Assembly (NCBI GenBank): GCA_050013255.1 | Contig: JBEKFP010000001.1 | Location: 800,001-864,000 of the forward strand | Length of the DNA: 64,000 bases | From: Candidatus Bathyarchaeia archaeon | GTDB lineage: Archaea; Thermoproteota; Bathyarchaeia; 40CM-2-53-6 | Direction: 5' to 3' | Part shown: piece after piece, positions 1-64,000 of the stretch | Numbering within the stretch: position 1 is the stretch's first letter | How the letters are laid out: every line of letters starts with the position of its first letter | Program-made: the position numbers and the translations under genes | Notes under the pieces: generated by a model | What the model was told of the DNA's origin: nothing | Database searches by the model: none | The model's input: the letters and a program-made list of their open reading frames with translations, nothing else

Positions 1-545
1 CCTGTTAAAACGGCTGCCGTGTAGGCTCCTTCAAATTTGGCTACACAATTTCTGACGGCTCTCTCTATATCACCGCCGTCGGATAGTTCGTTGGCTAGAG
101 TCTTGAGCATGACTTCGGCGTCGCAGGTCGCCGACAGGAATGTACCGTTCGAACGTAGCTCACTGCAAACTTCAGGAAAATTGACCAGGTTGCCGTTATG
201 GCAGAGAGCAATGCCCCCCTTCGGGCGGTCTGAGAAGTATGGCTGTGCGAATTCCTCTAGCTTCTGAGGGTCAGCTAGGGTTTCTTCGTTTGCTGGCTGG
301 CCCACGGTAGAATATCTAACGTGCCCAATCCCAATATTGCCTTTGAGATTTTCGAAGGCCTCAAAGTTTCCGACCAGCCCGGCTTGCTTTCGGTGGTAGA
401 ATCTGTTCTTATCGAACGTGTAGACTCCACAAGCTTCTTGCCCCCGGTGCTGCAATGCCAAAAGGCCAAGCCAGATGTTACGAGTCACGTCGCCCACGTT
501 GCTTATGGCTGCGACGACACCGCAACTTTCCCTTACTTCTGCCAA
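1..545 (-). CDS. purF: Amidophosphoribosyltransferase, 5' part (runs off the window start; absent from the ORF track)
   Basis: Manual translation from TTG at 545: MAEVRESCGVV...LLALQHRGQEACG...GIGHVRYST...IALCHNGNLVN. Ntn-hydrolase Cys after a short propeptide; last visible gene of the pur cluster. Confidence 0.95.
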   Translation of the reverse strand, partial: MAEVRESCGVVAAISNVGDVTRNIWLGLLALQHRGQEACGVYTFDKNRFYHRKQAGLVGNFEAFENLKGNIGIGHVRYSTVGQPANEETLADPQKLEEFAQPYFSDRPKGGIALCHNGNLVNFPEVCSELRSNGTFLSATCDAEVMLKTLANELSDGGDIERAVRNCVAKFEGAYTAAVLT

Positions 546-2731
546 GGCTCCAAAATCCCTTGAATGGAGTTCACATAAGCCTCGTGGAGCGCTTGTATTT
601 CGCAATCCAATTTGCTGGAGCTGAGAGTTAGGTGAAGTGTGGTCCCTCTAACTGCTCCTGCAACGGCAGCGGGAACGTTCGCGTTTGAAAGGGACTTCAG
701 AACCTGAGATGGTTTGTTCGTCGTTAAGATGAACCTTGAGTTCGTTTCGGAGAACAGGAATTGGTCATCGCGCATCTTCTCAGCTGCTAGAAGTCTACAA
801 TCAACGGTGGCACCCTTGCCACCTGCAACTGCCATTTCAGCAAGTGCGACGCCTAAACCGCCTTTCGAAATGTCGTGGCAGGCCGTTACCCAGCCGCGTC
901 TAATGCATTCGAGAACAGCCTTGGTTGTATGAACCTCAACTTCGAAATTCAGGGCTGGCGGCGTGTTTCCCCTAAACCCTAGGGTGCGATAATACTCTGA
1001 ACCACCGAGCTCACACCTTGTTTCGCCGACTACGATTATTGCATCGCCATCCGGTCCGAACGCCATCTTCATTGTGTGCGCTGGCTTCTCGACTAGGCCA
1101 AGAACTGTAACGACTGGGGACGATTTTATCGCCGTCCCAGCCTCTTCATCTTGGTTGTAGAAACTCACCTTTCCGCCGACACATGGCAAGGAGGCTGCTC
1201 TCGCAAAGTCCGCAATCCCTTGAACCGCTCTAGCGAAGGCCCAGAAAATTTCTTCATTGTTCGGATCCCCGAACTGGCAATGGTCAAGGAAGGCTATCGG
1301 TTCGGCGCCAACGGCGACTACGTTGCGGCAACATTCCGCAAGAACACTAGCAGCGCCAACGTATGGGTCTAGGTCGCAGAACCGTGCGTTCCCATCGACT
1401 TTGATGGCTGCGCACTTTCCGTTAGGTAATTTCAAGACTGAAGCGTCTGCTTCACCAGGTTTGGCTACGGTCCTGATTCCAACTTCGTGGTCATATTGGC
1501 GGAAAACCCATTCTTTACTCGCAATTGTCGGCGAAGCGAGGAGGCGTAAGAGGACCGTTGCAATGTCATTTGGGCTTGCGGGTGTACCTTCAGGATTTCG
1601 GGCTGTTGGCATTCGAGTCTTTCTGCTGATTATTGGGGCATTTGCTAGGAAAGAGGTTGGAAGGTCTGCAATCACCTCTGCAGAACGAAGTACGATAATC
1701 CTGTTGGTTCCGGTAACCTCGCCGATCCGCGCCCAGCAAACACCATACTTTTCCATGATATCCTGTAGAATCAGATCTGCGTCAACCTTGACGACAAGAA
1801 GCATTCGCTCCTGTGATTCTGAAATCATTACTTCAATGGGGCTCATGTCGGTTTCGCGTACGGGCACTTCCTTCAGGTACACGTCAATGCCTGTGTGACC
1901 TTTGTCAGCTAGTTCGGAGAGGCCGGTAGCTAATCCGCCGCCGCCCAAGTCCTTGCAGCCCGTCAGTATTCTGGCTCGGTTTGCCTCCAGCGTCGCCTCA
2001 ATAATCAATTTCTTAGTGAAAGGGTCAGGGATCTGAACTGCCGACCTTTCTTGCTCAGAGCTAGCTGCGAGAGTTCTTGATGCAAAAGTTGACCCATGGA
2101 TTCCGTCTCGACCAGTGGAACCACCCACCAGATAGATGCTGTCGCCAGGGTGGGTTGCCTCGGCTAGAAGAATTTCTTCCTTTCTACCCAGCCCAAGGCA
2201 CGCCACGTCAACCAAACAGTTCCTCTCGAAGCATTCATCGAATTCGACTTCTCCTGCAACCGTTGGGACACCTATACAGTTTCCATAATCTGCGATTCCT
2301 CGTACCACGTTCTTCATGATCCACTTCGAGTGGTCGCTCTTGGTAATGTCACCGAATTTCAAAGCGTTCAGGAGGGCGATGGGCGTAGTTCCCATGCAGA
2401 GAATATCGCGAACGACGCCGCCTATTCCTGTCGCTGCCCCTCCGTACGGCTCGATTGCGCTCGGGTGGTTGTGGCTCTCGGTGTGCAGGGTGAGAACGTA
2501 GCCGTCGCCAATATCGACGACGCCCGAGTCATATCCCGGTCCGACCAAAACACTCCTTCCTGTTGTGGGGAGTTGGGCCAGAATAGTTTTCGATGATTTG
2601 TAGCTGCAGTGCTCGCTCCATTCAGCGTCAATCATGGCCCATTCGAGGCCATTCGGTTCACGACCGAGGTGTCGGCGGGCGTGCTCCATTTCCTCTGGCG
2701 TGAGCGTCGTTTCGACTTCGCCGACTAGCAT
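533..2731 (-). CDS. purL: Phosphoribosylformylglycinamidine synthase subunit PurL
   Basis: WSEHCSYKSS, ESHNHPSAIEPYGGAATGIGG, DLGGGGL, SESQERML and QYDHEVG motifs. Confidence 0.97.
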   Translation of the reverse strand: MLVGEVETTLTPEEMEHARRHLGREPNGLEWAMIDAEWSEHCSYKSSKTILAQLPTTGRSVLVGPGYDSGVVDIGDGYVLTLHTESHNHPSAIEPYGGAATGIGGVVRDILCMGTTPIALLNALKFGDITKSDHSKWIMKNVVRGIADYGNCIGVPTVAGEVEFDECFERNCLVDVACLGLGRKEEILLAEATHPGDSIYLVGGSTGRDGIHGSTFASRTLAASSEQERSAVQIPDPFTKKLIIEATLEANRARILTGCKDLGGGGLATGLSELADKGHTGIDVYLKEVPVRETDMSPIEVMISESQERMLLVVKVDADLILQDIMEKYGVCWARIGEVTGTNRIIVLRSAEVIADLPTSFLANAPIISRKTRMPTARNPEGTPASPNDIATVLLRLLASPTIASKEWVFRQYDHEVGIRTVAKPGEADASVLKLPNGKCAAIKVDGNARFCDLDPYVGAASVLAECCRNVVAVGAEPIAFLDHCQFGDPNNEEIFWAFARAVQGIADFARAASLPCVGGKVSFYNQDEEAGTAIKSSPVVTVLGLVEKPAHTMKMAFGPDGDAIIVVGETRCELGGSEYYRTLGFRGNTPPALNFEVEVHTTKAVLECIRRGWVTACHDISKGGLGVALAEMAVAGGKGATVDCRLLAAEKMRDDQFLFSETNSRFILTTNKPSQVLKSLSNANVPAAVAGAVRGTTLHLTLSSSKLDCEIQALHEAYVNSIQGILEPWQK

Positions 2732-3393
2732 CTAACCCACTCCACCATCGACTGGAAAACCTTCAACCCATCCGTACCACCCAATGCATGGTCGCTTGCG
2801 CGCTCAGGGTGGGGCATCATACCAACAACGTTCCCACCTCTGTTTGAGACAGCAGCTATTCCCCGTGAAGTCCCTGTGGGGTTGTCGTCGGCATAGGACA
2901 TGACGATTCTGCCTTCAGCCGCTATCAGATCAAGAACGTTGTCCTCCGCGAAAAAGCGCCCTTCATTATGAGCGATTGGCATCTTAACGCAGGAAGTTTT
3001 GTCGAACGAGCAAGTGAACGCTGACCTGTTGTTTTCTAACTTTAGGTCCATCCATTTGCACACAAACTTGAGCGATGAATTTCTCAGCAGAGCTCCTTGC
3101 AGAAAGCCCGATTCGATTAGAATTTGGAAACCATTGCATATCCCCAAGACAGGTTTGCCGTCATCAACCATCTTCCGGACGATGTCGATTGCCGGCGAAT
3201 TGGCTGCGATAATGCCGGCTCTCAAATGGTCGCCGAAGCTAAAGCCGCCTGGGAGAATTGCGGCGTCGTATGACGAGTCTCTGAAATCTTCGTGCCAGAT
3301 GAGTCGCGCGTCAAGTCTTAGTACGTTCTTGAGAACGTGGACTGTGTCACGGTCACAATTGCTTCCTGGGAACTGAATGACCGCGACCTTCAT
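2725..3393 (-). CDS. purQ: FGAM synthase glutaminase subunit PurQ
   Basis: FPGSNCDRD, PGGFSFGD, GICNGFQIL, MMPHPER. Confidence 0.97.
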   Translation of the reverse strand: MKVAVIQFPGSNCDRDTVHVLKNVLRLDARLIWHEDFRDSSYDAAILPGGFSFGDHLRAGIIAANSPAIDIVRKMVDDGKPVLGICNGFQILIESGFLQGALLRNSSLKFVCKWMDLKLENNRSAFTCSFDKTSCVKMPIAHNEGRFFAEDNVLDLIAAEGRIVMSYADDNPTGTSRGIAAVSNRGGNVVGMMPHPERASDHALGGTDGLKVFQSMVEWVRC

Positions 3394-3395
3394 GT

Positions 3396-3656
3396 CTAGG
3401 CACTAACTCTGATATTCACAGCGTGCGCGACTGGGTTGTAGAGTCTGAGCTCGTTGCACATTAGGAATGCTTTGTTTTTGGCGTCTTCTTCCTTTGAGGC
3501 CTCGACCTTGAGCACAAGAAGTTTGCCTGTGCGCACTTCCTTTACGAAGCGGAAGCCGCTCTTGTGAATGAGGTCACGAATTATTGTTTCTCCCTCTGGG
3601 TCTCGGGCCTGCGGTTTATTTGATATTATTACCTCAACGGAGAACGTTCGGTCCAC
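3396..3656 (-). CDS. purS: FGAM synthase subunit PurS
   Basis: DPEGETI...VRTGK...LYNPV; size and position between purC and purQ. Confidence 0.93.
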   Translation of the reverse strand: MDRTFSVEVIISNKPQARDPEGETIIRDLIHKSGFRFVKEVRTGKLLVLKVEASKEEDAKNKAFLMCNELRLYNPVAHAVNIRVSA

Positions 3657-4362
3657 CGCAGACCCTCCTTAATGGTTCGGCATACCCTAACTCGAAGACC
3701 TCTGGCAGGTCCTTGCGGAATCTGTCCTTATCCAGAATCTCTTTCGTTGTCTTATCCCAAAGCCTCCAAGAATCCGGGCTGAGTTCATCACCGATCATGA
3801 GTTGCCCTGCGGCGTCTCTCCCGAATTCAAGCTTGAAGTCAACTAGAATTGCAGCTCGTTTGTCAAAGAATTGTTCGAGCATGGCCGCTGCTTTCTGAGT
3901 GTTTCGTTTCACTCCCTCAATTTCTTCGTCGCTAGCCAGCTTGAGGAGTTTCAGATGCTGGTCCGTAAGCATCGGGTCGTGCAGCGAATCATCCTTTAGG
4001 TAGAACTCAACAGTTGGAAAAGACAGTTTCTCACCATTCTTGAAGTACTTTCCAATGCCAATGAAGTGGCCTGCGGCTCGAATTCTGCAAACAACTTCCA
4101 CCGGAATCATGTCCAGTTTCTTAACTAGAAGACTCACGTCGTCTAGCTGTTTGATGAAGTGGTTCGGTATTCCGTATTCGGTGAAGAGACTGTAAAGTCT
4201 CGCAGTGATAGCCGCGTTTACTTTTCCTTTGCCGGGAAGAACCTCGTGTTTCTTGCCGTCTCCTGCCGTTATGTCGTCACGAAAGGTCAGGACGACATAG
4301 CCAGGTTCTTCGGCAGGTGTAACGGTCTTCGTCTTGCCGCTTGAGAAAATCGATAAAGACAT
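3634..4362 (-). CDS. purC: SAICAR synthetase
   Basis: GKTK, FRDDITAGDG, IPVEVVCR, KDDSLHDP, LVDFKLEFG, DELSPDSWRLWD, LDKDRFR. Confidence 0.97.
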   Translation of the reverse strand: MSLSIFSSGKTKTVTPAEEPGYVVLTFRDDITAGDGKKHEVLPGKGKVNAAITARLYSLFTEYGIPNHFIKQLDDVSLLVKKLDMIPVEVVCRIRAAGHFIGIGKYFKNGEKLSFPTVEFYLKDDSLHDPMLTDQHLKLLKLASDEEIEGVKRNTQKAAAMLEQFFDKRAAILVDFKLEFGRDAAGQLMIGDELSPDSWRLWDKTTKEILDKDRFRKDLPEVFELGYAEPLRRVCGGPNVLR

Positions 4363-4532
4363 GTCCTGTTAATTAGTGCCGTAGTGTAAAAGCGATTTTT
4401 GACATGATTGTGTCTCATTCCTGTTTTGTGTTCTGTTTGAGATTGACGGTCAGTCCGATTTTTGATGCCGCCGTGTAAACGCCCGCAGTTACGTGTTTCC
4501 AATGGTTGTGCGTCTTTCCATGTCTGGGTACC

Positions 4533-6125
4533 TTAATGTGCAAAGTGCCTGATGCCGGTGAACTGCATAGCCATCCCGAATTCGTCAGCGGCCTCTATGA
4601 CTTCAGTGTCCCGCATCGAACCGCCGGGTTGAATGATAGCGCATACTCCCGCTTCACCCATCAAGTCGACGGAGTCCCTGAATGGAAGGAAAGCATCCGA
4701 TGCCATAACTGTGCCCTTAACAGTTATCCGAGCTTCATGCGCTTTCATCAAAGCAATTTTACAGGAATCAACTCGGCTCATTTGTCCTGCCCCTACCCCA
4801 GCGAGTTGCTTCGTGGAGCAGAGGACTATGGCGTTCGACTTGACGTGCTTGACGACCTTCCAAGCAAACAGAAGAGCGTCTTTCTCGCTGGGCGTAGGCT
4901 GCCTTTTCGTCACAACTCTGAGGTTCTGCTCGTCAACTAACTGTTCGTTACTATCTTGGTATAAAATGCCGCCGTGAATCCTCTTGAAACTTTTCTCAGC
5001 CTCCGGCCGTTGCCGATCAGCGAACAGAATTTCGGATAGGTCTAGTATGCGCCGGTTCTTCTTTGCAGATAGAATCTTCAAGGCTTCACTGTCGAATCCT
5101 GGCGCCAAGACCAGTTCAACGAACTTATCGCTGAGAACGTTGGCCGTTTCAGCGTCAACCTGTCTTGTGAACGCGTAAACTCCGCCAAATGCTGAGACGG
5201 GATCAGTAGCCAAAGCCGTACGGCATGATTCTGCGAGGGTCTCATCTTTTCCTATGCCGCATGGATTCGTGTGTTTGATTATTATGGTTGCGACATTGTT
5301 GGCTAGTTCACTAATCAATCTGTAGCCGGCATCCGCGTCAAGTATGTTTGTGTAGCTGAGTTGTTTCTCTCCTGCCACCATAGGGGCTAAAGCAATACAG
5401 TTGCGAGCCTGCGAATCGCGGTAGACCGCAGCCTTCTGATGTGGGTTCTCTCCATAGCGCAAATCTTGAATTTTTTCGAAGTTCAGGAAAAGCCTTTCAG
5501 GTCCAGGCCAATCACTGCGAACGCCCGCATTCATCGCAACAGCACGAAAGAATGATGAAATAGCGGCGTCATAAGTGGCGGTGCGTTCGAAAGCCTTGAG
5601 CATCAACTTCAATCGAGTCTGCTCGGACAGATGGCCGTTGTTGGTCCTGAGCTCAGATAGGACCTCAGGGTAATCAGCTGGTTCAGTTACTACGGCAACA
5701 TTCTGATAGTTCTTCGCGGCTGCTCGAATCATCGTCGGGCCGCCTATGTCGATGTTCTCCAGGGCATTCGCAACATCAGTCGACTGTTGGGTGGCTCTTT
5801 CAAAAGGGTACAAGTTTATCACGGCCATATCAATTGGCTTGATTCCCAGTTTGCTGATGGTTGCGCGGTCACTTTCGTTACTCCGTCTGTAAAGCAGGCC
5901 AGCATGAATTTTCGGGTGCAAGCTCTTGACGCGGCCATCGAAGATTTCTGGAAATCCAGTGTACTCAGCAATCTCTTGAACAGCGATTCCTTTCTCGGTG
6001 AGAAGCTTTGCAGTTCCACCTGTTGACAGCAATTCAACCCCTAAATCTCGCAATGTTCTCGAAAAATCCACAATGCCCGTTTTGTCGTGAACGCTCACAA
6101 CCGCGGTCTTTATGCTCACAGCCAT
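4533..6125 (-). CDS. purH: Bifunctional AICAR transformylase / IMP cyclohydrolase (probable start ATG 6125)
   Basis: SVHDKTG, LSTGGTA, GRVKSLHP, IDIGGPTMIRAAAKN, LRYGENPHQ, KHTNPCG, GAGQMSRVDS, ASDAFLPF, QPGGS, RHFAH. Confidence 0.96.
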   Translation of the reverse strand: MAVSIKTAVVSVHDKTGIVDFSRTLRDLGVELLSTGGTAKLLTEKGIAVQEIAEYTGFPEIFDGRVKSLHPKIHAGLLYRRSNESDRATISKLGIKPIDMAVINLYPFERATQQSTDVANALENIDIGGPTMIRAAAKNYQNVAVVTEPADYPEVLSELRTNNGHLSEQTRLKLMLKAFERTATYDAAISSFFRAVAMNAGVRSDWPGPERLFLNFEKIQDLRYGENPHQKAAVYRDSQARNCIALAPMVAGEKQLSYTNILDADAGYRLISELANNVATIIIKHTNPCGIGKDETLAESCRTALATDPVSAFGGVYAFTRQVDAETANVLSDKFVELVLAPGFDSEALKILSAKKNRRILDLSEILFADRQRPEAEKSFKRIHGGILYQDSNEQLVDEQNLRVVTKRQPTPSEKDALLFAWKVVKHVKSNAIVLCSTKQLAGVGAGQMSRVDSCKIALMKAHEARITVKGTVMASDAFLPFRDSVDLMGEAGVCAIIQPGGSMRDTEVIEAADEFGMAMQFTGIRHFAH

Positions 6126-6159
6126 TTCTCGTCCATGACATGAATCGTGGCTGTGAGAC

Positions 6160-6414
6160 TTATCTTTTCTCGAAGCGATAGGTTGTGACTGGCAGCTGGT
6201 CAACTGAACCATGCCGTTTCCCGGCTGTGGACCCGTAGAGCAACAGGAGCGCCCCTAGGAGTATTAGTGGAATCGCGAACAGGAGGTTCGGGTAGAGTAC
6301 AACATCCCGTGTCGGATCCTGCAACTCAACCATAAGCGGCATGGGAGCTACAGCAAGCGCCACCACAAGTGCAAGGAAACCAAGCAACATTCCGATCTTA
6401 TTCACGTTGCCCAC
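6160..6414 (-). CDS. Small membrane protein, two predicted TM helices
   Basis: Two hydrophobic stretches; co-oriented with purH. Confidence 0.55.
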   Translation of the reverse strand: MGNVNKIGMLLGFLALVVALAVAPMPLMVELQDPTRDVVLYPNLLFAIPLILLGALLLLYGSTAGKRHGSVDQLPVTTYRFEKR

Positions 6415-6434
6415 CCGTCGGTTTACTCATCCGT

Positions 6435-6884
6435 TCACCAAGCGTACCCGTACAACGCAACTAGTTCCGCAACCAAGCTTTCAGAAACTATCGCCTTGAT
6501 AGGTCTTTGCTCCTTCGTGGACAAGTTTTCAGCCATAACCCTTGACAATTGCGTTTCAGGCGAACCGTACATCGAAGGCTCAAGGGTAGATTGCAAAGCC
6601 TCCAACTGAACCTTCTGAGTAGGGTAGAGCATTTTCATTTCATAATCGTACCCCGTCAGCTCATCCTTGAAAACCGCACGGCTGCTCTCCGCGCCAGCCC
6701 CTTCAACAATCACATAACGGACCAGAAAGATTCGCTGGGGTGAATTGGCTGGATTACGGTCGGCGATGAGAAGCGGCTCCACTCCCCGCTCGTCCACGAA
6801 CAAGCGCTTGTGGAAGCTCTCGGAAATGCGGTAGACCAACGGCTCCATGTAGATTAACCCCTTCTGTAAGCGGAGATTTTTCAT
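6435..6884 (-). CDS. Hypothetical protein
   Basis: 149-aa ORF with ATG start and normal composition. Confidence 0.6.
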   Translation of the reverse strand: MKNLRLQKGLIYMEPLVYRISESFHKRLFVDERGVEPLLIADRNPANSPQRIFLVRYVIVEGAGAESSRAVFKDELTGYDYEMKMLYPTQKVQLEALQSTLEPSMYGSPETQLSRVMAENLSTKEQRPIKAIVSESLVAELVALYGYAW

Positions 6885-7270
6885 TGGCTAGTTGACGGCG
6901 ATAAAATATAACCATGAGATTGTAGGTTTGCTCGGCGAGATGCTTACCATTGATGTCACGGTTTGAGAAAGAAGGTCAACGCCTAATCTGTGACAAATGC
7001 GGTTTTGAACCAAACAGACAAGAAATCTTCGCCTTACACAAAAAGAACTGCCCTCGCATCTAAAACCCCTAGCTCAACCCTCAGGAAGATGTCAAAAGAC
7101 CGCTGTTTACGATAACCACCGCTACGTTCAATTATTCGTTAGAAACGCGTCCCACGCGATCGTGAACGCCTCCACACTCGATCCGCGTTTGCATTGATAA
7201 TGGACGAGGCGTCTGAACGATTCGTTCCTTTTCCTTTTATTCGATTTTCCATGCAACGCTGCTTCTAGAG

Positions 7271-7837
7271 GTGAAACGAAAAATGCAAAGAGCAACAAAA
7301 GTTTCGGTTTGCGCGATAGTAGCATCCATGGTTATCGCTGGCCTTGTGCTTTCACAACCCGTCGCCTCTGCAGCCGGCAGCTCAGGGGCATTCAACCCTC
7401 AAACTCAGTTCCCGGTCGGAAGCACAATCACTTTCAATTCTTTGAACGGGGCCGCGGCAGTGCAGGATAACTTCACGAAACCTAAGTTCACACAGTACAC
7501 TGCCTCATTCACCATAACCGCCCAGGTTCTGAACTTCACCAAAGACGGCGGCATTCGTTGGAAGGTACTCAGCGGAACCTTCACGATTAATGGTCAAACG
7601 TACACTGTAACAGGCGGCGACGGACACATGAACGCTTTCGACGAGATTGCGAGCGGAATGGATGGCCAAGCCATAGGCCCTGATGGCTCAACTTACCTAT
7701 GGCACCTCAACGGAATGACCTCACTCTACAACGGTGTGGTTGTAGCCGGACTCAGAGGGGGCATAGCGACCATTGAAAGCAATCACGCAATCCTCCGGTT
7801 CCAGCTTGCCTTCATGGGCGTGATGTCAGCACAGTAA
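7271..7837 (+). CDS. Secreted beta-rich hypothetical protein
   Basis: Basic plus hydrophobic N-terminus ending in VASA; Gly/Thr-rich mature region. Confidence 0.75.
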   Translation: MKRKMQRATKVSVCAIVASMVIAGLVLSQPVASAAGSSGAFNPQTQFPVGSTITFNSLNGAAAVQDNFTKPKFTQYTASFTITAQVLNFTKDGGIRWKVLSGTFTINGQTYTVTGGDGHMNAFDEIASGMDGQAIGPDGSTYLWHLNGMTSLYNGVVVAGLRGGIATIESNHAILRFQLAFMGVMSAQ

Positions 7838-7878
7838 GGGGCGACTACTACGCTCCTTACGCCCCAGTTTCTTCTTGG
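7835..7878 (+). terminator. Hairpin followed by a T-rich tract
   Basis: taaggggcg-actacta-cgctcctta stem followed by tttcttctt just after the stop codon. Confidence 0.5.
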
Positions 7879-7969
7879 CAGCCGTCCTCTCGGCGAATTC
7901 TTAGGGTGCTTGAGGGCTTTGGTATGACTTTAATTCTAAAGACCCCAGCCCTGTCATGGGCCTGGTAAC

Positions 7970-8230
7970 ATGGGGATCCAGATGGAAGGTTTCGTATTCA
8001 ACGATTACTGCTTCCAATGCCAGAGAACGACCGAACACAAAATCCTGCTCGAAGGCAAGGAACTTTTCGGCGCCTGTTCTTCATGCGGGGAAAAGCGAGC
8101 ATTAACTGAGGTAAAACAGGTCTATTACGAGAAAACGGACCTCTGGGTTACGCGATTCAAGATTGGGAATCTTCCCAGCGCTGTTGCGGGCAAACTTCTG
8201 GACACCGTCCGCCGCACAAGGCGAACGTAA
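7970..8230 (+). CDS. Small zinc-ribbon protein
   Basis: CFQC...CSSC pairs in an 86-aa ORF. Confidence 0.7.
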   Translation: MGIQMEGFVFNDYCFQCQRTTEHKILLEGKELFGACSSCGEKRALTEVKQVYYEKTDLWVTRFKIGNLPSAVAGKLLDTVRRTRRT

Positions 8231-8626
8231 GGGCACAAAACCGCCGCCGTCCATGTCTGTTCAGTTTTTCCGACTACGCCCAAGCGTACGTGCCATGAAA
8301 AGCTGTAGAAAATTCTCGACAGTTTCCACCAGCTCGTCACAGCCGGCAACGGAAAAGTTTCATCGTATTTTTTTGCTGCAGGAATTTTGCATGGAAAATT
8401 GAAAAGCCTGAATCGCAAAATCACATGCAGAAAAAAATGAATTGGGATTTGTTGTAACATTTTGGGTTTGCGCGGGAATGAAAACCAGAATTCGTGATGC
8501 CGCGGGAAATTTTGGTGAAGAATTTTTTCGCGCGGCGTTCAATTATGATGGGGCAATGCTTATATCCGAATTATTTAACTGTATATCAAAGTCGGGAATT
8601 CTTCGGGAGGATCTTGAGTACAAAAC

Positions 8627-9034
8627 TTGTCCGCTAGACCTTACGCTTACAGGCAAATTGTAGCAACGCTTTGCGGATGCCGTTCAGACCTTCTCGACGA
8701 CAAGCTTCTCCTGAATACGACTTTGAAAGCGATCCACAATGCGAACATGGAACTCGCGAAAACGAAAACCACGAACCCACTCGTCTACCGAGTTACCGAC
8801 GACATCATGGGCGGTGGTGTGAGCGTGAACGCTCTCATTACAACAAGCCACCTCACAGTTCACACGTCAAAGATGTATGCTACGGTGGAGTTCGATTGCG
8901 CAACCTGCGGTTGCGATAGTAATCCATGGGCAGCGCTCGAGACCTTCAAACGAATCTTAAGGCCTACGCACGTTACCATGCAATATCAGCATGGTGAGCG
9001 GCCACTGCTAACAATCCCACCCATCAAAGCTTAA
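8627..9034 (+). CDS. Divergent pyruvoyl-dependent decarboxylase proenzyme (AdoMetDC SpeD/SpeH family)
   Basis: GGGVSVNALITTSHLTVHT...DCATCG resembles the family motif GVSGxxllaESHxxxHTxPE...DxxTCG. Confidence 0.75.
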   Translation: MSARPYAYRQIVATLCGCRSDLLDDKLLLNTTLKAIHNANMELAKTKTTNPLVYRVTDDIMGGGVSVNALITTSHLTVHTSKMYATVEFDCATCGCDSNPWAALETFKRILRPTHVTMQYQHGERPLLTIPPIKA

Positions 9035-9052
9035 GCGAACCGCCCGTAGGGT

Positions 9053-9478
9053 TTACTGCGATTCTTCCTCTGGACTATTATCACTAGCAAACTCAAGTTT
9101 TCTAACCGAGGCACCAATCTTGTCCAACAGGGCTTGTTCCACTCCTGATTCGAGACTCAAAACTACGAGATGAGCTGCTGTCCGGTAGAAGACCAAGGCC
9201 ACTTTATCGTAACGCACAGTAACACGTCTAATTGAGCCGCAGAATGGCCGTAGTTTCTCCGCAGCATCCACGATCAAGGGTGTAGCAATGGTCATAAAGT
9301 CGCGGTCAGTTTGGGCGGGCGTTAGCGAAGAAACTCCTCCCCGCATTCTCGATTCTAGGAGGTCATACTGGTGGTTTAGGATAGCGATGTATCTGATCCG
9401 TTTGTCGAGTTTGAAGATGTTCTCAGTAATTTCTTTGTTGTCGATCAATGTCTCCCAGCGTCTACCCGCTATCTGCAT
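9053..9478 (-). CDS. Roadblock/longin-like archaeal small protein
   Basis: IFKLDKRIRYIAILN...GSIRRVTVRYDKVALV pattern of roadblock-type proteins common in TACK archaea. Confidence 0.6.
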   Translation of the reverse strand: MQIAGRRWETLIDNKEITENIFKLDKRIRYIAILNHQYDLLESRMRGGVSSLTPAQTDRDFMTIATPLIVDAAEKLRPFCGSIRRVTVRYDKVALVFYRTAAHLVVLSLESGVEQALLDKIGASVRKLEFASDNSPEEESQ

Positions 9479-9562
9479 AGATATATGGGCTTGCAGGTCG
9501 GGGATTTTGATGTAAGACTTAATTCAGGCCAACTCCCGTAAGCGCTCAGCGGTGTTCAACCC

Positions 9563-10081
9563 TTGCTCGACTCGACCAAGATACGACGCGAAATATCGAG
9601 ATTGTACGATAAAGACCCTCAAGGTTGGAGGGTCTTGGTCGGTAAGGACAAAACTGGATTCTACGACGTACTGATCTCGCATGGGACGCAGGCTTGGCAG
9701 GTAAAGGAGTACCAAGTTAACCCCTACAAGTTCGTGGGGCTAGGTTCCAGGCTCCCAAACTCAACTCCTGGGCCTTTGATTTCCAACGATAACCCGTTCG
9801 GCTTTAGGCCCGTTGGTATCGAACAAATGAAGGAGCTCGCAGCTTTGATAGATGACCCGAGGGCGGTAAGCGACCTAGCAGTCAAGCTTCTCGCTGAAAA
9901 ACCGGTGAGTTCCACTGAAGCGTTAGAGAGTCCGGGGGTTCTGCACGGGCCCATACTTCATTCTACTAGACCGATAGAGGCCCTCTCCTCTTCTCATACG
10001 AAGCTGGACGAGAAACTGAGAAGGGAGTTGCAGCGGATCGTCAATAGAGAGTTCAGGCACACAATTGCGCCATACATTTGA
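9563..10081 (+). CDS. Hypothetical protein
   Basis: 172-aa ORF, TTG start, typical composition. Confidence 0.7.
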   Translation: MLDSTKIRREISRLYDKDPQGWRVLVGKDKTGFYDVLISHGTQAWQVKEYQVNPYKFVGLGSRLPNSTPGPLISNDNPFGFRPVGIEQMKELAALIDDPRAVSDLAVKLLAEKPVSSTEALESPGVLHGPILHSTRPIEALSSSHTKLDEKLRRELQRIVNREFRHTIAPYI

Positions 10082-10162
10082 ATGGAAAGCTCTGAATCTT
10101 CGGGGCGCACGGTCAAGGTCGAATGCTTAGGCACCTTAGCATGTAGAATGGAGGCATGAATT

Positions 10163-11347
10163 GTGAAGATAACCAACGTTGACATTTTCCAACTTGGCGA
10201 ACCCGCTGAGACGGGGAGCGCAACATGGGCTGCTAACTCCATTGTCATTAAGCTCACGACCTCCAACGGCCTTGTTGGCTACGGCGAGGCAGTGCCTACG
10301 TTGAGAGTTCAACCAGTGATACAGTCTCTTCGTGAAGTTGCTCGAGTATACATCGGCAATGATCCTTGTGACGTTGAGCGTAATTGGCATGAGTGGCACA
10401 AGCATGACTTCTACCTACCTGTTTCCTTCGAGTCGACAACCGCGGTTAGCGCATTCGACATTGCCTGCTGGGACATCATCGGAAAACAGTTCGGTGCACC
10501 CCTACACCGACTGATAGGTGGGTCGACGAGAACGAAGGTACGCCTCTACTCAAACGGATGGTACAACGATTGCGTGACGCCAAGCCAATTCGCGGAACGT
10601 GCGAAGAAGTTTGCTGGAATGGGTTACACTGGCCTGAAGTTCGATCCCTTCGGGAATTACTATGACTGGATCGATGCGAAAGGGTTGAGCTTAGCGTACG
10701 ACCGGGTTAAGGCCGTGCGGGATGCCACTGGTGGGAGAGTGGAGTTGCTCATAGAGCACCATGGAAGATTTAACCCCAACTCTGCCATCATGATCGCTAA
10801 GAGACTTCGTGAATTTGACCCGCTCTTTATGGAGGAACCAGTTCACCCAGAGAACATAGACGGGCTGAGAAAGTACAGAGAGGCAGTCGATGTTAGAGTT
10901 GCCCTCGGTGAGAGAATCTTAACCAAAGAGCAGGCGGTCAATATTCTCTCGGACAACCTTACTGATTTCCTTCAACCCGACATAACAAACATAGGCGGAG
11001 TAACTCAGGCGTTGAAAGTTGCGGCCATCGCTGAGGCATACGGAGTTGAGATCGCATTCCACAACGCGTTCGGCCCTATCCAAAACGCGGTAACTATTCA
11101 ACTAGACGCGGCCATACCTAACTTCCTGATTCAGGAATCTTTCTACGATGTTTTTCCATCTTGGAAACGGCAATTGGTGAAGGATCAGTCAAGGGTTGAG
11201 AACGGCTACGCCGCCGTGCCAACAAAGCCTGGCCTAGGCGTTGAGGTAGACGAGAAGGTTCTAGAGGATCATAAGGCGGAAGGTCAAGAATACTTCAACC
11301 CAGACGAACCAGTCTGGGTGGTAAAGAACACTTGGAAGAACCCGTAG
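10163..11347 (+). CDS. gad: D-gluconate/D-galactonate dehydratase (enolase superfamily, mandelate racemase subgroup)
   Basis: GSATWA, GYGEAVPTLR, NGWYNDCVTP, KFDPFG, IEHHGRFN, HNAFG, EPVWVVKxTWKN, as recalled for Sulfolobus-type Gad. Confidence 0.88.
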   Translation: MKITNVDIFQLGEPAETGSATWAANSIVIKLTTSNGLVGYGEAVPTLRVQPVIQSLREVARVYIGNDPCDVERNWHEWHKHDFYLPVSFESTTAVSAFDIACWDIIGKQFGAPLHRLIGGSTRTKVRLYSNGWYNDCVTPSQFAERAKKFAGMGYTGLKFDPFGNYYDWIDAKGLSLAYDRVKAVRDATGGRVELLIEHHGRFNPNSAIMIAKRLREFDPLFMEEPVHPENIDGLRKYREAVDVRVALGERILTKEQAVNILSDNLTDFLQPDITNIGGVTQALKVAAIAEAYGVEIAFHNAFGPIQNAVTIQLDAAIPNFLIQESFYDVFPSWKRQLVKDQSRVENGYAAVPTKPGLGVEVDEKVLEDHKAEGQEYFNPDEPVWVVKNTWKNP

Positions 11348-11506
11348 CATAGGCACGCGCCCGTATTGTTTCTGAGACTCAAAGAGAGCTTGCATACTGT
11401 CTGAAAATCAAATGATTAGAAGGCAATTAACTCGTTTTCAAGTAGGTATTAGTTTGATAAGCAAAGATTTTCTTTTGACTAGGCGCAATCACACACGGGA
11501 CCTCCT

Positions 11507-12355
11507 ATGTCTTGGAAATATACCGATGAATATTACAAGAATTATACACGTGAAACTTGGGACGAGTGTGCAGAAAAGTACATCCCCATAATGCAACAGC
11601 TCAGACCATACCACAAAGCGTTCCTCGAGAGCCTGAAGCCCATGCCTGGTGAAGCCGTACTAGACGTTTGCACAGGGCCAGGTGAACCTGCCATGACAAT
11701 CGCCCAAATGGTGTCACCCTCAGGGAATGTGGTTGGCGTAGACCTGTCGCGCAACATGACGGAAATGGCGTCCAAGACGGCGCAGAAGAGAGAATTATCT
11801 AATGTAAAATTCTTGAACATGGACGCTGAGAAGCTTGATTTTCCATCGAACGTCTTTGATGTTGCAGTTTCATGTTTCGGTTTTCAAATTGTGACTGATC
11901 CTGAAGCTGCGGCGAGAGAAATCTTCAGGGTCCTCAAGCCTGGGGGCAGAGCTGGGTTTACTGTTTGGAGCAGCGGAGACCGGGCTCCAGCCCTCGACGT
12001 CATTATTGGGCCAATGATGGAGCATGCAACCCCAGACGAGAACGGCTACCTACCTACCCCGTATGAATTGGGCGGCCCGGACGAACTTGCAGCGATGTTG
12101 CGGAAACTTGGCTTTGAAAATACCAAGGAGATTCGAATCACAGAGGAGTGGATCGCGCGCGACTCAGAAGAATTTCTTAACACAATTCTTGAAGGAACAC
12201 CGCTCGGACACTCTCTGAGCGAAGAAGACATGGAAATTCAACAGAAGGTTTTGGAAAAAACGAGAGCTAACATAAAACGCTACGCTACTCCTAGCGGTGT
12301 CAGAATCCCCGCGGAATGCGTGCAAGTTTTCGCATCTAAATCAGCCAATGCTTAA
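11507..12355 (+). CDS. Class I SAM-dependent methyltransferase (UbiE-like)
   Basis: VLDVCTGPG, GVDLS, MDAEKL, RVLKPGG. Confidence 0.9.
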   Translation: MSWKYTDEYYKNYTRETWDECAEKYIPIMQQLRPYHKAFLESLKPMPGEAVLDVCTGPGEPAMTIAQMVSPSGNVVGVDLSRNMTEMASKTAQKRELSNVKFLNMDAEKLDFPSNVFDVAVSCFGFQIVTDPEAAAREIFRVLKPGGRAGFTVWSSGDRAPALDVIIGPMMEHATPDENGYLPTPYELGGPDELAAMLRKLGFENTKEIRITEEWIARDSEEFLNTILEGTPLGHSLSEEDMEIQQKVLEKTRANIKRYATPSGVRIPAECVQVFASKSANA

Positions 12356-12509
12356 TCAACCGTTAGAGTTCGACTGGACCTAAACTCAACTAGTGTCTGT
12401 GTGGGTCTAATGCTGCGTACATCTAGATTTGAACGGTTGTTTTTGCTTGCGTTTGTCGACCCCTTTCGTAGAGGAGAGGTTAAGTTATTGAAGTGGACGA
12501 AATCGTTCC

Positions 12510-13514
12510 ATGCAAATCAGGTTTGGCTACAGGGCTGAGGCCGAAGGGCATCCGCCAGATGAACTGTTGAAGTATGCAGCGCTTGCCCACAAGTTCGGGT
12601 TCGATTTCATCCCAATAAGCGACCACTTCCATCCGTGGTTTCACACTAATGCTGCTTGCCCTTTTGCATGGTCATGGATTTCTGCCGCTGCTGCCACGAT
12701 CCCTAACATCAGACTTGGAACCATAGTCACCGCACCGATTGGCAGATACCACCCAGCCGTGATTGCTCAAGCCTTCGCAACAATGGACGCCATGTTCCCG
12801 AACAGAATGTTCCTTGCGCTAGGGACTGGGGAAGCCATGAACGATTCTCCGCTCGGCTACCCCTGGCCGAAATTTCCGGAAAGACTGGAGCGATTAAAGG
12901 AATCTCTAGAGATAATTCGCAGCCTCTGGGCATCCGATTTCGTAAACTATTCGGGCGAGTACTACACGCTCAAGGACGCGAAACTTTACACGAAACCAAA
13001 AGGCCGAATACCGATTTATGTTGCGGCCAACGGCCCACAGGCCGCTAGCCTGGTCGGAAAATATGCCGATGGGTATGCAACGGTCGACCCACTAATGGGC
13101 AACATCAAGAACCTCTGGCCGATAATTGACGGGGCGGCAAAGGAAGCCGGAAGGGACGCGAGCCAGCTCACCAAGAACGTCGAGCTCTTCTTCTCATATT
13201 CTCAGAATTATGACGAAGCCCTAGCCTCCGCGAGGAAATGGAAATCTGCCTTGATACCAAACATACTGAACCTACCCATCCATGACCCCAGGGAACTCGA
13301 AAGGCAGGGAAACGAAATTTCAGACGACGAACTCGCAAAAGTGTGGACGATCACAACGGAAGCTGAACCAATAATCAAGAAAGCCGAGGACGCCATAGCC
13401 TTGGGATACGATGAAATCCAACTCCACAGCGCAAGCCCTTCCGAAGAGAATTTTCTGCAGATGTGCAACAGAGATGTCCTGCCTCAACTCAAACAAGAAT
13501 TCAGTTCAACTTAG
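12510..13514 (+). CDS. LLM-class F420-dependent oxidoreductase (G6PDH-like subfamily)
   Basis: SDHFHPW, RYHPAVIAQAFAT, LGTGEAMN, AKLYTKP. Confidence 0.9.
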   Translation: MQIRFGYRAEAEGHPPDELLKYAALAHKFGFDFIPISDHFHPWFHTNAACPFAWSWISAAAATIPNIRLGTIVTAPIGRYHPAVIAQAFATMDAMFPNRMFLALGTGEAMNDSPLGYPWPKFPERLERLKESLEIIRSLWASDFVNYSGEYYTLKDAKLYTKPKGRIPIYVAANGPQAASLVGKYADGYATVDPLMGNIKNLWPIIDGAAKEAGRDASQLTKNVELFFSYSQNYDEALASARKWKSALIPNILNLPIHDPRELERQGNEISDDELAKVWTITTEAEPIIKKAEDAIALGYDEIQLHSASPSEENFLQMCNRDVLPQLKQEFSST

Positions 13515-13641
13515 CGCTTCGTTTCACACACCCGGAACCGAGGGGCCGATCCTCCGCTCGGTTCGTCGAGAGCAACCATTAATGCCCTCCCTACCAGATA
13601 TGTCCAGGTTCATAGTTCCCTTGGATTAGGATTGGATTGCA

Positions 13642-14469
13642 TTGCAAGCTCCGGCACACGTCAAGCCTTGCCCGCTCTGTGGCGAACCCTCAATGTATGA
13701 TGATTTCATGGAATTCTACTACTGCAACCATTGCGATCAGTTCGTTCAATGGTTACCCGACAGCTATGCGCTGATGATTAGCGGCCCGTCTGGGGCTGGA
13801 AAGAGCCCCGCCCTTCATTACTGGTGCGATTTCTATTTGCGGAACAATCGGCCCGTTATCCTCCTCGCATTCGACGACTCCCCGTCAAATCTGCGTGGCC
13901 CCTTGGGAGAATATGTTCACGGCAAATTGCCGGAACACGAGGCCTCTGGCTTAGCGACTCTCGTGGACTGCTACGCGTCGATCGCCGGCGTCACGAGTCA
14001 AGAGAAGTATTCGTTGAAGAACCGCGCTGACCTAAACGAACTAAGCCTTCTAATTACCGACCTACTAACCGAGAAAACAAAGCTTGGAAGCCCCAAGATC
14101 ATTATGGATTCGGCGACGCCCCTCTTTACCTACAAGGACCCACAACTAGTGGTACAATTTCTCACGAGTATGGCGGCCAAGACGAAAGCAAAGGGCGGGG
14201 CTTTCATAGTTTCAATAACCTCAGGCACAATCAACGATGAAGTCTCCAAACGCTTGGAGACGCTCATGGACCTCTTGGTAGAACTTCGAGTCTTGGAAGT
14301 CGACGGGCGCAAGAAACGCCAGATGCGAATTGCCAAAGCAAGGGGCCAACGCGCGTACGAGGATTGGGTACCTATTTACATTGGAACTAAAACGGTTTCA
14401 ATAGACGTGGGAGAGGACCCCGCCAAGTACGAGCGGTTGAAAAAAGCCCTCCGCGGAGCGTCTTCCTAA
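13642..14469 (+). CDS. KaiC/RecA-superfamily ATPase with an N-terminal zinc ribbon
   Basis: CPLC...CNHC; Walker A GPSGAGKS; Walker B IIMDS; IAKARG. Confidence 0.85.
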   Translation: MQAPAHVKPCPLCGEPSMYDDFMEFYYCNHCDQFVQWLPDSYALMISGPSGAGKSPALHYWCDFYLRNNRPVILLAFDDSPSNLRGPLGEYVHGKLPEHEASGLATLVDCYASIAGVTSQEKYSLKNRADLNELSLLITDLLTEKTKLGSPKIIMDSATPLFTYKDPQLVVQFLTSMAAKTKAKGGAFIVSITSGTINDEVSKRLETLMDLLVELRVLEVDGRKKRQMRIAKARGQRAYEDWVPIYIGTKTVSIDVGEDPAKYERLKKALRGASS

Positions 14470-14552
14470 CTCATCATTTTCATTTGTTGCCCGCAACACA
14501 TACCCGACGAACTCGATTCCTTGCCGCAGGCTTCACATTTGTACATGGCCAT
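14466..14552 (-). CDS. 28-aa desulforedoxin-like metal-binding microprotein (not in the ORF track)
   Basis: MAMYKCEACGKESSSSGMCCGQQMKMMS; SD-like GGGGGTGA about 7 nt upstream; CxxC...CCG motif. Confidence 0.75.
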   Translation of the reverse strand: MAMYKCEACGKESSSSGMCCGQQMKMMS

Positions 14553-14723
14553 TCTGAAACTCACCCCCAGCGTGAATTGCTTGATGCCAACCGATGCCAT
14601 GAATATTCCTGTAACTCTATATGTGGTTTTGCTGTTGCCTGCACGAGCGTTTACGAGAGCGGAATCAGCGAACCTAATTAGGAACCCTCCTTGTTGCGTG
14701 CTCCCAAAAAATACTGATGCGCC

Positions 14724-15719
14724 ATGAACCCCGTAGAAGTTAATGCACTGTCGAAAACCTTCGAAACAAAAGAAGGACCACTGTTTCGTAAGGTTCCTAG
14801 AACAGTAGTTGCAGTAGACGGCATTAGCTTCAGTGTCCCGAAGGGCGAAATCTTCGGTCTTCTAGGCCCGAACGGGGCGGGAAAGACGACGACTATCAAA
14901 ATGCTCTGCACTTTGATAACTCCCACATCCGGCGATGCCTACGTTGCTGGCTTCAGCGTAGCAAAGGAACAGCAGAAGGTTCGGGCCAATCTGGGGGTGA
15001 TGTTGACGGGGGAGCGAACTCTCTATTGGAAGCTAACGGGGCGCGAGAACCTTGAGTATTTTGCAGCCCTATACCATATGGAATCGAGCTACACGAGAAA
15101 GCGCATTGAAGAATTACTCACGTTGGTAGGTTTGAAGGAACGTGAGGGCACGTTAGTTGAGAATTATTCGACCGGGATGCGAATACGCCTCTCCTTCGCC
15201 AAGGCACTTCTTAACGAGGCGCCAGTACTCCTCTTTGATGAACCTACAGCAAGCCTCGACCCTCAATCCTCGCACCTAATCCGGGACATTATTCGGGCTT
15301 TGAAGAAAGGCGGTCATGCAATCATTCTCACAACGCATAACATGGAAGAAGCCGACATTCTAAGCGACCGAGTTGCAATAATCGACCACGGCAAGATCGT
15401 AAGCCTCGGCCCCCCATCAGAGCTGAAGCAGAAGGTGAAGAGCAGTGATGTGATCGAGATTGAGGGCCGCAACTTTTCCGACCAAACCGCTGATGCACTC
15501 CAATCGTTCAGTGAGGTTTCGAAGGCAGCGTATTCCTTGGCTGAGGCCGCTGGCGAGAAGGGGTTACTTCGGATCCATACCGAGAAGGGCAAGGAGGTGT
15601 TGCCGAAAATTCTCGAATTCCTAGTTAGGAAGCAGGCTACCATAACCAAGGTCAGTTTCATCGAGCCCACTCTAGAAGATGTTTTCATAGCCGAAACGGG
15701 CAGGAGCCTGAGGGACTAA
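14724..15719 (+). CDS. ABC-2 exporter ATP-binding protein (DrrA-like)
   Basis: GPNGAGKTT, YSTGM signature, LLFDEPT, TTHNMEEA. Confidence 0.95.
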   Translation: MNPVEVNALSKTFETKEGPLFRKVPRTVVAVDGISFSVPKGEIFGLLGPNGAGKTTTIKMLCTLITPTSGDAYVAGFSVAKEQQKVRANLGVMLTGERTLYWKLTGRENLEYFAALYHMESSYTRKRIEELLTLVGLKEREGTLVENYSTGMRIRLSFAKALLNEAPVLLFDEPTASLDPQSSHLIRDIIRALKKGGHAIILTTHNMEEADILSDRVAIIDHGKIVSLGPPSELKQKVKSSDVIEIEGRNFSDQTADALQSFSEVSKAAYSLAEAAGEKGLLRIHTEKGKEVLPKILEFLVRKQATITKVSFIEPTLEDVFIAETGRSLRD

Positions 15720-15720
15720 A

Positions 15721-16560
15721 ATGCGAACAACTTCCGGGCTGAGGGCAACTTTTGGGGCCTTGGCCGCAATCTTCTGGAAGGGGATAAAGCACTACACAAG
15801 GTACCCGGGCGGATTTGTGATATACCTAATCATGCCATTCCTATTTACTATCCTAATCTTCGGCATGGGACAATTTGTGGGCGGCGGGAATGCCGCATCG
15901 AATTTCGCGGCTCGAACTGGGACAACTAACATTGTGGTCTACGAAATTCTTGGCAGCGCCGTCTGGATGACCAGCTGGGTGGTTGTGGAGGATGTCGGGG
16001 TAGCCTTACGCGATGAGCAAATGAAAGGGACATTGGAGCAAAACTTCTTGGCGCCAGTCAGTCGTTTCACTCTTTTAATCGGCATGAGCCTTACTGACAT
16101 TGTTATCACAACCGTCATCTTCATGATTGTTGTCGGCGCGACCGTTGCGATCGTTTTGCCCTCCGGCTTTCTGAACATCATACAAGCCTTTCTCACTTTA
16201 CTCATCGGTCTGGTTCCATTATTCGGGATCGGTTTTCTCTTCGCTGGGTTCGTGGTCAAATTCAAGGAACCATACGTGTTCACTCAGTTGATCAATCTCA
16301 TTTTCGCCACGTTGACCGGGACATACTATCCCGTGACCTTCCTACCCTACTGGGTTCAATTCATGTCAGGTGTGCTCCCACAGACCTATGTAATCGATGA
16401 TATGCGCCGCATTGTCTTAGCTAACCAGACGCTTGTGAGCCTCTACGGCAGTATCTTCGTACTCCTAAGCCTAGCACTAGTCTATCCTGTTCTTGGCTAC
16501 GCAGTTTTTAGGTATCTCGAGAAGAAGGCGAGTGTAACCGGTGAATTCTCAAAATACTAA
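15721..16560 (+). CDS. ABC-2 exporter permease
   Basis: About six TM segments; EQMKGTLEQNFLAP. Confidence 0.9.
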   Translation: MRTTSGLRATFGALAAIFWKGIKHYTRYPGGFVIYLIMPFLFTILIFGMGQFVGGGNAASNFAARTGTTNIVVYEILGSAVWMTSWVVVEDVGVALRDEQMKGTLEQNFLAPVSRFTLLIGMSLTDIVITTVIFMIVVGATVAIVLPSGFLNIIQAFLTLLIGLVPLFGIGFLFAGFVVKFKEPYVFTQLINLIFATLTGTYYPVTFLPYWVQFMSGVLPQTYVIDDMRRIVLANQTLVSLYGSIFVLLSLALVYPVLGYAVFRYLEKKASVTGEFSKY

Positions 16561-17371
16561 CTTCACCAAACGATTGTTTGAGGAATTCAAAGCCTCATTT
16601 CTGAAGGATCTTCGTTCCTACGTGCGCTACCCCGCTTGGGTTTTGGGCGAATTCATCAGCACCCCGCTTTGGTTCTTCTTCTTCGCTCTAGGCGTAACAT
16701 TATTCGCCCCTACTGCCACCTCGTCCTCTCGTAGCGGTGGTTTGGGCTTCTTCTTTTTCGGGTTCATTTTCATAATTCTATTCAGCACATCAGTCTGGGG
16801 CGTGGGTCAAAGCATTCGGAATGAGCAAACCGCGGGGACACTGGAACAATTCTTCCTCGCACCTGTAAACCGAGCAACACTTATCGTTGGTAGATGGGCA
16901 CGTGTCTTTCTAACTGACACACTCATAATCACCTACACAACGCTTCTACTCTACTTGTTTGGCGGCGGACTCGTAACGCTCCTCAATCCGGCCTCCTTTC
17001 TGTTCTCTTTGGGGTTGTATGAGGTAGCGCTAATCGGTTTCGGGTTATTCATAGCGGCGCTAACAATGCGCATCAAATCCTACAACACAATCTCCAACCT
17101 AGTATTCTTCGGCTACATGATCCTCACAGGCGCACTATTCCCCGTCACCGTTATCCCCATGCCGTTCCGTTATCTTTCACTGGCCATCCCCTTCACATAC
17201 TTCAACGACCTCATGCGCCACGCAGCGTTGGGAACTCCAACAATTTTCCCAAACGTCCTTGAATTCGTCGTCGCGGTCTTCCTGTCGATCTCGATGCTGC
17301 TGGTCGGCTTTTTCACATTCAACGAAATCGAGAAAGAAGCACGCTCTCGAGGCAGCATCGGCACAAGTTGA
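16541..17371 (+). CDS. ABC-2 exporter permease
   Basis: EQTAGTLEQFFLAP; paralogue of the preceding permease. Confidence 0.9.
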   Translation: MNSQNTNFTKRLFEEFKASFLKDLRSYVRYPAWVLGEFISTPLWFFFFALGVTLFAPTATSSSRSGGLGFFFFGFIFIILFSTSVWGVGQSIRNEQTAGTLEQFFLAPVNRATLIVGRWARVFLTDTLIITYTTLLLYLFGGGLVTLLNPASFLFSLGLYEVALIGFGLFIAALTMRIKSYNTISNLVFFGYMILTGALFPVTVIPMPFRYLSLAIPFTYFNDLMRHAALGTPTIFPNVLEFVVAVFLSISMLLVGFFTFNEIEKEARSRGSIGTS

Positions 17372-17487
17372 CTTGCACGTGGCCCAGGCGCTAATGCTCA
17401 AATGACGAACGTATGCGGAACAATGGGTTCTGGAAGCTTTAATGAATAGGATGCCATACTGAAGTTTTGATTGAAAGGCGCTTCTGA

Positions 17488-18528
17488 TTGGTGGCCACGC
17501 TCCGGCTCGGGTATTGGGCTGCGCAGGAACAGTACGACCCGGAACGCCTGTTGCAGTACGCGGTCCATGCTGAAGTTGTTGGCTTCGACATGATAGTCAC
17601 GAGTGATCATTTTCACCCGTGGAGCGACACCGGTGGCCAGGCGGGATTCCCATGGGTGTGGCTCGCATCCGCCGCAGAGAAAACTAGGAAGGTTGAATTG
17701 GGGACCGCTGTCACGACTCCCCTCTTTCGATACCACCCCGCATTAGTCGCGCAAGCCTTTGCAACGCTCGACAACCTCTACCCCGGAAGAATTTTCGTAA
17801 CCCTGGGCACCGGCCACTCCATGAACGAAACGCCGCTGGGTTTCAAGTGGCCGGGATTTGAGGAAAAAGTTGGAAGGCTGCAGGAAGCGCTTGAGATAAT
17901 CCAGAAACTCTGGACAGGCGACTTTCTTACTTACGAAGGGAAGTATTACCAACTCAACAAGGCCAAGCTCTACACGAAACCCAAGACCAAGATCCCAGTT
18001 TACTTGGCTACTTCAAATGAGCGAGTAGCCCGGCTCGCCGGCCAATTCAGCGATGGAATTCTCACCAACCCTAGGGGGTTGGACCGCTTCAAGAAGATCG
18101 TGAACGCCATGGAGAAAGCTGCCGCAAAAGTAGGCCGCGACCCAGCTAAGCTCAGTAAGAGCATGGAATTCAAGGTCGCCTACGACATCGATTATAACCG
18201 AGCCCTCAAATCCGCAATGTTCTGGGCGACCACTGCCATACCACGCGAAAAACGGGAGCACGTTTGGGACCCAAGGGAATTGCAGGCTCTCGTTGGTCCT
18301 GAGGAGGAAAGGAAAATCAAAGAGTCCTGGCTCATAACAACTGACTCCGACGACATCATCAAACGTCTAGGTGACTTTCTGAAAATGGGCTTCGACCGAG
18401 TTTACATCCACAGTGCCAGCCCCATCGAGGAACGATTCTTGAACCTGCTGGGACGCGAGATACTGCCGTGGATGAGGGAATACTATGAAAACCTGTTTCG
18501 CCCCGTTCGCACAGTAGCCGTAGAATAA
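17488..18528 (+). CDS. LLM-class F420-dependent oxidoreductase (G6PDH-like subfamily)
   Basis: SDHFHPW, RYHPALVAQAFAT, AKLYTKP. Confidence 0.9.
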   Translation: MVATLRLGYWAAQEQYDPERLLQYAVHAEVVGFDMIVTSDHFHPWSDTGGQAGFPWVWLASAAEKTRKVELGTAVTTPLFRYHPALVAQAFATLDNLYPGRIFVTLGTGHSMNETPLGFKWPGFEEKVGRLQEALEIIQKLWTGDFLTYEGKYYQLNKAKLYTKPKTKIPVYLATSNERVARLAGQFSDGILTNPRGLDRFKKIVNAMEKAAAKVGRDPAKLSKSMEFKVAYDIDYNRALKSAMFWATTAIPREKREHVWDPRELQALVGPEEERKIKESWLITTDSDDIIKRLGDFLKMGFDRVYIHSASPIEERFLNLLGREILPWMREYYENLFRPVRTVAVE

Positions 18529-18646
18529 CTATGCCTCAGCGACCCGCCAAAGAGAAAGTTGCAAAATAATAATAATATTCGCAGGGTTTGTTGTAGGAAG
18601 GGTCACTGACACCAGAATTCTAAGGTGAACCGGACGACTCACCCAC

Positions 18647-19168
18647 TCAGTTAGCTACCCGCTTACCAACATGGGCTAATATGTCCTCATGCCCTCTCAC
18701 AATATCCTCTCTTCGCGTTTTCGTGAGGTCGATGAACATAAGCTCACTCCATGCCTCGTTTGCGGGCGTGTTGGCGCGTTCTCCCTGAAATATGAATTCG
18801 AGGTCCCAGTGGCGCATGGGGCCGTAAACTTCCGAGAAGACGAAGGGTCCTTCCAGGGGTTGGTCCGCGACACCTAACTGTTCTTTGAGGATTCTTTCGG
18901 CCACCTCCTTTGGTGACTCCCCTAGCATTAGAGCTGAGGAGGGCAGCATCCAACCCTTGCTGTGCCTCTCCACTCTCTCCAGATCGAGTGCGCCTATGTG
19001 ATCCCAGGGAGCCTTCTGGTTGATACGCCCCGCCAAAACCTCCTTTGGGCTTTTTGCCTTCGAGATGACTAGAAAAGCCGAGATGCAAAAACCCCCCTCT
19101 GGAATCTCGTTCATGCGCGGAGGAACCACATCGCGCCTAAAGTGAGCAAATCTTCTACTGGTCGTCAT
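18647..19168 (-). CDS. Degenerate NUDIX-fold protein
   Basis: WMLPSSALMLGESPKEVAERILKEQLG Nudix-box-like segment. Confidence 0.75.
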   Translation of the reverse strand: MTTSRRFAHFRRDVVPPRMNEIPEGGFCISAFLVISKAKSPKEVLAGRINQKAPWDHIGALDLERVERHSKGWMLPSSALMLGESPKEVAERILKEQLGVADQPLEGPFVFSEVYGPMRHWDLEFIFQGERANTPANEAWSELMFIDLTKTRREDIVRGHEDILAHVGKRVAN

Positions 19169-19239
19169 GCGCCCTCGGAAAGCACATGCCTAATGTAAGC
19201 TCTTCTTCGAATGAGGCAGCAGTTTGAAGCAGGATTGCG

Positions 19240-19680
19240 GTGAAGACTCAGACGAGGTACTCAAGCATGACAACCGACATGAACAGGGATCTTATTACAA
19301 AATTTTTTGAACAGGTTTTGAACGGAAGGCGACTTTCTATTCTCGGTGATTTCATTTCGGGGGATTACATCGAGCACAGTCCAACCGACGGCCAAAAAGC
19401 TGGCTTAGAAGGCGTTCAGCAACACATCGAGGCCTTCTTCACCGCGTTCTCCAACACTCGGTACAACTTGGAGGATACTATCGCCGAAGGCAACAAGGTC
19501 GTGGCCAAATGGACTCTGACTGGGAAACACACCGGCAACTTCCTCGGCATAGCTCCCGCCGGGAAACCCATGAAAATGACAGGCATCGACATTTACTACA
19601 TTGAAGACGGGAGAATCAGTGAGCATTGGCACGAGTTCGACCTGTTCGGCCTAATGGCACAATTGACTCTAGGCAAATAA
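19240..19680 (+). CDS. SnoaL-like ester cyclase (NTF2-like fold)
   Basis: IAEGNKVV...GKHTGNFLGIAPAGK...DGRISEHW. Confidence 0.88.
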   Translation: MKTQTRYSSMTTDMNRDLITKFFEQVLNGRRLSILGDFISGDYIEHSPTDGQKAGLEGVQQHIEAFFTAFSNTRYNLEDTIAEGNKVVAKWTLTGKHTGNFLGIAPAGKPMKMTGIDIYYIEDGRISEHWHEFDLFGLMAQLTLGK

Positions 19681-19713
19681 CTGCGTCAATTCCCGCAGCG
19701 GGGAAAGATTCTC

Positions 19714-20883
19714 TCAAGATGTGACGGAATGATGCCATCTGAGTATGTATTCAGGTAATCTTAGGCCGCGTTCAGCAACCTTCTCTACCAAGTATATTGG
19801 AAGCGGGCTAAGAGCGAAGGCGGCCTTCACGTAGAAACTGTTAGGCCTACCCTCACCACTATTGCCCTTTATAGTGAAGGACAGGTCGGAGGTTGCGGCT
19901 ATAGTGCTGTCCGGGTTTCCGACCACAGAGGCGACGAGGGCTCCCATCCGTTTGAAGTTCTTGCACCAGCCAGCCACTATCTCCGTCTCGCCGCTCTGTG
20001 AGATGACAATTAGAACGTCGCCAGCGCGTGGTGCGGGCGTATTGGATTCTCCAGCCACGTAAATCTGGTCGCCCATCGCCCGTTTTACGTGGCCAACCCG
20101 CACGGCCGTCATACGAGCGACCTCTCTACCGCTGCCCAGGCCAACAAAGAAACATGAATGTCTCTGTTCGAGGGCGTCTACAAGTGACTTAAAGAAATTT
20201 GAGGCGACAAACTCGTCTACAAGCGACCCTATTTCCGTAAACAGTTCTTTTGAACGGACTAGTACTCGGTCTGCCGGAGCGTTTTCGTATAGTGCTTCGG
20301 CAATGGATTGAAAGAGCACACCCGTGCCCAAAATAAACAAGTCCTCAAGAATCCCCGTCGTCCGAAATTCCTTGGATTCAGTGGGTTCCTCATCGGGCTC
20401 CCGTCCCTTTAGTAAGAGCACATTACCATACTTAGTCGCGAGTTTCCCGATGGGTGACTCACGGTCTGAAGTTATGGCGTCTATGCGGAAATCGCGTGGG
20501 TTTCCGTGCTGGGCAATATACATGGCCAAATGCTGGGCGTCAAGAAGCGGCATCAGCGACTTTCCGCTACCAGAGTTGATCAGCAAACAGACTTGTCCAA
20601 AACGCTGCCTCAGGATTGGTGCAGCTTCGATGAGGTTTCGTCCTGGGAACCCAATGTCTCCACGGTCGAGAACGAGTTTTCCGCCACGCATCTTAGCCAT
20701 TTCACTGCAAGCAATGCTGAGCGCGCCCTTGGATCGTCCTTCGCCTGATGGGAGAATTACTGCGGCACCCATAATATCGTGGTATATTGCTTCGATTTCT
20801 GTCCGGCTTGCTTGGTCCAGGTTTTGGAATATCCGGTTTACGAAGGTGACAGTGCTGATTTCGCTTGGCATTTCACTTTTCAC
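19714..20883 (-). CDS. Tandem SIS-domain protein (hexulose-phosphate isomerase-like)
   Basis: Two SIS repeats: GEGRS...NSGSGKS and GLGSGRE...ISQSGET. Confidence 0.75.
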   Translation of the reverse strand: MKSEMPSEISTVTFVNRIFQNLDQASRTEIEAIYHDIMGAAVILPSGEGRSKGALSIACSEMAKMRGGKLVLDRGDIGFPGRNLIEAAPILRQRFGQVCLLINSGSGKSLMPLLDAQHLAMYIAQHGNPRDFRIDAITSDRESPIGKLATKYGNVLLLKGREPDEEPTESKEFRTTGILEDLFILGTGVLFQSIAEALYENAPADRVLVRSKELFTEIGSLVDEFVASNFFKSLVDALEQRHSCFFVGLGSGREVARMTAVRVGHVKRAMGDQIYVAGESNTPAPRAGDVLIVISQSGETEIVAGWCKNFKRMGALVASVVGNPDSTIAATSDLSFTIKGNSGEGRPNSFYVKAAFALSPLPIYLVEKVAERGLRLPEYILRWHHSVTS

Positions 20884-21139
20884 AGCGCACTCTGTGGCGT
20901 CGTTTCAACCTTGATATGAATCTCAAATAAGTGGTTTCGCGTTGAAAGTGAGTGATGGGGAGCCTAAGATTGTATGCATAATTCGAGCAACCTAGAATCG
21001 AATATACTACCTCTACTTTTGCTCGAAAAGCTTCTTTTTCAGCCAAGAGAACTATGCTGACCTCTTAAGTAGGTTGAAACGCAGTGGCCGGTTTGAGGTT
21101 CGCCTGATCTTGGCCACGCTAGAGCAGCAACAAGAGCGG

Positions 21140-21667
21140 ATGGCCTCGACTGAAAATTGGCAAACCCAGCTAAGGGAACTTTTGAGCTCGTGTTCGCCAG
21201 AAGCAAGGCTTGCAATAGTCGGCGTTGGTCACCCAATGCGCGGAGACGATTATGTTGGCAGCTACACCGTAAAGGCCATCATGGATGCAACAGACGGAAC
21301 ATTGCCTGAGGGATCATATCTCTTCGACGCAGAAGATTCGGTGGAAGCGCTCATTGGAACTCTCGCCAAGCTCGGCCTAAAGCATGTGATATTCATCGAC
21401 GCCTGCGAGATGGGGATGCCCCCTGGGGAAACAACCCTGCTGTCTGTCGCAGAGACAAGTTATCCGTTCTTCACAACACATGGCATCCCGCTGAAAGTTC
21501 TGGCAGAGCGATTGCTCTCTGAGAGCAAAGTCTGGGTTCTAGCAATTCAACCCAAACAGACAGGGTTTGATGTGAGCCTGTCCAAGGAGATTCAACACGC
21601 AGCCACGAACGTTTCTGAGTTAATCACGAGAGGTTTGGTTGAGGGAGGCGAATCGATTGCTCGTTAG
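21140..21667 (+). CDS. Hydrogenase maturation endopeptidase (HycI-like)
   Basis: VGVGHPMRGDDYVG, IFIDA, TTHGIPL, AIQP; first gene of the hydrogenase operon. Confidence 0.9.
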   Translation: MASTENWQTQLRELLSSCSPEARLAIVGVGHPMRGDDYVGSYTVKAIMDATDGTLPEGSYLFDAEDSVEALIGTLAKLGLKHVIFIDACEMGMPPGETTLLSVAETSYPFFTTHGIPLKVLAERLLSESKVWVLAIQPKQTGFDVSLSKEIQHAATNVSELITRGLVEGGESIAR

Positions 21668-22004
21668 CCTTGACCTTGCTACGGTCATTTTGTCGGTCGT
21701 AGTCTTCGTGCTGATCTTCTACTTTGTTGCGGGAAAGCTAGGTAAGGTTAGCACGGGCACCGGACCGAAATATGATGCCTTTGCAGGGGGAGAAGAACTT
21801 CCACCCGAGCGTGGAAAATACCACTCCGAGCTCTTCGTTTACGCGGCGCTCTTCGTGGCATTCGAAGTAATCGGGTTACTTCTCGCTAGTTCGATCGCTG
21901 CACGCGGATTCCTCTGGCCGCTCCTATTTACTTTGGCGGGAGGTTTCTCACTTTTCGTTTTGATGCTTTGGTTCGTGGGAACTGGAGGCGCTGAGCTTGC
22001 TTGA
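21657..22004 (+). CDS. Membrane subunit, NuoA-like
   Basis: Three TM segments; KYDAFAGGE...FVYAALFVAFEV; GGAGG before TTG 21657. Confidence 0.8.
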   Translation: MLVSLDLATVILSVVVFVLIFYFVAGKLGKVSTGTGPKYDAFAGGEELPPERGKYHSELFVYAALFVAFEVIGLLLASSIAARGFLWPLLFTLAGGFSLFVLMLWFVGTGGAELA

Positions 22005-22419
22005 ACAAATGGCAAAATGGGCGAGGAAACGTTCCCCTTGGGTCTACCACATAAATGCCTCCTCATGCAACGGATGCGACATCGAACTTGTCGCTAGCCT
22101 CACACCACGCTACGACATTGAAAGGTTCGGAGCCGTCTTGGTACCGAGCCCTAGGCATGCAGACGTTCTCATGGTTACAGGAACGGTAAACGCGCAGACC
22201 AAAGATAGATTGAAGCGAGTCTACGAACAAATACCAGAACCGAAACATGTGATTGCCATAGGAGCCTGCGCGGCCGCGGGTGGCGTATTCAAAGGCTGCT
22301 ACAATGTCGGCCAAGGAGTTCAAGATGTCATACCGGTCGACATGTTCATCCCTGGTTGCCCACCCCGCCCTGAGGCGATTATGTATGGAGTCCTGAAACT
22401 TTTGGGGGAAGTGAAATGA
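21997..22419 (+). CDS. Group-4 [NiFe]-hydrogenase small subunit (NuoB-like)
   Basis: SCNGCDIE (CxxC, hydrogenase type), SPRHAD, IGAC, PGCPPRPE. Confidence 0.93.
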   Translation: MLEQMAKWARKRSPWVYHINASSCNGCDIELVASLTPRYDIERFGAVLVPSPRHADVLMVTGTVNAQTKDRLKRVYEQIPEPKHVIAIGACAAAGGVFKGCYNVGQGVQDVIPVDMFIPGCPPRPEAIMYGVLKLLGEVK

Positions 22420-22898
22420 GCGAAGTTTTGCTTCAACAGCTCAAGAAACACGCCGAGAACGCTAATGGCAAGTTTACGGTTCTGAGGAAAGGCGAGGTCG
22501 CTGTTGAAGTCGACCAGGGGAAGATCAAAGGTTTCATCTCGAATCTAGTTAACGACCTGCACGTTAGCCATCTCTCAACAATGACAGGCCTCGACCTCGG
22601 CCAAAACATTGGAATCATCTACCACTTCTCCAGGGACAAGGATATGATTGACCTGAAAACATTCGTCCCGAAGACCCAGCCAACCGCCGTTTCGATAGTG
22701 GACATTATCCCAGGCGCAATCCTCTACGAGATGGAAATTCACGATATGTTCGGAGCCAACTTCGAAGGCAATCCATGGATGGACAGGAAACTGCTCCTCC
22801 CAGACACTTGGCCAGCGGACCTGCCACCGCCGCTTCTGAAAAGCTCGAAACCTGCTGAGATCCGCAAGAGACTGCATTTGGAGGTTGAAAGCAAATGA
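22416..22898 (+). CDS. NuoC-like subunit
   Basis: YEMEIHDMFGANFEGNP...LLLPDTWP...PPLLK. Confidence 0.88.
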   Translation: MSEVLLQQLKKHAENANGKFTVLRKGEVAVEVDQGKIKGFISNLVNDLHVSHLSTMTGLDLGQNIGIIYHFSRDKDMIDLKTFVPKTQPTAVSIVDIIPGAILYEMEIHDMFGANFEGNPWMDRKLLLPDTWPADLPPPLLKSSKPAEIRKRLHLEVESK

Positions 22899-24139
22899 GC
22901 GCTGAGCCCACACAACCCAAGCAAAGGGAAGAATCTGCCGGGCTGATGAAATACTCAGCGGAAAACCTTGTTCCATTTGGGCCTATTCATCCTGCGCTGA
23001 AAGAGCCTGAATACTTCAAGCTGATTCTCGAGGGTGAAAGAATCGTACAGGTCATACCGAGAATCGGGTACGTTCACAGAGGGCTGGAGAAAGCTGCTGA
23101 AACGCGGCCTTGGGTGCAAAACATGTATATGTTCGAGAGGACCTGCGGCATCTGCAGCTTCGTTCACAGCCTAGCCTATGGCCAAGCCGTGGAAGGCCTA
23201 ACAATCTACGAAGTCCCGCGACGAGCCAAATTCATCCGGCTGATTATAGCGGAGATGGAAAGGATCCACAGCCATCTGCTCTGGGTCGGCCTAATGGGCC
23301 ACTGGGCAGGGTTCGAAACGTTATTCATGTGGGTGTGGCGCGACCGTGAGGTGGTCCTCGACTTAGTGGAAGCTATCTCAGGCAATCGAATTCACAAATC
23401 AATGAACGCCTTCGTAGGCGTCAGGCGTGACATGCCCGAAGGCATGGAAGATAGAATCGTCGAGCGCATGAAATTCCTCGTAGACCGGGCGCGGTATTAC
23501 AAGGAGATTATTGACACTGAAGAAACGATGCTGGAACGAACAGAGAAAGTTGGAAAGCTAAGCCAGGACACAGCGGAAAAACTGTGCGTGGTCGGCCCGA
23601 TGGCCCGTTACGTAGGGCTACAAAAAGATGTTCGGTTGAACGACCCCTACGCGGCCTACGATGAAGTGCCCTTCGACATAATCATCAGAAACGAAGCCGA
23701 CGTCCACGCACTCCTCCAGCTACGCCTAGACGAACTCGTAGCCTCAGCAAACATGATCAGCTACGCCGTTCAGCATCTACCGGATGGTCCAATTAGAGTC
23801 AAGATTCCACCCATAATTCCAGCAGGCGAACATTCAACACATTGCGAAGCCCCAAGGGGCGAGATTTTCTATTACGTCAAGTCCGGCGGTGGAAGAACCC
23901 CCGAACGCGTTAAAGTCAGGACTCCTACCCTAGCTAACCTCCCTGCAGCTCTAGAGATTCTGAAGGGGCAGACAATCGCAGACGTACCAATAGTTCTCAC
24001 AGCAATCGACCCCTGTTTCGGCTGCATGGACAGGATGTCTTTCTTAGACACTGAGACGAACCGCCAGTGGACATGGTCAGGTGAGGAACTCAGACAATAC
24101 GGGATCAATCATTACTTCCCCGAGAGGGCCAAGAAGTGA
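22895..24139 (+). CDS. Group-4 [NiFe]-hydrogenase large subunit (NuoD-like)
   Basis: GPIHP, GYVHRGLEK, L1 ERTCGICS, EAPRGE, L2 DPCFGCMDR followed by a C-terminal extension. Confidence 0.95.
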   Translation: MSAEPTQPKQREESAGLMKYSAENLVPFGPIHPALKEPEYFKLILEGERIVQVIPRIGYVHRGLEKAAETRPWVQNMYMFERTCGICSFVHSLAYGQAVEGLTIYEVPRRAKFIRLIIAEMERIHSHLLWVGLMGHWAGFETLFMWVWRDREVVLDLVEAISGNRIHKSMNAFVGVRRDMPEGMEDRIVERMKFLVDRARYYKEIIDTEETMLERTEKVGKLSQDTAEKLCVVGPMARYVGLQKDVRLNDPYAAYDEVPFDIIIRNEADVHALLQLRLDELVASANMISYAVQHLPDGPIRVKIPPIIPAGEHSTHCEAPRGEIFYYVKSGGGRTPERVKVRTPTLANLPAALEILKGQTIADVPIVLTAIDPCFGCMDRMSFLDTETNRQWTWSGEELRQYGINHYFPERAKK

Positions 24140-25125
24140 CTGCCACAGAAATCTTAGAGGCCATAATATTTCCAGGCGTACTTTTCACGATAGCAATGGG
24201 CTTTATTTTCGACTGGCTTGACAGAAAAACCGCAGCCCGTATGCAAGGCCGAATAGGCCCAAAGATCACGGGGCCATCCGGAATACTTCAGCCGCTCGCC
24301 GACTTTCTGAAGCTTCTCTTCAAGGAGGAAATAATCCCCTCCCACGCGGATAAGGTGATTTTCCTATTCGCCCCAGCATTGTACTTTCTCGCGCCTTTGC
24401 TTTCGATGCTGTTCATTCCGATAATTGCGTTGACACCGACTGCAGGCTTCGATTTTGATCTGCTCGTCATACTGTTCCTGTTGGCCTTTGCAGCGTTCGT
24501 AGTCGCGGTTCTCAGCTATTCTTCCGCCAGCAGCTTTACCACGATAGCCACGGGAAGGCTGGTTCTTCAGTACGTGAGCTATGAAATCCCATTGGTCCTA
24601 GCCATAGTTACCGCCGCAATCTACTCGCGAAGCCTATCCGTGGAGGGAATCGTGACATCTCAAACCGGGCTCTGGAATGTTTTCGTGATGCCATTCGCCT
24701 TCGGAGTGTACGTCATAGCCCTAATGGCGGAGCTTGAGAAGCCCCCCTTCGATATTCCCAGCGCCAAGACAGAAATCGTGGCCGGCTGGCTCACAGAATT
24801 CTCCGGGCGCGCACTTGCGTTCCTCAAACTCACGAAGGAGGTAGGTTACGTATTCGGTTCTGCACTTGCGGTGTCGCTTTTTCTCGGCGGGCCCCTTGGC
24901 CCACAGATGGGGGCCTCCGTTCCAGCCCCGTTCCAATATTTCATCTATTTCATGGTTAAACTTCTGGCAGTTGGATTCTTGATATTCGTCCTGAAAACTG
25001 CGTTAGCCCGCGTGAAAATCGCGCAAGCGACCGAACTCTTCTGGAAGGTACTAACGCCTGTCAGCCTTGCGCAGCTCGCACTAGTTCTGGTTCTAATTCA
25101 GGGAGGGGTTCCTCTTGCCGCGTAG
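24136..25125 (+). CDS. NuoH-like membrane subunit
   Basis: RKTAARMQGRIGP, LQPLADFLKLLFKE, VSYEIP, PFDIPSAKTEIVAG. Confidence 0.93.
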   Translation: MTATEILEAIIFPGVLFTIAMGFIFDWLDRKTAARMQGRIGPKITGPSGILQPLADFLKLLFKEEIIPSHADKVIFLFAPALYFLAPLLSMLFIPIIALTPTAGFDFDLLVILFLLAFAAFVVAVLSYSSASSFTTIATGRLVLQYVSYEIPLVLAIVTAAIYSRSLSVEGIVTSQTGLWNVFVMPFAFGVYVIALMAELEKPPFDIPSAKTEIVAGWLTEFSGRALAFLKLTKEVGYVFGSALAVSLFLGGPLGPQMGASVPAPFQYFIYFMVKLLAVGFLIFVLKTALARVKIAQATELFWKVLTPVSLAQLALVLVLIQGGVPLAA

Positions 25126-25504
25126 AAGAGCAGGTGCCGCCATACCTGAAATGTTCCGCACGCTGATTGAGAAACCAAGTACGCAAGTCTACCCATACGA
25201 GAAAGTGAACCTGCCGCAACGGTTCCGTGGCAAGCTGGACATAGACCCAGCCAAATGCACGGGCTGCCAAGTCTGCGCATTGGTCTGCCCTGCCAGTGTT
25301 ATCACGATGGTTGACTTTGGGACCCGCAAGGTTGGCGACCGCGTACTTCCGGTCAAACGACCAGTGTTCGATCTGGCCACTTGCATTTTCTGCGGTGAAT
25401 GCGTCGACAACTGCGCTTTCAACGCGCTTGAGATGACTAAGCAGTTCGAGTTAGCTACGCCGCACAAGGAAGACTTGGTGATGAGGAAGGCTCTGGCAAG
25501 ATGA
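25115..25504 (+). CDS. NuoI-like 2x[4Fe-4S] subunit
   Basis: CTGCQVCALVCP and CIFCGECVDNC. Confidence 0.92.
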   Translation: MPRRRAGAAIPEMFRTLIEKPSTQVYPYEKVNLPQRFRGKLDIDPAKCTGCQVCALVCPASVITMVDFGTRKVGDRVLPVKRPVFDLATCIFCGECVDNCAFNALEMTKQFELATPHKEDLVMRKALAR

Positions 25505-26013
25505 GTTTTGACGTAACATTCCTTCTGGGGACAATGTTGGTCGGCGTCACCATCGTTGCCTTAATGGTGCGCAAATTGGTTTGGTCTCTAATCCTGCTCT
25601 TTTACTCTAGCATAGTCTTCGGCCTACTACTCATAAGCTATGGCGCAACCTTCGCAGGCCTATTCCACATCATAACCTTCGCTGGGGCCGTCTCAGTCCT
25701 CTTCATGGTCATACTGATGATTGTGGGAGGGCAAGCACTCAGCGACAAAATTGGAAAAGAAAACCTCACAGGAATGATACTCGCGGTTCTCGCTGCGATA
25801 CCCCTCGTCATCATAGTCTCGAACTTCCAACCATTCCCGGTCAGGTTGGATGAGCGAACTCAACTCATGGGCCTAGCGAGTCAACCTAACAACCCACTCA
25901 GTTTTCTATGGGCCCTACGATCCTGGGATCTGTTGCTAGTCGTGATCCTCGTAGCCGCCGCTATGCTTGGCGTGATGAACCTGTTCTCCCGAGAAGGAGG
26001 CCCAGAGAAATGA
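25501..26013 (+). CDS. NuoJ-like membrane subunit
   Basis: TFAGAVSVLFMVILM; position in the operon. Confidence 0.85.
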   Translation: MSFDVTFLLGTMLVGVTIVALMVRKLVWSLILLFYSSIVFGLLLISYGATFAGLFHIITFAGAVSVLFMVILMIVGGQALSDKIGKENLTGMILAVLAAIPLVIIVSNFQPFPVRLDERTQLMGLASQPNNPLSFLWALRSWDLLLVVILVAAAMLGVMNLFSREGGPEK

Positions 26014-26318
26014 ACGAGCAGCAGCTCCTACAAGTCTTCGCAGCCCTACTCTTCGTTTCAGGGTTCGGAACAATTGCCACCACGAAGAACCTTGTCAAAA
26101 TGATCATGGGCTTCCAGGTTATGATTTGGGGAGTCAACCTTGCGCTCTTCGCTGGGGGCCTAGTTAACGGCCAAATTACACTATTCTCGACCTCGCTCGT
26201 GATAATTTCAATCTCTATCGGCGCAAGTGTTGAAGCCCTAGCGCTGTCCCTCGTCATTCTAGTCTTCCGAAGGTACGGTACCCTTAACCCATGGGAAATT
26301 AGGAGGCTCGCGCACTGA
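26010..26318 (+). CDS. NuoK/MrpC-like membrane subunit
   Basis: KNLVKMIMG, IGASVEALALSL; ATG overlaps the upstream stop codon. Confidence 0.88.
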   Translation: MNEQQLLQVFAALLFVSGFGTIATTKNLVKMIMGFQVMIWGVNLALFAGGLVNGQITLFSTSLVIISISIGASVEALALSLVILVFRRYGTLNPWEIRRLAH

Positions 26319-28081
26319 CCACTCTATACGCAGAATGGTTTGTTTGGGCCCTACCCTTCATAGCGATACCCTTCACCTTAGGCTTATCACGCTGGCCTAA
26401 AGTAAGAAACTGGTTCGCCGCAACAATAACTGGCCTCACATTTCTATTGGCAGTAGACCTGCTGCTCGAAGTGCAAAGTGGTGGGATAATTGATTCATCG
26501 TTTTCATGGTTGTCGGCCTACGGTTTCAAAGTGACGGTGCACGTAGATGGTTTAGCAGCTTTCTTGGCGGTGGTAGTGAATTCGCTTGGTTTCTTGATCG
26601 TTGTTTATTCACAGGGCTACATGGGGCATGAGAAAGGCCTACCTAGATACTATTCGCTCGTTCAACTCTTCATTGGCGCTATGACTGGGCTAGTCCTTGC
26701 CGGAAACTTTCTCCAGCTCTACATCTTCTGGGAAATAGTAGGCATATGCTCCGCCTTCCTGATAGCCTTCTGGTATGACCGGCCGGAAGCAGTTCGTGCT
26801 GGCCTCAAGGCCTTCATCGTCACAAGGGTCGGGGACGCAGCGTTGCTGATCGGGTTTGTCTGGCTCTACGTGACAACAGGGAGCGTAGACTTCCAGAAAC
26901 TGAGCACACTGGCATCGCAGGGATTCATCCCCGCATCAATCCTTACAGCGACAGGAATACTGATTCTCGTCGGCGCGATGGGTAAGTCCGCGCAGGTGCC
27001 GCTCCACGTTTGGCTACCCGACGCAATGGAAGGGCCAACCACCGTTAGCGCCCTAATTCATGCTGCCACAATGGTAAACGCAGGCGTGTACCTAGTCGCC
27101 AGAACATACCCAATCTTCTCCACCAGCCAAACATGGCTCTCCACCGTCGGCTGGGTTGGCATAATCTCAGCCCTGCTAGCCGCCAGCATAGCCACGGTTA
27201 CTACGGACATAAAACGAGTCCTCGCCTACTCAACAATCAGCCAACTGGGCATGATGCTCGCAGCACTCGGAACTGGGACGGCGGGCGGATGGTTTGCCTC
27301 CCAATTCCATTTGATGAGCCAAGGCTTCTTCAAAGCACTGGGATTCTTGGCAGCGGGGTCGATCATTCACGTTCTCGGGACTCGTAACATGGAGGAGATG
27401 GGCGGCCTGCGAAAGCGTATGCCCATCACTTTCCTGGCATTTCTATTCGCAACACTCGCCCTAGCGGGTGTCCCGCCGTTCGTTGGTTTCTGGAGCAAAG
27501 ACCTCATCGTAACCGAACTGTCCTTGGCCGGCCAGAACGTACAGGCCCTGCTCATCCTAGTTGTTTCAATACTCTCATCATTCTACATGTTCCGTGCGCT
27601 CTTCAAAGTCTTCTTCGGGCCCGAGAGCAAAATGGCGCAAGAGAAGAACATTCACGAATCGCCGAAAATCATGACGATACCGCTACTCATCCTGAGCGCT
27701 TGCGTACTCGTGTTGGGCTTTACAGAAGGCCCAGCTGCGAGCTTACTCGGCATAACGGAGAACCTTGCCTTCGAGCTACCTATCATCGGCGCTTCCATCT
27801 TTGCGATTTTGATAGGGCTGACGCCATCCTACTTTGCGTTCTACCTGCACAAACCTAACCCATCAACGTTCCTTGAACAACACCCCAGCCTCGGGACATT
27901 GAGGCAAATCATGCTGGCTGGGTATGGTTTTGACGCCCTTTACCAAAGAGTCTTCGTTAACTCGCTCTCGAAAATTTCGAACACGGCTAGGGAAATTCAG
28001 ACTGGAATCCTGGCTAAGAATCTCTGGCCTATGCTCGCAATCTTAGTGATTCTCGCGATCTGGGTGGTGTTGTACCTATGA
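26315..28081 (+). CDS. NuoL/MrpA-like antiporter subunit (probable CTG start at 26315)
   Basis: FWEIVG, KAFIVTRVGD, KSAQVPLHVWLPDAMEGPTTVSALIHAATMV, DIKRVLAYSTISQLG; the frame is open back to a CTG overlapping the upstream TGA. Confidence 0.93.
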   Translation: MTTLYAEWFVWALPFIAIPFTLGLSRWPKVRNWFAATITGLTFLLAVDLLLEVQSGGIIDSSFSWLSAYGFKVTVHVDGLAAFLAVVVNSLGFLIVVYSQGYMGHEKGLPRYYSLVQLFIGAMTGLVLAGNFLQLYIFWEIVGICSAFLIAFWYDRPEAVRAGLKAFIVTRVGDAALLIGFVWLYVTTGSVDFQKLSTLASQGFIPASILTATGILILVGAMGKSAQVPLHVWLPDAMEGPTTVSALIHAATMVNAGVYLVARTYPIFSTSQTWLSTVGWVGIISALLAASIATVTTDIKRVLAYSTISQLGMMLAALGTGTAGGWFASQFHLMSQGFFKALGFLAAGSIIHVLGTRNMEEMGGLRKRMPITFLAFLFATLALAGVPPFVGFWSKDLIVTELSLAGQNVQALLILVVSILSSFYMFRALFKVFFGPESKMAQEKNIHESPKIMTIPLLILSACVLVLGFTEGPAASLLGITENLAFELPIIGASIFAILIGLTPSYFAFYLHKPNPSTFLEQHPSLGTLRQIMLAGYGFDALYQRVFVNSLSKISNTAREIQTGILAKNLWPMLAILVILAIWVVLYL

Positions 28082-29583
28082 GCGATTGGATAACGCTATT
28101 CTCAACTTTCGCCCCAGGGTTCTTTGGCGCCTTCGGCATTCTCATCCTAGACTTGGTCTTCAAGAATAGAACGAAACATCGCTCTGCTATTAGCGGCGTA
28201 ATAGCCATCGGTGCCTTCTCCCTAATCGCGGTTAGCAACTGGCAACAGGCTGCAACCGTGTTAGCGACGGGTAAGCCCACTGTGATAAGCCTTGAACCGA
28301 GCCTGTTGGCTACAACCTTTACGATAACTCAGCTAGGCGTTTACATATCCTCAATTGCACTGTTGCTCTGCATTCTAATCAGCCTGTACTCGATTGCATA
28401 CCTTTCGAAGGAGGGTAGCTCAGCCCTCTTTCAATCCCTAATTCTTCTGCTCTACCTCAGCATATACGCGGTCACAGTCTCGGGCGACCTGTTCACATTC
28501 TTCATTGGTTGGGAGGGTATGAGTGTCGCCGCATACGGCCTGGTAGCCTTCTACAAGCATAGCTGGGAAGCTATCGAGGCTACAGTGAAGTACTTGCTGA
28601 TGAGCGGAATAGGAAGCCTCACAGCGCTTTACGGAATTGCACTCATATACGGCCTAACAGGCACCTTGAACATTGAGAGCTTCGTGAAAGGCTTCGCCAC
28701 ACCGACTTCGACTGGAACGTTGGCCCTCATTCTCATTTTCGTGGGATTTGGCGTTGAGGCCGCTGTCGTGCCGTTACACATGTGGTTACCTGACGCCCAT
28801 CCTGCAGCCCCTAGCCCTATGAGCGCGCTACTGTCTGGGATTATCATTGAAGTTGGAAGTTTTGCTTTCATACGCCTTATAGGCCCAATTCTAATCCTGC
28901 CCGCTTACGTGACTCTGGCTCAGCCGATACTTGCGGCCGCTGCCGTCGCAACAATGTTCGTCGGCAACCTGTCAGCATTACAGCAGGACGATTTGAAGCG
29001 GCTACTAGCCTATTCGAGTATCGCGCAAGTCGGCTACATATTACTTGGAATCGCGACCCTAACCCCCGCGGGATTCTCAGCGAGCATATTCCACATCTGG
29101 AACCACGCACTTCTGAAAGGGATGTTATTCCTCCTCGCAGGAATCGTTACCTACCAAATTGGCACCAGAAGCTTGACTGAGATGGCCGGGTTGGGAAGGA
29201 AAAGCCCGATACTTGCAGCGCTTTTCGGTCTCAGCGCGTTGGCTATGACCGGTGTCCCACCCTTTGGCTTATTCTGGAGCGAACTGCTGATAGTTCTCTC
29301 AAACCTGGCAGTCGGGTCGATTATCCTAGATGCGGCGGTTGTGTTAATGTTGCTCAACCTGCTCATCTCGATAGCGTACTACTTCCGAATAATACGAACC
29401 ATCGCTTTCGCAGAACCGAGCAGCCACCTAAACGGAAACGTGGCGACCAAAATACCGAAGCTCCTGTTGATTCCGTGTATAATCCTAATCGCGCTCAGTT
29501 TGATTACGGGCCTCTACCCGAACCTTTTCTACCAACCAGCAGCAAATGCTGTTAATGGGCTTCTAACCGGTTTCTCATGGTGA
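28078..29583 (+). CDS. NuoM/NuoN/MrpD-like antiporter subunit
   Basis: EATVKYL, PLHMWLPDAHPAAPSPMSALLSG, DLKRLLAYSSIAQVGY. Confidence 0.92.
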   Translation: MSDWITLFSTFAPGFFGAFGILILDLVFKNRTKHRSAISGVIAIGAFSLIAVSNWQQAATVLATGKPTVISLEPSLLATTFTITQLGVYISSIALLLCILISLYSIAYLSKEGSSALFQSLILLLYLSIYAVTVSGDLFTFFIGWEGMSVAAYGLVAFYKHSWEAIEATVKYLLMSGIGSLTALYGIALIYGLTGTLNIESFVKGFATPTSTGTLALILIFVGFGVEAAVVPLHMWLPDAHPAAPSPMSALLSGIIIEVGSFAFIRLIGPILILPAYVTLAQPILAAAAVATMFVGNLSALQQDDLKRLLAYSSIAQVGYILLGIATLTPAGFSASIFHIWNHALLKGMLFLLAGIVTYQIGTRSLTEMAGLGRKSPILAALFGLSALAMTGVPPFGLFWSELLIVLSNLAVGSIILDAAVVLMLLNLLISIAYYFRIIRTIAFAEPSSHLNGNVATKIPKLLLIPCIILIALSLITGLYPNLFYQPAANAVNGLLTGFSW

Positions 29584-29586
29584 TCT

Positions 29587-29928
29587 ATGATGAGTGAAGG
29601 AGGAAGAGAACGAATAATCAAAGATGTGGAAACCCTCGACGATGCAGTCAAAGCCGAGAAGGATGTGGAGTCAGGGTACCACGGCGTCATCGACGAGAAT
29701 ATATCGTACTGGCTAGCCGTCGAAGAGGACATCGTCGAAAGTTACACGAAGTTGGCCAAGAAAAGCAAGAACAGAAAGGTCAAAACGACCCTCAACAGAA
29801 TTATAGACGACTCCAAGAACCACATTCGAATGCTAACCTCGATACGCAAAGCCTTCAACAAAATTATGGCGGACGAACATCGCCACGCAGCACTCCTACA
29901 AGAGTTGGCTGAAACAACGCACAAATGA
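29587..29928 (+). CDS. Ferritin/rubrerythrin-like four-helix protein
   Basis: Helical, with DSKNH and DEHRH motifs. Confidence 0.65.
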   Translation: MMSEGGRERIIKDVETLDDAVKAEKDVESGYHGVIDENISYWLAVEEDIVESYTKLAKKSKNRKVKTTLNRIIDDSKNHIRMLTSIRKAFNKIMADEHRHAALLQELAETTHK

Positions 29929-29953
29929 GACCAGCTTAGGGACGCCTTCGGGC

Positions 29954-29977
29954 GTTCAAATCCCTCCCCGTGCACCA
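29954..29977 (+). other. Orphan tRNA 3' fragment (T-loop, acceptor strand, ACCA)
   Basis: GTTCAAATCCCTCCCCGTGCACCA with no 5' half nearby. Confidence 0.65.
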
Positions 29978-30123
29978 ACTATACCCGTGTATAACATATG
30001 CTAGACGAGAAGGACCATGGAGTATTCGAGAAATTCGTTTAGGAACCGGTTTCGATTCAAGCCTTGTCCGCCTATCGAAGTGGATTTTGGGTTGTTCCGC
30101 CAAGAAAATTGGTTCTGGAGCTT

Positions 30124-30149
30124 GGGTTCGAACCCCGTTCCCGCCACCA
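30124..30149 (+). other. Second, degenerate tRNA 3' fragment
   Basis: GGGTTCGAACCCCGTTCCCGCCACCA. Confidence 0.5.
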
Positions 30150-30181
30150 CTCACACTGGTTCACATAGCCAACCAGCACCC

Positions 30182-30224
30182 TTGGCACCGTTTGGCACCA
30201 CCCCTCGGTGGGTGGATCCACCCT
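30182..30224 (+). repeat. Dispersed 43-bp repeat, copy 1
   Basis: 41/43 identical to 47016-47058; contains TTGGCACC twice and the palindrome GGGTGGATCCACCC. Confidence 0.9.
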
Positions 30225-30422
30225 CTGATTCGGCCACTGGAAGATCGAGCCGTTTACCTAGGCCTCCCAACCGCAAGATGCTGGGAGTGCCGACTTTCAC
30301 AAATTGGCATTCAGATGGGAGTATTATAACCAAAGTGATGGTGGAGCGAAGAATTCCTATTCGCTACGCATACAGTTAGGCGGGAAGTACCAAGGCACAG
30401 TTCGTGCCATGAATCGCGTGTC

Positions 30423-31694
30423 TTACTGTCGTTTTCCGCGTTTTCTCCAGACGCCTACGCCTGCTAGAAGAACGATTACGATCACAGCCACCAGAATGAG
30501 GTTAGACCACCCAATCGAAGGAGTCTGACTCGTGGAAGTCGACGACATCTCTGAGATCATAGCTGTAGTTGAGGGCATAGACGATGAGGCATGGCAGTCA
30601 ATCATCGGAACAGTAGCATTTCCGCGTAGGTTCATGATGTTCGTGTTAGCCGTGTTGCATGTCCACACGCCATACTTGTCGTTGAGGATTGTGTTCGACA
30701 ATATAGAAGTGCCCGTTACGGTCGGAGGGGAAGGCATGCCGGGGGCAGCTTCCGCTACGAGTGATATGCCCACGGTTCCATTCGAACCTGTTGGAGTGTT
30801 TGGAGAAGCAAAATCTGGTGGGTAGTATCCGTTGTTGCTGATGAAGTTGTTCTCAATGGTTGTGTGTGAAATCACATCACCGGGGGCATTCGCGTGAATC
30901 GCTATGCCAGGTAGCATGCTCCCATCGACAATGTTGTCAGAAATGATCGTGTCGCTGATAACCGTGTTCGGAGCGTTAGCGGCCATAACAATCTGACCAT
31001 TGTAGGGTCCAACATCAGGCGTGCTCCCAAGAACTAGGTTCCATGTTATGATGTTACCCACTGCGCCCGCGCTCGGGCCAGAGTTGTACGAAGCAACAAG
31101 TATGCCACATCCTGGGATGTTATTTTCAATCAGGTTGTTTGTGATGATGTTTGCGACGCTTTGATGTGGCGTTCCTGGGTTTGGAGCGCCTGGGTTAGCC
31201 GGTCCGTCGTCGGCAACGGCGATGCCTCCGTCAGCAGGATTGAAACTTACTGTGTTGCCTTTGACTAACGCGTGGCTTGTTCCAACAAGTAGAACTTCGT
31301 AGTTGGCAGCAATGCAAGGTTTCGATGGAGTCGAGGGCGTCCCGAATGGACAAGCTGGGTGAGGCGCTATGCCGTTTGCAGTGATGAAGCTGTTCTCTAT
31401 GACGGTGTTCGTGGTGTCCTGCACTAATATTCCGTGGTCGTTTGCCCCTGTGACTGTGGCGTTTGCGATCACTACTTCAATTCCTGGTCCGACGTAGATG
31501 CCGATATCGCAACCTGCAGCGTTGATTATCCCAGTTATCACTTGATTTGAGTTGGCCACTACCGACGCGGTTAGTCCTGTGTCACCGGCTGGCGAGCAGC
31601 TTGCTGCCTGAACATAGCTAAGAGTCGCTGTAGGTCCGAAGAAGACGGCGACAAGGAAGATGGTGACCGCGGTAAAGGCAAGACTGGTTCTCAA
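30423..31694 (-). CDS. Secreted right-handed beta-helix protein with a C-terminal membrane anchor
   Basis: Signal peptide; Asn/Ile ladder repeats (ITNNLIENN, ISDNIV, IENNFISNN); S/T linker, TM helix and basic tail. Confidence 0.85.
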   Translation of the reverse strand: MRTSLAFTAVTIFLVAVFFGPTATLSYVQAASCSPAGDTGLTASVVANSNQVITGIINAAGCDIGIYVGPGIEVVIANATVTGANDHGILVQDTTNTVIENSFITANGIAPHPACPFGTPSTPSKPCIAANYEVLLVGTSHALVKGNTVSFNPADGGIAVADDGPANPGAPNPGTPHQSVANIITNNLIENNIPGCGILVASYNSGPSAGAVGNIITWNLVLGSTPDVGPYNGQIVMAANAPNTVISDTIISDNIVDGSMLPGIAIHANAPGDVISHTTIENNFISNNGYYPPDFASPNTPTGSNGTVGISLVAEAAPGMPSPPTVTGTSILSNTILNDKYGVWTCNTANTNIMNLRGNATVPMIDCHASSSMPSTTAMISEMSSTSTSQTPSIGWSNLILVAVIVIVLLAGVGVWRKRGKRQ

Positions 31695-31770
31695 GTTACT
31701 ATCGAAGGGGATATCAAATTCGACATTAATTAAGCCTTATCTTAGAAGGAGATTCGATGCATCAAAATCA

Positions 31771-32346
31771 CTACAGCGTGCTCGTTTCCTTTCTGTCAAG
31801 TAAGATGTTGATTATTCTAAAAGTCAATCCCCACACTGTGTTTCCGCCGTAAATGTAAGCCTCAACATTCAGGTTTCCCTCGTCGTCCTTTACTTCGGTT
31901 CTATTGACTTCGCTCACGTCCAAGATGCTGAGAGGTACCCAGAATTTCTCTGCAACCTCCTCATTCGATTTAACAATTACACTTGTCTTCAATTGGAAGA
32001 CAAAGGGGGCAACCTGGACTCGGCGCGTGCGGGCGTACACTAATGGAAGTTGTCCAAGCAGTTCATGCTCGCGCAAATCGATTCCGACTTCTTCATGTGC
32101 TTCCCGGATTGCTGTTTCTAAGAAGTTTCGGTCGCTTGAGGCTTTGTGGCCGCCGGGGAAAGCTATCTGACCTGACCATGGGTCCCCTACCCGTTCAGTT
32201 CTCTTGATCAGAAGGATCGAGCCCCCTCGATCCCTCGGATTGATGATGATTGCGACGGCCGCTTCGGGGTGTCCATTATCCGATTTAGGAACAGGTCCCT
32301 CTCTTCGGAGACGCCCCTTGAGAGACTCAATATCAAAGGTACCCGT
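31771..32346 (-). CDS. NUDIX CoA pyrophosphatase (NudL-like); longer than the 101-aa track ORF, start codon uncertain
   Basis: Upstream in-frame translation gives EAAVAIII...LLIKRTERVGDPWSGQIAFPGGH...TAIREAHEEVGI and the C-terminus has VWGLTFRI. Confidence 0.85.
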   Translation of the reverse strand, partial: TGTFDIESLKGRLRREGPVPKSDNGHPEAAVAIIINPRDRGGSILLIKRTERVGDPWSGQIAFPGGHKASSDRNFLETAIREAHEEVGIDLREHELLGQLPLVYARTRRVQVAPFVFQLKTSVIVKSNEEVAEKFWVPLSILDVSEVNRTEVKDDEGNLNVEAYIYGGNTVWGLTFRIINILLDRKETSTL

Positions 32347-32404
32347 CGAGCAGCCACCTCTTTACTGCATTAGTGCGTATTCTATTTGAACGGTCTCTCG
32401 GCGG

Positions 32405-32447
32405 GCGGGGCCATTTGGGGACCCCCCACAAGGGGTGGGGACACCCG
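32405..32447 (+). repeat. Diverged third copy of the 43-bp repeat
   Basis: 26/43 ungapped identity with copy 1; phased GGNNNC boxes and GGGTGGNNNCACCC retained; downstream TGCCTCTA shared with copy 2. Confidence 0.55.
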
Positions 32448-32719
32448 CCCACCTTGCCTCTATTATTGCCTCGGCGTTCGAACAACAGACATGCGTCTTT
32501 CATCCGGAAGCAATTGCGAGTAATCTTCGCCCCAGATCTAATCAGTCAACGGCGAAGAATTCTTTCAGAAAGATCCTGCGACCAGCTGATTTTTCAAACA
32601 AACCTAAACGAAAACAACTCAGGTCCGGTTTTCGCATGGCTTTCTATGAAAGCTTAACGGGGGAAGAATTTATCAGTCGACACCAACTCACGCTCCCAAT
32701 TGCTCTGGAGTTCTTTGAT

Positions 32720-33943
32720 TTGCATAGTGTCGATGACGCATTAGGTCGCATTGAGAGATCCCGTAATGACATCGAACGTTTCATGGTAGAGATGCTGAAG
32801 ATTAAAGCCGTAAATCCGGATGGCGGAGGCAAAGGCGAGTATCAACGGGCACTCTTCGTCAAAAAGTGGCTAGAAGACCTAGGGTTCAAGGTGACGCGCC
32901 ATGATGTTCAAGATAAGCGAGTGCCGGAGGGCGTCCGCATAAACTTAACCACAATCCTTGAGGGGCAAGACAAGAGTAGGACTCTCTGGTTGGCCGCACA
33001 CTTAGACACCGTTCCCGAGGGCGCCCGGGAACTATGGGCAACAGACCCCTATGACCCAGTCATAAAGGACGGCAAAATATTCGGGAGAGGTTCTGAGGAT
33101 AACGGCCAAGCCATTGGCTCTACTTTGTTCTCCGTGAAGGTGTTGAAGGAACTGGGCCTTAAACCCAGAATCAACCTCGGAGTTGCATACGTGTCCGACG
33201 AAGAGTCGGGCAGCAAATACGGCGTCATTCCGCTCATAGAAAAGAACGTGTTCAAACCTACAGATGTAGCAATCGTTCCAGATACGGGAAGTCCGGACGG
33301 CTCGCAGATCGAAGTCGCAGAGAAAAGCATACTGTGGTTGAGGATTACCACGAAAGGCCAGCAAGTTCACGGCAGCACCCCCGAAAAAGGGCTTAACGCA
33401 AGCAGAATCGGAATGAAACTAGCTCTCCAAATGGACGAACTGTTGCACAAAAAATATGCTGCAACCGACCCATTGTTCGACCCCCCAGTTTCAACTTTCG
33501 AACCCACGAAACACGAAGCGAATGTAGATAATGTGAACACTGTCCCAGGCCTCGACGTGCAATACTTTGACTGCCGGGTACTTCCTAAATATCCCCTAAA
33601 GGCGGTGATGGAAGACATCGAATCCTTAAAGTCGAAACTGCAAAAAGAAACAGGTGCAACGATTGAGATTTACCAAGTACAACACGAGGATAATACTAAT
33701 CCAACCCCAACCGACAGCGAAATTGTTCAGAAATTGAAGGCGGCACTCAAGGTGCTGCGCGGCATAGACGCAAAACCTATCGGCATTGGCGGTGGAACCG
33801 TGGGACTGTATTTCAGGCGCAAGGGAATCCAAACCGCCGTATGGTCCACACTAGAAGATATGGCCCACCAACCGAATGAATACTGCAAGATCGACAACAT
33901 CGTCAATGACGCGAAAGTCTTCGTCCATGTCGCGATGAACTGA
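32720..33943 (+). CDS. M20 family metallohydrolase (archaeal DapE/ArgE-like; probable TTG start 32720)
   Basis: AHLDTVP, FGRGSEDNG, SDEESGS, GQQVHGS, GIGGGT, AHQPNE. Confidence 0.9.
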   Translation: MHSVDDALGRIERSRNDIERFMVEMLKIKAVNPDGGGKGEYQRALFVKKWLEDLGFKVTRHDVQDKRVPEGVRINLTTILEGQDKSRTLWLAAHLDTVPEGARELWATDPYDPVIKDGKIFGRGSEDNGQAIGSTLFSVKVLKELGLKPRINLGVAYVSDEESGSKYGVIPLIEKNVFKPTDVAIVPDTGSPDGSQIEVAEKSILWLRITTKGQQVHGSTPEKGLNASRIGMKLALQMDELLHKKYAATDPLFDPPVSTFEPTKHEANVDNVNTVPGLDVQYFDCRVLPKYPLKAVMEDIESLKSKLQKETGATIEIYQVQHEDNTNPTPTDSEIVQKLKAALKVLRGIDAKPIGIGGGTVGLYFRRKGIQTAVWSTLEDMAHQPNEYCKIDNIVNDAKVFVHVAMN

Positions 33944-33953
33944 CTAAGTAACT

Positions 33954-34841
33954 ATGACCGCGCACAGGCGCGATTGCAAATCGATGAAGCCACCCCATTT
34001 GCAACTCACAGTCAGGATCGCTAAGCCATCCGACTTTCGACTAGTCGCAAAGCTCTGCAGGCGTGCGGCTGGTCCTCGAGACTATGTGCTATCTATTCTA
34101 AGGGAGACAATTGAATATGGAGGGCTCTTTCTTGCATGGAACGATTCTGAACTTGTTGGTATGACAAATTTTGAGAAATGCATAGATCGAAGCGGCTGGT
34201 TAAGCATGGCACGCACAGACCCAGAGTGGCGCAGAAGCGGCGTTGCGATTTTCCTTCAGAAGCAGATAGCTGCTCACGCCAAGAAAAGAGGGATAACAAC
34301 CCTCAGGTTGTGGACTTCCTCCAGAAATACGCCTTCAATAAGAGCCATCATGAAGGGCGAATTCAAACAGGTATGTGAAGCCGCCCACATTTCCTACCAT
34401 TTCAAAACGACCGGTAAGAAGACGGCCATCCCCCCTTGTAGCCGAGTGTCTGAGGCTCAACTTGACACATTTCTAAATTCAGAATACCTATCTCAGATGA
34501 ATGGATATTTGGCCTACAATTGGCACTTCGTCAAAGCAAACAAACGTCTCCTCAAGATGATACAGCGAAGAGGGGAATTATACACGATGAGAGGGTCGGC
34601 GTTTATTCTAACCCAGCCGAGGAAAATCTTCGGCGAGCGTGCAACGAGTTTGAGTCTACTCATCGGCAAAGTAACCGATTCATTTAGGCGCTCTAAAGAT
34701 GCAGCAAAGGCGCTTGGAGTTCAAGTCATGGGAGCGTATATTCCGTATAACCGATACCTGTTGAGAACAGCTAGGGAACTCGGATTCAGGAGAGAACATT
34801 GGGGCCAGCACTGCCTGGTGTTCGAAAGAAACATACCTTAA
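33954..34841 (+). CDS. GNAT family N-acetyltransferase
   Basis: ARTDPEWRRSGVA motif A. Confidence 0.8.
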   Translation: MTAHRRDCKSMKPPHLQLTVRIAKPSDFRLVAKLCRRAAGPRDYVLSILRETIEYGGLFLAWNDSELVGMTNFEKCIDRSGWLSMARTDPEWRRSGVAIFLQKQIAAHAKKRGITTLRLWTSSRNTPSIRAIMKGEFKQVCEAAHISYHFKTTGKKTAIPPCSRVSEAQLDTFLNSEYLSQMNGYLAYNWHFVKANKRLLKMIQRRGELYTMRGSAFILTQPRKIFGERATSLSLLIGKVTDSFRRSKDAAKALGVQVMGAYIPYNRYLLRTARELGFRREHWGQHCLVFERNIP

Positions 34842-34871
34842 GCCAAGTTGACTGAAAGATTGTGAGTCGCA

Positions 34872-35663
34872 ATGCCATTGATCAGTTTGCTCACTGATTT
34901 TGGGTCGTTAGATCCTTTTGTCGGTGAGATGAAGGCAGTTATTCTTTCAATTTGCCCTGAAACTAGAATAATCGACCTCACACATCAAGTACAGAAGTTC
35001 GACGTTCGATTGGGGTCTTTCCTCTTGGCTGGGGCCGCACCCTATTTTCCATCAGGGACGATTCACGTTGGGGTGGTTGACCCTGGTGTGGGGAGCAGTC
35101 GTCGTGCAATCGTGGTGCAGTCACGGCGTGTTGTTTATGTCGGCCCGGATAACGGGTTGCTGGTTCCCGCTGCGCAGCGGGAAGGGATCCTTCACGTTTA
35201 CGAATTAACTAATCGTTCTTTCATGCGGAATGAAATTTCCGCAACATTTCACGGAAGGGATGTTTTCGCTCCAGCTGCCGCGCACTTAGCTTGCGGGAAG
35301 ATGCCAAGGGAATGTGGGCCTGAGATTTCCGATTATATACGACCGTCCTATTCCCAACCCACGTTCGATGGCAAAACAATTACCTGCGAAGTCTTTCACA
35401 TTGATGGTTTCGGAAACATCGTGACCAACCTTTCAAATCACATCGAAAGGTTGGGGTTAAAGTTCGAGGATAAGGTTTCGCTCACATTCAAGAAGAAGCG
35501 GATTCCAGCACGTTTCGTCCGAACCTATTCAGACCTTAAGAGGAAAGAGTTTGGAATCCTTTTCGGAAGTCATGGGTTCCTTGAAATTGCCTGCCGCGAG
35601 GCCAGCGCGGCTGGTAAGGTTCGCGTTAAAATTGGGAGTGTTGTTCATGTCGGTGTCGTTTAG
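34872..35663 (+). CDS. SAM hydroxide adenosyltransferase / chlorinase-fluorinase family (DUF62)
   Basis: LLTDFG, VVDPGVG, GPDNG, TFHGRDVFAP, IDGFGN. Confidence 0.92.
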   Translation: MPLISLLTDFGSLDPFVGEMKAVILSICPETRIIDLTHQVQKFDVRLGSFLLAGAAPYFPSGTIHVGVVDPGVGSSRRAIVVQSRRVVYVGPDNGLLVPAAQREGILHVYELTNRSFMRNEISATFHGRDVFAPAAAHLACGKMPRECGPEISDYIRPSYSQPTFDGKTITCEVFHIDGFGNIVTNLSNHIERLGLKFEDKVSLTFKKKRIPARFVRTYSDLKRKEFGILFGSHGFLEIACREASAAGKVRVKIGSVVHVGVV

Positions 35664-36186
35664 GCTCGTCGCTTAACGCGAGTTCCTTCAATCTTTCATC
35701 GCCAAATATGGTCTTGATGTAGGCTGCGACCGAGGCGGGTACGAGTTTCTCCCAGCTTTCGCCGCGGACTACACGTTCGCGTATTTCAGTTGACGAGTAC
35801 GTTTCCCGGTCGTAGAAGGGTAAAGGTTCGACGCGGAAACCTGCTTCTTTGAAGAGGCGTGAGGTGACAGGTTCGTTTGAGAAAACAACTTCGAAGCGAG
35901 GCGTTTGGGAGACGAGGTGTGAAACCCAGAGGTCGTGTACTCGAAGGTCACGGACTGGGATTAGGTAATACTTGGATGGGTCAATCTTAACCTCATCTAA
36001 GGCAAGGCGGATCATCGTGACCCGTTCCCCAGCTGTGAAGGGATTGTGTAACGTGTGGCTGAACTGGGCGCTGCCTATCGCTATGATAGCTTCGGACATT
36101 TTATTCAGTATATGTTGGACGCAGTGCAGGTGGCCTAAGTGGAAGGGTTGAAAGCGCCCGATCAACAACCCGCGTTCTTTGTCCAA
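35626..36186 (-). CDS. nadM: Nicotinamide-nucleotide adenylyltransferase
   Basis: GRFQPFHLGH, IGSAQ, NPFTAGER, SSTEIR. Confidence 0.95.
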   Translation of the reverse strand: MDKERGLLIGRFQPFHLGHLHCVQHILNKMSEAIIAIGSAQFSHTLHNPFTAGERVTMIRLALDEVKIDPSKYYLIPVRDLRVHDLWVSHLVSQTPRFEVVFSNEPVTSRLFKEAGFRVEPLPFYDRETYSSTEIRERVVRGESWEKLVPASVAAYIKTIFGDERLKELALSDEPKRHRHEQHSQF

Positions 36187-36347
36187 GCTTCAGCTATCCT
36201 GGGTTTATTTCGTCCCATGCCTTCAACCGCCTATTAAGAGAACGCTCCCACCCACAGCCGCGTTCGCGAGTCTGTGCTGAGATGGTTGGTCCGGATAGTT
36301 CTGAGTCTAATCGTTTAGTGAAACGTGATTTCTACTCTTATTTTCGT

Positions 36348-36926
36348 TCATTCAGGTTTCCAAAGTGATTCTGCAGAAACTTTTTCGCCGCGAAATACTA
36401 CACCTTCACGTTCAAGCAACCCGCGCTTGACATAGCCACCTTCAGAAGGTTTTCGCCCAGGCATACCGTAGTTTCCAACCTTCAACGAGGCTGGTACGAC
36501 TCTGTGACATGGAATGATTAGTGATAGTGGATTAGTGGCCACAGCAGTGCCAACTGCACGAGCATAACGCTTCCCGCCAACCCTCTTCGCTAAGGCACCA
36601 TATGTTGCCACCTTGCCGCTAGGAATCGCCTGGAGGAGAGAGTAGACCTTTCTCCTGAACTCAGAAACGTTCGACAAATCAAAGGACTTGAGCTGCCCTG
36701 TACCTTTCCCAGAATATGCTCCGTAGATCTCTTCGAACATGCTTGGGTCGACCGTACCGCCGGTTTCAATTTGAGACCGCGGAATCCTACCCATAACGGA
36801 TTCCTCAGCATCATTCTTGCCTCTGTCCGAGAATGCGCACGCCACCAATTGATTCCTCTCATTCATGGCCAAACTGAACCAGACGCCGTCCTTCCGTTGG
36901 GACATGATTCGGATCATGCCGCACAC
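36348..36926 (-). CDS. ogt: Methylated-DNA--protein-cysteine methyltransferase
   Basis: IPSGKVATYG, ARAVG, IPCHRV. Confidence 0.93.
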   Translation of the reverse strand: MCGMIRIMSQRKDGVWFSLAMNERNQLVACAFSDRGKNDAEESVMGRIPRSQIETGGTVDPSMFEEIYGAYSGKGTGQLKSFDLSNVSEFRRKVYSLLQAIPSGKVATYGALAKRVGGKRYARAVGTAVATNPLSLIIPCHRVVPASLKVGNYGMPGRKPSEGGYVKRGLLEREGVVFRGEKVSAESLWKPE

Positions 36927-37038
36927 ACCACTATCCCACCGTATGTGGGGTGTGTAGATAAATTGTGGCCCGGCGATGGATGATTAGTTTCATTAGCCTC
37001 TCAGCCTGATTACACAGTCCCATCGGTTTCCCCTGGTA

Positions 37039-38367
37039 TTGATGGGCTTGGGCTCACTGCAAGACCTTGAGTGGATTCAGAAGAGAACGGGCCTAGACCC
37101 AGCGCAGAACCATGATTCCCTTACTTTCGTCACAACAACATCCTCCACGATGTGCATGCAGTGCCGCGGCAGCCGCATGCTTTGCGGAAAGACCTCCTGC
37201 CCAATTCTGTCAAAAGCGGAATTACTGGTTAAGCATCTTCCGAATCTGAGCAAGTTAGAGATTGACGGGTCGAGCCCGCCTGGTGCTTTTGTTGGCCATG
37301 TTGGTTACCCGAGAGTTTACGTTGGCCCATTAATTCCACCCACTAAAGGTGACACGCGTCTTCTTGATACTCCTGAACTTTGGCTCGGAAAAGATATCCA
37401 AACGATTATTGATTTCAGGTTCAGTTTGATTCGCGGCAAATCGTTGCTGGATGTCCACGATGCCGTTGACCCTAACTCGTACTTGCTCGACCTACACGAC
37501 CTAGCGCTTTCATCTGCGTCGGTTGATGTTGATGCGAAGTTTCGTAAGAAACCAAGGATGGCTGTAACTCTAAGTGACGAAACGCAGCCGTTCGGACCGT
37601 CGGCGTTGATTGAGAAATTACAAGTCTCGCCGAGCACCGGTGAGCGGCGGCTTGAGGCTGTGTATTATGATGAGGATGAGTTGGCTGTGGATGGCATGTT
37701 CGATCTTTACAGGGATGGAATTGAAGTTTCACGGATACAGCGCACGCTAAGCCTCGGCATGTTGGGCGTTCAGAAGCAAAGGAAGATTGTTCCAACCCGC
37801 TGGAGCATCACAGCCGTCGACGACACACTCTCAAAACGGTTGCTTCGAGCGGTGAAGAATTATCCCCCCATCGACAAATACCAGGTCTACACCTACCGGT
37901 ACCTCGATAACGTGTACGAAGTCATAATGTCGCCCAGAAATTGGGAGTACGAGTCAATCGAAGCCTGGTTCCCAGGAACGGCGTGGAACGAAAACGGAAC
38001 ATTGCCCGCAATCATGGGGGACCACGAACCCTACGAGGGGAGGACGACCTACGCCTCTATTGGAGGCTGTTACTACTCCTGCAGGTTGGCCGCGGCTGAA
38101 GCACTTGAGAAGGTTCAGCGGCAAGCTGCAGTTCTAGTTCTCCGTGAAGCACGACCGGGCTACATACTTCCCGTCGGCGTTTGGAACGTAAGGGAGAGCG
38201 TCCGCGCGGCCCTTAGAACAGCGCCAGCAATATTCGACACCTTTCAACAAGCGCTGCACTACGCCTGTAGCAATTTTATAATCCCGCGAAAAACCTGGAT
38301 TGGCAATAGTGTGCTCATTCGTAACGAAATGTTCCAGCCTCGCCTCAACCAATACTTTGCTAGTTGA
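37039..38367 (+). CDS. nreA: Archaeal DNA repair protein Nre (DUF650/651)
   Basis: CMQCRGSRMLCGKTSCP, SPPGAFVG, VPTRWSITAVD, PVGVWNVRE, C-terminal PIP-like QPRLNQYF. Confidence 0.92.
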   Translation: MMGLGSLQDLEWIQKRTGLDPAQNHDSLTFVTTTSSTMCMQCRGSRMLCGKTSCPILSKAELLVKHLPNLSKLEIDGSSPPGAFVGHVGYPRVYVGPLIPPTKGDTRLLDTPELWLGKDIQTIIDFRFSLIRGKSLLDVHDAVDPNSYLLDLHDLALSSASVDVDAKFRKKPRMAVTLSDETQPFGPSALIEKLQVSPSTGERRLEAVYYDEDELAVDGMFDLYRDGIEVSRIQRTLSLGMLGVQKQRKIVPTRWSITAVDDTLSKRLLRAVKNYPPIDKYQVYTYRYLDNVYEVIMSPRNWEYESIEAWFPGTAWNENGTLPAIMGDHEPYEGRTTYASIGGCYYSCRLAAAEALEKVQRQAAVLVLREARPGYILPVGVWNVRESVRAALRTAPAIFDTFQQALHYACSNFIIPRKTWIGNSVLIRNEMFQPRLNQYFAS

Positions 38368-38451
38368 AGTTCGGGTTCTGAGAGATTAGCATAAGAAAGG
38401 ATACTCTTTTTCCTGAAGTGCTCGTAGTGGACGCATGGAGTCCGCGGGTCG

Positions 38452-39513
38452 TTGATTGAGATAGCCGGTGATATGCTTGAGGGTGGAGGCCAAATTCTTC
38501 GTACCACCATAGCCCTGTCTGCCCTCATGCGGAAGGACGTCAGGATCACGAAGATTCGCAATAACCGGCCTAACCCTGGTTTGCAGGCCCAACATGTCAC
38601 GGCGGTCCGGGCCGTTGCAGTTGTCGCAGGTGCGAAAACCGAAGGCCTCTTGCCGGGTTCCAGGGAGTTAGTGTTCAGACCCGGTGGCCATGTTGCAGGC
38701 CGCTTCAGTTTCAATGTGGGAACTGCCGGCAGCATTCCCTTGATCCTGCAGGCTGTAATGCCCTCGGCCGCCTACGCCCCAGACCAAGTTGAGTTCGAGT
38801 TGACCGGCGGTACCGATGTGCCTTGGAGCCCTACCATCGACTACGTTCGGCTAGTCGAGCTTCCGATACTGCAGATAATGGGTTACCGGGCTGCCTTAGC
38901 GGTCCATCGACGGGGGCACTACCCGAGGGGGGGTGGCCGCGTTACGATAGTGGTCGACCCGCCAAGGGCCTTGAAGGCTGTTAGGTTGCTCGAACAACGT
39001 GGCGGGACAGTTGTGGAGGGCATTAGCCATTGCGTGAAACTTCCCAGCCATGTAGCTGAGAGGCAGGCGGCCGCTGCGAAGGAGAAGTTGGGTGCCAGCG
39101 GCGCTCGAGACGTGAGCATAGCCGTAGAATCCTACCCACCAGCCCAAGATCCGCACCTCGCGCCTGGAAGCGGCATAGCGTTAGCCATGAAGTTCGTAAA
39201 CGGCCTCATTCTCGGCGCCGATAGCATTGGTGAAAGAGGAAAACCAGCTGAACGAGTAGGCCAAGAAGCCGCAAACAGTTTGCTTGCAGAGTTCGATTCA
39301 AAGGCCGCCGTTGACTTGCACATGGGCGACATGCTCATCCCATACATGGCAGTCGCCGAAGGACGATCGGAAATACAAGTCTCAGCAATCACGAACCACA
39401 CATTGACCAACATTAGGGTAGCCGAGATTCTTTCGGGCGTAAAATTTCAGGTTCAAGGATCGCTGCATGAACCTGGAAGAATCAGTGTCGAAGGAATCGG
39501 TTTGAGAACATGA
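38452..39513 (+). CDS. rtcA: RNA 3'-terminal phosphate cyclase
   Basis: EGGGQILRT, RPNPGL, GGTDVPWSP, YPRGGG, TNHTLTN. Confidence 0.95.
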   Translation: MIEIAGDMLEGGGQILRTTIALSALMRKDVRITKIRNNRPNPGLQAQHVTAVRAVAVVAGAKTEGLLPGSRELVFRPGGHVAGRFSFNVGTAGSIPLILQAVMPSAAYAPDQVEFELTGGTDVPWSPTIDYVRLVELPILQIMGYRAALAVHRRGHYPRGGGRVTIVVDPPRALKAVRLLEQRGGTVVEGISHCVKLPSHVAERQAAAAKEKLGASGARDVSIAVESYPPAQDPHLAPGSGIALAMKFVNGLILGADSIGERGKPAERVGQEAANSLLAEFDSKAAVDLHMGDMLIPYMAVAEGRSEIQVSAITNHTLTNIRVAEILSGVKFQVQGSLHEPGRISVEGIGLRT

Positions 39514-39588
39514 AATAGATTGAGCACTACAGCACAGGGATAAACTATTAGGATTACGTGCTGCGACAGCTCGCAAGGTGAATTCACG

Positions 39589-40017
39589 ATGTTGGCGAAT
39601 GCCCTCCAAGTCATCATTGTGATTTTGCTCGGCATCCTATTCGCGTACCTGTACGGTTTCATTGAACACGGCTACATTCCCCCGGCCGAGCACCTTCGCC
39701 TGCGGTTTTTCCACCACTTCGCAAATTACCACATCATCATGTTCGGGTTGTTTTCAGCGCTCCCGTTAGTAGTTATAGTTTTCGAGCCGAACAGACTGGG
39801 TGTTCTACTGAGCTTTGGCTTGTGGACTTTCCTACCTGTCGGAGAAGACATTTCCTGGTACCATTTCGCGGGTACTTGGCCTACCCCTGAAGATTGGACC
39901 TCATGGGGAGGCGGCTATCACATCAGAAAAAGATGGATACCAAAATGGTACGTCACCAATTTGGTGTTAACGGCCGTGTTCTTCGGACTGGCCATAGCCC
40001 TTCCCCTCTTGCAATAG
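39589..40017 (+). CDS. Hypothetical membrane protein
   Basis: About four TM segments; EDISWY motif. Confidence 0.7.
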   Translation: MLANALQVIIVILLGILFAYLYGFIEHGYIPPAEHLRLRFFHHFANYHIIMFGLFSALPLVVIVFEPNRLGVLLSFGLWTFLPVGEDISWYHFAGTWPTPEDWTSWGGGYHIRKRWIPKWYVTNLVLTAVFFGLAIALPLLQ

Positions 40018-40108
40018 CTTCGCCCAGCAGATGATTCCATTCGAGAAGAGGGGCAAAGTTACACACGAGTGACTACAAATCATCCGCCAAGTCCGGGAAA
40101 CTGGAGTG

Positions 40109-40185
40109 AAAATGGTATGTCATCAATTTCGGGTTAACGGTCGTATTTTTTCGGCTTAGCCTTAGCTCTTAACCTAGACCGCTGA
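40109..40185 (+). pseudogene. Diverged duplicate of the 3' end of 39589-40017 (one frameshift)
   Basis: KWYVINFGLTVVFF/GLALAL versus KWYVTNLVLTAVFFGLAIAL. Confidence 0.75.
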
Positions 40186-40220
40186 ACCCTTGGACCAGAA
40201 CGTCATTCTACTGGTACTTG

Positions 40221-40252
40221 AAAAAAGAAGAAAAATGCGGGAAACAACCCGC
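40221..40252 (-). terminator. GC hairpin plus oligo-T terminator downstream of the 24-aa ORF
   Basis: Minus strand GCGGG-ttgttt-CCCGC-atttttcttctttttt. Confidence 0.65.
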
Positions 40253-40266
40253 CTTTATCGAAAGAC

Positions 40267-40341
40267 TTAAGCTACGTATTCAGTTGTGTCCCTTGCCTCA
40301 CGACCTTCTAGCTTCATTTTGACCTTGCGTTTCTTAGCCAA
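40267..40341 (-). CDS. 24-aa basic microprotein (not in the ORF track)
   Basis: MAKKRKVKMKLEGREARDTTEYVA; SD GGAGGTGA, TATA-like TTATAT (40369-40374) and a downstream terminator. Confidence 0.7.
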   Translation of the reverse strand: MAKKRKVKMKLEGREARDTTEYVA

Positions 40342-40520
40342 CTCAATTCACCTCCAACAATTAACTCAATATAAGGCGCTCTCAGTATTTAACGCGGCTT
40401 GGAGAAGAAATCAAAAAGGACGAATGTTCCACATTTCTACCAAGTAGACGCCTATGTCTTATCTCGTGTTGGGTTACTAGCGCCTGCTAGGTTGTGATTG
40501 CAGAATCAAGGGTGGCGGGT

Positions 40521-40721
40521 CTACAGCTGTTTTATGATTTCGGCGTGTGCGTGGCGTGCTGCGCAGCTTGTTATTCGGGCCTTGATCTTGGTCCCTGGCT
40601 TTGCGTTTTTTACGAAGACGATGCAGCCATTTACGCGGCCTACTCCTTCGCCTAAGCGTGAGGTTTCTTTGATTTCCAGTTCCACTTCATCGCCCGGCTT
40701 CAACTCATGCCAAGTAGCCAA
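40521..40721 (-). CDS. Single TRAM-domain RNA-binding protein
   Basis: GDEVELEI...GEGVGRVNGCIVFVKNAKPG. Confidence 0.9.
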   Translation of the reverse strand: MATWHELKPGDEVELEIKETSRLGEGVGRVNGCIVFVKNAKPGTKIKARITSCAARHAHAEIIKQL

Positions 40722-40939
40722 TCAGCCACGCCCCTGCGCATGGTGCCACAGGCTTGCACTTGGGTATCAACCTATCCCCAGATTGTGATTCGGGCGGACG
40801 ACTTTAGGGAAGAATCTGGCAGATAGTGGGAGTAGTGAAAGGGTTGACTAGTTTCGGAGTGCACCTGCCCGGGTTGGATGCGATGGTTTGAATAGTTGAT
40901 CCAGTAGTTGATACTGGTGGAGTATTCGTAAACGGAAGG

Positions 40940-43681
40940 TTGGAATCTATGGAACGATCTGGGCCGCCTCCGCGTCTTTTCGGGTTGATTGGCTGGATTA
41001 TTGTAGCGATAGTTTCCATTGGTGTGACCGTTTATGGGTTGTCAGTTTACTTGGACTGGGTCGTTTTCCAGTCCATGTATGCTTCCAAGGCAGGCCTCGA
41101 CTGGTTCGCGATAAACTTCTATCACAATAACACCTTCATCGTCGCCGGTGTTCTCGCACTTCTCTTCATCAACCCGGTCCCTAGAAGGAGCCATCTCTTC
41201 GAGGGGCTTTCTGCGTTGGGAGGGGCCTTCGCACGTGTAAGAGGGGAGGCACAGGCAGTCTCGCTCGGACCTGGCAGGGTTGCGTGGTTGTTTTGGCAGA
41301 TAGCCAAGTGGGCTGTCGCTTTCGGGATTATCGCGACGGTGAACGGGATACCGGGCCTTGGCAACCTCACGATGGTGGCCACGATGCTGCAGAGTGGGCT
41401 GGGTAACTGGGGCCAGGTCCTGAGGGTCTTTCAGCTCCCGTTGGTTCCCGCTTCCGGAACTGAACTTGTTGCGTTGATGCCTACTATGGAGGTGCAGTAT
41501 GCCCTCATCTTCGACATCGTCTCTGCGGTCGTATTCGTGGCAGTCCTTAGACTCATTCTGATGCTCGTCCGCGATTTCGCTCGACTCAAGACGAATGCAT
41601 GGGGGAGAGATCTATTCCTCATTCTCGCCTTAGCTGCGCTGGTGGCGGTCTTCGATGCACCCTACTGGACCATGAACATTGCGACGCCCAACGACTACCT
41701 GATCGCTATCACCGTTTTCTTTAGCTTCTTGGCCATCGCGGCTTCTTTTCAGTTCGGAGTCATTCGACGAACAATAGGCATGGCGCGCCGGAAACGATGG
41801 ATCGTCTACCTCATGGGACTGTTCTTGTTCGCCATACTTATTGTAAACTTGGGTTTCGTGGCAGGCTACTCGCTAAACTGGAACAACAACTGGATTGGCT
41901 ATGAATGGCAGCCTATGACGATGAAGGAAATTCAGGTCACACGATGGGCCGCAGGTTTAGAAAACGTAACGGCGGAGCCTCTCTCAAGTCTCCCCGCCGG
42001 AAACACCAGCACGATCGTATCGCTGGTTCGACAATGGGATCACGATGCATCTTACACGAAAATGAAGAATCAGATAGGCGTCAACTGGATGCAGCTGAGC
42101 GATTCGCAAATAATCTACCTTAACGGACACGAATACTGGGTTGCCCCCACAACAATCAACTATCCTGCCGACGACTGGATCAGCCATCACCTCATCTACA
42201 CTCACGCCGCCAGAATAGTGGTGATCGACAGCCACACGGGCGACTACGTTTCGGTCCAGCAGGCATTCGGCGTTAAGTCGGAACCCTCAATCTACTATGG
42301 TGAGAGTCTCGCCGACGACGTCTACGTGCATGTTAGAGGAGTCGAGGAAATAGGAAACGCGTCTTACACCGGAGGGCCTGACTATGTTCTCTCAGGCTGG
42401 CAGAGGGCCCTATGGTTCCTCGTGAAAGAAGGTCAAGTCGGCTTCGCCCTCACTCCTCCCCAAGACCAAATCATGATGCTTCATAACCGAGATGTTCATC
42501 AGAGAGTCCAAGATTTCCTCATCGATGGGCTGACGACCGACCGTGCAAGCTACCTCGTCACGGACGGAAACCGAATCTACTACCTCGTCCAAGTCTATAC
42601 GAACTACCCGATTCATTCTGGATTCTCCGGTAGCAGCTACCTCCGATTCTTCGGAGTGGTCTTGGTCGATATAGAAGACGGTCGCATGTACCCCTACGTC
42701 ATAGCCAAACCGGATGGCTTTCTGGTCGACTTCTATAGACAATACTATTCGTCATGGAAAGCGCCGCCAGATTGGCTCGTCAACCAACTACGCTATCCTG
42801 AGGACTTACTCGGAACCCACGACCTGCCAGGACAGCTAGATGTCTCTTTCACATATCATGTGAACGACCCATTCATTTGGAGATCAGGTTCTGACTTCTA
42901 CGAGCGGCCAGAAGCTACAGAGGTACTTTACGTGCTATTGAGTTCAGGGAATCGAGCTGACTTCGTAGGACTGCAGCTAGTAGAGTATCAGGCATCCCCT
43001 GGCCGCAACCTCGCTGGCATGTACATAGCCTATGGCACCGATCAGCTTGGAAGGTTGAACCTTTACAGAATATCCAATTCGACAACCCAACTGATTGGGC
43101 CGTCTGCTGCGCTTCAAGCGGTTGAAACCGACGATTATGTACGCCAACAGTTAACGCTGCTGCCGAACTACCGACTTGGAAACATCCTATTGTACCTCAT
43201 CGGAGACCACCTCTACTACTTCATTCCAGTCTACATCAACACGCAAGTCGAAAACGCCGTCATCACAAAGATGGCCTTCGTCACAGTCGTCGACGCGACA
43301 ACCGGAGCCAGGGTTGCGGTTGGAGCAGACTCATCCCAAGCATACTACGCCATATCCGGAGGAATTCCCACCATATTGGGATCGGCGGAACGTGAGAAGA
43401 AGCTCAACTTGCTATTCACGAACAAAGGATACCCACTAGTCAACCCGAGCAGCATAAGCGCGAACGTGGAGATTCGAATCGCAAACATCACCTACACTGA
43501 CGAAACCCAATGGGCCTCTGTCAATGCCACGGTCAACAGTTTCATCACCAGCTATGGCCAGAAATACGGCGTGACAGAAGTCTACTATTGGACCGAGCCG
43601 AACGGTGACCTTAGCTTCGGCGTGCTCGTCTCTAGTGCCGGGGTTGTGAAACTCTACTACATAACCGTCCAGATCAGGTAG
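40940..43681 (+). CDS. UPF0182 family membrane protein
   Basis: N-terminal TM block; VRQWD, HLIYTH, PSIYYGE, QLRYPEDL, GNILL. Confidence 0.8.
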   Translation: MESMERSGPPPRLFGLIGWIIVAIVSIGVTVYGLSVYLDWVVFQSMYASKAGLDWFAINFYHNNTFIVAGVLALLFINPVPRRSHLFEGLSALGGAFARVRGEAQAVSLGPGRVAWLFWQIAKWAVAFGIIATVNGIPGLGNLTMVATMLQSGLGNWGQVLRVFQLPLVPASGTELVALMPTMEVQYALIFDIVSAVVFVAVLRLILMLVRDFARLKTNAWGRDLFLILALAALVAVFDAPYWTMNIATPNDYLIAITVFFSFLAIAASFQFGVIRRTIGMARRKRWIVYLMGLFLFAILIVNLGFVAGYSLNWNNNWIGYEWQPMTMKEIQVTRWAAGLENVTAEPLSSLPAGNTSTIVSLVRQWDHDASYTKMKNQIGVNWMQLSDSQIIYLNGHEYWVAPTTINYPADDWISHHLIYTHAARIVVIDSHTGDYVSVQQAFGVKSEPSIYYGESLADDVYVHVRGVEEIGNASYTGGPDYVLSGWQRALWFLVKEGQVGFALTPPQDQIMMLHNRDVHQRVQDFLIDGLTTDRASYLVTDGNRIYYLVQVYTNYPIHSGFSGSSYLRFFGVVLVDIEDGRMYPYVIAKPDGFLVDFYRQYYSSWKAPPDWLVNQLRYPEDLLGTHDLPGQLDVSFTYHVNDPFIWRSGSDFYERPEATEVLYVLLSSGNRADFVGLQLVEYQASPGRNLAGMYIAYGTDQLGRLNLYRISNSTTQLIGPSAALQAVETDDYVRQQLTLLPNYRLGNILLYLIGDHLYYFIPVYINTQVENAVITKMAFVTVVDATTGARVAVGADSSQAYYAISGGIPTILGSAEREKKLNLLFTNKGYPLVNPSSISANVEIRIANITYTDETQWASVNATVNSFITSYGQKYGVTEVYYWTEPNGDLSFGVLVSSAGVVKLYYITVQIR

Positions 43682-43689
43682 GTGGAAGC

Positions 43690-43983
43690 ATGTCAATGCT
43701 GCAGGAGGAATTCGATTTGTGGCTGAGCAGCAAGTACTCAAATCCCTTCTGGGTCGGGCACCATAGATTCGAAAAGAGCGTGACCGGTGAGATTCGAGTG
43801 GACAATGGAGTGTTCAGGAGAGAAGAGGCTGCTATACTCTTTCGAATGCTCAGGTCACGCGACCCCTTCACGCGGCTTAACGCGAAATTCGTCATATGGG
43901 AGAGAAACCGAAGCCTACTGGTTCTCCTCGTAATTGTCACGGTCATAATGCTCGCATTAGTAATTATAAGAATCCGAGAATGA
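43690..43983 (+). CDS. Small protein with a C-terminal TM helix
   Basis: SD GGTGG; co-oriented with the UPF0182 gene. Confidence 0.65.
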   Translation: MSMLQEEFDLWLSSKYSNPFWVGHHRFEKSVTGEIRVDNGVFRREEAAILFRMLRSRDPFTRLNAKFVIWERNRSLLVLLVIVTVIMLALVIIRIRE

Positions 43984-44048
43984 CCCGTCAGGAAGACTGA
44001 GCGAACCGAAGTAACGGCTTTCGACCCAACGGCTCTAGGTCGGTTAGG

Positions 44049-44099
44049 GGTTCTGTTGACTTGTTAACTCGCCGATTTCATTAACTCGTCCGCATCGAC
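44049..44099 (-). mobile_element. Orphan right end of the TnpB element family
   Basis: Minus strand GTCGATGcggaCGAGTTAA...AACAAGTcAACAGAACC matches 55226-55281. Confidence 0.8.
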
Positions 44100-44127
44100 C
44101 GGGCGTCTTTGAACTGGCAAGGGGGGT

Positions 44128-44240
44128 TTGAGAACATTGTTGGCGCTAGTTGGTGGCGCTGCCGAAGTCGCTAAGCAGATTGAAGCGTACAATGCTGCGG
44201 GCGTAAGCTACCATGTACTGAACACCCAGCCGTGTCTTTA
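44128..44240 (+). pseudogene. Possible C-terminal remnant of an LLM-class oxidoreductase
   Basis: LVGGAAEVAKQIEAYNAAGVSY resembles the LLM C-terminal consensus. Confidence 0.4.
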
Positions 44241-44381
44241 CCTTCAGGACGGAAGGAGTGTGTGCGCGCCTGCTTGGTTGTTGATTTCAATATGTGGTGT
44301 AGTCTTATGGGGACAACGTGTTACTCGTCTTTGACGGGAGTGAAGAAATATGAGGACCGTCAGGGGGGTTGGGGCGGTGCC

Positions 44382-45212
44382 TTACTTCTTAGGTCCCTTG
44401 TAGGTCAGTACTCTACCCCACAGATCCTTTGTTCCCCAAATCCCCCTACGCAGGGTCTCCAAGTGAACAATCTGGCTGTGGTCAACGAATAAGTTCACCT
44501 CAGGGCCGTAGTTCTTGATGTACCAACCGAATACTTCAGGGTCCGCTGCCTCGAACATTACCTTATCCAACCCTAATGCGTCGATTATCTTTGGTGGCAC
44601 GTCGGTGCGCCAGGTCTTTACATTCTCTGTGATGCCTTCTGATTCAATCATGATCATGTAGGCGCCTGCGTCAAGGAAACGTTTCGCTTCCGAGATTGCC
44701 CAGGCTGGGTCCTTCGTTCCCTCAGCCTCGAGTTCTGCGATTGATGTGGCCCCGCCGGAACCGAACTGAATTCCCACCTCAGGCTTCGGCTTCAACCCGG
44801 CCTTCTTCACTAGCTCCACAAGTTGAACCCAATCGTCGACGGGTAGTGTGATGAAACCGCTGGAGATTTCGATAATGTCGAAGCCCACATCCTTACATTC
44901 CTTCACGTAGTGTTCCACGGCCTCAGGGCCCTGCGTCAGAACGTACTCAATCCACCCACCTGTCGAGACCAGCACGTTGTACCGGTGCGCCGTGTCGATA
45001 ATCTCCTTGAGCACGTCCCGTTTCATGAGGCTGAATGATCCGGCTGCGAACTTCAGGGCGTCCACGTACTCACCCATTGTTTCCAAAACATCTTCGAGGT
45101 ACCGCTTCCCCATCACGGTATAGTAGGGGCCGCGAATCTCAGTAACTCCTTTTGTTCGGGGCTTTCCAGGCCGTTCGTTCATTCTGATAAAGGAAAACGC
45201 TTTGCTACTCAA
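44382..45212 (-). CDS. comA: Phosphosulfolactate synthase family (ComA/HSA32-like)
   Basis: KPRTKGVTE, LKFAAGS, IEISSGF, KPEVG, IMIESEG, VMFEA, VNLFVD, LETLRRG. Confidence 0.88.
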   Translation of the reverse strand: MSSKAFSFIRMNERPGKPRTKGVTEIRGPYYTVMGKRYLEDVLETMGEYVDALKFAAGSFSLMKRDVLKEIIDTAHRYNVLVSTGGWIEYVLTQGPEAVEHYVKECKDVGFDIIEISSGFITLPVDDWVQLVELVKKAGLKPKPEVGIQFGSGGATSIAELEAEGTKDPAWAISEAKRFLDAGAYMIMIESEGITENVKTWRTDVPPKIIDALGLDKVMFEAADPEVFGWYIKNYGPEVNLFVDHSQIVHLETLRRGIWGTKDLWGRVLTYKGPKK

Positions 45213-46621
45213 CGATTTGTCCCTCGTTTGGGGTCAGGAATATTTGCGAGCAGCTTCGTGAGATCTGTGACATATAGGTCTTCCATTTGATGCACACAAT
45301 CTACGATTTGTTTTCGCAGATTCTTGTCAACATAACGAGCGCTTAGGCTGTCAAATTTCTCCACCGCTCTCTCCCAGCGCATGGGGCGCGTGAAGAAGCC
45401 CTCGTAGTCCCGTTTCTCCTTCTCCACGATCCGCCCACCTTTCAGATGAACTATCAGGTGGGATGGCATTTCATTCGGAAATCTTTGACTGTAATCCTCT
45501 CTGGGCCTGACGGCGATTTTCTGCAGAAGATTCTGAACATCGCTTCTGGTGATTCTGTCGGGATAATATTGTTCAGGCATTACGGTTCCATCTAGAGTTG
45601 CTACGGCGACAATGTATGGGAGGCTATGGTCGGCCTCTTCCTTCGTTCGCACATGCTTCTTCTCCCCCTCCTCCCCCCCGCCAATTATGTTGTAGGCTAC
45701 GTCGAAGACCTCTATCTCGAGCTTCTCAATCTCCTCCGGCTTGAAGCCCTGTTCTTTCTTAAGCTCTAAGATGCCTTCAATCGAAGATTGGGAATGAACC
45801 TCGGCATTGTACTTCTTCAGTATGGTTCGTGTAACTCGTTCTAGATTCTCCTTCGACCAGTCAATATCGAATTTTCCCGCAATCGATTCCATGAAGCCTT
45901 TGTTTCCCTCAAAAACCTCAGGCGGCCCAGTGATGCCCCGCATGGCCAAGAATCCAGCGTGGGTGGCGCCGAAGCCGGTAAAGGGGTAGGCTAACCCTTT
46001 CCAGTGTGAAAGTTTCCCTGTGCGCGTTACCCTAAGCGCATTGAGCGCCGTGCCGCTGATTGCGATCGCATTCGCCGTCTTCTCAACATCTAAGCCCAAG
46101 GCTTTGGAGACTCCTGCGGCTGCGGCGTAGGATCCCTGTGTTGTGTGGTCGAAGCCTTTGCTTCGGACTGGGGCTACGTCGCTGAGGCGGCATTGCACTT
46201 GGTAGGATACAGCTAGTGCGAGCAGGAAATCGCTTCCCTTCGCTTTCGCGTATTCTGACGCGGCTAGCACGGCGCCAACGTTATCGTTCGGATGGCAGGT
46301 CTCCCCCTTGGCTAGGTAGCTGTCGTTGAAGTCCAAATAGCGGATTAATGCTCCATTGTATAGTGCGGCGAGGTCTGGGGCCGTCTTTCCTCCGCCAATA
46401 AGTGTGCAGTGCGGTTTCCCACCAAAATCATCAAGCTGCGCTTGGAGCATTCGGATTGGTTCGCCTTCGAGGGCGCCTATTGCACAACCGAGCGCGTCCA
46501 GCACTCGAATTTTTAGCTCCTGCTTGGCCGCAGGGGACAATACTTGGAAAGTGGTTCCAACTACGAACTGGGCAAGTTCGTGGACGAGGGTTCTCTGTTC
46601 TGGCAAGTTTCGGGTCGCCAA
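45209..46621 (-). CDS. MmgE/PrpD family protein (2-methylcitrate dehydratase-like)
   Basis: IRYLDFNDSY, CHPNDN, GFDHTT, LSHWKG, EADHSLPY. Confidence 0.9.
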   Translation of the reverse strand: MATRNLPEQRTLVHELAQFVVGTTFQVLSPAAKQELKIRVLDALGCAIGALEGEPIRMLQAQLDDFGGKPHCTLIGGGKTAPDLAALYNGALIRYLDFNDSYLAKGETCHPNDNVGAVLAASEYAKAKGSDFLLALAVSYQVQCRLSDVAPVRSKGFDHTTQGSYAAAAGVSKALGLDVEKTANAIAISGTALNALRVTRTGKLSHWKGLAYPFTGFGATHAGFLAMRGITGPPEVFEGNKGFMESIAGKFDIDWSKENLERVTRTILKKYNAEVHSQSSIEGILELKKEQGFKPEEIEKLEIEVFDVAYNIIGGGEEGEKKHVRTKEEADHSLPYIVAVATLDGTVMPEQYYPDRITRSDVQNLLQKIAVRPREDYSQRFPNEMPSHLIVHLKGGRIVEKEKRDYEGFFTRPMRWERAVEKFDSLSARYVDKNLRKQIVDCVHQMEDLYVTDLTKLLANIPDPKRGTNR

Positions 46622-46744
46622 CAGTTATTTGCCCTCATCTATGTTTGTTACTTTTCGGTTGGGCGGTGTATAACATATGCTAGGCATCAATTCTGCGCGT
46701 TCGCTTTGACTTCAACGGTGGTCTGAACAGGCCTTACTGGTTTG

Positions 46745-46876
46745 CTATGTCTTGCCGCACGTTTTCTCATGCTCTGTTAGGCAGGCTTCGCACATAGTGT
46801 TTCCGCAGCTCTTGCACATTTTGAGCGGGCCTTCTAGTGGTTGGCCGCAGAAGCCACAATAACTACCCGAGAACAA
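46745..46876 (-). CDS. 43-aa Cys-rich zinc-finger microprotein (not in the ORF track)
   Basis: MFSGSYCGFCGQPLEGPLKMCKSCGNTMCEACLTEHEKTCGKT; GGAG upstream of the TTG. Confidence 0.75.
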   Translation of the reverse strand: MFSGSYCGFCGQPLEGPLKMCKSCGNTMCEACLTEHEKTCGKT

Positions 46877-47015
46877 ATCGCAACTCCTTCGAAAATCAAC
46901 GGTTATGATTTAGGCCTAATAACCTGCCTTTTAGTCGCGGCAAAAACAGCTGAGGTCGATTTTTCGTGTTCTAAACCCCCTGTCTGTTAGGAAACAGGCC
47001 ATTTGTTGCCTTCGT

Positions 47016-47058
47016 TTGGCACCGTTTGGCACCACCCCTTGATGGGTGGATCCACCCT
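47016..47058 (+). repeat. Dispersed 43-bp repeat, copy 2
   Basis: 41/43 identical to 30182-30224. Confidence 0.9.
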
Positions 47059-47126
47059 AGCCTATGCCTCTAGAACGCAACAGAACCGTTGCCAAGGGCC
47101 TGTGGAGAATTGAGGGGTTGAGTTGA

Positions 47127-47399
47127 TTAGGGTCTGGTTTTTCGGCTCACCCAAAGAATCGAATCGTCCCGCATATTTCTTATCTCCAAGATTCTATGAA
47201 ACGGGATCAATGATTCTTCACCCGCAGAATCTTCCTGTATTGTAAAATAGGATTTGCCAAGGGTTCGAATATTGGATGCGTTAACTTGTTTCGTGTCGCC
47301 TGGCGCGCCCCTGTGGCGGTATGTGATGACGTAATCCTCAGGGTTCTCTTTCTCGTCCCAGCGCAGCCTGTTGAGAATATTCCTGAGAGGGTGAACCAT
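47127..47399 (-). CDS. DUF504/MJ1316-like small protein
   Basis: ILNRLRWD, YRHRGAP, IPFHRILEI. Confidence 0.88.
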   Translation of the reverse strand: MVHPLRNILNRLRWDEKENPEDYVITYRHRGAPGDTKQVNASNIRTLGKSYFTIQEDSAGEESLIPFHRILEIRNMRDDSILWVSRKTRP

Positions 47400-47526
47400 A
47401 GGCCACGTTCAGCTTTACGTATGGCTAGCTTAGGTGTTGGTGTTGTAGATATTGGTCTCGAAATTGGTTGCTGTCAAGTCAGCTTAAAGCCCCCACTGGC
47501 GCAGGGGTTGTTGGGATTCGAAAACG

Positions 47527-47943
47527 TTGGCTAGCCAGAAACTTCTTGATATGTTGAACAAAGCAATTGCTGGGGAGCTTCAAGCCATAATTCAGTACAT
47601 GTGGCAGCATATCCAGTGGAAAGGAATTGAGCACTACGCGGTCAGCAAGGGATTCGAGGAGACCGCGATGGACGAAATGAAGCATGCCGAGAAGATTGCG
47701 GAGAGGCTCTGGTACTTGGGAGCAAAGCCAACAATCCAACCCGCCCCCATCTTCGTTGGAAACACCCTCGAAGAAATGATTCAATCCGACGTCAAAGCAG
47801 AGCTAGAAACAATTGTGCTGTACAAGGAAATCATGGAACAGGCACAAAAAGAAGGCGACGTGGCCACAAAAGAGATCTTTGAAGAGATAGAAGAGGACGA
47901 AGAAGAACACCACGACTTCTTCTCAAGCCTCCTAGAAAAATAA
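47527..47943 (+). CDS. Bacterioferritin-like protein
   Basis: ELQAIIQY, DEMKHAE, DEEEHHD ferroxidase motifs. Confidence 0.9.
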   Translation: MASQKLLDMLNKAIAGELQAIIQYMWQHIQWKGIEHYAVSKGFEETAMDEMKHAEKIAERLWYLGAKPTIQPAPIFVGNTLEEMIQSDVKAELETIVLYKEIMEQAQKEGDVATKEIFEEIEEDEEEHHDFFSSLLEK

Positions 47944-48056
47944 AGCGCTACTTTTCCCGGCAAGCTACCTCTTGAGGTTCCTCCAAACCGGTTCCCGCAA
48001 AGTTTGTCTTGGGACGTCATCGACGATAACCCAACTAGTTTTCGCGTCGCGAGAGT

Positions 48057-48878
48057 TCAATGGCGTCTGAAGAACGCAGCTATCTCTTCGCTGGCGTCAA
48101 GGTTCCGGCTAGTTTTGCCGATTATTCTTTCTGGCAAGTATTGCCAGCCTCCAGGCCACGTATGGCCGCCACCTTCGATAACGTACATGATTACCTCCGT
48201 ATTGCCCGGGCACTGGGTGAAATTCTCAACGCGGACACGGGTTGAGTCCTCGCTTCGAATTGGTAAATGTTGGATAGTTGGAGTGAGGGCGCAACCATTC
48301 AACTGGGCCCACTTAACCGCCGAGTTATGGGCCGACAATATTTCTCTCCTAGCACCCGCTCTGACACGCCCTCCATCAAATGGCACGAGTGGGTCATTTG
48401 TCCCATGAATCATCATAACCGAGACGGGTTTGCTTATCACCCGAGTTTCGGCTAGTGACGCTTGCATTGTGGCAGCAACCGTGGCGATCGCACTTATCCT
48501 CTCGGGGAATTCGATTGCCAGCCGTTGCGAGAAGAAACCGCCGTTCGAAATGCCAACCGCGTAAACCTTGCTCGGATCGATCGCATTCGTATTAGTTAGC
48601 CGTTCGATAAGTACCGAGATGAAGGCGAGGTCGTCAACGCCCTTAGGGCCTGTGTCGGGCGTGTCGGTCCAATGCCTACCATAACCATCAGCGTACGCGA
48701 CCACAAAACCGTCCCGGTCGGCGATATGGTTGAAACGGGTCAAGATAGGCATGCCTTTTGCTCTTCCGCCTCCCCCGTGAAATGCAAGAAGCAGACTGTG
48801 GGGCTGAGTATTGTCGGGGCAGTGTACCAAGTAGGTTCTCCGAATATCTCCGACAAGGAGAGAATCAGCAAAGTCCAT
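48057..48878 (-). CDS. PHB depolymerase/LpqC-family esterase (probable start ATG 48878)
   Basis: AFHGGGG, VDDLAF, GISNGG nucleophile elbow, HGTNDPLVP, GGGHTWPG. Confidence 0.88.
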   Translation of the reverse strand: MDFADSLLVGDIRRTYLVHCPDNTQPHSLLLAFHGGGGRAKGMPILTRFNHIADRDGFVVAYADGYGRHWTDTPDTGPKGVDDLAFISVLIERLTNTNAIDPSKVYAVGISNGGFFSQRLAIEFPERISAIATVAATMQASLAETRVISKPVSVMMIHGTNDPLVPFDGGRVRAGARREILSAHNSAVKWAQLNGCALTPTIQHLPIRSEDSTRVRVENFTQCPGNTEVIMYVIEGGGHTWPGGWQYLPERIIGKTSRNLDASEEIAAFFRRH

Positions 48879-48978
48879 GAATTGTCTGGAACCCTTCACG
48901 TGTAACCCCATCCGAGGTGCCACAAATGAAGAAATACTTACCGCAAGCTTTTCTTCGAGAGGCCCACCTAGAACCGAG

Positions 48979-49095
48979 ATGGCCTTGTATCCTGAATCTT
49001 CCCGTCGCAATTGCCCCAAATGCGCCCGTTGCGGCGGATGCACGCAATGGTCAAACGGTAGATGGTTCTGCCTCTTCTGTAGAATCTACTACTGA
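48979..49095 (+). CDS. 38-aa zinc-ribbon microprotein
   Basis: MALYPESSRRNCPKCARCGGCTQWSNGRWFCLFCRIYY. Confidence 0.55.
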   Translation: MALYPESSRRNCPKCARCGGCTQWSNGRWFCLFCRIYY

Positions 49096-49112
49096 GCGTT
49101 GGTTTGGTGTTC

Positions 49113-49150
49113 GGTTCTGTTGGGTTGGGATGTGTTTTGCATCAACCTTT
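49113..49150 (-). mobile_element. Second, more decayed orphan right end of the TnpB element family
   Basis: Minus strand AAAGGTTGATGC...CAACAGAACC versus AAAGTCGATG...AACAGAACC. Confidence 0.5.
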
Positions 49151-49225
49151 GGGTGTGACTAGGTTTGGGAGTTGCAATACCTTATTAGTCCGCTTGCGGG
49201 GGGTTTCCCGAACTGGTGTTTCTAA

Positions 49226-49831
49226 TTGAGTGAATACTACCTTCCAGGCGCGACAACCGTCGGCATCGTCTGCAAAGACGGCGTAATATTGGCGGCCGAA
49301 CGGCGCGTCACATACGGATATTTCGTTATGAGTAAAAGCGGTAAGAAGGTCTTCAAGATCGCTGACAAGATTGGTGCAGCATGCGCCGGCATCGTTGCCG
49401 ACATGCAAATTCTAACACGCGAGGTAGGCGCCTACCTGAACCTCTACACTTACGAACGTGAACAAAGCGTCATGGTCCATACGGCCGCTAAGCTGATGGG
49501 TAGCATGCTCTTCGAGCGACGCTACTTCCCCTACATAACGCAAACAATCGTTGGCGGAATCGACGAGGGCGGAGCTAGGTTGTTCGTTCTCGACCCGTTG
49601 GGCTCAGTAATCGAGGACAAGTTTACGGCGGTGGGCTCAGGGTCGGAGATTGCCATGGGCCTTCTTGAAACCGAATTCAAGGAGGGCATGTCCATTGAAG
49701 AAGGGAAGGGCCTCGCACGGAAGGCTGTGAAGGCTGCGTCGGCGAGGGATATAGGTAGCGGTGAAGGCCTCGACATGCTCGTAATAACCAATACCGGCAT
49801 CCGCGAAGAACAAGAACTACCCGCCAAGTAA
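49226..49831 (+). CDS. psmB: Proteasome subunit beta
   Basis: GATTVGI, KKVFKI, AGIVAD, LDPLGS, VGSGS, ARDIGSG. Confidence 0.95.
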   Translation: MSEYYLPGATTVGIVCKDGVILAAERRVTYGYFVMSKSGKKVFKIADKIGAACAGIVADMQILTREVGAYLNLYTYEREQSVMVHTAAKLMGSMLFERRYFPYITQTIVGGIDEGGARLFVLDPLGSVIEDKFTAVGSGSEIAMGLLETEFKEGMSIEEGKGLARKAVKAASARDIGSGEGLDMLVITNTGIREEQELPAK

Positions 49832-49886
49832 CCACCTCGCATCCTAAGTTCACGGGAAGCCTCTTCGCAAACGGCTAGCGAGCTCT

Positions 49887-50537
49887 ATGCTTTCGAAGAG
49901 CGACGTCGAAAGAATCCAAGCCGAGTTGCTTTCCTACGATAAGGCGAGAGAAAAACTTCAAACATTAACTCGAAACGCGACGAGGCTATGCAGTTGGGCG
50001 ATAGTTCAAGTCCATCGCGGAAAGCTCGGTGAAGCCACCAAAACCCTCAACGAAGCAAAACGCTCACTCGACGAACTCCAAAACCTCCTCACAGCCCACA
50101 CTGAACTACCGCAGTTCGGGCAAGTTCTCGTGGCCTTCCAAGAGTATGCGGAAGCCAAGCTTCTCTTTCATTTGAAAAAGAACGGCACCATAGCCTCCAT
50201 GCACGAAGTTGGGACTAGCAGCACAGCCTACCTTCTTGGCATGTTAGATTTCCTCGGCGAAATGCGGCGAATGATCCTAGACGCGCTCAGGCACGGGAAC
50301 GCGGACCTAGCGCAGAACCTACTCACGAAAATGGAGGGTTTATACGAGGAACTCATGTCCCTCGACCGAACATCCATCCTCCCGAACTTTCGAAGAAAAC
50401 TCGACGCGTCCCGCAGGATATTGGAGGCTACACGCGGCGATGTCGCGACTGACCTGCGGCGGATTTCCTTGGAAAAGGCACTGCGCAACGTAGAACGCAA
50501 GCTTGCTTCTGGTGGCAAGGCCACCAAACGCGGTTGA
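49887..50537 (+). CDS. Translin family protein
   Basis: DKARE, QEYAEA, YLLGMLDFLGEMRR, RRKLD. Confidence 0.9.
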   Translation: MLSKSDVERIQAELLSYDKAREKLQTLTRNATRLCSWAIVQVHRGKLGEATKTLNEAKRSLDELQNLLTAHTELPQFGQVLVAFQEYAEAKLLFHLKKNGTIASMHEVGTSSTAYLLGMLDFLGEMRRMILDALRHGNADLAQNLLTKMEGLYEELMSLDRTSILPNFRRKLDASRRILEATRGDVATDLRRISLEKALRNVERKLASGGKATKRG

Positions 50538-50538
50538 A

Positions 50539-51201
50539 ATGCCAGTTCGTATTTCAAACAGAATCTCTCCCCGCGCAGCCATCGCCCTTCAGAAGAAACT
50601 CGCGCCACTCGTCAGCGAGGCCAGCGACCTCCCGGAGAGAGTTACCCGCTTGGTGGGTTGTGATGCCGCCTATTTCAATGGAACGACCGTGTCGGCGGCT
50701 ACCCTGGTTGACTACGATGGCCTAGAACTTCTCGCAACCAAATCCCTCAAAGAACGGACCAGGTTCCCCTACATTCCAGGTCTGCTAGCGTTTAGGGAGG
50801 GGCCGGCTGTCCTACGGGCGATTCGCGCGTTGAGGGCTAAGTCGTACGTTTGTCTGGTTGACGCGCATGGGTTAGCTCATCCCCGAAAATTCGGTTTAGC
50901 CTGCCTTGTGGGCGTGGCTTTGAACCGGCCTACGATTGGTGTGGCGAAGAGCCTGCTTTATGGTTGGGTTCAGGGTAGGGAGGTGGTGGATAGGGATGGT
51001 TATCCTATTGCTCAGCTTGTACAATTACCCCAGAGTGGGAAAACAATCTATGTTAGTGTTGGACACAAAGTATCCCTAAAGGATGCTGTGGAAATTGTTA
51101 AGCACTGCCTCACACCTCGCGGCCCCGCACCCATCAACTTCGCCCACGATGAGGTGAGTAAGCAAAGATGGCACTTCAAGAAATCAAACCCAGCCTCCTG
51201 A
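50539..51201 (+). CDS. nfi: Endonuclease V
   Basis: GCDAAY, FPYIPGLLAFRE, VDAHGLAHPR, TIGVAKS, YVSVGH. Confidence 0.95.
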   Translation: MPVRISNRISPRAAIALQKKLAPLVSEASDLPERVTRLVGCDAAYFNGTTVSAATLVDYDGLELLATKSLKERTRFPYIPGLLAFREGPAVLRAIRALRAKSYVCLVDAHGLAHPRKFGLACLVGVALNRPTIGVAKSLLYGWVQGREVVDRDGYPIAQLVQLPQSGKTIYVSVGHKVSLKDAVEIVKHCLTPRGPAPINFAHDEVSKQRWHFKKSNPAS

Positions 51202-51872
51202 TTACGCTCTACAAGCTGATTGAGGTGGGCGCTTACCCGGACGAAGTCATATTCACGACAACGGAGCTGGCAAAACTTCTTGGCGCGTCCCAGCAAACAG
51301 CCTCCCGGCATTTGATTGAGCTTGAAAAGATGGGGTTGATTCACCGCGTCCGACTGGGCAGGCGGGAATCGATTAAGATTACTGCTGGCGGCGTAAAACA
51401 TCTCGACAATATGTTCCTCACCTTGAAACGGGCTTTCGAGATGAAGAAAACCGAAATCGTATTCGAAGGCGTCGTTTTTTCCGGTTTAGGCGAAGGAGCC
51501 TATTACATGAACCAGGAAGGTTATGTGAAACAGTTCATAGAGAAGCTGGGTTTTGAACCATACCCTGGAACGCTGAACCTTCGAGTGCGGAAAGAGGACC
51601 AAGAAGAGGTGCGTATGCTTGAGGCTTCACCATTCGTACTCATTGAAGGTTTCACCGACGGGAAGCGCAGTTTCGGTCCAGCAAAATGTTTCCACGGAAA
51701 AGCCGCCGACAAAATAGATTGCGCGCTAATCTCCCCCGTTAGAACCCATTATTCAGGCGATGTGGTTGAACTCATCGCACCCGAATACTTGCGAAAGGCA
51801 TTGCACGTAAAAGACGGCGACCCAGTCAAAATCAGGGCGTTTACCTCAGTTCCGCGAACAGCTTCTACCTGA
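51168..51872 (+). CDS. ribK: CTP-dependent riboflavin kinase with an N-terminal winged HTH
   Basis: SQQTASR HTH; SGLGEGAYY, PYPGTLN, RTHY. Confidence 0.95.
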   Translation: MALQEIKPSLLITLYKLIEVGAYPDEVIFTTTELAKLLGASQQTASRHLIELEKMGLIHRVRLGRRESIKITAGGVKHLDNMFLTLKRAFEMKKTEIVFEGVVFSGLGEGAYYMNQEGYVKQFIEKLGFEPYPGTLNLRVRKEDQEEVRMLEASPFVLIEGFTDGKRSFGPAKCFHGKAADKIDCALISPVRTHYSGDVVELIAPEYLRKALHVKDGDPVKIRAFTSVPRTAST

Positions 51873-51991
51873 CTTCAACGTACTCTTATTGGAAACGATG
51901 GACCTCTTCGAACCCGAATGTATTGGCCAGCATACACATTCGATGAGTAAATGTCATCACCCGTACACCATAGGCGCTAAGGTTGAACGTC

Positions 51992-52069
51992 AAGGCATTG
52001 CGTGCACAGGATGGGGACATGGTCAAGGTCAGCGCGTTTACGTCAGTCCCTAAGAGATTTGCTAGCTGA
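51992..52069 (+). pseudogene. Diverged duplicate of the ribK 3' end
   Basis: KALRAQDGDMVKVSAFTSVPKRFAS* versus KALHVKDGDPVKIRAFTSVPRTAST*; same length, 14/25 identical. Confidence 0.8.
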
Positions 52070-52215
52070 GCTCAATTCGTGAAGAGATTCCTCTTAGGCG
52101 GCGAATGTATTCACCGGGATACACATTCAAGGGATTTTTGGCGGACAGCCCAACACGCTAAGAGGTTATTGTGTCCAGAATCAGGCTAGAGTCGATTGAA
52201 GCCGACAAGCTCTTA

Positions 52216-52848
52216 CTACCGAAGTTCTTCAGACAGCTTCCTTCTGAGCGATGTTGAACTCGCATATTTCTCGTGGTCGAACTTGGAAAGTTTCACTATC
52301 TGAACTTTCAGGTTGCGCTTTTCAATGATCTCGCGTACTGTCTTCTCCAGGTTTTCCTGGTCATACCCGAAGGCAACTATGTCTGGCATGACCTCCGTCA
52401 AGACTTGCTCAAAACCGAACCCCACGTCCTCGTACCCTAAGATCGCCTTATCAACGGGCTTCAGGCCTTCGACCAGCGCCTGTCTATCCTTTTCCGGAAA
52501 CAGGGGTTTGCGGCCCTTCAACATCTCAACCGTAATGTCCGTCGCAACAACGGCGACCAACAGGTCGCCAAGGGACTTGGCTTCGTTAAGGGCCGCTAAG
52601 TGGCCCAGGTGAAGCACATCGTAAACACCACCAGCAAGAACTACCTTGATTTGGCCGCGGCCCTTCTCTGTCAACGAATAGCGGAGTTCGCCGTTGTTAT
52701 GCTTCGCCAAAGACCCTAGGATGAGGAGATCTTGAAGCTTAGTTGCATCAGCCGATGTTTCGAACTCTTCTTGGGTGAAGGGTCCATGCCTGAGCTGCAA
52801 GAGGTAGGCCATTTTGATGCACTCCTTCAGACTCTCTGAGTTCATCAT
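52216..52848 (-). CDS. ribL: FAD synthase with an N-terminal wHTH-like extension
   Basis: GGVYDVLHLGH, LKPVD, FGYDQ, SSTSLR; convergent with ribK. Confidence 0.85.
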   Translation of the reverse strand: MMNSESLKECIKMAYLLQLRHGPFTQEEFETSADATKLQDLLILGSLAKHNNGELRYSLTEKGRGQIKVVLAGGVYDVLHLGHLAALNEAKSLGDLLVAVVATDITVEMLKGRKPLFPEKDRQALVEGLKPVDKAILGYEDVGFGFEQVLTEVMPDIVAFGYDQENLEKTVREIIEKRNLKVQIVKLSKFDHEKYASSTSLRRKLSEELR

Positions 52849-52914
52849 GTCACAGCCGCCACGAGTATCTTCACGGTTGAAACAAACCCTTGACTAAAGG
52901 GCTTATTGGGTTTC

Positions 52915-53187
52915 TTAGTCAATTGTCTTGGTGAGGTTTAGGAATTTCAATGCGTCGAGTAGGCCTTCAGCATATGCGATTGATGCCAGAGATGTTGTAG
53001 GTTTACCGTTGTCGAAGTAGAATCGTGCGTCCTGCAAGTAGCGATGTATGGCGTCTGAGACCTTCATGATGCTAGCTTCTCCGACCATCTTGCTTTCTTT
53101 CAGTGGGCTATGTTGCCGGAGAGCCTTCTCTAGGGTTGTGATGTATCTGAGTGCGCGTTCCGAAGGGTCTTCGCTCATGTTGCTCAT
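52915..53187 (-). CDS. DUF357 protein
   Basis: YLQDARFY...SLASIAYAEGLLDAL. Confidence 0.88.
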   Translation of the reverse strand: MSNMSEDPSERALRYITTLEKALRQHSPLKESKMVGEASIMKVSDAIHRYLQDARFYFDNGKPTTSLASIAYAEGLLDALKFLNLTKTID

Positions 53188-54011
53188 GCTTTTCCAGCCA
53201 CCAGTTCTTTGCGAGCGCCGCAGAAAAGTTCGAGGGCTTCTACTTCAACAAAATGGAGTTGACCTGGGAATATGATGGCATACGGTGGCTGCCCGAAGTC
53301 GATCTGGATTAGTTCTGAGACGGTGCCGGCCTTGACCTGCATGTCTGGTGCTTCGAGACGGGACATTCCCACAACCAACGTTTCAGGTACTATTGCGGTT
53401 TCTGATTTTCGCTTTGAGACGGCGAGGAGTTGTTTCAAGCCTTCGGGGATGCTTATGTGGCGCTTGTTTTCAACATCCACTTCCAAGAGTACAAGCGAAT
53501 GAAGCCCTGAAGATAAGTTGCGTCTTATGGCTAGGTAGACGCTTTCAGGAAATTCCCCCTGCCAAGAAGCAGGGATTGTTGCAGTTCTCCCAAACTTGTA
53601 CGATTGCAACCCTGTTACACCTGCCGCCGCTGACCCAACCGACGCCGCGTTGATTACGCTGGTTCGAATCCCAGCCTTGTGGACGCGTAGCCGGAGGTCT
53701 ACATGTGTGGTCGCAATCATAGGGTCCCCTGGAACCAGGAACCCAACCTTTTCAGCTTTAGCCCTGGGCAGTATCACCTGCTCGGCCCTTTCTTCAACCT
53801 CAAGGCGCGAGAGTACCTGCACAGGTTTGCCAACGATCTTCTTCAGGTTCTCTAGGTTTAGGCCAGGCATTACACTGGTATAGAATTCCGCAAAGAGATG
53901 GGCGCACGATTTCGCCTCCGATTGGCCTCGAAGTGACATGCCATATTCGTCATGAAGCCCCAAACCGATGAAGACTAACTCCGCCAACACAAACCCCTCT
54001 GAGCTGGTCAT
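53184..54011 (-). CDS. dph5: Diphthine synthase (start 54011 or TTG 53987)
   Basis: FIGLGL, EFYTS, GDPMIATTH, GLQSYKFG, PGQLHFVE. Confidence 0.95.
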   Translation of the reverse strand: MTSSEGFVLAELVFIGLGLHDEYGMSLRGQSEAKSCAHLFAEFYTSVMPGLNLENLKKIVGKPVQVLSRLEVEERAEQVILPRAKAEKVGFLVPGDPMIATTHVDLRLRVHKAGIRTSVINAASVGSAAAGVTGLQSYKFGRTATIPASWQGEFPESVYLAIRRNLSSGLHSLVLLEVDVENKRHISIPEGLKQLLAVSKRKSETAIVPETLVVGMSRLEAPDMQVKAGTVSELIQIDFGQPPYAIIFPGQLHFVEVEALELFCGARKELVAGKA

Positions 54012-54023
54012 TATGCGAACGAG

Positions 54024-55281
54024 GGCACTGTTAACTTGTCGGCCTCATTGCTTTCAGCGACCTCTCATGCCTAAAAGAGGATGAAAGTTTAGGCTAAGTT
54101 ATGCGGGCTGTCAAGACAGTTCAACAACACTACAAACTCAACCCTGAGATTCTACGAATGCTTGACGAGTTCCGCCAGATGATGAACACCTGCACACGGA
54201 TCGGTTTGGCTGAGAATGTTACGAGCCTCAAGGCTTTGTCCCTGAAAGCATACAGGCAACTCGCAACCTACGACGCGATGAGCTACTACAAGTTATGCGC
54301 CATCAGCAGTGCGACCGGCATCCTGCGAAATTATCGGAGGACCGCTCGACATGGAGAGAATCCAACAACCCCTTATGTTCGGCGTTTGAGGTTGACCACA
54401 TGCTACGGATTCAAAATTAAGGATGGCTGCTTGCTGCTCCCGTATCATCCCAGGAAAGCAATCGGAATCCCTCTAACACCCCATGTTCAAGCAACCATTC
54501 GAAAGCACCCGGTTCGTTCGGTCACGTTGACCAAGGATAAGTTATCGCTGACATATGCGAAGCAGGTCGCGGAGGTCAAGCCGAATGGCTTCATCGGCAT
54601 CGATAGGAACCTAAACAATGTCACGTTGGCCGGCACGGACGGTTCGATCATGAAACATGACCTCTCCGACGCGACGCGGGTAAAGGCTACTTACCGTCAG
54701 GTTCGCTCCCGTATGAGGAGGAACGATGTACGCATCCGCCGCGAAATCACGGGCAAGTATGGCTGGAAGCAACAGGAGAAGGTGAATCGAATTCTCCATC
54801 AAGCATCCAAAATGATCGTGCAACAAGCCAAGCAGGGGGGCTTCGGCATCGTGATGGAGCAGCTCACGGGCCTTCGGAAGCTGTATCAACGTGGAAACGG
54901 CCAAGGAGGATGGTATCGCGGCCGGATGAACTCTTGGTCGTATGCGGAGTTACAACGTCAAATCGAGTATAAAGCCCGCTGGGAAGGTTTACCGGTTATC
55001 TATGTTCATCCGCATGGGACAACAGCGAAGTGTTCGATATGTGGGTCTCGCATGGCGAGAATACCCGAAGAGAACCGAACGCTGAAATGTCCGTCGTGCC
55101 GGGTGAGCGTAGACCGCGACGTAAATGCCGCCAGAAACATTCTGGAGAGAGGCGTGAGGTTCGCGCCAATCGCGCTTCCAGTTGAAGCGATGGTACAGGA
55201 ACCCTCCAGCAAGGTAATCCTGAAAGTCGATGGAAGCGAGTTAACGAGTTGAAGCCCATGAGCCAACAAGTTAACAGAACC
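54024..55281 (+). mobile_element. 1258-bp non-autonomous element with IS6-like TIRs and an 8-bp TSD, carrying only tnpB
   Basis: Left end GGCACTGTTAACTTGTCGGC versus reverse-complemented right end GGTTCTGTTAACTTGTTGGC (17/20); flanks CGAACGAG (54016-54023) and CGAACAAG (55282-55289). Confidence 0.8.
54101..55252 (+). CDS. tnpB: TnpB/Cas12f-like RNA-guided endonuclease, catalytic residues intact
   Basis: RuvC-I GIDRN, RuvC-II VMEQL, Zn finger CSIC...CPSC, RuvC-III DRDVNAARNI. Confidence 0.95.
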   Translation: MRAVKTVQQHYKLNPEILRMLDEFRQMMNTCTRIGLAENVTSLKALSLKAYRQLATYDAMSYYKLCAISSATGILRNYRRTARHGENPTTPYVRRLRLTTCYGFKIKDGCLLLPYHPRKAIGIPLTPHVQATIRKHPVRSVTLTKDKLSLTYAKQVAEVKPNGFIGIDRNLNNVTLAGTDGSIMKHDLSDATRVKATYRQVRSRMRRNDVRIRREITGKYGWKQQEKVNRILHQASKMIVQQAKQGGFGIVMEQLTGLRKLYQRGNGQGGWYRGRMNSWSYAELQRQIEYKARWEGLPVIYVHPHGTTAKCSICGSRMARIPEENRTLKCPSCRVSVDRDVNAARNILERGVRFAPIALPVEAMVQEPSSKVILKVDGSELTS

Positions 55282-55289
55282 CGAACAAG

Positions 55290-55299
55290 GCTTTAATTC
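55290..55299 (+). promoter_or_regulatory. Probable TATA box of tRNA-Lys
   Basis: GCTTTAATTC about 30 nt upstream of the tRNA 5' end. Confidence 0.5.
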
Positions 55300-55327
55300 G
55301 TGGGGAAACTTTCTGAAGCTTCCGGGT

Positions 55328-55465
55328 GGGTCCGTAGCTCAGCCAGGTAGAGCGGCGGATTGGGCATGTGTTTGCCAGGCCGAAGCTCTTAACAGCCTGA
55401 GGGAGACCCGAAGGTCGAGAACCACAACAGTGGCCGACAAGGTTCAAATCCCTCCGGACCCGCCA
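55328..55465 (+). tRNA. tRNA-Lys(CUU) with three introns (30/31, 37/38, 51/52)
   Basis: Exons 55328-55358, 55385-55391, 55406-55419 and 55441-55465 splice to GGGTCCGTAGCTCAGCCAGGTAGAGCGGCGGGCTCTTAACCCGAAGGTCGAGGGTTCAAATCCCTCCGGACCCGCCA; each junction forms a BHB/BHL-like motif. Confidence 0.9.
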
Positions 55466-55498
55466 CTCCAACGGTTCCAGACCAGGGTCTGGCAAATA
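55457..55498 (+). repeat. att-like repeat copy 1 (tRNA 3' end plus palindromic arm)
   Basis: GACCCGCCACTCCAACGGTTCCAGACCAGGGTCTGGCAAATA. Confidence 0.85.
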
Positions 55499-55563
55499 TC
55501 GAAAAGGCAGCCTCTCAGACTAACGCCGTTTACATATGCAGTGTGCGTGCACCGCTATTAGTG

Positions 55564-55651
55564 GAGTTCAAATCTGAATGCCCGCACATTGTGTCCCCCA
55601 CAACTTCCAGAAAAGCTAGCAAGCTAAGAGTTCAATTTGTGATGCCCGCAC
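55564..55651 (+). repeat. Two 24-bp direct repeats resembling decayed tRNA 3' ends
   Basis: GAGTTCAAATCTGAATGCCCGCAC (55564) versus GAGTTCAATTTGTGATGCCCGCAC (55628), 19/24. Confidence 0.65.
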
Positions 55652-55716
55652 GGCTATACCACACACACAAAGTGTGACTATTACGGCCCTGTCTCGGTTT
55701 CAGGTGACTCACAACT

Positions 55717-57309
55717 TCAGAATATCTTGAAAAGGCCTCCAAGATCCCCATGGTTGTCCAAGTACTGGAACAGAGCTGCTACTCGAGGGATGATCAGAAC
55801 CTCGATTATTGTGGATACACCTGCCACGTATAGAACCAGCGAGTTCATGTTTTGGATGACCTCCTCCAAGCCGTGCCACTCGGATGCCCACTCAGACGAT
55901 CCGTATCCGGCCAAGATTACAAGACCTACGGTTCCCATCGCCAGTATCAAGTAGAACCACAAGACCTCATCTTTGATTTTCTCGGCGAGGATCTTGAGAT
56001 AACTATTGAGTTTCAGATGTGTTCCGGTTCGCAATACTAAGAGCCAATACGCCGCAAGGAATAGTATTGAGGGCAACAAGTAGGAGAACGCTGACGAAGC
56101 GGCCTCTTTGCCGAGGAAAATCGAAGCCAACTCAGGTGCTGTGAAATACACCGCGAACATGCCTCCTCGCAACAATGCAAAGTAAGTTACGAACGTTAGA
56201 ACCGACTGCCTTTTCACAAACGCCCTGTATCTTGTAGGGTTCTCGCGCCAATCCTCGAGAATTTGAGGGATTTTGACCATGCAGATTACGTAGGTTATCG
56301 CGATTGTGCAAGCAACTGGGAACATGGCCACTTTTGGATCGATCCTGATTGGGCTGGTCATCGCGATCAGGAGGAAGAATCCCGGCAATAGTAGCCAGAC
56401 GTCCGGAAGCATCGCAAAGAAGACCATTTCGACGAAACGCTCCGTGTATTCCTTCTCGAGTATTCTGGCCATGCTGAGCGCAAGGACGATTACGAAAATA
56501 CCGTTAACCAGTATGAAGCTGACGCCGAAAAGCGCGATGTATCCAAACATTGTCCCGTTCACACCGGTAATCAGCTCTACCGGAACAGATTGGGCGACTA
56601 TCCATGCCCCTACAAGAGCAAGTGTGGCCCGCATTTCGAGAATGGAAACGTGTTTCTTGGAAAGCACCGATAGAAGATGAGCCAGGAAAATCAAGGGCAT
56701 TAGATGATAGAGAATCGAGAATGACATCACCATCTGTGGCGGCGTGCCCAGTTGGTATTCATTAGGCCCGGAATTCACGGTAAGTCTAGGGAATGATAGC
56801 CACAAGATCCCTGTCGTGATTGGTTTCCAAGTTTCTTTGATGAACAACGATTCTCCAGGCATCAGCGTAGCGTTAATGCCAGTGTAGCTCGAGGAAGGTA
56901 GTGGTGATGGGAAACGGCTCCCAACCGCAGGTCCTAGATACGTCAGCGGCTCTCCGCCGACGGTTATCAGCAGGGACGCTTCTGGGTTGTCTACCCCAGC
57001 CCCTGATGGGTTCAATGCCATATGAACGATCGTGGGTGCGGATCCCCGATTGGTCACATTAACGCGGAATGATACGGGTGTTCCGAGTTCAATGATAACG
57101 ACGGGTGAATAATCGCAGTAGTACTCCACTTTCGCTCCTTGAGACAGGTCGTGAAGACGCACCGTGGTTCCGGTATTAGCGTCCGCACGGACCTCAATGG
57201 TTACTGTGAGAAATGCGGCAATCACGATCGCTATCACTACGAAGGTCAGCCATTGATGGCGTCTATCTACGGACGTGGCGGCAGGCGAGGTTGTCACTGT
57301 TTGAGCCAT
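55717..57309 (-). CDS. Polytopic membrane protein with an N-terminal extracellular Ig-like domain
   Basis: N-terminal TM, beta-rich segment (FRVNVTNRG, LMPGES), then about nine TM segments. Confidence 0.8.
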   Translation of the reverse strand: MAQTVTTSPAATSVDRRHQWLTFVVIAIVIAAFLTVTIEVRADANTGTTVRLHDLSQGAKVEYYCDYSPVVIIELGTPVSFRVNVTNRGSAPTIVHMALNPSGAGVDNPEASLLITVGGEPLTYLGPAVGSRFPSPLPSSSYTGINATLMPGESLFIKETWKPITTGILWLSFPRLTVNSGPNEYQLGTPPQMVMSFSILYHLMPLIFLAHLLSVLSKKHVSILEMRATLALVGAWIVAQSVPVELITGVNGTMFGYIALFGVSFILVNGIFVIVLALSMARILEKEYTERFVEMVFFAMLPDVWLLLPGFFLLIAMTSPIRIDPKVAMFPVACTIAITYVICMVKIPQILEDWRENPTRYRAFVKRQSVLTFVTYFALLRGGMFAVYFTAPELASIFLGKEAASSAFSYLLPSILFLAAYWLLVLRTGTHLKLNSYLKILAEKIKDEVLWFYLILAMGTVGLVILAGYGSSEWASEWHGLEEVIQNMNSLVLYVAGVSTIIEVLIIPRVAALFQYLDNHGDLGGLFKIF

Positions 57310-57395
57310 CCCAGGTGCTCAGGATTGTTGCACAATCTGTAGGCTTGCTCCATAGACCTCTGGCTCCCGGTGTTGCTGCGTTACGCGCTCCTTAT

Positions 57396-57536
57396 TCAGA
57401 GAACCAGTAAAGCCAGGATCCTTTGCAGTTTTGCTACGCGCGATTTTTTGTAGCTGCCCATTGTTAACAGGAGGTCTAGCTCATCAAACCGTGATTCCGA
57501 ATCAACTTGCCTGGATCTCAACTCCTTCACGTCCAT
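57396..57536 (-). CDS. 46-aa microprotein (not in the ORF track)
   Basis: MDVKELRSRQVDSESRFDELDLLLTMGSYKKSRVAKLQRILALLVL; AGGAGGT just upstream. Confidence 0.45.
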   Translation of the reverse strand: MDVKELRSRQVDSESRFDELDLLLTMGSYKKSRVAKLQRILALLVL

Positions 57537-57763
57537 CTACCTCCTGTTAGCAAGGTTCCGCCTTGGCTAAGAAGGGGCTCTGAGACAAGAAGCCGATTAC
57601 AAAACAGTCTCAGATTCTATGAGAGGCAACGATCTCACTGAATCATCTGACTGACTTGGCAGAGATTCAACCGCGAGTCGCAATGAAAGAAGTTATTTAC
57701 GAAAAAGACAGACTCCTATAACATAGACGGGCTTCACATAATGACGGGCCGGTAGCATACTGC

Positions 57764-58600
57764 TTGACCAATCATACTTCGCTGACCATGGAAGACGAAG
57801 TTGAGCTGTACCGTTGGCTTTGCAAATACTTCAAGTTGACAGAGATTCAGTGCCTCACAATCATGTTAGTTTTAGCGAAATCAAGCAGGAATGTGTATCA
57901 GGTCCACCAAGACTTGAAGGAAGCTATGGAACTAGGAGATAAAGGAGCTGGGGCGTTGATCCTCAAACTTGGCGGCAAAATACCAAAAGAGCCCCCAGTC
58001 TATGCTTCGGTACACAACTGGCTCACTGGTCCTTTTGTTCGCTACGGTTTTGTCTCCATTGAGAAGCAGGTCTCGAAGAAGGAAGTAGCGATCGGCTACC
58101 GTGACATAGTCCAACCCTCCAACGGGATTTCTTCGCTTGTTCAATCATACGAAAGAAGTCACAAGTTGCAGGAAGGGGCGGACACACTTTGCCATGCGAT
58201 TGTGACGGACAAAGAAATACCGCGAGTTTTCTTAGCCCAAAATCCGAGCCACCCCATTGAATTTAAGAAAACGCTGTATCAGATGCCCATGAGGTATTGG
58301 GCCAAGGGAGACGGGAAACTGGTGTACCAATTCGAACAACAAGCTGCTGAAGCAGCTGTTGAAGAGGTGAGTGAGGGGCGCATAAAGTGGAGCGCTTACC
58401 ACGAAATGGCAGGCAGCCCGCTGAAGCACATTTGGGCAAACGGAAGAATTACTGTTCATAGAGTATGGGCTGGGCTCGTTAAAGAAAAGAATCGATTGAA
58501 ACCGCACTCACCTTTCGCGGGACAGTGGTTTGACATGGATCAGGTGAAGACGAACCCGAAAATAGACCCGGAAGCAAGAGATTGGTTGTCCCGAATTTGA
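57764..58600 (+). CDS. Putative TrmB-like wHTH fused to a degenerate NUDIX domain
   Basis: N-terminus FKLTEIQCLTIMLVLAKSSRNVYQVHQDL; C-terminus CHAIVTD..RVFLAQ..YQMP..AAEAAVEEVSEG..QWFDMDQV. Confidence 0.55.
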   Translation: MTNHTSLTMEDEVELYRWLCKYFKLTEIQCLTIMLVLAKSSRNVYQVHQDLKEAMELGDKGAGALILKLGGKIPKEPPVYASVHNWLTGPFVRYGFVSIEKQVSKKEVAIGYRDIVQPSNGISSLVQSYERSHKLQEGADTLCHAIVTDKEIPRVFLAQNPSHPIEFKKTLYQMPMRYWAKGDGKLVYQFEQQAAEAAVEEVSEGRIKWSAYHEMAGSPLKHIWANGRITVHRVWAGLVKEKNRLKPHSPFAGQWFDMDQVKTNPKIDPEARDWLSRI

Positions 58601-59412
58601 AATCACTAAACTCGGCGACATGGGTGTGGAACAACGGCAAATATCAACCGTACAGATACAGAAGAAAAGCGATGAGAATTCGTAGGATCAAGTTTGTCGT
58701 ACTTGATGGGGACGGAGTCATCTACGACTTACCCATAAAGCAGGAAGATAGTCCGAAGGTTGCAGCAAGCACTTGGAATGTCTTGTTCAGCAGGCTCGGA
58801 ATCTACGAGGAGCATGAACGTCTCAAAAGGAAATTCATAGCGGGAGAGTTCAAGTCATACGTCGAATGGACAAACGCCGCCTGCAAAGTGCTCAAAGATT
58901 TCGGTCTCAAGAAGAAGATTTTCGAAGACGTCATGGAAACTCGTCAGATTGCGGCCGGAGTTTCAGAAACAGTGAGTGAACTCCGCAAACACGGCATCAT
59001 TGTCGCTACAATAAGCGGTAGTTTCGAAGGTCTGTCTCAACGAGCCAAGAGTACTCTTCCACTGGACGCATATGCCGGACACTGCAGGCTCATATTTGAT
59101 CGCAAGGGTTCACTGAGTGATTGGAGATTAAGAAGGTGTGACTACGAGGACAAAGTGTCCGTCATGCGCAGAATGGGCAGGAAATTCGGAGTCGGAGTGG
59201 ATGAATGCTCATTCGTCGGACATGAGGTGAATGATATTCCCGCACTCAAAGCAAGTGGCCTAGGGATAGCGCTGAACGCCCACAAAGAGAAGGTGAGAAG
59301 AGCAGCGGATATTTCTGTCAAAGGAGACGTGACAGCCATCCTAAAGCTGATTCTAGTAGCGCAGGCCCCTGAACTTGAACCTGTAACTGCGCCACTAGAA
59401 CTGAGTCTGTAA
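58582..59412 (+). CDS. HAD-superfamily phosphatase (SerB-like; start may be ATG 58672)
   Basis: Motif I LDGDGV, II ISGS, III DK, IV VGHEVNDI, GIAL. Confidence 0.85.
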   Translation: MVVPNLKSLNSATWVWNNGKYQPYRYRRKAMRIRRIKFVVLDGDGVIYDLPIKQEDSPKVAASTWNVLFSRLGIYEEHERLKRKFIAGEFKSYVEWTNAACKVLKDFGLKKKIFEDVMETRQIAAGVSETVSELRKHGIIVATISGSFEGLSQRAKSTLPLDAYAGHCRLIFDRKGSLSDWRLRRCDYEDKVSVMRRMGRKFGVGVDECSFVGHEVNDIPALKASGLGIALNAHKEKVRRAADISVKGDVTAILKLILVAQAPELEPVTAPLELSL

Positions 59413-59542
59413 CTGTTCTCGAAGTGTGCTTGTTTTTGGTTCGGGGAACTACTCATGATCTATTGCGTACCCGAAGCGTTCAACACGACCGCAACTGGAA
59501 AGTTCTAAATGCTCTCTCGGATAAACGGACAGACTGTCCGCG

Positions 59543-59584
59543 GGTCCGCCGCACTATCGGTTCCAGACCAGGGTCTGGCAATTT
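59543..59584 (+). repeat. att-like repeat copy 2
   Basis: Ungapped match to copy 1, including 24 identical nt CGGTTCCAGACCAGGGTCTGGCAA. Confidence 0.85.
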
Positions 59585-59720
59585 CCAAAAAATCGTATGG
59601 TAGAAGATCAATGACAACAGTTCGCGCGCAGGCGCGCGACTACAACTCAGATTTCGTCGTTCGCACTACCGTAACCCACCAGGGCGACTTGAAAAGAACC
59701 TTTGACTCCTCGGCGTGAAG

Positions 59721-61862
59721 TTACACTTGGTCCACAACTTTTATGCGGCCTCTAGCCTGGCCAAGCAACTCACGGGCAAGCCGCTCTAGAACCACATCTT
59801 GTTTCCATGGATATCTCTCCACATGGACGAGAGCTCCCTGCCTGGTTGTCTGGAGAATACAAACGGCGTTGTCGCTTTTCATCGAATATTTCGCTGCCTT
59901 AGTGTATTCCTTCAGAAGCTTATGGGACCTGGAATAGCAAAGAACCGAGCCAGTTTCAAGTCTGGTTCGAAATGCTAGATCCTTGTGCTTCTTCGTATAG
60001 GACCAAAGCTTGTCAACCGATTTAGCGAAGATGGCTCGTTCTCCATCAGTCTGTTCTAGCAATATCGCAATTCCATCTATGAACCCTGTGGCGCCATTCT
60101 TCTCAAGAATTTCTACTAGTGACTGCATCGTCTTGGGCATTTTCTGTCTTGGTTTAGGAGTCGGCGTCGAGCGTACGCCGAGGACATGATGATAATAGTC
60201 TTGGATTGGACCTGTAACGTCTGGAAAAATTATGACATTGTTACTGGCTCTGATTCGTTCGGTAAGGAGTTGGTTATCTAAAAACAGACCGAACCAATCT
60301 AATTCCTCAGTGGCAAATGCTTCTAGATCTTGTACTGCTATCCTTCGTTCAAGATAACTTACGAACTCCCCCACCCCGTTGACCAATTCAACTATCACTT
60401 GTAAGTCAAGGTCGAAGACTGACCACGCAGCCTCGTTTCCGCTTACGATTCCGGCCCTAGATAGCCAAGACATGTTTGTTGTGAAGGCGGTCAACGAGTC
60501 TAACGTCACGGAGATAAGATACATGCGTATTATGTTCTTACTTCTGAGACGCACATCGCCCTTAGGACTCTCGAAGTAGACTTCTTCCGAAGATCGAATA
60601 TACCGCGCCGCTCGCGCGTTTTGTTTTTGAGCGTCATCAACCAATCGTTTCAACTGGTCAATTGCACTTCGTGATCCTCTTCGAGCTGCCGTGGACATCG
60701 AGCCAGCTTTCGCTTCAATCAGAAACGCGGTTCTATCCACCAACACAAGCCCGTCAAGTTCGAAGTCTCGAACACCTTGCCCGTCATCATAAGAGTAATG
60801 CAGGTTCACCCACGCGTCGGCGTGGCGCGTAGTTGATTTGATCAGGGCTACTGCGTGGTTTTCTAAGTAATCCGATCTGTGACTTTCGTAGCGCCTCCAT
60901 AGCCCATCATTCTGTTCTAGTATGTTTTCAATAGCTGCTCTGAACCTAAAAATCGATTGTCCTACCAAGTGTACTAACCATAATTCATCAGATAACTTGA
61001 GAAAAGGAGCACGATCAAGGGCGTCGTAAACGCTCGGCCATCCTGCTCCTATCTCCTCCTGTCCAAATTCGGGTGTAAAGAGGTCTAGGAATTTTCTAAT
61101 GACGCGTTGATCGATTTCTGTAACCTTCGTGAGCTCTTCACAAGTCACCAAGAATATTCTGTGCGCCACCGGTCTCATGGTCTTTATCAGGTAACGATTA
61201 ACCTCCTCGCTCTGCTTGCGAAGTTCGCCAGGACCGGGTGTCTTGTGCAAATCAGGACGTTCTGACTTAGATTCTCGGTATATGATTGATTCACACTTCA
61301 AAATCCTACTATTCACCACCTTATCCAGGCCATCAAAAATCCCAAGAGCGTCGGTAATATCGAAACCGATGAGCTCCTGCAGTTCTTTGCTAAACGGATC
61401 AAAGAGTGCGTGCAATTGTGCAGTCATATGATGTCGAAAAGCTTCGCCACGCATGAGAAGGTTCAATATTCTAGTGTGTACGAGGATGTCTTCAGGGTTA
61501 TCACCCAATCGCCCCTTGCCTCTAACCCTAGCATGAGAATAATCCTCAACTAACTTCACAGCTTTCATCGAAAGAGCAAATACTTTTTCGAGATCGTCTT
61601 CTGAAGTCACCTCATCAATTGCGAGTGGATTCGGTGCCGAATCGAAATTACACAGGTACAACCAGGTGACATATTCAGCGTAAATCGGACTAATGTCCTG
61701 CAACTCAACTTCTGGGCTCGTTAGGAATATTCTCATCGCAATGTTCGAAAGAGTCGAAGCGATTGGAAGTTTGCGCACCAGCTCACGGAGTTCTTGAATT
61801 GCTTCCGAAATTTCCTGCTCTAGCACTGCTAAGTCTTTGCGTTCTGCGCCTGATCTCTCCAA
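59721..61862 (-). CDS. Large protein with a NERD/PD-(D/E)xK nuclease-like domain
   Basis: YLENHAV...ELDGLVLVDRTAFLIEAKAG...AQKQNARA. Confidence 0.7.
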   Translation of the reverse strand: MERSGAERKDLAVLEQEISEAIQELRELVRKLPIASTLSNIAMRIFLTSPEVELQDISPIYAEYVTWLYLCNFDSAPNPLAIDEVTSEDDLEKVFALSMKAVKLVEDYSHARVRGKGRLGDNPEDILVHTRILNLLMRGEAFRHHMTAQLHALFDPFSKELQELIGFDITDALGIFDGLDKVVNSRILKCESIIYRESKSERPDLHKTPGPGELRKQSEEVNRYLIKTMRPVAHRIFLVTCEELTKVTEIDQRVIRKFLDLFTPEFGQEEIGAGWPSVYDALDRAPFLKLSDELWLVHLVGQSIFRFRAAIENILEQNDGLWRRYESHRSDYLENHAVALIKSTTRHADAWVNLHYSYDDGQGVRDFELDGLVLVDRTAFLIEAKAGSMSTAARRGSRSAIDQLKRLVDDAQKQNARAARYIRSSEEVYFESPKGDVRLRSKNIIRMYLISVTLDSLTAFTTNMSWLSRAGIVSGNEAAWSVFDLDLQVIVELVNGVGEFVSYLERRIAVQDLEAFATEELDWFGLFLDNQLLTERIRASNNVIIFPDVTGPIQDYYHHVLGVRSTPTPKPRQKMPKTMQSLVEILEKNGATGFIDGIAILLEQTDGERAIFAKSVDKLWSYTKKHKDLAFRTRLETGSVLCYSRSHKLLKEYTKAAKYSMKSDNAVCILQTTRQGALVHVERYPWKQDVVLERLARELLGQARGRIKVVDQV

Positions 61863-61892
61863 TTCACAGCCTCTCCCTCAAGCTATCGCAAT

Positions 61893-62009
61893 TCAAGCTT
61901 TGATTCGAACTGAACCTGGGTTCAGGCTTGTATAGTAAGAGGTGCCCCAGAGGCCGTCCTCTTCGTCATATGTAACGTCCCTTGGACCTAGGAGTTTTCC
62001 CGCCGACAT
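61893..62009 (-). CDS. 38-aa ORF duplicating the C-terminus of 62011-62613
   Basis: MSAGKLLGPRDVTYDEEDGLWGTSYYTSLNPGSVRIKA; 25/33 aa identical to its neighbour's C-terminus; ATG 1 nt after that neighbour's stop. Confidence 0.6.
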   Translation of the reverse strand: MSAGKLLGPRDVTYDEEDGLWGTSYYTSLNPGSVRIKA

Positions 62010-62010
62010 T

Positions 62011-62613
62011 TTATGCTTTTAGTCCAACGTGACCCGGGTTCAAACTTCGATAATAGGAGATTCCCCAAAGGTCATCCTCCTCACTATACGTGACATCACG
62101 TGGGCCTATGAGGTCTCGCTCAACACCATGAGGCAGCTGCACGACTATATCTTTGTTCATCCACTCACGAATGAAATCTCGCCGAATTCTCGACACGCCA
62201 TGGAAACCATCAAACGGTTTCACGTGAAAATCATTGTTCCATTCCAAGTCTGTCTTGATCGAATTAGTGAGAGAGAAAGCAAGCCGCATTTTGAAGTCAA
62301 GCGGAATGAACTGCCCTGAGAATGACCCTTCAGCGACTTTCACCTTGATGTGGCATGATGTCTTTGATCCCCTTAAGCGCAATTTACTGGGACGCAGATG
62401 AGTGGTTCCAGACTTCAATGTAATTTCGCGTATTCCTTCCATGTCGGTGAGGGAAACGAAGACTTCTACCTCTTCATTAGGAAGGACGAGGCCGCAGTTC
62501 GAGGTCATAAACGGGCATTCATTTAACCCGTCGAAAGTCTGGTCTTCTCTTTCGAATTGGTTCCACTCTTCAGGGTTCTTGCTGTTCTGGACAAGATACT
62601 CTAGACCCGCCAC
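62011..62613 (-). CDS. Hypothetical protein, probably 5'-truncated at att-like copy 3
   Basis: The GTG start lies inside the repeat; no SD. Confidence 0.6.
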   Translation of the reverse strand: MAGLEYLVQNSKNPEEWNQFEREDQTFDGLNECPFMTSNCGLVLPNEEVEVFVSLTDMEGIREITLKSGTTHLRPSKLRLRGSKTSCHIKVKVAEGSFSGQFIPLDFKMRLAFSLTNSIKTDLEWNNDFHVKPFDGFHGVSRIRRDFIREWMNKDIVVQLPHGVERDLIGPRDVTYSEEDDLWGISYYRSLNPGHVGLKA

Positions 62614-62645
62614 ACCAACGGTGCCATACCAGGATCCGGCAAATA
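62604..62645 (+). repeat. att-like repeat copy 3
   Basis: GACCCGCCACACCAACGGTGCCATACCAGGATCCGGCAAATA, 37/42 identical to copy 1. Confidence 0.85.
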
Positions 62646-63129
62646 CTGGAAAACGGTCTCGACTGAACTTGCCTCGATCGATTGAATCCTGCCCTTCTTA
62701 GGCGAACCATCTCGTCAACCGTGATGAATCCGGTCCCCTCTTGCTTATGCTGTATCGATCTCATTTCTCTCATGTCGAAGTCAGGCAAAAAGTCTTCAGA
62801 GGAGAACAGACGACTCAGGAGTCTGCAACTCATAGCACGCTTTGACTTCTATGATAAACGATAAACACGCAGGTTACGAAATTACCGAAGTCTTCTGGAG
62901 TTTACCGCTACTAACTGAACTTCTTGATCTCAACAAGCTTAACCGATATTGGTCTTCGAAGCATCACGGAAAGCCGGCCCCTTCGAATCTCTCTCGGGGT
63001 TATGGTTTCTGTATTGTTTCTCTATTGTGGTCTCTGGCTGACGCAATCATCCAATTCCCTCGAGTCCTAGACATCAAAGACGCTGAACTTCTCGTGAGGG
63101 CCTGGCAAGGCAATGTTCCCTTTCACCGC

Positions 63130-64000
63130 ATGCCGACCAAAACGCAGGCAGGTCAACTAGTTCGCAAGATCGTAGATCTGTACCGACCCTTGATGGGAGC
63201 AGATACTTTTGCTGATATTGAGCAAAATGCACCGATTCTATTGCAGGCACTAGTGAAGCCACTTTCTCAAATTTTCCTATCAAGTTTTGGGTTATCATCG
63301 GAGTTCAAGAAAAAGACAAGGCTGGATGTTCTCGAGGCACTCAAAGCCGGAGCCATCTTCAAACTCCTTTTCGAACTACAAAATCGCAAATCAATCAAGA
63401 TTGCCTATAATTACACTTATGATAAAGGCAAGCGATTTTTTGTTCAATCAACCGTTTTGCCCCTGACTGTCTCAAACCAGAGATTCTTTGACGGGTATAA
63501 GCTAGGAATAGTCTACCTTTGGGAATCGCTTCTCGAAGCGAATCAAGACTCAATTCGGAAGATCAAGAGATGCAGGACATGGGATCAACTAGAAACGCTC
63601 CGTAACGTCACTTCTACAACTATAACTCAACCATTTGCTGAACGAATCGGGCTGGAATCTCCCACGGACGAGATTGATTTCAAAAAGAGGCGTAAAATTC
63701 CAGATGAACTGATGACTCCACTTATTCGAAGTCAACACACAGTCCCATTACAACCCGCGTCGACTCAGGAAATTCTAGATGAAGCCTTTCTCTGGTATCC
63801 TCTTGTAATAGCAGGGACAGACGCCACCGCCATTTCTTCTGTGGGCTTCGCGACAGCGTTGCTCGGGACAGCAAAATTGAGACGTGGCCCGATACATGTA
63901 CTGAAATTCATTCACCGGCAGACAGAAGGCAACACGTTCAGCTTTGCTATCTTAATTCATGCGGCGAGCAATGTTGCGGACTACTCCTATTGGTGGGTTT
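63130..64000 (+). CDS. Hypothetical protein, partial (runs off the window end)
   Basis: Open frame MPTKTQAGQLVRKIVDLYRPLMGADTF...ADYSYWWV with no stop before 64000. Confidence 0.75.
   Translation, partial: MPTKTQAGQLVRKIVDLYRPLMGADTFADIEQNAPILLQALVKPLSQIFLSSFGLSSEFKKKTRLDVLEALKAGAIFKLLFELQNRKSIKIAYNYTYDKGKRFFVQSTVLPLTVSNQRFFDGYKLGIVYLWESLLEANQDSIRKIKRCRTWDQLETLRNVTSTTITQPFAERIGLESPTDEIDFKKRRKIPDELMTPLIRSQHTVPLQPASTQEILDEAFLWYPLVIAGTDATAISSVGFATALLGTAKLRRGPIHVLKFIHRQTEGNTFSFAILIHAASNVADYSYWWV

Follow-up and report, generated by a model that had tools for sequence, protein, structure and literature searches.

A tnpB-only element between dph5 and a tRNA gene

Within the window (the whole 64,000-nucleotide stretch of DNA that we analysed, from a peat-soil ammonia-oxidiser-type archaeon), an element of 1258 bp (about 1.26 kb; 54024–55281) with precisely defined ends carries tnpB as its only gene (Table 1). 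The right end, reverse-complemented, reads GGTTCTGTTAACTTGTTGGC, ending at 55281, and agrees with the left end at 17 of 20 positions, or at 18 of 21 when the adjoining G/C is included. The two flanking 8-mers are identical at seven of eight positions. These inverted ends and the 8-bp flanking duplication had been described in a sequence-only reading of the locus, and our re-check of the sequence returned the same agreement, coordinates and letters. The same reading held tnpB to be alone between the ends, with neither tnpA nor a CRISPR array in company. We found one long open reading frame there, with Pfam and NCBIfam matches to TnpB, and no CRISPR array within 53900–55450. A search for the Y1 TnpA domain (PF01797) gave zero matches in the entire genome, whose marker-gene completeness is 100%, while control genomes were positive.

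Four congeneric genomes hold an empty allele between dph5 and the tRNA gene with one CGAACAAG, the very arrangement that the earlier reading had proposed to look for. In the nearest of them (G042), the flank is 92% identical to that in the window, and an 86%-identical TnpB lies at a different site with the duplication CTAAACGT. Because the empty alleles carry a single CGAACAAG and 45 similar elements exist (see below), the boundaries and the duplication are more than chance, and the insertion between dph5 and the tRNA gene is shown to be precise and to have duplicated 8 bp. The tRNA gene is intron-bearing; its Rfam match of 26.8 bits falls short of the gathering score, and ARAGORN reports no tRNA in the window. 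Short stretches of the left end and the tRNA intron region are complementary (pairs I8 and I12), which was taken as chance. The stretch is also present in 19 public peat or wetland DNA runs, with contigs that span the left junction; none of their contigs joins across the element, and the empty allele was not seen among them. The left end region 5' of tnpB, up to about 54075, presumably holds transposase-binding sequences together with a putative promoter.

Table 1 Features of the tnpB element and its flanks (positions of the window)
Feature	Position	Strand	Remarks
ATG, W-T-R motif directly 5' of the left duplication	54013..54015	+	Host DNA; candidate TAM
Left 8-bp target-site duplication CGAACGAG	54016..54023	+	One mismatch to the right copy; single CGAACAAG in empty alleles
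Left terminal inverted repeat GGCACTGTTAACTTGTCGGC	54024..54043	+	Similar end in 45 elements
Left end region 5' of tnpB	54024..54100	+	Kept to ~54075 in miniature copies (genome-wide DNA search)
tnpB	54101..55252	+	383 aa; RuvC D/E/D and C4 zinc finger intact
Covarying helices of the omegaRNA-like scaffold	55147..55236	+	Overlap the tnpB 3' end
Right terminal inverted repeat ...GCCAACAAGTTAACAGAACC	55262..55281	+	omegaRNA scaffold predicted to end here (3' end)
Right 8-bp target-site duplication CGAACAAG	55282..55289	+	Seen in empty alleles
Predicted guide (duplication and ~8 nt of right flank)	55282..55297	+	From the geometry; length inferred from characterised TnpBs

A TnpB with intact catalytic residues and a candidate omegaRNA scaffold

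The tnpB product carries the sequence hallmarks of an OMEGA effector, namely the RuvC D-E-D triad, a zinc finger and the TNB domain. It matches Pfam Cas12f1-like_TNB (PF07282; 9.6e-22), NCBIfam guided_TnpB (127 bits; cut-off 100) and PDB entries of both TnpB and Cas12f. In an alignment of 11 proteins, with TnpB copies 41–86% identical, the RuvC residues D168, E253 and D340 are conserved, the zinc-finger cysteines C311, C314 and C330 are invariant and C333 occurs in at least 90%, which agrees with the earlier statement that all three acidic residues and the zinc finger are intact.

The stop codon of tnpB is 29 nt short of the right end. Over its last ~135 nt, the element shows a conserved fold with strong covariation. 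Compensatory changes support 17 of the 21 scaffold pairs, all of which form in the window copy; cells of the scaffold are paired in 92.6%, compared with 25–41% when the partners are slid as a control. The DNA of the scaffold is conserved even where the reading frame of relatives differs, and miniature inverted-repeat derivatives (MITEs) retain ~290 nt of the right end versus ~60 nt of the left. From the 3' end of tnpB to the right end, the element thus seems to encode the structured 3' scaffold expected of an omegaRNA. The sole RNA contig, from a metatranscriptome, covers 54959–55117 with four differences; it may come from a related copy, and speaks neither for the expression of this copy nor for its RNA ends.

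A mobile family in Nitrososphaerota

In this and related genomes of Nitrososphaerota, we identified 45 distinct elements with like inverted ends and with differing 8-bp duplications that match at seven or eight of eight positions, as the earlier reading had anticipated. The family comprises tnpB-only elements of ~1.26–1.34 kb and miniature derivatives of 100–500 bp, which retain nothing but the ends and the 3' RNA portion, and it ranges over Nitrososphaerales, Nitrosopumilus and Nitrosotalea, reaching Bathyarchaeia. Two MITEs in the genome of the window match query positions 25–86 in a genome-wide DNA search. At least 12 near-identical copies are present in each of two Nitrosopumilus genomes, one of them a complete chromosome. 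Homologues lacking the left repeat, or accompanied by a Y1 tnpA, had been named as grounds for abandoning the proposed interpretation; the homologous loci keep the left repeat, and the genome of the window has no Y1 gene. As a separate observation, the inverted copies L174 and L175 of Nitrosopumilus show one reciprocal swap of their duplications, which fits recombination between copies and does not reveal its mechanism.

IS6-like transposons have ends of the same family as the element

The genome encodes two transposases, at C1:183281-184531 and C2:560130-561260, that combine a SWIM module with a DDE_Tnp_IS240 domain above the Pfam cut-off. Both genes sit in transposons of their own (3.1–3.7 kb) with GG..CTGT ends that lie 0.9–1.7 kb away from them: in C1:182371-185509, the ends agree at 21 of 24 positions and the duplication CGCATCAG at 8/8, and in C2:559197-562918, the values are 19/23 and, for GCTGGGCC, again 8/8. 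Ten further such transposons in relatives have duplications matching at 7–8 of 8 positions. Together, these transposons share the end family of the element (GGTTCTGT..), duplicate 8 bp and span 2.7–6.7 kb, with a methylase, HNH and other genes among their cargo. The left end of transposon L229 (genome G080) agrees with the right end of the element in the window at 20 of 24 positions, and an end of L219 resembles the ends of this genome's own MITE at C1:262180. Over the first 9 nt, the right end in the window and the family consensus are identical to the published IS6/IS26 end consensus GGTTCTGTTGCAAA (PMC6807381), which the L218 transposon matches at 12 of its first 14 nt. For three IS240 genes of Nitrosopumilus, a wider pattern search placed a second end 3–5 kb away, with matching duplications missing in two of the three transposons.

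The sequence-only reading had called for an IS6 (DDE_Tnp_IS240) transposase with matching ends. Such enzymes exist in this genome and its relatives, but they depart from canonical IS6/IS26 members. The best NCBIfam match of the transposases, transpos_IS6, reaches 114.8 bits (cut-off 125; the next, IS1, 52.7), and with 340–416 aa, including SWIM and zinc-ribbon modules, they are twice the usual IS6 length. We call the partner IS6-like because of this score below the IS6 cut-off, its size, the N-terminal zinc modules and the cargo-bearing transposons of 2.7–6.7 kb. From the shared ends, we infer that the tnpB element is moved in trans by an IS6-like transposase. Three observations count against this: the two transposons of this genome match the ends of tnpB elements over the outer 8–11 nt only, the closest end match (20/24) comes from another family of the order, and in genus g2, which is represented by incomplete MAGs, these TnpBs occur in 12 of 22 genomes but an IS240 domain in only two of 22. 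On the whole, comparison of these genomes supports the earlier proposal of a non-autonomous TnpB element mobilised by an IS6-type enzyme.

A one-sided motif next to the insertion sites

When we aligned the flanks of 41 tnpB-oriented elements, 38 had W-T-R directly 5' of the left duplication (P about 2e-33), with T at position -2 in 40/41 and a purine at position -1 in 41/41. The mirrored right side showed W-T-R in 7/41, which is not significant. Transposase-only transposons had the motif on either side in three cases out of 12, about the chance level; this control is small, and a different choice of targets by their transposases is conceivable. The 8-mer of the nearest empty allele (G042) is preceded by GTG, which is not W-T-R. 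The one-sided motif, itself new here, fits a TAM for a guide composed of the duplication and the right flank. Taken together, the covarying structure inside the right end and the one-sided TTR fit an omegaRNA that ends in the inverted repeat and a guide that starts with the duplication.

Relation to known TnpB carriers

The role accepted for TnpB is the restoration or homing of IS200/IS605 and IS607 elements; their transposases excise without a scar, and their target site also serves as the TAM. Like IS1341-type elements (e.g., the ISDra2-type OMEGA), the element in the window has a typical DRDxN TnpB as its sole gene and a scaffold that overlaps the tnpB 3' end, and its guide is predicted to derive from the sequence past the right end, with the TAM at the left flank. 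IS200/IS605 (IS1341) elements, however, have neither inverted ends nor a duplication, end in hairpins, use a Y1 HUH enzyme and have a target site that equals the TAM; here, we find 20-nt inverted ends, an 8-bp duplication and a genome without Y1, and both hallmarks of that group are absent.

The element resembles the IS6/IS26 family (IS26, IS257, IS6100 and the archaeal ISH14/ISH29 group) in ends that start with GGTTCTGTT, with GG at positions 1–2 and G at position 7, in its 8-bp duplication, in the DDE_Tnp_IS240 catalytic domain of its presumed partner and in having MITE derivatives, which are known in that family. Canonical members are 0.7–0.9 kb long with one transposase of 210–250 aa, in contrast to the larger enzymes and transposons found here. 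The 8-bp duplication is the mark of the IS6 family, and only one passenger-carrying member is on record (PMC7986276); Harmer and Hall (PMC6807381) argued that the archaeal members are not true IS6/IS26.

TnpB on DDE transposons was published in 2023: the main text of Altae-Tran et al. (2023, PNAS, PMC10691335) described DDE-associated TnpB branches (DDE-1 to DDE-6), along with solo TnpBs that have the same ends. As in those DDE-TnpBs, tnpB here lies between DDE inverted terminal repeats with its 3' end less than 250 bp from the transposon end, and as in the solo copies, its ends are common to transposase-bearing relatives, in our case SWIM-IS240 transposons. The partners given in that text and in the text of a 2026 review (PMC13565253) are of the IS630, ISL2 and IS1031 types, and neither the main text of the former nor the text of the latter mentions an IS6-like partner. 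Compared with the systems set out in that main text (PMC10691335), two features differ: tnpB and the transposase never occur in cis, and the predicted guide begins with the duplication, which is 8 bp long. Fanzor proteins carried by DDE transposons of eukaryotes (Bao and Jurka 2013, PMC3627910) likewise combine a TnpB-type nuclease with inverted ends and target duplications, but their hosts are eukaryotic or giant-virus elements with other transposase superfamilies and a transposase that is often in cis.

What moves the element and what selects its sites

Most solo tnpB genes belong to the IS200/IS605 family (PMC10691335), which would favour an ordinary IS1341-type gene moved by a Y1 or serine TnpA, with repeats that are chance or parts of hairpins. 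We regard this explanation as refuted, its probability being practically nil, by the 45-element set with inverted ends and differing duplications, the empty site that proves a true duplication and the absence of Y1_Tnp from the genome; DDE-encoding transposons that bear the same ends point the same way. It is very improbable, too, that the mover is a DDE transposase of a non-IS6-like family, encoded, for instance, by a virus or plasmid or in a repeat missing from the assembly. The many genus g2 genomes with tnpB copies and an undetected IS240 domain favour such a source, as do IS630-type DDE_3 genes inside two Nitrosopumilus copies, and further transposase families also make 8-bp duplications. 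The IS630-type genes, however, are nested insertions at differing positions of the element, the IS630 family duplicates TA, and we rejected them as partner. Moreover, every transposase found between such ends with an 8-bp duplication is of the SWIM and IS240 type (12 transposons in three families of the order and Nitrosopumilus).

The TTR motif, in turn, could reflect a target preference of the transposase or its transpososome, the match to a TAM being coincidental or secondary. New insertions should mirror the choice of the transposase, and such a high frequency of the motif among recent, near-identical copies is explained more easily by targeting than by later sorting. There is also a weak A/T preference at the mirrored position -3 (33/41), and two elements with terminal inverted repeats and without omegaRNA (one with SET cargo, and L146) have W-T-R on one side. 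Even so, we consider this reading unlikely: DDE transpososomes normally have symmetric target preferences, whereas the mirrored side shows none; transposase-bearing transposons with the same end family rarely have the motif on either side; and it sits exactly where a 5' TAM would be required if the guide starts at the right end. T-rich 5' TAMs or PAMs are usual for TnpB and Cas12f. Less probable still is that TnpB and its RNA are inert cargo, or act on the host, for instance through RNA-guided repression, and do not home. This would suit IS6-type replication, which leaves no empty donor to restore, but it sits poorly with a D/E/D triad and zinc finger conserved across such divergent copies, a covarying scaffold and recently mobile elements, and the TTR flank bias would go unexplained if the nuclease were idle.

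A model of transposition in trans and homing

In our preferred reading, which we consider probable, the element is a non-autonomous DDE-type transposon that has an OMEGA module (tnpB and omegaRNA scaffold) as its only cargo, is moved in trans and homes. The omegaRNA would be transcribed through the tnpB 3' end and the right inverted repeat, so that its guide would consist of the 8-bp duplication and the right flank. With this guide, the TnpB–omegaRNA complex would recognise the empty allele (TTR, a single 8-mer and the right flank) and cut it, and the occupied allele would then be copied in by recombination. This would also account for the one-sided TTR motif, since only insertions 3' of a TAM would gain such a drive and reach frequencies visible in assemblies. 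The geometry predicts that TnpB would leave both junctions of an occupied site intact: at the left junction, the candidate TAM would be followed by merely eight matching bases, and at the right junction, the full match would be preceded by ..AACC, which is not a TAM.

Bacterial IS6 members form replicative cointegrates and leave no empty donor. If the same applies here, the benefit of TnpB would have to be homing into empty alleles, not donor restoration. This leads to a further proposal, which we hold only tentatively and judge about evenly poised, leaning slightly against: the nuclease, not the transposase, may decide which insertions persist. With a guide made of the duplication and the flank, only copies 3' of a TTR TAM could cut and convert empty alleles, and an OMEGA module would amount to a portable gene-drive cassette, compatible with a replicative IS6-like transposase and independent of scarless excision. 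In a bolder variant, TnpB at TAM sites would help to direct integration.

A compact archaeal TnpB of 383 aa with a predicted short TAM and many guide-bearing MITEs may interest tool developers. For the biology of the family, the contrast between omegaRNA-bearing elements and transposase-only transposons (38/41 versus 3/12) offers a natural experiment on whether a nuclease shapes the insertion landscape. In conclusion, a TnpB family with high abundance and recent activity in ammonia-oxidising archaea appears to ride a transposon of another class, which has inverted ends, duplicates 8 bp and, as its ends suggest, relies on an IS6-like DDE enzyme in trans.

Ends, coding content and empty alleles of the element

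The sequence-only reading had placed an intact TnpB between inverted ends flanked by 8-mers, and the window sequence agrees on both. The left end and the reverse-complemented right end are identical at 17/20 positions, with the 8-mer CGAACGAG outside the left end and CGAACAAG outside the right. The encoded protein matches Pfam Cas12f1-like_TNB (9.6e-22) and NCBIfam guided_TnpB (127 bits; cut-off 100), and its closest solved structures are TnpB and Cas12f. Integrity of the RuvC acidic residues and the zinc finger is borne out by an alignment of 11 homologues (41–86% identical), where D168, E253 and D340 (DRDVNAA motif) as well as C311, C314 and C330 are invariant and C333 is kept in at least 90%. 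The tRNA on the right begins 39 nt past the right target duplication and 47 nt past the element's right end; it has intron-like insertions, is missed by ARAGORN, and its Rfam score lies below the gathering score of 29.

Four congeneric genomes (G042, G048, G046 and G044) have the dph5–tRNA junction without the element. The empty allele of G042, with a 92% identical flank, reads ...TTTGTG CGAACAAG GCTTTAAT... and then has the same tRNA, which is kept in the congeners holding the empty site, and the other three junctions are equivalent. Because these junctions carry a single 8-mer, the element runs from exactly 54024 to exactly 55281 and its insertion duplicated the 8-mer; the predicted empty allele with a single CGAACAAG is thus present in four congeners. 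The left duplication copy changed at one base after insertion. Since G042 carries an 86%-identical TnpB at a different site (duplication CTAAACGT), the family moved after species divergence.

Coordinates of the tnpB element, its neighbours and related elements in the same genome (window coordinates unless contig C1 or C2 is given)
Feature	Position	Length or strand	Details
Left end of tnpB element	54024-54043		GGCACTGTTAACTTGTCGGC
Right end of tnpB element	terminates 55281		reverse complement GGTTCTGTTAACTTGTTGGC
tnpB	54101-55252	383 aa	sole long ORF between ends
TP_methylase-family gene, diphthine-synthase-like	53184-54011	minus	left neighbour of element
Intron-bearing tRNA	55328-55462		Rfam 26.8 bits; right neighbour of element
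Second tnpB element	C2:62149-63427		protein 61% identical; duplication CAGGATCT
Miniature copy	C2:477462-477819		duplication GGAATGTG
Miniature copy	C1:668604-668959		duplication AAAGCAAT
Miniature copy	C1:262180-262529		duplication CTTAATGC
Miniature copy	C1:685793-685901		duplication CCTAACTC
Miniature copy	C2:82803-83527		duplication GGGCTAGG
IS6-like transposon L235	C1:182371-185509	3139 bp	ends GGTTCTGTCAAAAGTACGGGAGAT / GGTTCTGTCAAACGAGCGGGAGAT, 21/24; perfect duplication CGCATCAG
IS6-like transposon L236	C2:559197-562918	3722 bp	ends 19/23; perfect duplication GCTGGGCC

Distribution of the family

Besides the second tnpB element and the miniature copies (MITEs), the window's genome (2.46 Mb, 3 contigs; the window is C1:800001-864000) holds several right-end remnants of the family, one at window 44049. 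This ~55-nt orphan (44049-44103, minus orientation) comprises the right end and the 3' part of the RNA, starts GGTTCTGTTGACTTGTTAAC, and has neither tnpB nor a partner end nearby. An order-wide search found close TnpB homologues in 37 of 105 genomes and 11 of 25 genera, and most of the loci that were fetched share these ends and have 8-bp duplications. Relatives in a species-wide scan come from soil Thaumarchaeota/Nitrososphaerota, Nitrosotalea, Nitrosopumilus, Nitrosotenuis and Bathyarchaeia. In two Nitrosopumilus genomes, one of them a complete chromosome, there are at least 12 near-identical copies each, 1286–1291 bp long, plus MITEs; perfect duplications flank 16 and 8, respectively, of the fetched copies. 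A uniform search yielded 46 elements that have the two ends and whose duplications agree at 7–8/8 positions; 45 of them are distinct. Further copies with the same kind of ends and different 8-bp duplications, the check proposed for the sequence-only reading, therefore exist. Two inverted copies in one Nitrosopumilus genome (L174 and L175; G106 C1:1325308-1326598 and 1451399-1452689) have exchanged duplications, each left 8-mer being the other's right, which is probably the footprint of a 126-kb inversion via recombination between copies.

A candidate partner transposase and other cargo

A search of the whole genome found no Y1 transposase, in keeping with the reported lack of tnpA at the element. 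Two genes in the genome do encode a DDE_Tnp_IS240 domain together with a SWIM finger and a zinc ribbon; they share 57% identity, and each is contained in a transposon of its own (L235 and L236). Their top-scoring NCBIfam model, transpos_IS6, gives 114.8 bits and so falls just short of its cut-off (125); the next family reaches 52.7. In relatives, we found ten more transposons of 2.7–6.7 kb with a SWIM-IS240 transposase, GGTTCTG. ends and 7–8/8 duplications. The left end of one of them, L229 in a genome from another family of the order (GGTTCTGTTAACTTAACGGCGCAT), shows 20/24 identity to the right end of the window element; those of L219 resemble the ends of the MITE at C1:262180, and those of L218 start GGTTCTGTTGCG. 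For comparison, the bacterial IS6/IS26 end consensus, in which GG and G7 hardly vary, is GGTTCTGTTGCAAA (PMC6807381), and an 8-bp duplication marks the IS6 family (PMC7986276). Transposons with the postulated IS6-type DDE transposase and matching ends are represented twice in the same genome and ten times in relatives. Given the IS6-like ends and duplication and a matching enzyme in the same genome, mobilization of the tnpB element in trans by such a transposase is well supported. It is not proven, since the transposase-bearing transposons of this genome share only the outer 8–11 nt with the ends of the tnpB element, and since the IS240 domain was not detected in many genus g2 MAGs that carry TnpB elements. 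IS630-type (DDE_3) genes in two Nitrosopumilus loci (L143 and L144 in G106) were rejected as partners: each is nested within the tnpB element at a position of its own, and one of the two insertions disrupts tnpB.

In L235 and L236, several small ORFs without known family accompany the transposase gene, and a 17-nt palindrome (TGCCACAATATTGTGGC) and a conserved small gene lie upstream of it. Related ends move non-TnpB cargo as well, because a 445-bp element in the window's genome (C1:681796-682240; L234:97-541), whose ends are related and whose 8-bp duplication is perfect (CAAAAGTG), carries only a 127-aa SET-domain ORF (Pfam 4.6e-14). Transposase-bearing transposons of Nitrosopumilus (L211 and L212, in G105/G106) contain an N6_N4_Mtase DNA methylase (1e-42) or an HNH endonuclease, which suggests cargo of restriction-modification type; one also carries a tRNA gene. 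A 1659-bp stretch between weaker GGTTCTG. inverted repeats (C1:1228749-1230407), with GGGGGTGG on either side in a G-rich context, encodes small membrane-like ORFs and might represent a further cargo element or match by chance only.

A conserved RNA structure at the 3' end

MITEs retain ~60 nt of the left end versus ~290 nt of the right side, the latter spanning the zinc-finger-coding part of tnpB to the element end. Aligning the last ~135 nt of 25 sequences from Nitrososphaerales and Nitrosopumilus gave a consensus structure of 21 pairs, 17 with compensatory double changes. Paired cells amount to 92.6%, compared with 25–41% when partners are slid by 1–3 columns, and the covariation score is 0.58 versus about 0.1; none of 500 shuffles reached the observed values. 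The window copy forms all 21 pairs, at 55147-55236. The block GGTAATCC.GAAAGTCGATG is conserved as DNA even though the frame differs in some relatives, which points to selection on RNA rather than protein. This predicted structure has the appearance of an omegaRNA scaffold.

A motif at the left flank and its interpretation

We tabulated the flanks of 41 elements, oriented by tnpB or the RNA part. Immediately 5' of the left duplication, position -3 is T in 31 and A in 8, position -2 is T in 40, and position -1 is always a purine (G in 27, A in 14). W-T-R is thus present in 38/41, compared with an expected 0.11 (P about 2e-33; Nitrosopumilus 24/25, Nitrososphaerales 14/16). At the mirror position past the right duplication, 7/41 carry it, a non-significant number. 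In the window copy, the three bases (54013-54015) are ATG. The motif sits exactly where a 5' TAM, the recognition signal needed by TnpB, must lie if the guide starts directly after the right end, and the order in the empty allele is TTR, single 8-mer, right flank. Caution on the TAM reading comes from the nearest empty allele (G042), which now reads GTG rather than W-T-R.

Such a motif could also reflect transposase preference alone. Among 12 control transposons with a transposase and without TnpB, 3 show W-T-R at the duplication, on either side, which is about chance and, for a small control, argues against this. Alternatively, the nuclease or the transpososome might direct itself to TTR. The most economical reading of these flanks is that TAM-adjacent insertions are favoured via TnpB-driven conversion of empty alleles: they alone would gain such conversion and could thereby attain the frequencies that assemblies record. 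In the inserted allele, the left junction would retain the TAM, followed by no more than 8 matching bases, and the right junction the full match preceded by ..AACC, so the occupied site should be immune.

Relation to known TnpB carriers

A 2023 paper (PMC10691335) already described TnpB between DDE-transposon inverted repeats as well as solo TnpBs sharing ends of this sort, and a 2026 review names ISL2, IS630 and IS1031 as DDE partners (PMC13565253). Among the papers searched, we found no description of an IS6-like partner; the 2021 IS6 review lists one passenger-carrying member and two MITEs (PMC7986276). The features that define IS200/IS605 are absent from the window element; it matches the DDE-associated TnpB kind and is an IS6-like element, not a canonical member of IS6/IS26. 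As an observation, the IS6-like TnpB carrier is confirmed, and its interpretation is supported. TTR is a candidate TAM, and TnpB-driven homing may shape where these elements occur.

Follow-up and report, generated by a model that had tools for sequence, protein, structure and literature searches.

Several systems are known in which DNA segments accumulate at one chromosomal site. In Streptococcus thermophilus, cis-mobilisable, integrase-less segments flanked by att sites accrete by site-specific recombination with integrative conjugative elements of the ICESt1 family. Integrons were reportedly found in archaeal metagenome-assembled genomes by Ghaly and colleagues in 2022. Archaeal elements integrate in tandem at a single site and may lose their integrase after integration (PMC6563490, PMC8371274). 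The ends of tDNA islands of the Islander type are marked by a regenerated tRNA gene and a displaced 3' fragment, and arrays of such islands at one tDNA occur (PMC4383910). In addition, Family 2 casposons target tRNA 3' ends (PMC6563490, PMC6614799).

The window analyzed here, 64,000 nt of a peat Candidatus Bathyarchaeia archaeon (genome G000, contig C1), contains the larger part of a 13.3 kb genomic island (C1:855466-868772) that is anchored on a tRNA-Lys(CTT) gene and has a GC content of 47-49% as compared to 51-52% in the flanks (Table 1). The tRNA gene is kept in all 23 of the 23 genomes of the genus, contains at least two introns and encodes the CCA. It is missed by Rfam and by ARAGORN at default settings; ARAGORN yields a clean fold once a 35-nt intron in the T-arm is removed and places the second intron, of 27 nt, at position 31/32.

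A repeat search of the window found a single family of direct repeats, 54 nt long, the distance being 4086 nt from copy 1 to copy 2 and 3061 nt from copy 2 to copy 3. The unit (42-54 nt) consists of the 3' end of the tRNA-Lys(CTT), of which it holds the final 9-14 nt, joined to an arm in which CCAGAC-N4-GTCTGG forms an inverted repeat. A preliminary description of the sequence had placed a direct 42-bp unit at 55457, 59543 and 62604 and had let it start in the end of the tRNA-Lys gene, and both placements hold: the 42 nt at 55457-55498 are identical to copy 3 at 37 of 42 positions, copies 1 and 2 have an unbroken run of 24 nt in common (CGGTTCCAGACCAGGGTCTGGCAA), and the last 9-14 nt of the gene found by ARAGORN lie inside the unit. 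In 100 dinucleotide-preserving shuffles of the window the 23-nt arm, with up to three mismatches allowed, was matched 0 times, as against 2 matches observed. The motif is also not scattered over the genome independently of tRNA genes, as had been considered, since the whole genome has only four copies of the unit, three of them in the window, and two of the four directly follow tRNA genes and the other two displaced tRNA 3' ends. The fourth copy is located directly 3' of another intron-bearing tRNA (C1:1151491-1151613), downstream of which are ordinary metabolic genes without mobile-element hallmarks.

Table 1. Features of the tRNA-Lys(CTT) island; positions refer to the window unless preceded by C1.
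Feature	Position	Strand	Remarks
tRNA-Lys(CTT) gene	55328..55465 (C1:855328-855465)	+	putative integration target (attB/attL); ARAGORN intron mode
Unit copy 1 (attL)	55452..55505	+	final 14 nt of tRNA and P' arm, inverted repeat CCAGAC-CAGG-GTCTGG
Full P' arm module, putative newest element	55466..55592	+	inverted repeat, conserved CGTYTCTAAGAYTAACGTCAATTAC-like middle, copy of dispersed repeat
Segment E1, 4.1 kb	55506..59537	.	three genes; GC 49.2% vs 51-52% in flanks
E1 gene, 530-aa multi-pass membrane protein	55717-57309	-	
E1 gene, 278-aa protein	57764-58600	+	no assigned family
E1 gene, HAD-IB phosphatase-like protein	58582-59412	+	
P side of junction 2	59450..59537	+	degenerate 3' part of tRNA-Lys including T-arm intron, then palindrome CGGACAGACTGTCCG
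Unit copy 2 (E1/E2 junction)	59538..59591	+	core CCGCGGGTCCGCCG
Segment E2, 3.1 kb	59592..62598	.	two genes; GC 47.3%
E2 gene, 713-aa NERD-like protein	59721-61862	-	
E2 gene, 200-aa protein	62011-62613	-	no assigned family
Unit copy 3 (E2/E3 junction)	62599..62652	+	core GACCCGCCA intact
Segment E3, 6.2 kb in all	62653..64000 in window, on to C1:868772	.	
E3 gene, 622-aa PD-(D/E)xK-like protein	from 62842	+	
E3 genes past the window			DUF5677, 189-aa ORF, ABC ATPase, DUF5131
End of E3	C1:868748-868772		attR arm and displaced tRNA-Lys 3' end

The arm of copy 1 extends further than the 33 nt of the first reading, as its conserved part reaches about 70-125 nt past the tRNA. The inverted repeat within it (CGGTTCCAGAC-N4-GTCTGGCAA) begins 8 nt past the tRNA end; its stem is invariant and its loop variable (CAGG, CAAC, CACG, TAGT), and the 24-nt block containing it is the same in copies 1 and 2 (24/24) despite diverged cores (9/14) and tails. 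This pattern speaks for the elements having been under selection for the inverted repeat rather than for uniform decay. Copy 3 retains the inverted repeat only in the decayed form CCATAC-CAGG-ATCCGG. The inverted repeat is probably a binding site for a recombinase or an accessory protein. The full P' arm module is 79-88% identical to modules at C1:1151614, in the sister species G014, where homology stops at 55587, and in the metagenome contigs L094 and L090. Within it, at 55564-55587, lies a copy of a repeat that is dispersed genus-wide, and a further copy follows at 55628-55651.

The arm is part of mobile DNA and not of the host tRNA flank. Only 2 of the genus's 23 genomes have it at tRNA-Lys; it also lies 3' of two other tRNA types (C1:1151613 in this genome; locus L073 in G012) and follows P sides that are not tRNA in the metagenome contigs L090 and L094. 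In L090 and in a 206-kb contig of the same sequence (L108) the arm is situated 4.3 kb from a PF00589 integrase, within a restriction-modification and defence island. A homologue of this integrase was not found in G000, and the enzyme could be that of a later element which was stacked onto an arm already resident there; it is thus not taken as the cognate integrase.

Where does the island end? A further displaced 3' end of the tRNA-Lys (GGTTCAATTACCTCCGGACCCGCCA, 23 of 25 positions identical, same strand) lies 4.8 kb past the end of the window. The island thus opens with the intact tRNA gene and closes with a directly oriented, displaced 25-nt fragment of its 3' end, which is the signature of a tDNA island. 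Looking beyond position 64000 for more copies and an integrase, as earlier proposed, brought this tRNA end and no integrase. At the junctions inside the island, core and P' arm are present in copies 2 and 3. The P side of junction 2 aligns locally to tRNA-Lys with a score of 30 (shuffle mean 16, reached by 2 of 1000 shuffles), and for copy 3 the tRNA likeness of the P side does not reach significance against shuffles. The P sides have no common motif that could be found; a CCCGCCA/CCGCC block is exact or near-exact at copy 2, at copy 3 and at the far attR, which are the three junctions on the right-hand side, and the sequence leftward of the block differs.

In line with the preliminary description, which saw no recombinase, Pfam, NCBIfam and PADLOC searches gave no recombinase domain in any ORF of the island, and neither PF00589 nor PF16795, intact or fragmentary, was detected here or in the 11 tRNA-Lys islands that were inspected in the genus. 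The three PF00589 tyrosine recombinases of the genome sit on other contigs or loci, and none is encoded within 280 kb on this contig. The segments between the unit copies are mutually unrelated and contain 2-5 genes each, in mixed orientation on both strands. Two proteins, of 713 and 622 aa, resemble NERD or PD-(D/E)xK proteins; for the former, Atlas structure matches (TM 0.80-0.85) lead to a mostly bacterial family with NERD in 15-25% of its members, and its gene was not found among 40 relatives. DUF5131 matches PADLOC PDC-M41B/M30B (E 8e-82) and the ABC ATPase of E3 is AriA/NsnB-like. A defence-like cargo, as originally suspected, is supported for these four proteins. The wHTH-NUDIX label given to the 278-aa protein is not backed by Pfam, NCBIfam or PDB sequence searches.

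Similar islands recur in the genus. tRNA-Lys islands with the same 25-nt repeat exist in at least 7 genomes, none with a detectable tyrosine recombinase. In G003, G004, G008, G011, G014 and G021 the direct repeats (0-2 mismatches) delimit islands 7.5-30 kb long, G003 and G021 having internal repeat copies too, and several islands with exact 25-nt repeats hold only ordinary metabolic genes. The arms of the other tRNA-Lys islands are different and do not have the CCAGAC-N4-GTCTGG palindrome. The sister species G014 and G000 are collinear as far as the tRNA. Homology then extends to both island arms: the left ones are 87.6% identical over 307 nt, tRNA included, and the right ones have the identical two mismatches in the displaced fragment. 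Between its arms G014 carries 23.6 kb of unrelated genes. The outer synteny breakpoints between the two species fall on the att frame. The view that the copies represent junctions resembling attachment sites, at a hotspot of integration into tRNA, is supported. The right chromosomal flanks of the two genomes are not orthologous past 18-32 nt after the core, indicating at least one further rearrangement outside the integration account. In the population, the order E1-E2-E3 is invariant in at least 20 independent contigs assembled from ENA, JGI and Logan samples, among which segment gain, loss or shuffling and excised or empty-site variants were not found; the array looks fixed in the sampled population.

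How could segments without integrase come to be lined up at one tRNA gene? The array probably goes back to integrations that took place site-specifically, one after another, at the 3' end of the tRNA, with crossover in or near CCCGCCA and later loss of the integrases, which left three remnants (4.1, 3.1 and 6.2 kb) with nuclease-like and defence-candidate genes. Briefly, at least three related small integrative elements would have entered the 3' end of the tRNA-Lys(CTT) one after the other, each incoming circle bringing an attP with three parts, namely a P side resembling a tRNA, a short block of identity that closes with CCCGCCA, and the P' arm. Crossover at the identity block would insert the newcomer next to the tRNA and ahead of the older elements, so that each internal junction would consist of the P side of the newer element, the core and the P' arm of the older one. 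Under this scheme E3 would have arrived before E2 and E2 before E1, E3 being placed earliest because its arm is most decayed. The integrase genes would have been lost afterwards, or would never have been carried and the enzyme supplied from elsewhere. As no integrase was found in this island or the 11 inspected ones, a tyrosine integrase is the inferred maker of the array. The core of copy 2 is closer to the core at the other tRNA (12/14) than to tRNA-Lys (9/14), which makes the extra assumption necessary that the element earlier used, or evolved on, a different tRNA. Stacking of related elements, put forward at the outset, is still the best explanation, and the locus is apparently an ordinary, frozen type of genomic island and not an active cassette system.

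The preliminary description had, in addition, thought of an integron-like or satellite-like array. If such an array were active, the integrase-less segments, much like cis-mobilisable elements or integron cassettes, would be excised and re-inserted at the hairpin unit by an integrase from elsewhere in the cell or community. The recurrence of integrase-less islands at tRNA-Lys across the genus, the association of one arm with three different tRNA cores, and the preserved inverted-repeat block of copy 2 between diverged flanks would fit, and two metagenome contigs break off exactly at a CCCGCCA, one right behind that of the far attR, the other right before that of copy 3. We nevertheless consider ongoing cassette exchange unlikely, given the invariant order of the segments, the broken inverted repeat of copy 3, segments with several genes in mixed orientation, P sides without a common motif, the lack of IntI and of attC-like structures, and the fact that the sole arm-adjacent integrase seen has no homologue in G000. 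Quite unlikely is that the inverted repeat itself is the site of a host recombinase, exploited as by Xer-dependent or pdif-like modules, and the tRNA-derived bases are mere neighbours. The inverted repeat, not the tRNA part, is indeed the most conserved portion of the unit, outer pairs lengthen the palindrome to CGGT...AYCG, and no integrase is borne by the elements. However, all four copies in the genome stand beside a tRNA-derived core, this palindrome is missing from the differing arms of the genus's other tRNA-Lys islands, and a 4-nt spacer is short for the overlap region of a tyrosine recombinase. Moreover, the outermost right boundary has the tRNA fragment without the inverted repeat in both G000 and G014, which argues against Xer-dependent (IMEX or pdif-like) modules.

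Could the unit instead belong to the host, as a processing or regulatory signal in the tRNA trailer whose internal copies arose by segmental duplication or gene conversion? Its position directly 3' of two different tRNAs in G000, one of them followed by the ordinary metabolic genes mentioned above, would agree with such a signal. We regard it as very unlikely because 21 of the genus's 23 genomes do not have the unit at the same tRNAs, units in metagenome contigs follow non-tRNA sequence, covariation in the alignment does not support an RNA structure (covariation term +1.32), a T-run terminator is missing, and the segments are mutually unrelated and thus not products of segmental duplication. 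Highly improbable is also a casposon-like insertion, by which the casposase Cas1 would have duplicated the tRNA ends and the inward-facing dispersed repeats would be terminal inverted repeats. The tRNA-Lys islands of G004, G014 and G017 do encode stand-alone Cas1, inverted copies of the dispersed repeat stand on either side of the cargo in G000 and G014, and tRNA 3' ends are the target of Family 2 casposons (PMC6563490, PMC6614799). Yet no Cas1 is found among the ORFs of the G000 island, no gene of PolB size was seen in the Cas1-bearing islands, a gap of 65-100 nt separates the inverted repeats from the 25-nt direct repeats, which they should abut, the duplicated stretch measures 25 nt and not 14-15 nt, the dispersed repeat (n=44 copies) follows no pairing rule, and the internal units would be unaccounted for; a casposon is not supported on these grounds.

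Compared to known systems, the array is like integrons in that accessory gene segments stand in series, parted by a repeated site with a palindrome. It differs from them in having no IntI, attI or common promoter and in its anchoring on a tRNA gene, and its repeat is a tRNA-derived core with a 6-bp stem and 4-nt loop, as opposed to attC sites, imperfect palindromes of about 55-140 nt (RYYYAAC...GTTRRRY) with R''-L''/L'-R' boxes. An integron is not supported on this basis and because no tyrosine recombinase lies within 280 kb on this contig; integron cassettes are moreover mostly single promoterless ORFs in one orientation, in contrast to the 2-5 genes on both strands found here. A phage satellite of the PICI or P4-like type is likewise not supported, as Pfam, NCBIfam and PADLOC revealed no integrase, replication, regulation or capsid-hijacking genes among the island ORFs. 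With ICESt1-family accretion the locus has in common that integrase-less, att-flanked segments are stacked at a single attachment site; unlike there, the array has no integrase-bearing partner, gives no sign of current mobilisation and resides in an archaeon. As in Islander tDNA islands (PMC4383910), regenerated tRNA and displaced 3' fragment are at the island ends, although calls of that type need an integrase gene inside the island and none is detectable here. Like the tandem or accreted tRNA elements of archaea (thaumarchaeal, Thermococcales, Sulfolobus plasmids and viruses, 'gene capture'), the array targets a tRNA 3' end and is bounded by direct repeats of the tRNA end, and in those elements re-use of the site gives arrays and integrase loss leaves captured genes behind (PMC6563490, PMC8371274). 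The array is set apart from them by its Bathyarchaeia host, by the absence of an integrase from all three stacked units, by the very small size of the remnants (3-6 kb), and by a repeat that includes a conserved palindromic P' arm common to elements at other tRNAs.

A repeat search in the window returned one family of 54-nt direct repeats, with three intergenic copies spaced by 4086 and 3061 nt. This family contains the 42-nt unit that the preliminary description had reported in three direct copies: over the 42 nt copy 3 agrees with copy 1 at 37 positions, copy 2 has an unbroken block of 24 nt in common with it, and shuffles of the window contained no match to the arm of the unit. The unit had also been said to start with the 3' end of a tRNA-Lys. 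No tRNA is called in the window by ARAGORN with default settings or by Rfam at gathering thresholds; with introns allowed, ARAGORN finds a tRNA-Lys(CTT) gene that adopts the canonical fold once a 35-nt intron in the T-arm is removed, the second intron being 27 nt long. Since this tRNA ends at 55465, inside the unit, the unit indeed starts with its last 9-14 nt. The whole study genome (2.46 Mb in three contigs, archaeal) contains four units, the fourth lying directly 3' of a different intron-bearing tRNA. Beyond the window the tRNA-Lys 3' end occurs again, and this displaced fragment, the far attR, therefore delimits an island that is split by the units into the segments E1, E2 and E3 (see table). 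The GC content of the island is 47-49% compared to 51-52% in the flanks.

Features of the tRNA-Lys island and related loci. Unprefixed positions are those of the window; C, contigs of the respective genome; G000, study genome; G014, sister species; other G numbers, relatives; L, extracted contigs or loci.
Feature	Coordinates	Remarks
TnpB-only element	54016-55289	just upstream of the tRNA-Lys promoter
tRNA-Lys(CTT) gene	55328-55465	CCA encoded
54-nt repeat, copy 1	55452-55505	
54-nt repeat, copy 2	59538-59591	
54-nt repeat, copy 3	62599-62652	
Dispersed repeat at the island	55564-55587; 55628-55651; C1:868661-868684 (-)	
Palindrome CGGACAG-A-CTGTCCG	59521-59535	perfect 7-bp stem
Displaced tRNA-Lys 3' end (far attR)	C1:868748-868772	same orientation, arm absent (GGTTCAATTACCTCCGGACCCGCCA, 23/25)
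Island	C1:855466-868772	13.3 kb
E1		4.1 kb; 530-aa multi-pass membrane protein; 278-aa protein, family unassigned; HAD-IB phosphatase-like protein
E2		3.1 kb; 713-aa protein; 200-aa protein without assigned function
E3		6.2 kb; 622-aa candidate PD-(D/E)xK-like protein; DUF5677; 189-aa ORF; ABC ATPase; DUF5131
tRNA preceding the fourth unit	C1:1151491-1151613	
PF00589 genes of G000 (n=3)	C3:28.7 kb; C3:131.5 kb; C2:259 kb	two adjoin other tRNAs
Integrase-bearing element beside tRNA-Arg, G000	C2:259232-260077	
Cas1 in islands, G014	L048:9166-10398 and 6340-6978	
Cas1 in islands, G004	L099:5594-6811	
Cas1 in islands, G017	L104	
Cas1 homologue, G000	C1:1333670-1334639	67-69% DNA identity
tRNA-Lys island, G003		30 kb (internal variants)
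tRNA-Lys island, G004		22.5 kb
tRNA-Lys island, G021		1.7 + 10.5 kb
tRNA-Lys island, G011		8.8 kb
tRNA-Lys island, G008		7.5 kb

What is the arm that follows the tRNA-derived core? It carries the inverted repeat CGGTTCCAGAC-N4-GTCTGGCAA, and about 70 nt of it are 80-90% conserved in five contexts, namely at copy 1, at the fourth unit, in the sister species G014 and in the metagenome contigs L094 and L090. The conserved part comprises the palindrome with outer pairs CGGT/AYCG and a CGTYTCTAAGAYTAACGTCAATTAC-like stretch; the stem is invariant and the loop variable (CAGG, CAAC, CACG, TAGT). As an RNAalifold analysis returned no covariation in favour of an RNA structure, we read the arm as a predicted protein-binding DNA site rather than RNA. 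In L090 and L094 core and arm are preceded by non-tRNA sequence. Moreover, L090 and the 206-kb contig L108, which has the same sequence, encode a zinc-ribbon-containing tyrosine integrase of 399 aa 4.3 kb upstream of the arm, as part of an island whose genes include restriction-modification and other defence types, and ordinary-looking genes follow after the arm. This integrase is a member of a very large archaeal family and has no homologue in the study genome. The arm could be imagined to be the trailer of the host tRNA. However, most relatives lack it at these tRNAs, the post-tRNA sequences of the genus forming several arm families of which the palindromic one is found at tRNA-Lys in the study genome and G014 only, and it occurs with three tRNA cores and near integrase-bearing islands. 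The arm is thus most readily interpreted as a P' arm, shared by a family of integrative elements. Searches with the arm pattern gave no match among IMG/VR viral contigs, and among GTDB representative genomes the contig of G014 was the only relevant match; five other matches, in unrelated bacteria, look like chance.

If elements integrate at the 3' end of the tRNA, every newcomer would be placed between the tRNA and the older elements, and internal junctions would then consist of the P side of the newer element to the left of the core, the core itself and the P' arm of the older element. The junction data fit such successive integration. CCCGCCA or CCGCC is kept at all junctions, the left-hand sequence varies among them, and the P sides of five junctions have no motif in common beyond the core. 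To the left of the core, junction 2 carries a degenerate copy of the tRNA-Lys 3' part together with its T-arm intron, with a score of 30 that 2 of 1000 shuffles attained. Copy 2 is identical to copy 1 in the palindrome block (24/24), yet its tail has diverged and its core agrees with tRNA-Lys at only 9/14 positions versus 12/14 for the end of the other tRNA type; the attP of E1 might have evolved on the other tRNA and used the common CCCGCCA block. In copy 3 the palindrome is lost. The arm is intact next to the tRNA and decayed at the most distal position, so that E3 would have arrived before E2, and E1 last. A further palindrome (CGGACAG-A-CTGTCCG), not present at the other unit copies, separates the core of copy 2 from its tRNA-like P side.

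Comparison with the closest species, G014 (Candidatus Bathyarchaeia archaeon from the SPRUCE peat site), shows the same frame around different contents. Both genomes are collinear up to tRNA-Lys (~85-95% amino-acid identity), which in G014 is followed by a homologous arm (87.6% identity over 307 nt, the alignment ending at position 855587 of the study genome), and the right frame is homologous over ~130 nt, with a displaced tRNA fragment carrying the identical two mismatches. Between the frames G014 has 23.6 kb of genes unrelated to the cargo of the study genome, including two Cas1, an amidohydrolase and a peptidase A4. The right chromosomal flanks are not orthologous (C1:868773-868805), the breakpoints lying 18-32 nt past the att core: the flank of G014 (C3:151892 onward), with MarR and the genes after it, has 94% identity to C1:290648-288819 of the study genome, a region ~620 nt downstream of another tRNA (C1:291268-291457), and the flank of the study genome is 93% identical to contig 31 of G014 (C31:20796-23813), beside an ABC permease gene. 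Right-flank synteny with G013 and G016 consists of one small rhodanese gene, and the island boundary was left unchanged. The TnpB-only element is not present in G014, where ~60 nt separate the upstream gene from the tRNA; in a 99.2% identical strain (contig L117) a different gene, cellulase/GH42-like, lies on its far side.

The tRNA-Lys(CTT) is present in every genome of the genus, and its terminal 25 nt recur as direct repeats, with 0-2 mismatches, that bound islands in five of the relatives (see table). It is thus an integration and gene-capture hotspot throughout the genus. The inspected islands hold mostly ordinary accessory genes (ABC ATPases, a PALP enzyme, isochorismatase, pirin, a citrate transporter), and neither the PF00589 nor the PF16795 profile found an integrase in any of 11 inspected islands. 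An integrase near a tRNA-Lys-like 3' end on contig 36 of G002 proved irrelevant, since the tRNA downstream of it is a different one and complete. In G003, G004, G008 and G021 (L075-L078) a common motif, GGACYYGAACCYTWTT, precedes the displaced tRNA-Lys fragments; it is a repetition of the 3' acceptor strand (GGACCCG) and marks another, second element family using tRNA-Lys. In addition, the distal copy in G003 is followed by the same 28 nt as the tRNA. The integrase-bearing element beside tRNA-Arg in the study genome starts with CAACTAAT right after CCA, and the same 8 nt directly follow tRNA-Lys in G016 (L057), which hints that related elements use several tRNAs ending in CCCGCCA. Stand-alone Cas1 genes (~405-410 aa, PF01867 E ~1e-51) with common neighbour genes lie inside tRNA-Lys islands of three species, no PolB-sized gene being seen beside them; their homologue in the study genome lies where the dispersed repeat described below is abundant.

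Absence of a recombinase from the array, as originally noted, was borne out by domain searches of all island ORFs, and the study genome contains no SSV-type integrase (PF16795) and three PF00589 genes, all located elsewhere. The NUDIX label originally given to the 278-aa protein of E1 found no support, as Pfam, NCBIfam and PDB sequence searches returned no such signal; with phmmer, neither this protein nor the 189-aa and 200-aa proteins had a match among PDB sequences. For the 713-aa protein of E2, the Atlas model matches a mostly bacterial family (TM 0.80-0.85), 15-25% of whose members contain a NERD nuclease domain, and a search of 40 relatives did not find this protein. In E3 the assignment of the 622-aa protein to PD-(D/E)xK-like enzymes is a weak lead, the DUF5677 ORF comprises 309 aa with the recorded gene starting at another start codon, the ABC ATPase has AriA/NsnB-like PADLOC matches and DUF5131 matches the PADLOC candidates PDC-M41B/M30B (E 8e-82).

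Is the array still mobile? Were it the integron- or satellite-like cassette array originally described, segments should be gained, lost or shuffled at the repeats. Exact look-ups with five proteins (those of 713, 189 and 200 aa from the island, the DAO oxidoreductase of the right flank and the diphthine-synthase-type methylase of the left flank) returned 21-23 contigs each from many ENA, JGI and Logan samples, all with the single order E1-E2-E3. This argues against the cassette array, and the array looks fixed in the population. Some island genes are called shorter in some of the contigs L129, L131, L132 and L134 (the 619-aa gene of E3 as 505 aa, DUF5131 as 153 or 290 instead of 319 aa, the 530-aa gene as 506 aa), which may reflect decay in some strains or assembly error. 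Contig ERZ27249969:k141_365785 (L115) ends exactly after CCCGCCA of the far attR (C1:868772) and contig ERZ27249770:k141_50211 (L117), in which the sequence left of the TnpB element differs, exactly before CCCGCCA of copy 3 (C1:862605). By a rough estimate two of ~9 contig ends would fall on such borders by chance with a probability of ~1e-4 to 1e-3, which hints that strains differ from the att core onwards. It could be imagined that tRNA-Lys(CTT) is a standing gene-capture platform, onto which small integrase-less segments with conserved palindromic arms are loaded, and now and then swapped, by an integrase supplied in trans, the arm family servicing other tRNAs ending in CCCGCCA as well. We consider this improbable; were it true, the integrase would come from another element or another cell, and the locus would be the archaeal equivalent, anchored on a tRNA, of cassette arrays or of cis-mobilisable elements.

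A second repeat at the island, which we treat as a separate feature not specific to it, is a genus-wide intergenic sequence of ~50-60 nt (GTTCAAAT-N6-GCCCGCAC(CA...ACCCACACACAC); GTTCAAAT-N6-GCCCGCAC is followed by CAnnnnACCCACACACAC) that resembles a tRNA from T-arm to acceptor end, often forms tandem pairs ~60 nt apart and has a partner GTGCGYRC upstream. The study genome contains 44 copies, 40 of them intergenic, clustering in mosaic regions (C1:1323-1356 kb, C2:279-287 kb), and most genomes of the genus contain at least 20. Inward-facing copies flank variable cargo in both the study genome and G014. Its intergenic location would suit a promoter or terminator, but the copies have no orientation bias towards neighbouring genes, and an end of TnpB elements is ruled out as the genome has only two tnpB genes of that subfamily.

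Bathyarchaeia are known mainly from metagenome-assembled genomes. The locus documents accumulation of accessory and defence-type genes in this group and how successive insertions leave small captured segments once the integrase is lost. In addition, the palindromic arm and the putative CCCGCCA crossover block provide a handle for finding the cognate integrase and for delimiting similar islands elsewhere. The feature is real and well delimited, and it does not reveal a new mechanism. Membership among integrons, casposons or satellites fails in each case on the defining features tested; for casposons, inspection by eye of the island ends in G004 and G014 found neither casposon-style terminal inverted repeats nor target duplications. 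A tRNA with a displaced fragment is the signature on which the mapping of tDNA islands is based (PMC4383910), and in archaea repeated integration in tandem into one site is known, as are integrated elements whose integrase gene has been lost (PMC6563490, PMC8371274). We read the locus as one of this known kind, in which remnants of integrative elements, lacking an integrase, have accreted at a tRNA hotspot in Bathyarchaeia.
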